Of a DNA stretch of 64,000 nt, positions 1 through 64,000 are shown in pieces. The stretch comes from Salpingoeca rosetta. Its lineage: Eukaryota > Protista > Choanoflagellata. The DNA lies in assembly GCA_033442325.1 (NCBI GenBank), contig JAWQFM010000002.1, positions 1,750,307-1,814,306 of the forward strand, read 5' to 3'. Each line of letters starts with the position of its first letter. The first letter of the stretch is position 1. The notes below the pieces were generated by a model. It was not told the DNA's origin and did not search any database. It saw only the letters and a program-made list of their open reading frames with translations. A program made the position numbers and the translations under genes.

Positions 1-10
1 TAGACGGGAC

Positions 11-178
11 ATGAAGAAGAACTTGCTGTTCTACTCCAACAAGATCAAATCCAGTCCGTACGGCGACAAGATCGACACGATTCACAGGTTGCTGAGGGAA
101 GCTGGGTTTTCTCTCTTGCCTGTGCATGGTGCTTTTCTTTCGCTGTCATGGACGAGCATGACGACAAGCTGCACCCAG

Positions 179-268
<90 letters not shown>

Positions 269-2204
269 GGCGCGCACCATCGTGTGGTGTCACATCTGTT
301 TGGCAGGGTGTGGTGCAACCAGTTTGATAAGTTGGAGGAACACCACGGCTACATCCAGTGGCTGTTTCCCATTCACGAGAAAGGCATGGCCTTTGAATCG
401 CAGGTGTTGCAAGTACACGAGCGCGAGGCAATCAAATCACAGCCAAAGCTCATCACCAGGTGCGTTGCGTGTGTGTGTGTGTTTGTGTGTATGCGTGTGT
501 ATTTGTGTGCTTGTGTATGTCGTGTGTATTTTCGCTTGCTTGCTCGGTTTCGTGGTCGAACCATTTCGTCTCGTGCTGCTGCTGCTGCTGCTGCTCTTAC
601 TCCTACTACTGCTGCCGTGGTTTAGGTTTATCAAGTCGTACAAGATGATGCTCAAATTTTACGGCTTTCGCCTCGTCGACACGTACGTGGGTGGTGTTCA
701 GTGTGTGCAGTGTGGTGCGAGATGCGATGCGATCGTGTTTGCATGAATGCCTTCTGTCCATTGCGCTTTTTGTGTGCGCGTGCATGTATTTTGCGTGTGT
801 GCATGTGCGCATGTGTGTGCGTGTGCGTGTGTGCATGTGTGCGCGCGGGTGTGTGTGTGTTTGCGACACTGCAAGCTGTGCACTTCTTGTGCTTGTTGAT
901 CCCGCGTCACAACGTCACTTCGTCACCACGTCACCTCTTTGCCGCGTTATGTCTCAACCATCCTTGCGGGTGCAGGGAGACTGGTGAGATTGCGCTGAAT
1001 GAGAAGGCCTCGAAGCGCCACGACAACTTGAACCACCGCTATCACAACTATCTCCGCATCACGCGCATTCTGAAGAGCCTGGGCCTGTTTGGGCTGCCCC
1101 ACTACCAGTCGGCGTTTATGGCCGGCATGTTGCGCGCCATGATCACCCACCATCTCTTTCCAAACGCGAGATCAAGGTGTGTGGCTGTGAGCGTGAGTGA
1201 GTGGGTGTGTGCGCGAGTGAGTGAGTGAGTGAGTGAGTGAGTGAGTGAGTGAGTGAGTGAGTGAGTGAGTGAGTGAGTGAGTGAGTAAGTGAGTGAGTGA
1301 ATAAGTGTGTGAGTGAATAAGTGACTGTGGCTGTGACTGTGAGAGTGTGAGTATGAGTGTGATTAAGAGTTGCGTGTGCTTGTGTGGCTTGTTGTGCGAG
1401 CGCGCCGCTTCCTGTGAGCTGTTAGCCTGATGCTTCAGCATTCCGTTGCTTGTGCTGGTCCGCATGCCGTTTCGTGATCATCTCTTGCCTCACGGTTTGT
1501 CTGTCACAACCTCCGTTTTCGCCCTTTCTGTCACCCCTTCACCCCTTGTCCCTCCCTTATCCGTTCTCTCTTGCCACAGTTGTGCAGGCTTCTGGGTGAA
1601 TGCAGTGCTGAACGACGCGGACCGGGCGGCGCTGCAGCAAGTGATCACAGACCACAGCCGCGCGCCCAGCGCTCCGGCCTCACGCACCGTCTCGGACGCC
1701 CTGCTCATGGACTCGCTGGACATGTACGGGTTTGCCACGGACGACGACGACGACGACAGCGATGATGATGACGATGCGGAAGCAAACGGAGGCGAGGAGA
1801 CACACGAAGAAGGGAAGCTGAAGCATGCAAAGGAAGGGCCCGAGGACGACGAGGCCATCAGCGGCGGAGATGGTGTCGCCAGCGTGCACAAGCCGGGCGC
1901 AGCAAGCATGTCCAAGTACAGCCCGCAGGCGACGCGCCTGTCAAAGGCGCCCAAGTTTTCCACCGAGGGCGGTGACGGCGATGACGGCAATGACGGCGCA
2001 CGCACGAGTGACGACCGCTGTACCGAGGATGAGGATGTGGAGGCCGAGGGTGGTGTGGAGTGTGATGTGGAGGATGAGCGCGGCGACAACCAGAGCGCCA
2101 ACCAGAGCGACAACCAGAGCGACAACCAGAGCGACAACCAGAGCGCCAACCAGAGCGACAACCAGAGCGACAACCAGAGCGACGACGATGACGATGAAGC
2201 TTGA
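11..2204 (+). CDS. Opioid growth factor receptor (OGFr) conserved-domain protein with acidic C-terminal tail; spliced, possibly 5'-incomplete
   Basis: Exons ~11-87, 308-459, 626-682, 976-1176, 1580-2204 join in frame through GT-AG introns. Motifs LEEHHGYIQWLFPIHEKG, RFIKSYKMMLKFYGFRL and HNYLRITRILKSLGLFG match the OGFr domain. The window opens with TAG, so exon 1 may be an internal exon. Confidence 0.88.
2085..2180 (+). repeat. 12-bp coding tandem repeat (G[A/C]CAACCAGAGC) x8, encoding (D/A)NQS
   Basis: Eight contiguous copies read directly; variant order D-A-D-D-D-A-D-D. Confidence 0.95.
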
Positions 2205-2353
2205 GTGGGTGGCTTCGTGATGGCTTGAATATTGGTGTAAGATGTCTCATAAATTTCCGCAACCGCATCCTGAACAAGCGAAAAAGCGAAGAAGAAGGAA
2301 GTGAAGCAACAAACAGCAAGCAGGACGCAATTGCGCCATAAACACCACCACGC

Positions 2354-2384
<31 letters not shown>

Positions 2385-2483
2385 CACGCATAGACTCTCA
2401 TCCCGCACGCACGCTTCCACAACGACCACCTGCTTCCCCCTCCCCATCCAAACCATCCAAGTAAACACGCACACACACACACA

Positions 2484-3053
2484 ATGGCTGAGAAGCGGGA
2501 TGAAAGCAGCGGCGTGCTGCAGACGGTGGCCATGGAGCAGAAGAGCCAGCTGCTGGTGGACTCCAACCCAGAGGTGACAAAGCAGATGGTGTCCACGAGC
2601 GCCGTGCACCGCATGAACGACCCCAACGACCTGGTCACGCTCGCCCAATACGTGCAGACCGCAGACGACTTCACAAAGGCCACGGTGGGCGGGAAGCTGG
2701 AGCTCATCGCAGACCAGATTAAGGCATTGCAGGACCAGGCGCGGCAGGTGCTCGAGTCTGCAAAACGCGACGTCGAGCTGAACCACGCCAAGTGCAACTT
2801 CCGCCGCATCCCAGGCAAGGTGTACCACCTCTTCCGCAAGGAGAGCGACGGCTCTACATACTTCTCCATGCTGTCCCCCGAGGAGTGGGGCGACCGCGCC
2901 ACAGACACATTCATCGACTCGTATCGCCTGGAGTACGACATGAGCTGGACCCCGCTCTCCAAGATCCAGGAGCGCGACGAGCGTCGCCGACTGGACGCAC
3001 AGCTCCTCGGTGTCGACCGTGAGCAGGCAAAGCAGCTCTCCCTCGAGTGCTAG
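2484..3053 (+). CDS. C1orf50-like / DUF2452 protein, 189 aa, intronless
   Basis: Clean ORF with DLVTLAQYVQTADDF, KLELIADQIKALQ, LNHAKCNF..PGKVYHLF, YFSMLSPEEWG and SYRLEYDMSWTP, characteristic of the C1orf50 family. Confidence 0.88.
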   Translation: MAEKRDESSGVLQTVAMEQKSQLLVDSNPEVTKQMVSTSAVHRMNDPNDLVTLAQYVQTADDFTKATVGGKLELIADQIKALQDQARQVLESAKRDVELNHAKCNFRRIPGKVYHLFRKESDGSTYFSMLSPEEWGDRATDTFIDSYRLEYDMSWTPLSKIQERDERRRLDAQLLGVDREQAKQLSLEC

Positions 3054-3837
3054 CCAATGTGTATGTGTGCTTGTGTGTGCTTGTGTGTGCTTGTGTGCTT
3101 GTGTGTGTGTGCCCGTGTGTGTGCTTGTGTGCACGTGTGTGCACGTGTGTGTGTGCACGTGTGTGTGTGTGTGCACGTGTGTGCACGCGTGTGCACGTGT
3201 ACTCGTGTTTGTGTGCACGTGTGTATGTACTTGTGTATGTATGTCTTCACGCGTATGTACGTGTGTGTATGTGTGTGTTCTTGTTTGTGTACTTGTGTGC
3301 TTGTGTCCGTATGTGCTCGTCTCCCCTTCTCCTTTACACGGGTACGCCTTGCTTGTGAGTGTGGATAGGCAGCTTAGTAGTACGTGACGTGATTGATGGC
3401 GTGCTTGTGATGTGTAGTTGTTTGCTGGCTCACGCGCCAGTTGCAGTTTGGCTCTTTTTGTTTCAGTGTGCGTCCTTGGTTCACATTCACGTCAGTTTGG
3501 TTCGTTCAGTCTCAGATACATATAAACAACCCCGTCACCATGTCATCACAACCGCACCACCACCACCACCACGACCATGAGTGTGACGGCTATGGACAAG
3601 CGAGCTAGAGCAGAGGCAGCCAAATGCGCACACGCACACACGCACATAGACACAGGCGCACAGACAGACAGACACACACACACAGACAGACGCACAGACA
3701 CACAGACGCACAGACACACAGACAGACGGACACAGACAGACGCACAGACACACAGACGCACAGACACACAGACGCACAGACAGACGGACACACACACACA
3801 CACACACACACAGACGCACACACACACGCACACAACA

Positions 3838-4384
3838 TCAAGAGGAGCTTGTGTGGGTGTCGGTGGTGGTGAGGCCGAGAATCTTCAAGCATGTGTCTGC
3901 GTACTCCCTAAAGATGGCGACGTTGGCCATGGCCTTCTGTACTTCCCGCGCAGGCGCCCGTGCGGTGCTCACGCGCTTCAGGGTGGCCTGCAGGTGCGGG
4001 TTGGCCAGCTGTGCTCGCACCTCCTTGGTGGCAGACAGAAGGTCCAACAGCTGCCCCGGCACCTGGTCATCCTCGGTGATGGTCGGTGCTTGCTCGCCAC
4101 GTTCCCCGCCAGCGTTTGCCACTGCACCTGGCTCGGTGCTGGGCGCAGGCTCGCAAGGCACCTGCTTGTGCTGCTTGTAGCACTTGAGAGAGCAGTAGCG
4201 CAGTTCACACCGTGGGCACTTGTACTTTGGATTCTCCTCCGTGCACACGCCGCACAGCCGTGCCTGCTGCTGGTGTGGTTGCTTACTGTGTTGCGGCTGT
4301 CTCTGTTGTGGCAGTTGTTGTTGTTGCTTCTGCTGCTGTTGCGGTCGTTGGTGAGGTGTTGTGGGCTTGGCGCTTGTCGATCGC

Positions 4385-4454
<70 letters not shown>

Positions 4455-5193
4455 GCTGCTGCTGCTGCAGCTGTTGTTGTTGTTGTTGTTGTTGCTGCTG
4501 CTGTTGTTGCTGCTGTGGCGTGGATGTGCCATGTGCACTTGCGAGCCGCTTGTTGACGCAGTCTGTCTTGATCGTGTCGACAACTGCCTCTGTGGTCTCC
4601 TCTTTCATTTTGGCTTGGTCGTCCTGTGATTGCTGGTCCACACCCACTTGCCTGTGGCTGGATTGCCGCGCACGCTTGGTCGCGGGTTCCTCATCGTAGC
4701 ACTGCTGCCGTACCTGTTGTTGCAGCTGTTGTTGTTGTTGTTGCTGTTTCTGCTGTTTCTGCTCACCCTTTGCCTCCACGTCTTGTGCTTGCTCTTGGTC
4801 TTGTGCTTGCCCTTGCGCCTGATCTTCCGGCCCTTGAGCTTGTCCCTGATCTTGTGGCTTCTTGTCCTTGCGCGCGGGATGGTCGTGGTGCTTGGCGCTG
4901 CCCGTGATGGCTGGGTTGAGCGTGAGCGATGACGACTGCCACGGCTGCACCACGTGCTCTGCATCATCGCCACCACCTTGATTTCTCCTGTGGAAGCGGC
5001 CTCCTCCCCTTCCGCCCCTTCCCCTGCCTCTTCCGCGATGTCCACGCCCCCTGTATCCACCTCTACGTCCTCCACGCTGCCCTCTTCCTCCCCTGCCCCT
5101 GCCCCTGCCCCTGCCTCTGCCTCTGCCTCTCCCTCTGCCTCTCCCACCACGTTGCTGCTGCCGTGGCGAGCACGTTGCGCTGGCGGCTTCCAT
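3838..5193 (-). CDS. ZNHIT3: Zinc finger HIT protein (ZNHIT3/Hit1-like) with N-terminal RGG box and polyQ tracts; start codon uncertain (5193 preferred)
   Basis: zf-HIT CGVCTEENPKYKCPRCELRYCSLKCYKQHK followed by ZNHIT3-like C-terminal helices (DQVPGQLLDLLSATKEVRAQLANPHLQ...FREYADTCLKIL). RG/RGG tract at ~4990-5150; polyQ at ~4385-4512. Confidence 0.8.
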
Positions 5194-5335
5194 ATCTTCG
5201 TGTGTCGCCTGTCGCACGTATTTTGAGAAGGAAAACGAGAGGAAGGACACAAGACCGCCAACAACGCACAGATACCCAGCAGCGCACACCCACGCAACGC
5301 ACATCGTCGCTTCAGACTGCTGGCCATCTTGCGGG
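5194..5335. promoter_or_regulatory. Putative compact bidirectional promoter/5' region between ZNHIT3 and dymeclin
   Basis: Divergent ATGs at 5193(-) and 5336(+), separated by 142 bp. Confidence 0.5.
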
Positions 5336-11421
<6,086 letters not shown>

Positions 11422-11427
11422 CACCAG

Positions 11428-11539
<112 letters not shown>

Positions 11540-12148
11540 GAATTATCGTGTCTCTCCTGGCTCTGTTTATCTCCCTCAAGCAACCCCCTTTCCCCCAAAT
11601 CAGCCCTCGCGCACATGTCGTCGTCGTCGCTCGGCCATTCGTTTGTATTTGTGATAGGATTGGTTGTTTCTTGAAATGCACGGCGTATATGTGTACAGAA
11701 AGACGAACACGAAATGCATAACCACAACATCAATACAGCAATCGGTTTGAGATGGGTAGCCGCCACTCCGTGCACACCCGTGATGACGACGATGGTGGTG
11801 GTGGTGGTGGGGTCAGAAAGAAAAAGCACAAATGCACAACAACAACACCAGGAATCAAATAAATGACGCACATGTGCTTCAAATACATATGCACACGTGC
11901 GTGTGGTGTGGTGTCCAACATTCAGACACCAACGCACAACAAAGAATAATTCAACAGTACGAAAGAAAAAAATTGCACCGAAAAGGAACACACAACAAGA
12001 AGATTGAACAGATGTAAGGAAAGACTTGAGGTAACGATCAGCACAAGACACAACCCATGCACATACACACCCATCACCGCACACAAAACAAACACATTAT
12101 CTCCCCTTCATCCACGCACATGCACCATCACCCTCTTTCCGCGTTCCT

Positions 12149-17392
<5,244 letters not shown>

Positions 17393-17696
17393 GGCGTCAG
17401 TGACCGTTCCCTTTTGCACTGCTCGCCTCCTCCGCTGTGGTGCCAGACACAACAATCAAACCAAAACAACAACAACAACACCCTCAGCAAGCGATGACGA
17501 AGTCAGTTGTGCCCGCCTTGTTGCCTTGCTTTTGCTTGTAACGCCTTCTTGCTGTCCTCTCACTCGCGCACACAACAAGCAAGGTTGTAGAAAGTTGTTG
17601 AAAATACACGCAATTTTCTACCCACACCAACAAGCCAACAAGGTCACATCACAAAGCACACACCGTCAGCCATCACACACAAGCAACAGCGCGAAG

Positions 17697-20120
17697 ATGA
17701 GCAAGTCCGTGACGGAGACCAGCAATGAGCTGACGGATGGGCTGGACATGGCAAGCCCGGAGCAGATTGTGCGCTTGCTGCGTCAGGCTGATGCGCAGAT
17801 GTTCAGTGGGTGGCGCGAATTCCCAGGCATCAATGACACCTCCACTATCGACACCATGGCGGAGCTTGCTGAGGTCGCTTCCACCATCCTTGCCGCCTCA
17901 CCGCACACCAAGCCCGCGCGGCGGACAGCAGCCAAGGGGCAGGGCTTCAAGCTGTCGGCGTCTGCAAACACCTCTGCCAAGGCCACGTCCCCGATGACGT
18001 GCGTGCACTCGCCGACTCTTGCTGCGTCCGTGTACGCGACATCAAGGGTCGTCATCACTGGCAGCGGCACGTCTGGTCGCATGGCCTTCTTCATCTGCCG
18101 CGCCTTCAATGAGATGATGCTGCGGTCCGGCCGCGCCCCTTGCTTTGAGTACCTGCATGCAGGAGAAGATCCGGCCCTGTTCGTGTCGCGGGAGGCTCCC
18201 GAGGACAACTGGCAGCTGGCGCAGCGCCGCCTGGCAGAGGTCATGTCCCGCTCCGAGCGCATCATGCTCGTCGGCATCACGTGCGGCCTCTCGGCCCCGT
18301 TTGTCGCCAGCCAGCTCGAGTATGCCATGGGCTTCCTCAACTCCAAGGTGCACGCCGTGGCCCTGCTCGGATTCAACCCCGTGGAGCGCGCACGCAACGC
18401 GCCCGTCGAGGGCTGGCACCGCACGGTCGCCGACGTCGTGCAGGAGATGGCACGGCGCAGGGCGGAGGGCGAGCCCTGCTTCATCCTCAACCCCGTCGTT
18501 GGACCAGAGGCCGTCACAGGGTCCACGCGCATGAAGGGCGGTTCGGCCACCAAGTTCCTGCTGGAGATTGTGTTTGAGCGGGCGTTTGTGGCCATGGCTG
18601 CCAACGTGGCGACACCTGGCCCGTCCACGCCGTCAACACCGGAAACCCGGCGCCGTGGCAGCCGCGACTGCAGGGCGGATCGGCGCACGCACTCGCCATC
18701 GCCAGCCCGCGCAACAAGCGGCGCAGTCTCGTCATCATCACAGGAGACCGCTACCGTGGACTCGGCCACCGCAGCAACGACGACGCCGACGACAGTACCA
18801 GCCGAGCCAGCAGCCACGGCAGCCACTGCACCAACGGCAGCCACGGCAGAACAAGGGTCCTCCAACAACCATCACACCCTGCAGAGCATCCTGTTCCCGT
18901 TCCTGCGTCGCCACCACCAGCAGCACCATCACCGCCACCACCAGCGCCACCATCACCGCCGCACTGGCAGCGCCACATCGTCACCCGACAGCCAACAGCA
19001 GCAGCAGCAGCAGTCGCAGCTGTGCGAGGGCGGGTGTCTTGGACGCGCCAGCATCAGCGCTCTCCTGATGAACTATGAGGCAGCGGTGCGCGCCACGTAT
19101 CTTTCGCTTGTCGATATTGCCACTGTTGTTGCCATGGGAGCTGAGGCCCTGAGCAAGGGCGGGCACATCTACTACCTCGGCCGCAACTCATATGGCCTTG
19201 CCGCCGTGATTGACGCGAGCGAGTGCCAGCCCACGTACAATGCGCGCTTCGAGGATGTGCGTGCGTTCCTGTGTGGCGGGTATGCGACGCTGCGCAACGT
19301 GCAGGGCGACCTGTCGTCCCACTCGCGTGACTTCCGCCTCGGTTGGTGCCACTTCGGCGAGGACATTGTGCCGACGCTGACTTCACACGACCTCGTCGTT
19401 GTCGTGGATGGCGCGTACACGTGTGCAGACACGCCGGCGGCGATGGAGGACGAGAAGCTGCTGCCGTCCATCCTGACGGACGTCAAGGCCAAGGGCGCCG
19501 CGCTCGTTGCAGCCGTGGTCGGTGATGTGCAGTGCAAGGCCACCTCCCACCCGGTCTACGCATCATCGTCATCATCATCATCACCATCATCATCGTCATC
19601 ATCGCCTGTGGATGAGGTGTTACAGCAGGAGTTGTCGAGCCCACAGCGTTTTGATTTTGTTCTGCGCGTGGATCTGCAGCACGTGGCGTTTGATACGCTC
19701 CCCATCCCCGTGTTTGCTGAAATTGCGATGAAGCTCGTTCTAAACGCAATTACAACAGGCGCGTTTGTCCTCACGGGCAAAGTCATGAAGAACCGCATGA
19801 TCGACCTGCAGGTACTTTCGTTTTGCGTGTGCGTGTGTGTGTGTTTGCGTGTGTGTATGTGTGTGTTTGCGTGTGTATGTGTGTGTGTGTGTGTTTGCGT
19901 GTGTGGGTGGGGGACTGAGCTTTCCTGAAGCAATCTACACCCGGTTCAACTGCGACCGTCTGTCACTCACGTCTGGTCGATGCCTCGTGGCGACAGGTGA
20001 GCAACAACAAGTTGTTCTTCCGCTCGCTGGGAATCATCCAGGAGTTTTCGGGCGTGAGCGAAACACACGCGCGCACCGCTCTCCTCCGCTCCATTTACGA
20101 CTGCACAGACGTCTCAAAGG

Positions 20121-20189
<69 letters not shown>

Positions 20190-20476
20190 GGTACGAATCA
20201 ATTGTGGCGTCACTGTTCATGGTCTTGTTTGCTCACGGGCGCCAATGTTACCATCGTCCACGTGCGTGTGTGCATGCGTTCATGTGTGGCCGTCAGGTGT
20301 GTGATGCGCCCATCAGCCAGCACATCCGCAGCGCCGTCGCTGCTGCCCAGGCCGCCCATCGCGTCGTCCCAACAGCGGTCGTTCTCGCGTCCCAGCCCGA
20401 TCTCTCCCCAGACGCAGCGAGGAAGCTGCTGGCTGCACACCCCATTGTCGCACACGCCCTCAGCGAACTCAACTAG
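17697..20476 (+). CDS. GCKR: Glucokinase regulatory protein homolog / tandem double-SIS MurQ-like (putative N-acetylmuramate-6-phosphate etherase)
   Basis: Exons 17697-19811, 19997-20122, 20297-20476. Motifs VTETSNELT..LDMAS..IVRLLRQAD, GSGTSGRMAF, SREAPED, VGITCGLSAPFVA, LGFNPVERAR, LNPVVGPEAVTGSTRMKGGSATK, DASECQPTY and MKLVLNAITTGAFVLTGKVMKNRMIDLQVSNNKLFFR. Confidence 0.92.
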
Positions 20477-21057
20477 GCATGTGAAGCACTCTCTGTAGTT
20501 TTGTTTGTTTGTGTCTGTGTCTGTGTGTGTGTGTCTGTGTGTGTGTGTGTGTCTGTATTCGTGCGCAATTTCCAGAGTGAACCTCTTTTTCTCCTTGCGC
20601 GTGTCTGTATGTCTCTCTGTGCGCATGCTTCTCCCTGTGTGTGCTGTGTGATGGATTAGGGCTTTGCATCGAAACTACACTTTGATTGTCTGCCGACATC
20701 GGTTTGCGTTTGTGCACGTGCGGTTTTGGATGTGGGAATGAACAAACATGTCAAACATAGCCAAGACAAGCGATGCACGTATGAACACTGTGGGAAGGAA
20801 GGAACGAAAGGAGGGGAGCGAATTGTCAGCGTGCAATGCAGCCACAGGATGTTCGATTAAACACACATGAAATGAATGGGGTGGGATTGAGAGCGGAAAC
20901 AACGGACCAGTCCGCGCGAAGAAAAGCGAAAGCGCGAGCGAGGAGAGGGGAGGGGGGCAATGCAAGCCAAGAAGGAACGGAACTTACAGTGCAAGTTTAT
21001 ACACGCACAGGTGCATTGGTTCACAGTTACACAGACACACCTGCAAACAAACACCTA

Positions 21058-27456
<6,399 letters not shown>

Positions 27457-27652
27457 CCTCCACTGCTGCTCACTTGCTTGCTCGCTCGCTCGTTTTGTTG
27501 TCTTGTTCGCTGGCTGTCGTTGGCGACGGCCGCTTCGACTGAATTCAGTCTGTACCTAGCGACAGCATTAAATACAACGGCGGTCGACCCGAGCAGCAGC
27601 AGCAAACGAACCAAACCACGTGTTTGCACAACCACCTGCCCGCACTGTCATC
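27457..27652. promoter_or_regulatory. Putative bidirectional promoter between the uncharacterised coiled-coil gene and WDR18
   Basis: Divergent ATGs 196 bp apart; AT-rich core GCATTAAATAC at ~27565-27575. Confidence 0.5.
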
Positions 27653-28839
27653 ATGAGCGAGGTGGCCGTCCTCAGTCGAGCTGTGCCCACGAGCGATGGC
27701 AAGGGCATCAGCATCAATGTGTGGAACCAATCCAACGGTGAGCAGTCGTTGCATTCGGCTGGGTTGTGTCTGTCTGTCTGTGTGAGTGTGTGTGTCTGTG
27801 TGTGTGCATGTGTGCGCACGTGTGTCTGCGTGTGCGTGTGTGTGTGTGTGTGTGCACGCGCGCGTGGATGTGTGTGTCTGTGTGTGTATGTGTGCGTATG
27901 TGTGTGCGTGCACTGCCGGCTGCATACGCTCTGTGCTACGTGTGCGGGACTCACGCGCGCAAACACGCATACTCGTGGTAGGATCATACCTGAAGGTGTT
28001 CCTGTCGGGACTGTGCGCGCCACGCACAGTCGTGCCCTTGAAGCAGTTCCTTGTGGCCTCACAAGCTGAGAAAGGTGCAATCATCTTCTGGAGATGGAAT
28101 CAGGTAGGGTGGGCAGATGAGGCGTGCGCTGACGCTTCAATTCGCAAGAGCATCACTTATACGCACGCACATGTGCACACACACACACACATGCACGCAC
28201 ACATGCGCCACTCACACAAACATTCACGAACAAATGCACGCACGCATGCATACACTCGCTTGCACGTACAAAACGCAAATGCGCGCACTCATACATACAC
28301 GCGTACATGCACTGATTTACTCTGCCTCCTTGTCATCATGGCTTCGTTACTTGAATAGGACAAGCCTGTGATTAGGATCCCGATGTCCGAGCGCATCACT
28401 GGTCTGGCCTGTACACAAAATGCACAGCTGTGCTTTGGAGGCTCTGCTCAAGGCACCTTGTTCGTCTGGCAGGTGCGCGTAACGGCTGTGGTTCATGAGA
28501 ACAACACCGGCACTGTGTAACTCCCTGCGCCAGCTCATACCTGGCCCCTTGCGTCTCTAACCCACATCTGTATTCTGCTGCTCCCGTAACACCGTGCTTC
28601 CACGTGTTTTCTGCGCTTTTGGCGGGGGGCTAACGTGCTCCTTTCCCCAACCTTGATCACCATGCTCTCGCAGATCACCACGGGAAAGCTGTTGTGTCGC
28701 ATCAACGCTGCACATTACAGGGGCATCAGCCAATGCAGCCTGACATCGGATGACTCTCACCTCGTCACTGCAGGCGAGGACGGCATCGTTCGCGTCTGGT
28801 CCGTCGCCAGGTCGGTCCGCACAGAGACAGAGAGAGAGA

Positions 28840-28871
<32 letters not shown>

Positions 28872-29857
28872 GAGTGCGTGTGTGTGTTTGACGTGCTCGC
28901 GCACATGATCTTCTTGACACTCGCCAGAAGATGCAAGCTTGTAAATGTCCATCCGTGCGATCTCACCTCTATGTACCATTCCCATACTACACACACCATA
29001 CACCACACACACACACACACACACTGCACACACCACACACACCTCAAACAACTCGCACGGTAGCCTGGTGAGCGCGGCGCCTGCGAATCGAGGGCAGTCG
29101 ATGCTGGCGCAGACAAAGAAACCGCTGCACACCCTCCACAAACACACGCTCGCCGTCTCCTCCATGTGCATCAGCAAAAGTGCGTGGCGTGTGTCAAGGC
29201 ACAGGCCTGCTGATTGATCCTGCACTGCTGCCTCTTGTTCTCGTTCCGTTGAAACTGCAGCATTCTTGTGCCATCCTCCTCACCTGAACCACATCTCCAC
29301 ATGTGCCATCAACCTCATTGCCCATCTCTAGCACTTTGCTCACTTGCGCGTGTGTTCACTGGCGGCCATGACCGCGCCTGTCACGTAAGCGACGCGTGTG
29401 GCTGCAAAGTGTCGGGTGCTGCGCGATCTGGCGACTGCTCTTGCCCGAACATAGCTTGCACTTTCCCCACCAAACACATACAAATGCACACACGCACACG
29501 CGCGCACACATGCACACGCATACACGCGCACACACACACGCACATGCATGCACACGCACACATGCGTGCACGCAAGTGTTAACCTCACCATCCCCGTGTT
29601 TCTCCCCTTGATCGTGTGCTGCAGATCTGGGAGCTGTCGACTGGGGAGCTGCTCGGATCGCTGACGTTTGAGGACGAGGTGACGTCGCTCGCCCTCGATC
29701 CCGCTGAGACGTTTCTCTACGTCGGTCTCGCAAACGGCGTCATCCACCGTATCTGCCTCCATGACACGGTGAGCTGATGCAAACGCGCTTATGCTCCTTG
29801 TTGTTGGCGGGTTTGCTACAATTTGTTCGTTGTGCCTCCCTTGACGTGTCAACATGC

Positions 29858-29910
<53 letters not shown>

Positions 29911-30541
29911 AGACACAGACACACACAAAACTAACCCCATCCTCCCCCCTCTGTGGGCTCTGTAGAGCATCGAGGCGAGCACGGGTCTGCTGCTTGCGGA
30001 ATCGCAACAGAAAGTGGCTGCACACCAAGCTGCCGTCGCATCACTGGCCATCACCCACGATGCAACGGCTCTCGTCAGCTGCGGCGCCGTGAGTTGCCCA
30101 TGCATGGTGGTGGCGATGGTGGTCGCGGTGGTGGCGTAAGAGGCAGTGAACCATGGTGTTCAACGGTTGCAACAAGACAGAAACCTGCACTGCCGCCCTC
30201 ACGCACGCACACACGGGCTGACGTGGCTGTGAATTGTGCACCTTTGAATTGCCAGGACGGGATGCTGCGCGTGTGGGACACGGCGTCGTTTCAGGCAACG
30301 CGGACAGTGGCGGGGTCAGGTGAGACGAAAGCTAGATCATGTGTGGGTGCACACGCACGCACGCACGTATGAATTCCTTGCGCATTTCGTGCCATTTTGT
30401 TAGCTCATTCGATTGTGGCTGATTCACACTTCTGTACACCACACGCCACTGAACAGACACGTTCAACAACGTCGTGCTTGTGCCAAAACTCGTCCTGGAC
30501 CAACCGGTATGATCGTGAGGGTGTGTGTGTGTGTGTGTTTG

Positions 30542-30603
<62 letters not shown>

Positions 30604-31632
30604 TGTGTGTGATGGAGTATTGACGGTACTTTGGGCACGTTCGTCGTGCCTCTGTTCAGAGATGAAAGCCCACAATACAGTGAGTGCATGTTCACATCTT
30701 CACCACACTGTGTGTGTGTGTGTGCTGTGTTTGTGATCATGGCAGGCGCGGCAAGATCCCGTGCGTGTGTTTGGCCGCGAAGTTCGTCCGTTTATCGAGG
30801 TGTGACAGCAGCTCAAACGCCCATTGTAATGCTCATGCATGCGTGCGCATGTGGTCGGCAAGTCATTCCTCATTCCCGCCCCGGCCTCCGACCCATTGCA
30901 TGTCTGTCCAACCCATCTGCCTCACCACATCACACCACTTGACACCACTTGATACCACGTCACATTGTGTGCAGGCAACGACGGCGTCTGAGAAGATGCC
31001 AACTGTGCCCGTCGCCCTGCCGGCCAGAATGCAGGTGCAGCGCCCGTGCTGTGGCTCGTGACTTGAGCACTGTTTTTTTGCCCAACGGCAAAGGTTGTTT
31101 GAAACACACACACACACACATGTACGCATGTCTCGTACACTCTTGCTCACACAACCCTCCTCTCCTCCCCCCGCACACACACACACACACGTGTAGACGT
31201 CCCGCGATGAGCACATGCATGCGGCGGCGCATCGGCACGTGAACGCAACGGGGCGCGGAAGGACACACGCACACGACAGCAGCGACAAAGACGTGGAGAA
31301 CGTCGGTGAGAGTGAGGGCAAGGCTGGCGGGGCCAAGCAGCAAGGTGGCGGGCAAACACAGAAGGCGAAGAAGGGAAAGAAGGGTGGTCACAAGGGCAAG
31401 AGCAACGCTACCAACCAGAGCAAAGGCAATGCTACCACAGACACTGCCAAGGACACCGACACAACCAACACCAGCACCAGCGCGAAAGAGGCAGCACCAG
31501 CGGAACAGACGCAGACGCATGGTGACGGGACACAGTCAAGCAACACAACGAAGCAGGAGGTGAACACGAAGCAACCCCAGAAGAGCAAAACCACAAGCAC
31601 TGACGCCATTGCCCGTGCTCGTCAGGTGTGTG

Positions 31633-31699
<67 letters not shown>

Positions 31700-31927
31700 C
31701 GTTTCAACGCTTTGCTTCCATCACATACTGGCTGTTCGTCCACTCATGCTCACGACTGATGTGTGAATGTTCAGGCGATTGCGGCGGCGCGAGCGAACGG
31801 CGATGGCGATGAGCAGCAGAGCAAACGCGCCAAGTCTGCCGGCGACACCACAGCAACACCCCCGAGCGCAGGGAAGGGCAAGGGAAAGCGGCGACGGAAG
31901 AAGAACAAGGGCAAGGCAGGGAAGTAG
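27653..31927 (+). CDS. WDR18: WD40 repeat protein WDR18/Ipi3 (rixosome/PeLoW complex)
   Basis: Spliced: INVWNQSNGSYLKVF, ASQAEKGAIIFWRWNQDKPVIRIPMSERITGLAC..GGSAQGTLFVWQITTGKLL..AAHYRGISQCSLTSDDSHLVTAGEDGIVRVWS, HKHTLAVSSM, RVFTGGHDRACHIWELSTGELL, DPAETFLYVG, HQAAVASLAITHDATALVSCGADGMLRVWD. Basic low-complexity tail. Confidence 0.88.
30542..30603. repeat. (GAT)n microsatellite, intronic
   Basis: About 20 units within a WDR18 intron. Confidence 0.9.
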
Positions 31928-32412
31928 TGGGGTGGTGCGTAATGGTTGTGATGATCCCGACTTCACATTGTTCTTCATGTGGTAAGTCCGTGTTGTTGAT
32001 TGCATTCATGCCTTTTGTTTGGAAACAGAGCCGTGATTCTATTGTGGCCGAACCAAAACATCCATGCACGAAACCCAATGACAAGACACAATGTCTGCGC
32101 CGGCCACGAGCGACTGTTGACCAGTGCACAGATTGACAGCATCACCATGGACACGCACACACGCACACACGCACACACACATGCAAACAGCCAGCGCAAA
32201 CACACGAGGAGATGATAACTGTGGGAAAGACCAACGAGTGAACAGGACTTACAAAAGACACATACACGCACGCATGCATGGATAGGTGAGGAGAACAGGT
32301 AGGAAGAGGGAAGGGGAGAACAAAGACAGACACGAGCGAACAGCACTTCAAGCGAACAAACAAGGCACACAACAACAAGGCCGGGGGAGGTAAGAATGAA
32401 ACGCTTTTGCGC

Positions 32413-33992
<1,580 letters not shown>

Positions 33993-34605
33993 GGCTGTTG
34001 GTTTGTGTGGCTTCCGGAGTTTCTTCGAATTGGACGCTTGCGAGCGATGTGGGGGAATGGGAAGGAAGCTGCTGCAGGATGGGATGCATGAAGGAGGCCA
34101 GGTAGGCAGGCAGTGTGAGGAAGAGAAGAGGAGACGAGGGTGACATGGAAGGAGGACAGGAAGGTGTGCAAAGCAAAGCAAGCAAGCAAGCAACAGAGGC
34201 GACCCAAACAAACCACACACACACACACACAACAAGAAGGAAGGCGAGCATGGATACAGACACCAGCGGTGGTGGGCGGTTGGCTTCCAGACCTGTTGTC
34301 GTGCTGTTTTGTGTGCGTCTCCTTTTCTCTTTCTTGCCACTCACACAGTCCACACACACACGTCAAGAAGAAGGCAAAAAAAAAATAAGTGGTGAAAAAA
34401 TTGGACATTAAATCACCATCATATCCCACATGCGAGTGGTGCGTGCCTTGTGATTTGAGGCTGATTTAATCTACATCGATGTGCGGTGTTGGCACAGCAC
34501 AACCACAAGCAAGCCAAGCAACCAGGCAGGCAAGCAACCAGCAAACAAGTACACGCACAGGTTGTCATGTCACATCACACCACACAGGCACACACACAAA
34601 CAACG

Positions 34606-45981
<11,376 letters not shown>

Positions 45982-46608
45982 GGTGGCGGTCGTTTACTGT
46001 GTGCTGTGTTGTGCTGTGTTGTACTTGGTATCCTTCGTTTGTGCCCTGTACGAATGCGTACGTTCGTTTGTTTGTGTGCGTATGTTTTGTGTTGTGCGTG
46101 TATGAAGAAAGGAATGCAAGTGAAATGAATGAGCGTTGCAATGATGGGAGGACAGTGGATACTCACCCAGTCAAGTGTGAGAGAGCGCGAGCGGTTGCAA
46201 GGTCTGTGCAGAGAGTGTGTGTGAGAGTTGTGTCGTCTGTTGCTTTGGTGTGGTGTGGTGTGCCCGTTGTTGGACTGGTACGCACACTCAACGACGACAG
46301 GAGGCGGCAAAGGAAACTGGTTTTTTTCGCTGGCCAGCCAGTGCATGTGAGACAATATCGCTGACGTCAGCAACACAGAGGGAGGGACGACATATGACAT
46401 ACGGAAATGTAGTGAACAGCAAGGCGGATACACGCGCACTCCTTCCAAACACACGACTGAGGACACATGTACGTGCTGCAACAGAGAAACAGACAAACAC
46501 AGCCACAACACAGGCATATTCACGCACACACGCATACACACAGACAAACACAGCCACAACACACGCATACACACGCATACGCATACGCATTCGCACGCAC
46601 GCACAGCC

Positions 46609-48257
46609 ATGGGACGAAGACGGGCGCAGTTGGAGAAGCTGCGACGGAAGAAGCGCGGTGAATACAAGAGGAAGATGAAGCTGTTGAAGCAGAATGCACC
46701 CGTGGTGGGTAACAGTGACCAGGACGCCGCCTGCCAAGCGTTTGTGCAGTGGTGCTTGCATCGCGGCATTGAATTCTCGCCCAACGTGGCCATCACCCGC
46801 AAACGTGTCGTGCATGGCCGGGGCATGGTTGCCACTGCCAACATCAAGGCCGGCGAAGTGCTCTTCGAGATCCCTCGCTCAGGTGTGTTTCTGTGTGTAT
46901 CTTTGTGTGTGTGTGTGTGTGTGTGTATCTGTGTGTATAGTGTGTGTGTATGTGTATAGTGTGTATGTGTACCTGTGTGTATGTGTGTGTGAGTGTGTGT
47001 GTGTGTGTATGTGTGTATAGTGTGTGTGTATGTGTGTGAGTGTGTAGTGTGTTTTGTGTGTTTTATGTGTCACGGAGCCCAAGAGACAAGAGGAACTCAC
47101 GTGCACACATCTGCATGGGTGTTCCTGTCAGTGCAATGGATTGTGACGGTGCAAATTGCTGTGAACCGCTTTCCCCGTGTCGCACAACTCGCACACATAC
47201 ACGCACACGTTCACGCACACATGCACACAACTCGCACGCATGCACAACTCGCACACATACACCCACATAAACGCGGTTGTGTTTGATGATCGGCTGCAGC
47301 CATGTTCTCAGAAAAGACGTGCAAGCATGCTGACGTGTTGATGGCCAACTTGGACCATGGCGTACACAGCGTGGAGGAAGACAGTGCCGACTGCCACGAG
47401 GAGGCGGATGCATGCGATGGCGCGTGCAGGACAACCGCCGCATCCAACAGGGAAGACGGGGGCGGAGACCACGGGGGCACCTGCTGCGGCAGCCACGCGA
47501 AGGAGCACAAACCAACCACGGATGAGCAGACCGGAGACATCAAACTCAGCGGATGGTCACCTCTGCTGCTGGCCATGATGCTTGACATGGACGCGGGGGA
47601 GGCGAGCGAGTTTGCGCCGTACTTCAACATCCTTCCCGAGGACGATGAGCTGCACCACCCACACGTGTGGACGGACCGCGAGCGCAGCACGCTGCTCAAG
47701 GACTCGCGGCTGCAGGAGGACGTGGCACGTGACCTCACACTCATGAAACGCGAATACGACACAATCGCCAAGCCGTTTATGATTCGTCACCCAAAGATCT
47801 TTCCTCAGCCAGGTCTGTGTGTGTGCGCGGGTGGGTGTGGGTGTGTGGGGGGGGGGTGCATATGTGTGTATGTGGGTTTCGTGTCTGGTTCATGTCTGTG
47901 TCATTCATGTGTGTTTGTGCATGTGTGTGTCTCCGTGTCTGACTGTTTGCATGTCTGGTTTGTGTGGGTGGGCCGCTCACGTTCACATCACGCATGCCAT
48001 GTTGTGTGTCCACGACAGGCAAGAAGGCGTTTTCATTTCGAAAGTATGCGCAATGCGCAGCGATAGTGATGGGCTACAGCTTCACGGATGAAGAGGATGG
48101 CCGTGTGTGTCTTGTGCCTGTTGCTGATATCCTCAACCACGTCACGGGCAAGAACAACGCTCGCCTCTTCTTCTCCGACAAAACACTGCAGGTTGTGTGT
48201 GTGTCTGCATGCGCATGTATGTGTATGCGCGCGTGTGTGAGTGCGTGTGCGTGTGTA

Positions 48258-48328
<71 letters not shown>

Positions 48329-48922
48329 GTGTTTGCATCTCCATGTGTCAGTTTCCGTCTGCTGGATGCTTATTTGCGTGCGTTTTGTGTCCCATTCACC
48401 GGTCATTCTTTCGTGCGGCACGATTGTGACTGAACATCAGATGCGGAGCATCAAGCGCATCCCTGCTGGCGCCGAGGTGAGGCGTAGGAAACGGTCGAAC
48501 TTGATCTGCTGGATGGTGTTGTGACATAAAAGATGCGCATTCAAATGTGTTCACGCATGTGTTCAATCCACAGCACACGTGCTTGTTCGCTCGACCACTT
48601 TCAGCCCCGTTTCCCACCACTCTAACAAACACACACTCTCTCTCACTCACACGTCACACACACACACACATCACACACGCGCGCGCGCAGATCTTCAACA
48701 CATACGGCGACCTGGACAACCTGCAGCTTGTGCAGCAGCACGGGTTTGCTGAGCCATCGCCGACGCCATGGGAGGAGGTCTCGCTCCATCCGCGCGCGCT
48801 CAAAGCAATCCTGCACCTCACAGACGACCGATTCGCCTTCCTGAAGGAGTGCGTGGAGCCATGCGTGTCGTGTGCACGCTGCTGCTGCTGCTGCTGCTGC
48901 TGTTGTTGTTGTTGTTGTTTAA

Positions 48923-48954
<32 letters not shown>

Positions 48955-48974
48955 AGTTGTTGTTGTTGTTGAAG

Positions 48975-49036
<62 letters not shown>

Positions 49037-50103
49037 ATTGTTGTTGTTGTTATTGTTGTTGTTGTTGGATTTCTTGTTTTTCATTCGCCCGTGTGGCAGC
49101 GGCCCCGTCTGCGTGTACAGTTGTCCATCATACACGCACACGTACTCACGCACACGCACCACACACTCACACACACACTCACTCACTCATGCACATTCAC
49201 TTACACGTGCTGTTTGCACTGCCTCCTCCGCCCCTGGTTGCTTGCACCAGCACCGTGAGCGGCTTGCTCGGAGAAGATGCGCGGCTGCTGGTGGGCATCT
49301 TGGGCGACGCAGCCATGTCGTACCCAAACTGGCTCTTCGCTGCCCTCGTCACCCTCTGCGTCTGTCAGAAGGACAAGGTGTGTGTGTGTGCGTGTGTGTG
49401 TGTGTGTATGTATGTGTGTGTGTGTGTGTACTTCTTGGTTTGCGGTCGTCTGCCACTGCAAGGATGGCTCACGCACCTTACTGCACGTGCTGTTTGCAAG
49501 TGCGAGCCCTTGCGAGAGCACATTGAACAGGTACACGCAGCACAGGCGGAGGCAGACAGCGACGAGGACGAGGCAGAGGAGGAGAAGGAGGAGGAGGACG
49601 AGGCTGTTGAAGGTCAAGTGGAAGCTGCACGTGCTGACGATGGTGCTGAAAAGGGTGAGGAGGCACAGGAGCAAGAGGGGCAAGAGGTACAGGAGCAAGA
49701 GGAGCAGGTGTCCAAGCGCGCGAAGAAAGGTGCCGACGATGGCAATGGCAATGACGATGATGATGACGATGATGATGATGATGGCAACATGGAGGTGGAC
49801 GAGGACGATGATGATGACGATGGTGACGACCAACACGAGGGCAAGACGCTGGCTGAGCAGATGGAAGGGTTTGAGTATGGCGGGATTGAGCTGACAGAGG
49901 CCACACAGATCGCGCTGCATCGGGTGATGAAGCACCAGTCTGAGCTGTATGCGCGGCGAGCAGAGGAGGTCAAGGCGGCAGGCGAGTGTGTGCGGAAGCG
50001 ACGAAAGCTGGCCGCGGCCGTGTTTGAGGCCGGTCAGGCAGTGTGCGCATCCTGGCTCGCGCGCCTGGGTGCCAGCGATGGCGGTGATGCCGAGAAGAGC
50101 TAG
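46609..50103 (+). CDS. SETD6: SET-domain protein lysine methyltransferase, SETD6/Rkm4-like (Rubisco LSMT family)
   Basis: FVQWC..GIEFSPNV..HGRGMVATANIKAGEVLFEIPRS; SGWSPLLLAMM; FAPYFNILP..LHHPHVWT; AAIVMGYSFT..LVPVADILNH..NNARL; MRSIKRIPAGAE/IFNTYGDLDNLQL; acidic insertion near the C-terminus. Confidence 0.88.
48881..49067. repeat. (CTG)n/(TTG)n compound microsatellite, intronic
   Basis: Read directly within a SETD6 intron. Confidence 0.9.
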
Positions 50104-50363
50104 CTGCGCGCGGGAATGTGTGTGTGTGTGTGTGTCTGTCTGTGTGTCTGTATGTATGTATGTATGTATGTATGTGTGTGTGTATGTGTGTGTGTGTGTG
50201 TGTGTCAAGACCACAGTAAACGATGATGACGTCATATCTCAACGGCGACAGTCCTCGCACATTTTGGGCAACGTGCATTGAGACACTTGCACACAACAAA
50301 CAACGCAAGTGCCACTGCTCCGCTTCACCACACACACGCACACGCACACCCGCTGCCTGGCCA

Positions 50364-52748
<2,385 letters not shown>

Positions 52749-52792
52749 CTTCAGTTTCCGCTAGCTTTGTTTGTTGTTGCTGTGTGCTGATC

Positions 52793-53920
52793 ATGGTTGC
52801 GTGTCGCTGCTGGTGTCTTGGGCTTGTGATTGCATTGGCGTGTGTCGCTGTGACCGCCGCCACAAATGTCAACAACAACAACAACAACAACAATGAGGCG
52901 CCGAGCATTGAAGCACGCAACGGGTCGCTGGTGTTCTTGCTGAGCGCCAACGGAGATGCAACGTTCAAGATTGCCAATGCCAACCAAGACAACAACAACG
53001 AAAACAACAACAACAACAACAACGACAACGACAACAGCGGGTATGAAGAGGTGAGCATGCGGGCAATGGCGTCACAGCTGGCAGCGCTCACAACCCAGCT
53101 TACGGAAGAACTGAGCACCGTTCGGTCTCAGGCGGAGAGCCAGGCCCGCGCAGTGACAAGCGCGGCCACGGACGCGCTCAACGCCACGCTGCAAGACGAG
53201 CTGTCACGCCTGCGGTCTGCGCTCGACCACGAGCGGCAGCTGCGCCTGCAGCAGGACACTGCCGCCCAATCCCTGCAAGTGGAGGTGTCTTCCCTGCGCC
53301 AAGAGGCCGCATGGCTCCGCACTAACCTCTCGGACGCCGAGGGTGAGGCTGCTCGCCTCAGCGCAGAAGTTGCGCGCCAGAACACCGCCCTCATCGGTGC
53401 GCTGGAGATGGTCAGCAACGTGCGCGATGAAGCGGAGCAGCGGGACGCCGGACTGGACAGCCGCATCACGGACGTGGTGAACGACATTGGAGACGTGAGC
53501 ATGGCGACGGAGAACGTCCACACGGCCGTGGAAGGCCTGACAACGCAGGTGGACCGCGTGAAGCCGCAGGTGTTGTGGCAGACAAGCTCCGCAAACACGT
53601 ACAGCCTACGCGACATCTTCGACGACCTGCGCAGACAAGGCATGAGCCCTGGCGTGTACGACTGCGTCCTGCGCACCAACAACGAAGCTCATTGGACCGG
53701 CCGTCGCTTCACCATTACCGTCAACTTGTATGTTCGTACGACCAATCCCAACTACCCCCACATCATCAAGGAGTTGATTGACATCAACGCCGGAAGCAGC
53801 GGGTGCAATGGCGGCCTCACGTCCTTCTCCGTGTCCTCGTCCAACACTGCCACCTTCTCCTTCACCCCCGGCAACTGCGTCCAGAAACTCACCCTGGCCT
53901 GCAAGCCACGCTGGATTTGA
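52793..53920 (+). CDS. Intronless secreted protein (375 aa): signal peptide, cubilin-N-like motif, long coiled coil, C-terminal Cys-containing globular domain
   Basis: ATG 52793; hydrophobic N-terminus MVACRCWCLGLVIALACVAVTA; GC-rich codon usage; heptad-rich region ~53055-53560; stop at 53918-53920 followed by the GT tract typical of 3' ends in this window. Confidence 0.8.
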   Translation: MVACRCWCLGLVIALACVAVTAATNVNNNNNNNNEAPSIEARNGSLVFLLSANGDATFKIANANQDNNNENNNNNNNDNDNSGYEEVSMRAMASQLAALTTQLTEELSTVRSQAESQARAVTSAATDALNATLQDELSRLRSALDHERQLRLQQDTAAQSLQVEVSSLRQEAAWLRTNLSDAEGEAARLSAEVARQNTALIGALEMVSNVRDEAEQRDAGLDSRITDVVNDIGDVSMATENVHTAVEGLTTQVDRVKPQVLWQTSSANTYSLRDIFDDLRRQGMSPGVYDCVLRTNNEAHWTGRRFTITVNLYVRTTNPNYPHIIKELIDINAGSSGCNGGLTSFSVSSSNTATFSFTPGNCVQKLTLACKPRWI

Positions 53921-53929
53921 TCTCGGCTC

Positions 53930-53960
<31 letters not shown>

Positions 53961-54462
53961 CTGTGTGTCTGTGTCTGTGTCTGTGTCTGCCTGTGTGAGT
54001 GTGTGTTTGTGCGTCTGTGTGTCTGTGTGAGTGTGTGTTTGTGTCTGTGTGTCTGTGTGTGTCTGTGTGTGTCTGTGTGTGTGTCTGTGTCTGCCTGTGT
54101 TGACATGACTGCTCTTCTGTTGTTTCCTACTTCTTCTTACTTCCTGTTGGTTCCTTCTTGCTCCCTCCTCTTGCTGGCTCCTGCGACTGCTTCCTGTCTC
54201 TTTCATTCCCTGCCTGCCTGCCTGCCTGCTTGCTTGCTTGTTGGCTTTGCTCGTTCCCCTTTGTGGTCGTGCCTCCGTTCTTACCCCTCGCCACACCAGC
54301 GTTACATCTTGCCAGTGCAAACAACAACAACAAAGAAAGGGACCAGAAGCAAAGCAAGCAGCACGCACAGCACGCACAAACAGGACACAAAACACACAAG
54401 CAACAGCAAAGCGACCGACCATCCATCATCCATGTTGTTGTTGTTGGTGACCTGGGATCATC

Positions 54463-56661
54463 ATGGGCCGGAACCGCAGTGCTAACGGCGGTGAGCAGCG
54501 CCGTCGCCGGCCTACTGCAACTGATGCTGCAGCTGATGCTGATGCTGCTGGGGACAAGGGGGACAAGGGGCCATCAACAGCACGCGGTGAACGCGCGCGC
54601 GGCGCTGGTCGTGTGGTGGCGGACGGGTGGCAGGAGCCGAGGAAGAAGAAGCCGCCGCACAAACACCGTGACCGCGGTCACGTCGGTCCAGAGAGTGCCC
54701 GCCAGCCACATCGCCCCCAGAGGTCTCAGCAGCCTCAGAGGCAGCACCCACAGCAGGCAAGGCAACAGCAGGGGCAGCGTGGGGCGTCGCTTGCCAAGCA
54801 CTCAGCGGCAGGGCGGCGGCTGAATCAGGCGAAGGCATCCAAAGCACAGACACTACAAACGAGCCGACATGGGCGGCAACAACACAGCCGCGACACTGAT
54901 GGACAAAGGGCTTCAGGCAGCTGGCACAGCAGCCACAATGGGACAACGACACGAGGCAAGCCCTCACAGAGGGGCACACGGACCACCAACACACATCAGC
55001 TGAAGCAGCAACGCACCAAGACGGCGGAACTGAAGGACCGCCAGCCTCAGAGAACACAACCCCAAACGCGCACCGCATTGTCAGCAGGTAACAGTGCAGC
55101 GCAAGAGTCTCCGGCCAGGTCAGCGCCGAGCAGTGCTCCGCCATCAGAGGCAAAGCTGACTCCGAGGAGGTGGGAGCAGGTGCCATCGGCCCCATCCACA
55201 CGCACGGCCATATCCTCCTCACAACAAGATGAGTTACACCACAAGGTGCAGGCCAAGGCCAAAGCCAAAGCCAAAGGCAAGACGCGACAGCAACAACAAC
55301 AACAACAGCAGCAGCAGCAGCAGCAGCGCAGTCGGCCCATTCCCAAGTCTGGTGCCATCGACGTTGACTTGTCAAGTGAGTGTGTGTGTGTGTGTGTGTG
55401 CGTGTGTGTGTGCTGTGGGTGTGACTGGCTTTCACTCCCTTTGCGGTTTGTTGTGTCTGCGTTCCTATGACATGCTCACACCATCGCTGATGTCCTGCTT
55501 GCGTGTCTAGAGATGCTACGTGTTCTCATATCCCAGTCTTCATCAAAGAAGAAGAAGAAGAAGGCCATGACACTTCATGTGGGCATGGGCCCATCGCCCA
55601 GTTCGCGCACATCCGCCTCTCGCAAGCGTGTCCAGAAGAGCAAGAGCACCACCCCCGGATCAAGCGAACGACACAGGTTGGTGTGTGTGTCTGCGTGTGT
55701 CTGTGTCTGTGTGTGTCTGTGTCTGTGTCTGTGTCTGTGTCTGTGTGTGTGTGTGCGTGTGTGTGTCTGCCTCTCCATGTGCCTGCCTGTCTGGCTGCCG
55801 ACGTGATTCTGTCTCAATCTCTGTCTCTTTATTGTCCTCGCCTTGTCTCCTTGTTTGAATGCATGGCATGCATTCACCCTGGTGCACCGGCTGCTGTTGT
55901 CTTGGCTGCCGCCAACACGTGACCGCAGGGGCAAATTCAACGCACTGGACTCCACAGCGCCGCGCCAGAAGAGGGGCGTGGTGAGTAGGAATCACAACCA
56001 CTTACAGCGCCACACAGCACACGGCCGTATAATGGGATGCAGCTTTGTGTGCTTTGCTTTGCCAACCACGTCCCTCCTCACTCACTCACTCACTCACTCA
56101 CTCACTCACTCACTCACTCACTCACTCACTCACTCACCCACCCACTCACTCACTCACTCATTCACTCACTCATCCCTGTGCAGGTGAAGAGCAGCCAGCG
56201 ACGGAAGCGGCCAACGCGTATCAGGCGCGCCCTCCTCCGCCACCGCGCAGCCGCTGTTGCTGCCACGCTCGAGCAGCTTGCTGCCGACATGGACGCACTG
56301 CGCATTGCTGGTGGTGATGGTGGTGGTGGTGGTGGAGTTGGCGCTGATGCTGATGATGCTGATGCTGTCAAGCGCAAAACAGGGAGCAATGTCCTGGTCA
56401 AGATCAAGGAAGAAGAAGAAGTTGCAGAAGAAGACGAGGAGAAAGCAGAATCCACTGCAACCGCCACCGCCACCAGCAGCAGCATTGCGCGTTCTGCCAG
56501 TGCTTCCGGTGCCACAACGCAACAAGTGGGAACTTCTGACACAGGCCCACCAGCAGCCACAGCGGCGGTAGTGAAGAGCGAGGTGGTCGTGCCATCAGCC
56601 GTCATCAAGGATGAGGACGAGTGCTCGGCACCGGCAATGGCGACGCAGCAGACCAGCAAGC

Positions 56662-56698
<37 letters not shown>

Positions 56699-56902
56699 CA
56701 AGCAGCAGCAACCGGTAGTACGTGACGTTTCTGGCGCACGCTGGCCCATCGTTACGGGTGTGCACAGCAACAAGTTTCGCGAATACTGCACACACGCCCT
56801 CAGCAAGGAGCTGGACAAAACCGTCGCTGCCATGTTCAAGGTGACACGAGATGCTTTGCACTTTATACGTTGCGTGTTGTGCTGTCTGTGTCAGTGTCTG
56901 CG

Positions 56903-56967
<65 letters not shown>

Positions 56968-57699
56968 ATGAATTCCACCTCCATCTGACCTTCTTCACCG
57001 CTGCCACTGTGCTTTTCCTTTCCCACCACCCTCGCATGCATACATGTGTGTTTGCAGAAACTGCTCAAGTTCCAGAAGCGCCAGCAGGGATCGGTGAGCA
57101 AGCCACATCCTAACACGCGCGTTGCTTCGAGTCATTGTCGGCAGTGCGTTAATGTGTGCAGTGCGTTAATGTGTGCAGTGCGTTAATGTGTGCAGCGTGT
57201 TAATGTCGGCAGTGTGTTAACGTCTGCTGCGTGACGAGCTGTTGCGTTTATCGCCATCACCGCTCAAATGTGGGGGAGGGGGTCACTGTCCCTCGCTTGG
57301 CTGTTGCTCACACTTGTGTGGTGCTTGTGGCAGGTGGCGATGAAGAAGCGACTGTGCATGGGGTTTCATGAAGTGCAGATCAAGCTGGATGCCGCAAAGC
57401 CGTCGCTCGTCATCCTCGCGCCAGACATCAAGCGCCACCCAGGCAAAGGTGTGTGATGTGGTGTGGTGTGGTGTGCATTTGGGTGTGGGTGTGGGGGGGG
57501 GGGGGTACGCTGATGTGTGCCGGCGGGACTACTCACCTGTTTATTTGTCTGTCCTTTTCGCGACCTGCTTGTGTGTGTTTGTCTGTCTAAGTATCCATTT
57601 TCAACCCATAAGTCCGTCACCACCCTCCACACACCCCACACCCCTTGCCCAACTTTCCTCTCCTTCAACGTTCCCACCTCCCGCTCCCCCGCTCCCCTC

Positions 57700-57791
<92 letters not shown>

Positions 57792-58129
57792 ACATACACA
57801 CATACACACACACAACACGCGCGCGTGCAGACGGGCTGGATGAGGCGGTTGAGCGGGTGGTGTCGACTGCAGCCCAGCACGAGATTCCCGTCGTGTTTGC
57901 ACTCGGCAAGCGCAAGTTGGCGTATGCACTGAAGCGGACAGGGGACGTGAGTGTCGCCGCTGTGCTGTTCCATGACGGCGCTTGGGACGAGTACAAGCAC
58001 ATCCAACGCCTGCTTCCTGATCTTCAGCAGCAACTCCGGGACAAGCTGGTCGCGGCAGCGGCTGACCCCTTACAGCAACAGCAACAACAACATCATCAGC
58101 AGCAACAGCATCAGCAGCAGACTGAGTAA
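54463..58129 (+). CDS. SECISBP2: SECIS-binding protein 2 (Sec incorporation domain plus L7Ae RNA-binding domain)
   Basis: IDVDLS/KMLRVL, FNALDSTAPRQKRG/..RKRPTRIRRALLRHR, VHSNKFREYCTHALSKELDKTV, LLKFQKR, KKRLCMGFHEV..SLVILAPDI, GLDEAV..IPVVFALGKRKLAYAL..VSVAAVLFHDGA match the SBP2 SID and RBD in order. Confidence 0.9.
57141..57225. repeat. 17-bp intronic tandem repeat GCAGTGCGTTAATGTGT x5 (last two degenerate)
   Basis: Read directly within an SBP2 intron. Confidence 0.85.
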
Positions 58130-58411
58130 GGCGATACCACAGCTGCACACGAGGGTGCACATGACTGATGTTTTCAATTGCGTGCACGCATGCGAGGTTG
58201 CAAGCGTGTCGGCTTATGTGTGTGTGTGTGTTACCCGAATGGCTTGTGCGCCAGGCTGCTTGCTTGCTTGCTTGTTTGCTTGCTTGCTTGCATGCTTGGA
58301 TATCATTCTGTTCTCTTGTCTTTTCTCTTGTTATTCTTCTGACCTCGTACATCATGAAGTAATGGACCCACAACATCGAATACACTGTTATTCACGAGAG
58401 AGCCTTCACGC

Positions 58412-58526
<115 letters not shown>

Positions 58527-58530
58527 CTTA

Positions 58531-58630
58531 NNNNNNNNNNNNNNNNNNNNNNNNNNNNNNNNNNNNNNNNNNNNNNNNNNNNNNNNNNNNNNNNNNNNNN
58601 NNNNNNNNNNNNNNNNNNNNNNNNNNNNNN
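58531..58630. other. Assembly gap (100 N) within a (CA)n tract between SECISBP2 and the m-AAA protease gene
   Basis: Run of N. Confidence 0.99.
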
Positions 58631-58675
<45 letters not shown>

Positions 58676-58768
58676 ATTTTTGGCTGTCGCCTGTCGACAA
58701 CCCCCGAACAGCGGAACAGCCGCAACAGCAACAACAGCGAAACAGAAGACAAGAAGAAGACAGAAGAG

Positions 58769-64000
<5,232 letters not shown>

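What the first reader, a model, noticed from the sequence alone, without database searches (positions are those of the whole stretch)
17697..20476. GKRP homolog retaining bacterial MurQ catalytic motifs: likely a peptidoglycan-sugar etherase in a bacterivore
Seen: the two-SIS-repeat GCKR architecture. Repeat 1 carries GSGTSGR and SREAPED (18186-18206); repeat 2 carries IDASECQPTY (~19209-19238), almost identical to bacterial MurQ DASECPPTY, whereas vertebrate GKRP is recalled as the drifted DGVECIHTF. Established: GKRP derives from a duplicated MurQ (N-acetylmuramate-6-phosphate etherase); MurQ uses the Glu of DASEC and the Glu of GAED; a protist (Naegleria) GKRP-like protein is an efficient etherase while vertebrate GKRP is nearly inactive. 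Inference: this protein builds one composite active site from the two repeats and lets the organism recover GlcNAc-6-P and lactate from prey cell walls, representing the enzymatic state before co-option as the vertebrate glucokinase inhibitor.
Basis: partly seen in the sequence, partly recalled or inferred. Interest (0 to 1): 0.72.

Follow-up and report, generated by a model that had tools for sequence, protein, structure and literature searches.

The report
Choanoflagellate GKRP-type MurNAc-6-phosphate etherase gene
This is an expressed gene of the choanoflagellate Salpingoeca rosetta, already annotated as a glucokinase regulatory protein, that most likely works as an enzyme salvaging a bacterial cell-wall sugar; that role is already published for the same family in other protists, so the finding is correct but ordinary.

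Summary
A three-exon gene (17697-20476, + strand) encodes an 806-aa protein with GKRP_SIS_N, GKRP_SIS_2 and the GKRP lid domain. All motifs sit at the stated coordinates.

The window is Salpingoeca rosetta. The protein is identical to the NCBI entry "glucokinase regulatory protein [Salpingoeca rosetta]". Stranded RNA-seq covers the exons, and transcript contigs show both (GT)n-rich introns removed.

E. coli MurQ Glu114 aligns to E169 in SIS-1, and Glu83 aligns to E509 in SIS-2. Every residue that contacts the sugar phosphate in human GKRP (4BB9) is kept or conservatively replaced. The model matches solved GKRPs (TM 0.85-0.86). The genome also encodes a bona fide AnmK, the kinase that makes MurNAc-6-P. 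An etherase role in digesting prey peptidoglycan is therefore well supported, though not assayed.

It is not new. The idea was published for Naegleria (2009), for free-living euglenozoans (2020) and for lancelet (2026).

The "retained" motifs are also the family default: fish, lamprey, lancelet, sponges and bacteria all keep them.

S. rosetta has a second paralog on contig C31, which groups with sponge genes. Which paralog is orthologous to animal GCKR is unresolved, so the "pre-co-option ancestor" claim is unproven.

The parts
17620..17696 (+). 5' UTR (approximate transcript start)
   Evidence: Transcript contigs begin at 17620 (X8) and 17650 (X4). The ATG at 17697 is the first ATG in this stretch, so the upstream in-frame ATG at 17175 is not in the mRNA.
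17697..19811 (+). Exon 1, 705 aa: N-terminal helices, SIS-1, the low-complexity linker and most of SIS-2
   Evidence: Identical to P0001 residues 1-705. Pfam GKRP_SIS_N and GKRP_SIS_2. Covered throughout by one RNA contig, 17620-19555.
18060..18080 (+). GSGTSGR phosphate-binding loop of SIS-1 (residues 122-128)
   Evidence: Aligns to human GKRP G107/T109/S110. Nearly invariant in 107 homologs.
18186..18206 (+). SREAPED (residues 164-170); E169 is the equivalent of E. coli MurQ Glu114 and human GKRP Glu153
   Evidence: E166, E169 and D170 are invariant in A2.
18273..18299 (+). GITCGLSAP loop (residues 193-201), equivalent to human S179-S183
18519..18542 (+). GSTRMKGG (residues 275-282), equivalent to human G256/S258/R259
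   Evidence: G275, S276, R278, M279 and K280 are invariant.
18645..18971 (+). Lineage-specific disordered insert between SIS-1 and SIS-2 (residues 317-425, rich in Ala, Thr, Ser, His and Gln)
   Evidence: pLDDT under 50. Absent from most homologs. Kept in the mRNA, so it is not an intron (X8 record 7).
17931..18029 (+). Smaller disordered insert before the first strand of SIS-1 (residues 79-111)
   Evidence: pLDDT under 50. A gap in most homologs.
19179..19199 (+). GRNSYGL (residues 495-501): the degenerate GTSGR position of SIS-2
19209..19238 (+). IDASECQPTY (residues 505-514); E509 is the equivalent of E. coli MurQ Glu83 and human GKRP Glu348
   Evidence: D506 and E509 are invariant in A2.
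19812..19996 (+). Intron 1, 185 nt, GT..AG, imperfect (GT)n
   Evidence: Zero RNA depth. Contigs X4 record 6 and X8 record 9 join the flanks. A loose end at 19994 carries the end of exon 1. Splice sites.
19997..20122 (+). Exon 2, 42 aa: start of the lid domain with SNNKLFFR (N708, K710, R714 = human N512, K514, R518)
   Evidence: Matches P0001 706-747. Pfam GKRP-like_C..
20123..20296 (+). Intron 2, 174 nt, GT..AG; begins with a perfect (GT)n run; it is in frame and has no stop codon
   Evidence: Near-zero RNA depth and joined contigs..
20297..20476 (+). Exon 3, 59 aa plus the stop codon: end of the lid domain
   Evidence: Matches P0001 748-806.
20477..20500 (+). Short 3' UTR (approximate)
   Evidence: Contig pieces end at 20495 and depth is zero from 20503.

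Best explanation
The gene encodes a cytosolic, single-chain "pseudo-dimer" N-acetylmuramate-6-phosphate etherase (lyase) of the GKRP family in the bacterivorous choanoflagellate Salpingoeca rosetta.

Two MurQ-like SIS domains and a C-terminal lid build one active site:
- SIS-1 gives the phosphate-binding GTSGR loop, the T195-S199 loop, S276-R278 and the Glu114-equivalent E169.
- SIS-2 gives the Glu83-equivalent E509.
- The lid gives N708, K710 and R714.

The mirror-image site is degenerate. The enzyme would convert MurNAc-6-P to GlcNAc-6-P plus D-lactate. Its substrate would be supplied at least by the genome's AnmK (anhydro-MurNAc to MurNAc-6-P), and its product would drain through NagA-like and NagB-like enzymes.

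Shown here: the gene model, its expression and splicing, family membership, the fold, conservation of every ligand-contact residue, and the presence of AnmK. Inferred: catalysis, the physiological substrate, and prey cell wall as the source.
For: - Pfam finds the three GKRP domains.
- PDB sequence hits to GKRP reach 1e-68 to 1e-76.
- The AlphaFold model has pLDDT 81.5 and pTM 0.82. Foldseek's best hits are 3w0l_B and 4bb9 (TMt 0.85-0.86), followed by MurQ 4lzj and 4s12.
- E. coli MurQ E114 aligns to E169 and E83 aligns to E509.
- The human 4BB9 contact list (PMC4109836) maps onto identical or conservative residues.
- These positions are invariant or nearly so in 107 homologs.
- The homologous Naegleria and lancelet proteins are reported as active etherases (bioRxiv 10.64898/2026.05.08.723886). 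The same role is proposed for free-living euglenozoans (PMC7052976).
- The gene is expressed and correctly spliced: stranded raw RNA reads from one study cover the exons, and contigs of two further studies join them.
- AnmK is present and scores above the NCBIfam equivalog cut-off, 458 against 387 bits.
- NagA-like and NagB-like loci exist.
Against: - No assay has been done.
- None of the lysozyme, lytic transglycosylase or amidase families searched was found: GH25, GH23/SLT, GH24 and Amidase_2. The GH22 and destabilase searches had silent controls. How muropeptides would be released and reach the cytosol is therefore unknown.
- A NAGK/MurK-type kinase gave only a weak hit of 28 bits.
- The full protein falls just under the NCBIfam MurQ subfamily cut-off, 163.9 against 168 bits.
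- A second paralog exists, so the two copies may have divided or changed substrates.
- About 200 residues of disordered inserts are unusual for the family.
Confidence: 0.75

Rival explanations
1. It is an active enzyme of the same fold, but its physiological substrate is not MurNAc-6-P. It might act on another 3-O-substituted or otherwise modified sugar phosphate, with MurNAc-6-P handled by the second paralog on C31, or the reverse.
For: Two paralogs coexist in S. rosetta and in Monosiga, and their second-domain motifs differ consistently: DASEC.PTY against DASEMVDTY. [quoted passage not shown]
Against: The window's copy carries the MurQ-like version of every motif (ECxPTY, as in E. coli ECPPTY). 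The proteins with reported etherase activity include lancelet, which has DASECVPTY. AnmK in the genome argues that MurNAc-6-P is actually made.
Confidence: 0.15
2. It is a non-catalytic regulator that binds a sugar phosphate and inhibits a hexokinase or glucokinase, as vertebrate GKRP does.
For: It shares family and fold with vertebrate GKRP, and NCBI names it that way.
Against: According to the 2026 preprint, the GCK interaction arose only in jawed vertebrates through an inserted loop, and lancelet and tunicate GKRPs do not inhibit their GCKs. Both catalytic Glu residues are intact here.
Confidence: 0.05
3. It is a decaying or non-functional gene. The (GT)n runs and the long low-complexity inserts would mark a pseudogene or a mis-assembled model.
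For: Microsatellite-filled interruptions, and three disordered inserts absent from most homologs.
Against: The reading frame is intact. Both interruptions are GT-AG introns that are removed from the RNA, and the inserts are retained in frame in the mRNA. All invariant family positions are kept. A close relative, P0003, shares 65-73% identity, with the same motifs preserved.
Confidence: 0.03

Closest known systems
Naegleria gruberi GKRP-like protein (Veiga-da-Cunha et al., Biochem J 2009, as summarised in bioRxiv 10.64898/2026.05.08.723886 and PMC7052976)
   Same: A two-repeat MurQ-derived protein in a bacterivorous protist. It is reported as an efficient MurNAc-6-P etherase and proposed to serve digestion of bacterial walls. 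This is the same inference as is made here.
   Different: Different eukaryotic supergroup. The Naegleria sequence was not among the named hits, so it was not aligned here. The S. rosetta protein carries about 200 extra disordered residues and has a paralog.
Lancelet (Branchiostoma) GKRP
   Same: Same three-domain architecture and the same motifs (GCGTSGR, SQEAPED, DASECVPTY). Reported to be an active etherase that does not inhibit GCK.
   Different: 38% identity. It lies in the eumetazoan clade, whose relation to the window's clade is unresolved.
Bacterial MurQ (E. coli b2428; H. influenzae 4LZJ/1NRI; Yersinia 4S12)
   Same: SIS fold, GTSGR, DASEC Glu83 and GAED Glu114, and the lid with the NxK motif.
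   Different: MurQ is a homodimer of about 300 aa with two equivalent sites. Here the two halves are fused, each half has lost a complementary set of motifs, and only one site remains.
Vertebrate glucokinase regulatory protein (human 4BB9, rat 4LC9, Xenopus 3W0L)
   Same: Full-length homology (E 1e-68 to 1e-76), fold TM 0.85-0.86, and the same ligand-contact positions.
   Different: Mammals have GVECIHTF in place of ASECQPTY and are reported to lack etherase activity. The GCK-binding function is specific to gnathostomes.
Bacterial two-repeat GKRP-like proteins (Sumerlaeota, Phycisphaerae metagenome-assembled genomes)
   Same: Same fused architecture with all three Pfam domains, about 40% identity, and the same motifs.
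   Different: They form their own strongly supported clade (100*), whose position relative to the eukaryotic clades is unresolved.

Membership tests
GKRP family (fused double-SIS MurQ-derived proteins; Pfam PF22645 + PF22198 + PF20741) | All three domains present, in order, above the Pfam gathering scores | tested here: met
   120, 65.3 and 76 bits against cut-offs of 27, 27 and 27.7.
GKRP family (fused double-SIS MurQ-derived proteins; Pfam PF22645 + PF22198 + PF20741) | Whole-chain fold superimposable on solved GKRP structures | tested here: met
   Model pTM 0.82. Foldseek gives 3w0l_B and 4bb9 at E 5e-38 and 4e-36, TMt 0.85-0.86.
MurNAc-6-P etherase (EC 4.2.1.126, MurQ function) | Acid/base Glu residues equivalent to E. 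coli MurQ Glu83 and Glu114. The assignment of these residues as catalytic rests on my own knowledge of Hadi et al. 2008; that paper is not held in the library. | tested here: met
   E114 aligns to E169 and E83 aligns to E509 by BLASTP against the E. coli murQ translation. Both are invariant in 107 homologs.
MurNAc-6-P etherase (EC 4.2.1.126, MurQ function) | Sugar-phosphate pocket residues intact and contributed to one site | tested here: met
   The contacts listed for 4BB9 (G107, T109, S110, E153, S179-S183, G256, S258, R259, E348, H351, N512, K514, L515, R518) map to S123, T125, S126, E169, T195-S199, G275, T277, R278, E509, P512, N708, K710, L711 and R714. Convergence is inferred from homology. 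Model coordinates could not be measured.
MurNAc-6-P etherase (EC 4.2.1.126, MurQ function) | Score above the NCBIfam MurQ model cut-offs | tested here: not met
   NF003915 163.9 against 168; NF009222 138 against 255; TIGR00274 133.6 against 302. This is expected for a split, two-repeat relative. It bears on "is a MurQ", not on "works like one".
MurNAc-6-P etherase (EC 4.2.1.126, MurQ function) | Conversion of MurNAc-6-P to GlcNAc-6-P plus D-lactate | not testable with these tools
   Needs an enzyme assay or complementation.
MurNAc-6-P etherase (EC 4.2.1.126, MurQ function) | A pathway partner that makes the substrate is present in the same genome | tested here: met
   AnmK at C11:629844-631736. 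The annotated protein P0121 scores 458 bits against the 387-bit equivalog cut-off. A MurK/NAGK-type kinase was inconclusive.
Vertebrate-type glucokinase inhibitor (functional GKRP) | GCK-binding loop and inhibition of glucokinase; modulation by F6P and F1P | not tested
   The literature places the origin of this interaction in jawed vertebrates. It was not examined residue by residue here and cannot be assayed.

The most novel reading that the evidence does not exclude
Choanoflagellates keep two ancient GKRP paralogs. Type A is the window's gene, which has MurQ-like DASECxPTY and few introns. Type B is PTSG_12927 on C31, which has DASEMVDTY and at least 13 exon matches. Sponges from four classes carry only type B, while eumetazoans carry a type whose motifs resemble A.

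If eumetazoan GCKR is orthologous to type A, then sponges and other animals lost the two paralogs reciprocally. The window's gene would then be the true pre-co-option ortholog of human GCKR. It would work with a bacterial-like (possibly horizontally acquired) AnmK as a prey-peptidoglycan salvage pathway in the closest relatives of animals.
Probability: 0.25. Interest if true: 0.45.

Novelty: already known. Interest (0 to 1): 0.2.

Why it matters
It places an intact, expressed GKRP-type etherase together with an AnmK in the closest living relatives of animals. That fits the published picture that GKRP began as an enzyme for bacterial cell-wall sugar salvage and only later became the vertebrate glucokinase inhibitor.

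The gene, its annotation and this functional idea are all already public, so it adds a data point rather than a discovery.

The part that might interest specialists is the paralogy. There are two copies in choanoflagellates, the sponge genes side with the other copy, and orthology to animal GCKR is unresolved. This complicates the "single locus" narrative for early animals.

Tried and rejected
- **Trypanosomatid origin.** I first took the window for a trypanosomatid because of its GC content and (GT)n runs. The GT-AG introns and the 100% hit to S. rosetta rule this out.
- **Longer ORF from the ATG at 17175.** Rejected. The RNA starts near 17620, and 17697 is the first ATG in the transcript.
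- **The 109-residue low-complexity insert as an unannotated intron.** Rejected. One transcript contig runs without a break from 17620 to 19555.
- **The joint 19015 to 18772 and the C>A at 18786.** Rejected as cross-mapping. They come from an unrelated abundant transcript that shares CAG and ACG repeats: a 587-nt contig at depth 581, with only about 20 letters aligned.
- **Gene clustering with pathway partners.** None. The Pfam hits among the window's larger ORFs are ZNHIT3-like, dymeclin-like, ankyrin and Nup96-like.
- **Lysozyme and related families.** GH25, SLT/GH23, GH24 and Amidase_2 were not found. The GH22 and destabilase searches were uninformative because their controls were silent.
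- **Literature on MurQ Glu83/Glu114 and the Veiga-da-Cunha 2009 paper.** Neither is held in the library. Those points rest on secondary citations and on my own knowledge.
- **Resolving orthology by tree.** The central branch has 19% support, and the AU test gives p 0.53.

Full report
**What is there**

The region holds a three-exon gene on the + strand:
- exon 1: 17697-19811
- exon 2: 19997-20122
- exon 3: 20297-20473, with the stop codon ending at 20476

Both interruptions have canonical GT..AG ends and are full of (GT)n: 185 nt and 174 nt. Pfam finds GKRP_SIS_N, GKRP_SIS_2 and the GKRP lid domain.

**Identity and how the spliced model was handled**

The word-based protein search returned an 806-aa protein, P0001, named by NCBI "glucokinase regulatory protein [Salpingoeca rosetta]". 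Exon 1 translates identically to its residues 1-705. Exons 2 and 3 match residues 706-747 and 748-806.

They were searched one by one by reference, and the full-length work used the stored public protein. The same applies to AnmK (P0121) and to the second paralog (P0241).

The genome handle, 55.4 Mb in 68 contigs, is the assembly from which the S. rosetta identification above was made. The gene is therefore already annotated in a well-studied bacterivorous choanoflagellate.

**Expression**

Two stranded raw RNA-seq runs cover all three exons in one orientation. Depth is zero in intron 1 and essentially zero in intron 2. Transcript contigs from two other studies join 19608-19808 | 19994-20114 | 20295-20495, and a loose end at 19994 carries the end of exon 1.

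One contig runs unbroken from 17620 to 19555, so the long low-complexity insert is part of the mRNA. The ATG at 17697 is the first in the transcript.

**Active site**

E. coli MurQ was taken from the annotated K-12 record.
- Against SIS-1, its Glu114 (the GAED motif) aligns to E169.
- Against SIS-2, its Glu83 (the DASEC motif) aligns to E509.
- SIS-1 lacks a conserved Glu83 equivalent.
- SIS-2 lacks GTSGR (it has GRNSYGL instead) and lacks GAED.

So only one composite site can exist.

The residues listed as contacting fructose phosphate in human GKRP 4BB9 (PMC4109836) come from SIS-1, SIS-2 and the lid. Through the alignment they map to S123, T125, S126, E169, T195-S199, G275, T277, R278, E509, P512, N708, K710, L711 and R714. 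In a 107-sequence alignment these positions are invariant or nearly so.

An AlphaFold model built on that alignment has pLDDT 81.5 and pTM 0.82. Only the inserts (residues 79-111 and 317-425) are disordered. Foldseek ranks the GKRP structures first (TMt 0.85-0.86) and MurQ next. I could not measure inter-residue distances, so convergence of the two Glu residues is inferred from homology to liganded structures.

That Glu83 and Glu114 are the catalytic residues of MurQ is my recollection of Hadi et al. 2008. That paper and the 2009 Biochem J paper are not in the library.

**Pathway context**

- The genome encodes an AnmK in three exon matches on C11. Its annotated protein scores 458 bits against a 387-bit equivalog cut-off, and its nearest relatives are bacterial, at 50-59% identity.
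- NagA-like and glucosamine-6-P-isomerase-family loci exist.
- No GH25, SLT/GH23, GH24 or Amidase_2 genes were found. The GH22 and destabilase searches had silent controls.
- A BadF/NAGK-type kinase gave only a weak hit.
- The window's neighbouring genes are unrelated to the pathway.

**What is already known**

The 2026 preprint states that GKRP derives from a duplicated, fused MurQ. It reports that the Naegleria homolog is an etherase comparable to the bacterial enzymes and probably serves digestion of bacterial walls. It also reports that lancelet GKRP is an active etherase and that rat GKRP is not. Butenko et al. 2020 make the same functional inference for free-living euglenozoans. No paper in the library combines "choanoflagellate" with "etherase".

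**The motifs are not special to this gene**

In a motif table of 43 family members, GxGTSGR, SxExxED and DASE are present in:
- both choanoflagellate groups
- Capsaspora
- four sponges
- a cnidarian, echinoderms, molluscs and a hemichordate
- lancelet, a tunicate, lamprey and a fish
- bacterial two-repeat proteins

Only the caecilian (MEAVGCIPAF) in that table, and the mammalian sequences, have drifted.

**A second paralog**

Searching the genome with lancelet GKRP found a second, many-exon gene on C31. It is annotated as hypothetical protein PTSG_12927 (P0241, 621 aa). It keeps both Glu residues but carries DASEMVDTY.

Monosiga also has both types. Trees give four well-supported groups:
- type A: the window's gene, Monosiga A, other choanoflagellate transcripts and Capsaspora (96*)
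- type B plus all four sponges (100*)
- eumetazoans (87)
- bacteria (100*)

The relations among the four are unresolved: the central branch has 19% support, and the AU test of A plus eumetazoans gives p 0.53. The preprint also reports a pre-metazoan duplication. Whether the window's gene is the ortholog of vertebrate GCKR is therefore open.

**Verdict**

The etherase interpretation is well supported by homology and context but has not been assayed, and it is already in the literature and in the annotation. The evolutionary framing needs the paralogy caveat. Interest is low.

Noticed in passing
G000:C31 about 695380-701680 (+); L017:3384-9676: A second GKRP-family gene in the same genome (NCBI PTSG_12927, P0241, 621 aa). 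It has at least 13 exon matches and the motifs GCGTSGR, SNELPED and DASEMVDTY. It groups with a second Monosiga gene (P0252) and with sponge GKRP-like proteins from four classes (100* support), apart from the other animals.
   Followed up: partly
G000:C11:629844-631736 (+); L006:690-2582: A three-exon anhydro-N-acetylmuramic acid kinase gene (P0121, 410 aa), above the NCBIfam equivalog cut-off. Its closest relatives are bacterial, at 50-59% identity, which suggests horizontal origin. It is a likely supplier of MurNAc-6-P.
   Followed up: partly
window 20123-20296: Intron 2 is 174 nt, a multiple of three, and has no stop codon. If retained it would add 58 in-frame residues, mostly Cys-Val repeats. 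RNA shows it is removed.
   Followed up: yes
window 18772-19015: Very high apparent RNA depth, a "goes back 244" joint and a C>A at 18786. All come from one abundant unrelated transcript that shares CAG and ACG repeats with the low-complexity insert. This is a mapping artefact.
   Followed up: yes
window 17400-17613: RNA reads of the opposite orientation end just upstream of the gene's 5' end. This implies a neighbouring minus-strand transcript close to the 5' end of the GKRP gene.
   Followed up: no
P0316 (Rhinatrema bivittatum GKRP), alignment: The caecilian protein has MEAVGCIPAF, so the DASEC glutamate is replaced by Gly, and it has GCGNSGR in place of GCGTSGR. The ancestral site has decayed further here than in the mammalian sequences.
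   Followed up: no
P0252 (Monosiga brevicollis type B), alignment: The GITCGLSAP block aligns to unrelated residues (ILTAPTIDM). This is probably a gene-model error at an exon boundary rather than a real loss.
   Followed up: no
whole genome G000: Six-frame family searches found no GH25, SLT/GH23, GH24 or Amidase_2 genes. The enzymes that would release MurNAc or anhydro-MurNAc from prey walls in this bacterivore were not identified.
   Followed up: partly
window 3838-5679 (-), 9119-10087 (+), 34875-36167 (-): The neighbouring ORFs carry zf-HIT/ZNHIT3, dymeclin and Nup96 domains. These are ordinary eukaryotic housekeeping genes with no link to the etherase pathway.
   Followed up: no

What the first reader, a model, noticed from the sequence alone, without database searches (positions are those of the whole stretch)
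52793..53920. Intronless secreted protein with a cubilin-like N-terminal motif, coiled-coil stalk and unassigned Cys-containing head
Seen: signal peptide, poly-Asn spacer, the motif APSIEARNGSLVFLLSANGDATFKI (52898-52972), a second Asn-rich spacer, ~170 aa of heptad-rich helix, then a ~120-aa beta-rich domain with four Cys (KPQVLWQ...YDCVLR...GCNGG...GNCVQKLTLACKPRWI). There is no TM anchor and no intron, in a region where most genes carry several. Established: cubilin begins with a similar motif (recalled as PRMATERGNLVFLTGSAQNIEF) that forms an intertwined trimeric beta-helix followed by a coiled coil and docks on amnionless. Inference: this is a trimeric stalk-and-head protein, architecturally like collectins or viral fibres, using a pre-animal cubilin-type trimerisation/docking module to display a novel ligand-binding head. 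Plausible roles are prey capture, bacterial recognition or extracellular matrix, possibly as part of a modular family with swappable heads.
Basis: partly seen in the sequence, partly recalled or inferred. Interest (0 to 1): 0.75.

Follow-up and report, generated by a model that had tools for sequence, protein, structure and literature searches.

The report
Choanoflagellate fibre protein with bacterial-type tip
This is a real single-exon gene of the choanoflagellate Salpingoeca rosetta for a secreted stalk-and-head protein whose head belongs to a rare, unnamed family otherwise found at the tips of bacterial fibre proteins, so the head most likely moved between bacteria and choanoflagellates; the proposed kinship with animal cubilin is not supported.

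Summary
Window 52793-53920(+) is an intact 375-codon ORF, identical to a 375-aa protein already in public sets. It has a signal-peptide-like start, two poly-Asn linkers around a 25-aa beta motif, about 170 aa of helix, and a 120-aa C-terminal beta domain with four conserved Cys.

The head is unannotated (no Pfam, PHROG or NCBIfam hit) but not unique. An exhaustive profile search found about 36 clusters among 1.84 billion representatives, nearly always at the C-terminus. Bacterial-type members sit on collagen or phage-tail-fibre-like stalks (three Myxococcota-sample genomes, 50-61% identity).

Four other proteins share the S. rosetta layout of motif, coiled coil and head, including one from Salpingoeca helianthica. 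Best reading: a homotrimeric secreted fibre whose tip was exchanged with bacteria, probably bacteria to choanoflagellate.

Cubilin homology failed every test I could run: no PDB sequence or profile hit, no amnionless gene, no EGF or CUB domains.

This scan had already noted the N-terminal module on other S. rosetta DNA, claiming about 150 genes with swappable heads. I confirmed the signature in two of those genes but could not reproduce the count.

The family is single-copy in this genome.

The parts
52793..53920 (+). Complete single-exon CDS (375 codons plus TGA)
   Evidence: An identical 375-aa protein is in NCBI, UniRef and EukProt.
52793..52861 (+). Signal-peptide-like N-terminus (residues 1-23). 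A type II signal anchor is not excluded.
   Evidence: Read from the sequence. AlphaFold2 gives helix 7-21. No predictor was available.
52862..52894 (+). Poly-Asn linker 1 (residues 24-34)
   Evidence: pLDDT below 50.
52895..52978 (+). N-terminal beta motif (residues 35-62), signature P-x-I-x4-G-x-L-x-F-x5-G-D-A-x-F, containing an N-G-S sequon
   Evidence: AlphaFold2 predicts a hairpin at 39-42/45-48, with low confidence. The same signature occurs in L021:3978-4112 and L045:4812-5003. Similar motifs occur in P0026, P0028 and P0042.
52979..53047 (+). Asn/Asp-rich linker 2 (residues 63-85)
   Evidence: pLDDT below 50.
53048..53557 (+). Alpha-helical coiled-coil stalk (residues 86-255), with breaks near 180 and 233-241
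   Evidence: Heptad scan. AlphaFold2 helices 89-179, 183-232 and 242-253. Only sub-threshold coiled-coil Pfam hits.
53558..53917 (+). C-terminal head or tip domain (residues 256-375), a beta-sandwich with four conserved Cys; member of a rare unnamed family
   Evidence: Homologues. Alignments. Models. No Pfam, PHROG or NCBIfam match.
52586..52705 (.). (CA)n microsatellite in the 340-bp upstream intergenic region
53925..54100 (.). TG-rich microsatellite directly after the stop codon

Best explanation
The gene encodes a secreted, most likely homotrimeric, fibre protein of Salpingoeca rosetta.

Proposed layout of the mature chain, after signal-peptide cleavage:
- A short beta motif set between flexible poly-Asn linkers.
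- About 170 residues of coiled-coil stalk.
- A 115-120-residue disulphide-bonded beta-sandwich tip.

The tip is homologous (50-61% identity) to the C-terminal tips of bacterial fibre proteins. Their stalks are collagen triple helices or phage-tail-fibre/MAT-like beta structures, found in Myxococcota and in uncultured bacteria.

The same layout of motif, coiled coil and tip occurs in Salpingoeca helianthica and in three environmental proteins. So the tip was probably taken once from bacteria, grafted onto a choanoflagellate stalk, and then inherited.

The N-terminal motif carries the signature of a stalk module seen on other S. rosetta secreted proteins with unrelated heads.

By analogy with bacterial and phage fibres, the tip is the ligand-binding end, probably for a surface glycan or another cell-surface epitope of bacteria or matrix. 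The stalk spaces and trimerises it.

Shown here: gene integrity, domain layout, homology, and rarity of the family.
Inferred: trimer state, direction of transfer, secretion, and binding function.
For: Gene and layout:
- ORF and layout.
- The head is single-copy in the genome.

Head family:
- One search gave six metagenome proteins at 48-59% identity over the head only.
- (exhaustive HMMER, 1.84e9 representatives) gave 38 hits, about 36 real after removing two repeat proteins. Nearly all are C-terminal.
- There are 40 invariant columns among seven sequences, including all four Cys.

Bacterial members:
- Two Myxococcales MAG loci have chromosomal neighbours such as a succinate dehydrogenase flavoprotein.
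- 3 of 401 sampled genomes of that phylum carry the head.
- Two further metagenome loci have bacterial neighbours.

Stalks of bacterial members:
- Collagen PF01391 occurs in P0003, P0017 and the L020 protein.
- Tail-fibre PHROGs match the stalk only.
- P0003's N-terminus gives a sub-threshold Bdello_MAT_N match (34 bits, cut-off 60).

Eukaryote-type members:
- P0028 is S. helianthica, EukProt EP00048.
- P0026 and P0042 have an N-terminal motif plus coiled coil; P0027 has a coiled coil.

One origin is not rejected:
- AU test p=0.50 for a single clade of all coiled-coil-type heads.
- A loop insertion is shared only by S. rosetta, P0026, P0042, P0010/44 and P0011.

Resident gene, not contamination:
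- It lies on a 2.8-Mb contig with S. rosetta-type microsatellites and (AAC)n tracts.
- GC3 is 0.78, against 0.67 for the neighbouring exon.

Fold:
- The best-ranked look-alikes are C-terminal domains of phage tailspike, baseplate and fibre proteins.

Precedent:
- Trimeric fibres with swappable beta-sandwich tips that bind prey glycans are described in PMC10769870.
- HGT is common in choanoflagellates (PMC4046809).
Against: - No experiment or multimer model shows a trimer.
- The coiled coil has Ala/Ser/Thr-rich core positions and breaks.
- The head tree is unresolved. In the free tree the S. rosetta head sits in a polytomy with bacterial heads, apart from S. helianthica. It is 60-61% identical to bacterial heads but only 39% to the S. 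helianthica head. Separate transfers or a head replacement are therefore possible.
- The root, and so the direction of transfer, is unknown.
- Fold matches are all below the background level (Z 5.3 against a typical best of 7-8; Foldseek E above 1e-3 in the PDB), so no binding function can be read from structure.
- The environmental 'eukaryote-type' sequences have no taxonomic label.
- I saw no transcript evidence for the S. rosetta gene itself.
Confidence: 0.62

Rival explanations
1. One reading: the N-terminal motif is a true homologue of the cubilin N-terminus. It would form an intertwined three-chain beta-helix that docks the fibre on an amnionless-like membrane partner.
For: - The motif sits at the mature N-terminus and is followed by a coiled coil, as cubilin 36-135 does (PMC6283879).
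- Earlier scan notes say cubilin's tip is the best, though weak, structural look-alike of the S. rosetta module (not re-tested here).
Against: - No cubilin chain was hit in the PDB at E<=10 with the whole protein, the 28-aa motif, residues 33-136, or a 4-sequence profile.
- Amnionless PF14828 gave only a 20-bit hit inside a poly-Ser/Cys/Leu low-complexity tract.
- There are no EGF or CUB domains.
- The language-model look-alike search gave nothing relevant.
- The motif is only about 25 aa between disordered linkers, shorter than cubilin's hairpin plus three-turn helix.
Confidence: 0.1
2. Independent or recent grafting: the S. rosetta head was acquired, or replaced, from bacteria separately from the S. 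helianthica and environmental lineages. Each graft would land on a pre-existing native stalk-module gene.
For: - The S. rosetta head is 60-61% identical to bacterial heads but 39-49% to eukaryote-type heads.
- The free tree does not group it with them.
- The gene is single-exon.
Against: - The AU test does not reject one clade (p=0.50).
- The loop-2 insertion is shared only with P0026, P0042, P0010 and P0011.
- The whole layout of motif, coiled coil and head is shared with these proteins.
- Long branches in the eukaryote-type sequences explain the identity pattern.
Confidence: 0.2
3. Reverse or viral route: the head arose in eukaryotes, or in a virus of protists or bacteria, and spread to bacteria. 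Alternatively, both domains of life received it from viruses.
For: - The distribution in bacteria is very patchy (3 of 401 genomes; 2 species by strict patterns among 185,579).
- All fold look-alikes are viral fibre or baseplate domains.
- The bacterial stalks are phage-tail-fibre-like.
Against: - No relative was found in IMG/VR with the conserved patterns.
- The head has no PHROG match.
- Bacterial-type heads have the shortest branches, the greatest stalk diversity and the deepest-branching members.
- The bacterial loci show no phage genes nearby.
Confidence: 0.1
4. Not a functional gene: a decaying horizontally acquired or retro-copied ORF that is not expressed.
For: - It has no introns.
- It is wedged between microsatellites, 340 bp after the neighbouring gene's stop.
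- No transcript data were checked.
Against: - The 375-codon frame is intact.
- All invariant family residues, including the four Cys, are kept.
- GC3 is host-like and high.
- A signal peptide and stalk have been added.
- The homologue in S. helianthica comes from a transcriptome.
Confidence: 0.05

Closest known systems
Bdellovibrio MAT (mosaic adhesive trimer) fibre proteins, non-S74 subgroup (PMC10769870)
   Same: - Both are secreted or surface trimeric fibres with an interchangeable C-terminal beta-sandwich tip that recognises cell-surface ligands.
- The bacterial relatives of this head have tail-fibre-like stalk motifs.
- One bacterial relative has a sub-threshold Bdello_MAT_N match.
- In the Myxococcales locus L013, a neighbouring 485-aa protein has the same N-terminal domain but a different C-terminus.
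   Different: - The S. rosetta protein has an alpha-helical coiled-coil stalk, not a beta-prism.
- It has no G-x-G-T-type stalk motif and no MAT N-domain.
- The head did not match any solved MAT tip in the fold searches.
- The host is a eukaryote.
Phage tail-fibre, baseplate and tailspike C-terminal domains (T4 gp9 1QEX; Klebsiella phage KP1 9F4A; Acinetobacter phage tailspikes 6C72 and 6E1R)
   Same: - These are the top-ranked structural look-alikes of the head.
- All are C-terminal domains of trimeric fibres.
- By my own recollection, gp9 also begins with a coiled coil.
   Different: - The scores are at or below background: Z 5.3, Foldseek E 3e-3 in the PDB, about 5e-4 in BFVD, TM 0.37-0.45.
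- There is no sequence similarity and no PHROG match for the head.
Collectins and C1q/TNF-type proteins (collagen or coiled-coil neck plus globular trimeric head)
   Same: Same design logic of signal peptide, trimerising stalk and C-terminal recognition head. Several bacterial family members do use collagen stalks.
   Different: There is no C-type lectin, C1q or TNF domain, and the head's fold search did not return them.
Cubilin N-terminal trimer and amnionless (CUBAM, PDB 6GJE; PMC6283879)
   Same: A short N-terminal strand motif is followed by a coiled coil in a secreted protein without its own membrane anchor.
   Different: - No detectable sequence or profile similarity.
- No amnionless gene.
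- No EGF or CUB array.
S. rosetta N-terminal 'stalk module' gene family reported by earlier agents of this scan (about 140-150 genes, unpublished notes)
   Same: The signature P-x-[IV]-x4-G-x-[LIM]-x-[FVA]-x3-5-G-D-[IA]-x-[FL] is shared with an ILEI-type gene (L021) and an L-domain gene (L045).
   Different: - Here the strands are separated from the helix by a 23-residue poly-Asn/Asp linker.
- I could not retrieve other members by search, so membership rests on a short signature.

Membership tests
Cubilin N-terminal domain / CUBAM | Sequence or profile similarity to cubilin residues 36-135 | tested here: not met
   No cubilin chain at E<=10 in four PDB searches: whole protein, 28-aa motif, residues 33-136, and profile A3. 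The test is underpowered for so short a motif. No cubilin family alignment was available for a profile-profile comparison.
Cubilin N-terminal domain / CUBAM | Amnionless partner encoded in the genome | tested here: not met
   PF14828 against the six-frame genome gave one 20.3-bit hit (cut-off 30.4), lying in a poly-Ser/Cys/Leu tract.
Cubilin N-terminal domain / CUBAM | Intertwined three-chain beta-helix | not testable with these tools
   Only monomer AlphaFold2 was available. The motif is modelled as a low-confidence hairpin (pLDDT about 50).
Cubilin N-terminal domain / CUBAM | EGF and CUB domain array after the coiled coil | tested here: not met
   No EGF or CUB Pfam hit.
Unnamed C-terminal fibre-tip ('head') family | Significant profile match over the whole roughly 114-position domain | tested here: met
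   E 4.9e-57 to the head profile, though the query is one of its three seed sequences. Independent of that, 48-59% identity to six metagenome proteins and 53-58% to two Myxococcales loci.
Unnamed C-terminal fibre-tip ('head') family | Conserved core: four Cys plus the Y-D-C-V-L-R-T and H-W-T-G-R-R-F blocks | tested here: met
   These are invariant columns in A1 and A2. Cys 338, 362 and 370 are invariant and Cys 291 nearly invariant in 23 sequences.
Unnamed C-terminal fibre-tip ('head') family | Position at the extreme C-terminus, directly after a fibrous stalk | tested here: met
   The domain ends within 0-3 residues of the C-terminus in nearly all full-length hits. The stalk is collagen, a tail-fibre-like motif or a coiled coil.
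Bdellovibrio-type MAT fibres | MAT N-terminal domain and beta-prism stalk with capping-loop motifs | tested here: not met
   The S. rosetta protein has no NCBIfam Bdello_MAT_N hit, only a spurious SMC hit, and no tail-fibre motif. A bacterial relative, P0003, reaches 34 bits against a cut-off of 60.
S. rosetta N-terminal stalk-module family (scan notes) | Shared strand signature near the mature N-terminus, followed by a coiled coil | tested here: inconclusive
   The signature is shared with L021 and L045. Four kinds of genome-wide search found no others.
Trimeric coiled-coil fibre | Three-chain oligomer | not testable with these tools
   Inferred from collagen stalks directly abutting homologous heads. 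No multimer modelling or experiment was available.

The most novel reading that the evidence does not exclude
Choanoflagellates may run a eukaryotic counterpart of the phage and predatory-bacterium receptor-binding-fibre system. In this reading, a native N-terminal trimerising stalk module, possibly the evolutionary forerunner of cubilin's three-chain tip, displays interchangeable heads. This gene would show that such heads can be captured ready-made from bacterial fibre proteins and used to recognise bacterial prey or partners.
Probability: 0.12. Interest if true: 0.85.

Novelty: new variant of a known kind. Interest (0 to 1): 0.5.

Why it matters
Fibres with swappable tips are how phages and predatory bacteria recognise cell surfaces. 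Here a homologous tip sits on a eukaryotic coiled-coil stalk in a bacterivorous close relative of animals. That gives a concrete case of domain-level transfer between bacteria and choanoflagellates.

It also defines an unnamed, very rare tip domain: about 36 clusters in 1.84 billion representative proteins, with no Pfam entry and no clear known fold.

S. rosetta is genetically tractable, so the protein is a candidate for studying how choanoflagellates bind bacteria or build matrix.

The finding does not provide evidence for a pre-animal cubilin/amnionless receptor.

Tried and rejected

Paralogue and relative searches that found nothing useful:
- The whole-protein own-genome search gave only poly-Asn/Gln matches. 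L002, L003, L004 and L010 were inspected.
- The 30-aa motif, a 2-sequence motif profile and the L045 module each found only themselves.
- The DNA pattern for P-x-I-x4-G-x-[LI]-V gave 60 hits against 32 in the reversed control. None of the 20 inspected hits was a module.
- The second and third big protein searches added nothing. Low-complexity words swamped the alignment query, and the S. helianthica head found only P0027.
- Alignment A4 was too diverse for a metagenome scan. A5 found two more bacterial-type loci only.
- The IMG/VR scan was blank.

Other dead ends:
- The ESM Atlas look-alikes of residues 33-135 were at chance level.
- The amnionless hit was rejected as a low-complexity artefact.
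- P0035 and P0041 were rejected as repeat-protein false positives of the head profile.

Full report
**1. Observation**

Window 52793-53920(+) is an uninterrupted 375-codon ORF. The identical 375-aa protein is already held by NCBI, UniRef and EukProt. Earlier notes of this scan identify the genome as Salpingoeca rosetta. The window is G000:C2:1750307-1814306.

Layout, by residue:
- 1-23: hydrophobic, signal-peptide-like start.
- 24-34: poly-Asn linker.
- 35-62: the beta motif. The quoted string lies exactly at 52898-52972.
- 63-85: Asn/Asp-rich linker.
- 86-255: helix with heptad-type core occupancy. AlphaFold2 gives helices 89-179, 183-232 and 242-253.
- 256-375: beta-rich head, with the only four Cys of the mature chain at 291, 338, 362 and 370.

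There is no second hydrophobic segment. The gene is bracketed by (CA)n/(TG)n microsatellites. The upstream ORF piece 52267-52449 is the C-terminal end of a DUF829/TMEM53 protein. It stops at TGA 52450-52452 in a different frame, 340 bp before the ATG, so the two are separate genes.

**2. The head is not unique**

Pfam, PHROGs and NCBIfam give nothing for it. A word-indexed search of 5.8 billion proteins found six metagenome proteins at 48-59% identity covering only the last roughly 115 residues.

A head-only profile (A2) was run exhaustively against 1.84 billion representatives. It returned 38 hits, about 36 real after removing two repeat proteins. Nearly all have the domain at the extreme C-terminus. 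All four Cys and the two central sequence blocks are conserved.

The family is therefore very rare but genuine. In the S. rosetta genome it is single-copy.

**3. Who carries it**

Bacterial-type members:
- Two loci lie in Myxococcales MAGs (L013, L014), with ordinary chromosomal neighbours.
- A sample of 401 genomes of that phylum contains it in 3.
- Two more metagenome loci have bacterial neighbours.

In these proteins the head follows one of two stalk types:
- Collagen Gly-X-Y repeats, ending about 5 residues before the head (P0003, P0005, P0012, P0017, P0020 and the L020 protein).
- Repeated G-x-V-G-I-G-T-x-x-P-x-x-K-L motifs, which match phage tail-fibre PHROGs.

P0003's N-terminus gives a sub-threshold match to the NCBIfam model of the Bdellovibrio mosaic-adhesive-trimer N-domain. 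In L013 a neighbouring 485-aa protein has the same N-terminal domain with a different C-terminus. These are fibre proteins with swappable tips, of the kind described for Bdellovibrio (PMC10769870). No relative was found in IMG/VR with the conserved patterns.

Eukaryote-type members:
- P0028 is from the Salpingoeca helianthica transcriptome in EukProt. It has a signal peptide, a motif (S-V-R-T-Q-N-G-S-L-Y-F...), a long coiled coil and the head.
- P0026 and P0042 are environmental and have the same layout.
- P0027 has a coiled coil plus head.
- P0010, P0011 and P0044 have tandem heads.

**4. History of the head**

The head tree (33 domains, 116 columns) is poorly resolved:
- S. rosetta sits in a polytomy with bacterial heads.
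- S. helianthica plus P0027 form one strongly supported pair.
- P0026, P0042, P0010/44 and P0011 form another supported clade.

The S. rosetta head is 60-61% identical to bacterial heads, 45-49% to P0026 and P0042, and 39% to S. helianthica. However, forcing all coiled-coil-type heads into one clade costs no likelihood (AU p=0.50). A loop insertion between the G-L-T-S-F and P-G-N-C blocks is shared only by S. rosetta and the P0026/P0042/P0010/P0011 clade.

Together with the shared full-length layout, one acquisition followed by fast divergence in eukaryotes is the simplest reading. Separate grafts remain possible.

Bacteria to eukaryote is favoured because bacterial-type heads have the shortest branches, three stalk types and the deepest-branching members. 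The tree is unrooted, so this is an inference.

The gene is clearly resident. It lies in a 2.8-Mb contig, has host-type repeats, and has GC3 of 0.78.

**5. Structure**

The head models as a beta-sandwich with one short helix. pLDDT is 78.7 with 7 sequences and 91-98 with 23.

Fold searches give no clear match:
- Foldseek against the PDB: best E 3e-3 to 5e-3, for T4 gp9 and the Klebsiella phage KP1 baseplate.
- VIA-align: best Z 5.3, for the C-terminal domain of an Acinetobacter phage tailspike. This is below the tool's stated background of 7-8.
- BFVD: best E about 5e-4, TM 0.36-0.45, almost all caudoviral fibre, baseplate or tailspike proteins.

The theme is consistent (tips of trimeric viral fibres) but is a lead only.

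**6. The N-terminal motif and cubilin**

No cubilin chain appeared in the PDB at E<=10. I tried the whole protein, the 28-aa motif, residues 33-136, and a four-sequence profile. The only amnionless (PF14828) hit in the genome is a 20-bit match in a low-complexity tract. There are no EGF or CUB domains. A language-model look-alike search was at chance level.

Nothing I could run links this motif to it. The tests are underpowered for a 25-residue motif, and multimer modelling was not available, so I leave about 10%.

**7. The motif as a shared module**

Earlier agents of this scan report that about 140-150 S. rosetta secreted genes start with one short strand-plus-coil module and end in unrelated heads, with only a weak cubilin link. 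I treated this as a lead.

Following two of their descriptions, I fetched two genes:
- An exon of an ILEI-type gene (L021:3978-4112).
- An L-domain gene (L045:4812-5003).

Both share with my motif the signature P-x-[IV]-x4-G-x-[LIM]-x-[FVA]-x3-5-G-D-[IA]-x-[FL].

My own genome-wide attempts to find more copies failed. Membership is therefore plausible, and the count is unverified by me.

**8. Mechanism proposed**

I propose a secreted homotrimeric fibre. The head, like its collagen-attached homologues, sits on a three-fold axis and is the ligand-binding tip. The coiled coil is the spacer and trimeriser. The N-terminal motif, glycosylatable at N-G-S (a sequon shared with S. helianthica), caps or docks the base.

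Likely ligands are surface glycans or epitopes of bacteria or of the cell's own matrix. The trimer state, secretion, ligand and direction of transfer are inferred, not shown.

**9. Verdict**

This is a real, already annotated but uncharacterised gene.
- The stalk-and-head reading is supported.
- The cubilin reading is not.
- The head is a member of a rare, unnamed bacterial-type fibre-tip family, which makes this a case of domain-level exchange between bacteria and choanoflagellates.

Interest is moderate.

Noticed in passing
window 52267-52452 (+): This is the last coding piece of a DUF829/TMEM53-family gene (Pfam E 1.6e-8). It ends at TGA 52450-52452, and only 340 bp, mostly (TG)n/(CA)n microsatellite, separate it from the fibre gene's ATG. 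The long upstream extension of the ORF (52388-52792) is just translated microsatellite.
   Followed up: partly
L013:10001-11458 (-) and L013:7221-8330 (+): In the Myxococcales MAG, a 485-aa neighbour shares the N-terminal domain of the collagen-head protein but ends in a different, unassigned C-terminal domain. This looks like tip swapping within one bacterial locus. A 2348-aa surface protein lies next to it.
   Followed up: no
P0017 (638 aa, metagenome): A bacterial-type family member combines a MAM domain (PF00629, E 1.8e-13), tail-fibre-like motifs, a collagen stalk and the head. MAM is mostly an animal extracellular domain.
   Followed up: no
P0010, P0011, P0044 (JGI metagenome proteins): These proteins carry two tandem copies of the head domain joined by an acidic linker, with long Gly-rich loop insertions. 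Their origin is unknown.
   Followed up: no
P0028 (S. helianthica) and P0027: Their heads carry an extra Cys pair in a loop-1 insertion. Their coiled coils contain repeated E-x-S/T-R-A-x-x-x-E-type units. They form a long-branched, strongly supported pair (100/99).
   Followed up: partly
window 52919-52927 (residues 43-45): The N-G-S glycosylation sequon inside the N-terminal motif is conserved in the S. helianthica homologue (Q-N-G-S-L). Two more sequons lie in the stalk, at N130 and N178.
   Followed up: no
L045:4266-6221 (G000:C36): This is a single-ORF 651-aa secreted protein. It has a Cys-rich start, a poly-Ser linker, the strand module plus a short helix, then L-domain/LRR-like repeats (PF01030 hit, 28 bits).
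   Followed up: partly
L015 (G000:C4:286018-289389): Long poly-Ser/Cys/Leu and poly-Asn/Tyr translated tracts sit in what looks like an intron of an aldehyde-dehydrogenase-like gene. They produce a spurious amnionless hit.
   Followed up: yes
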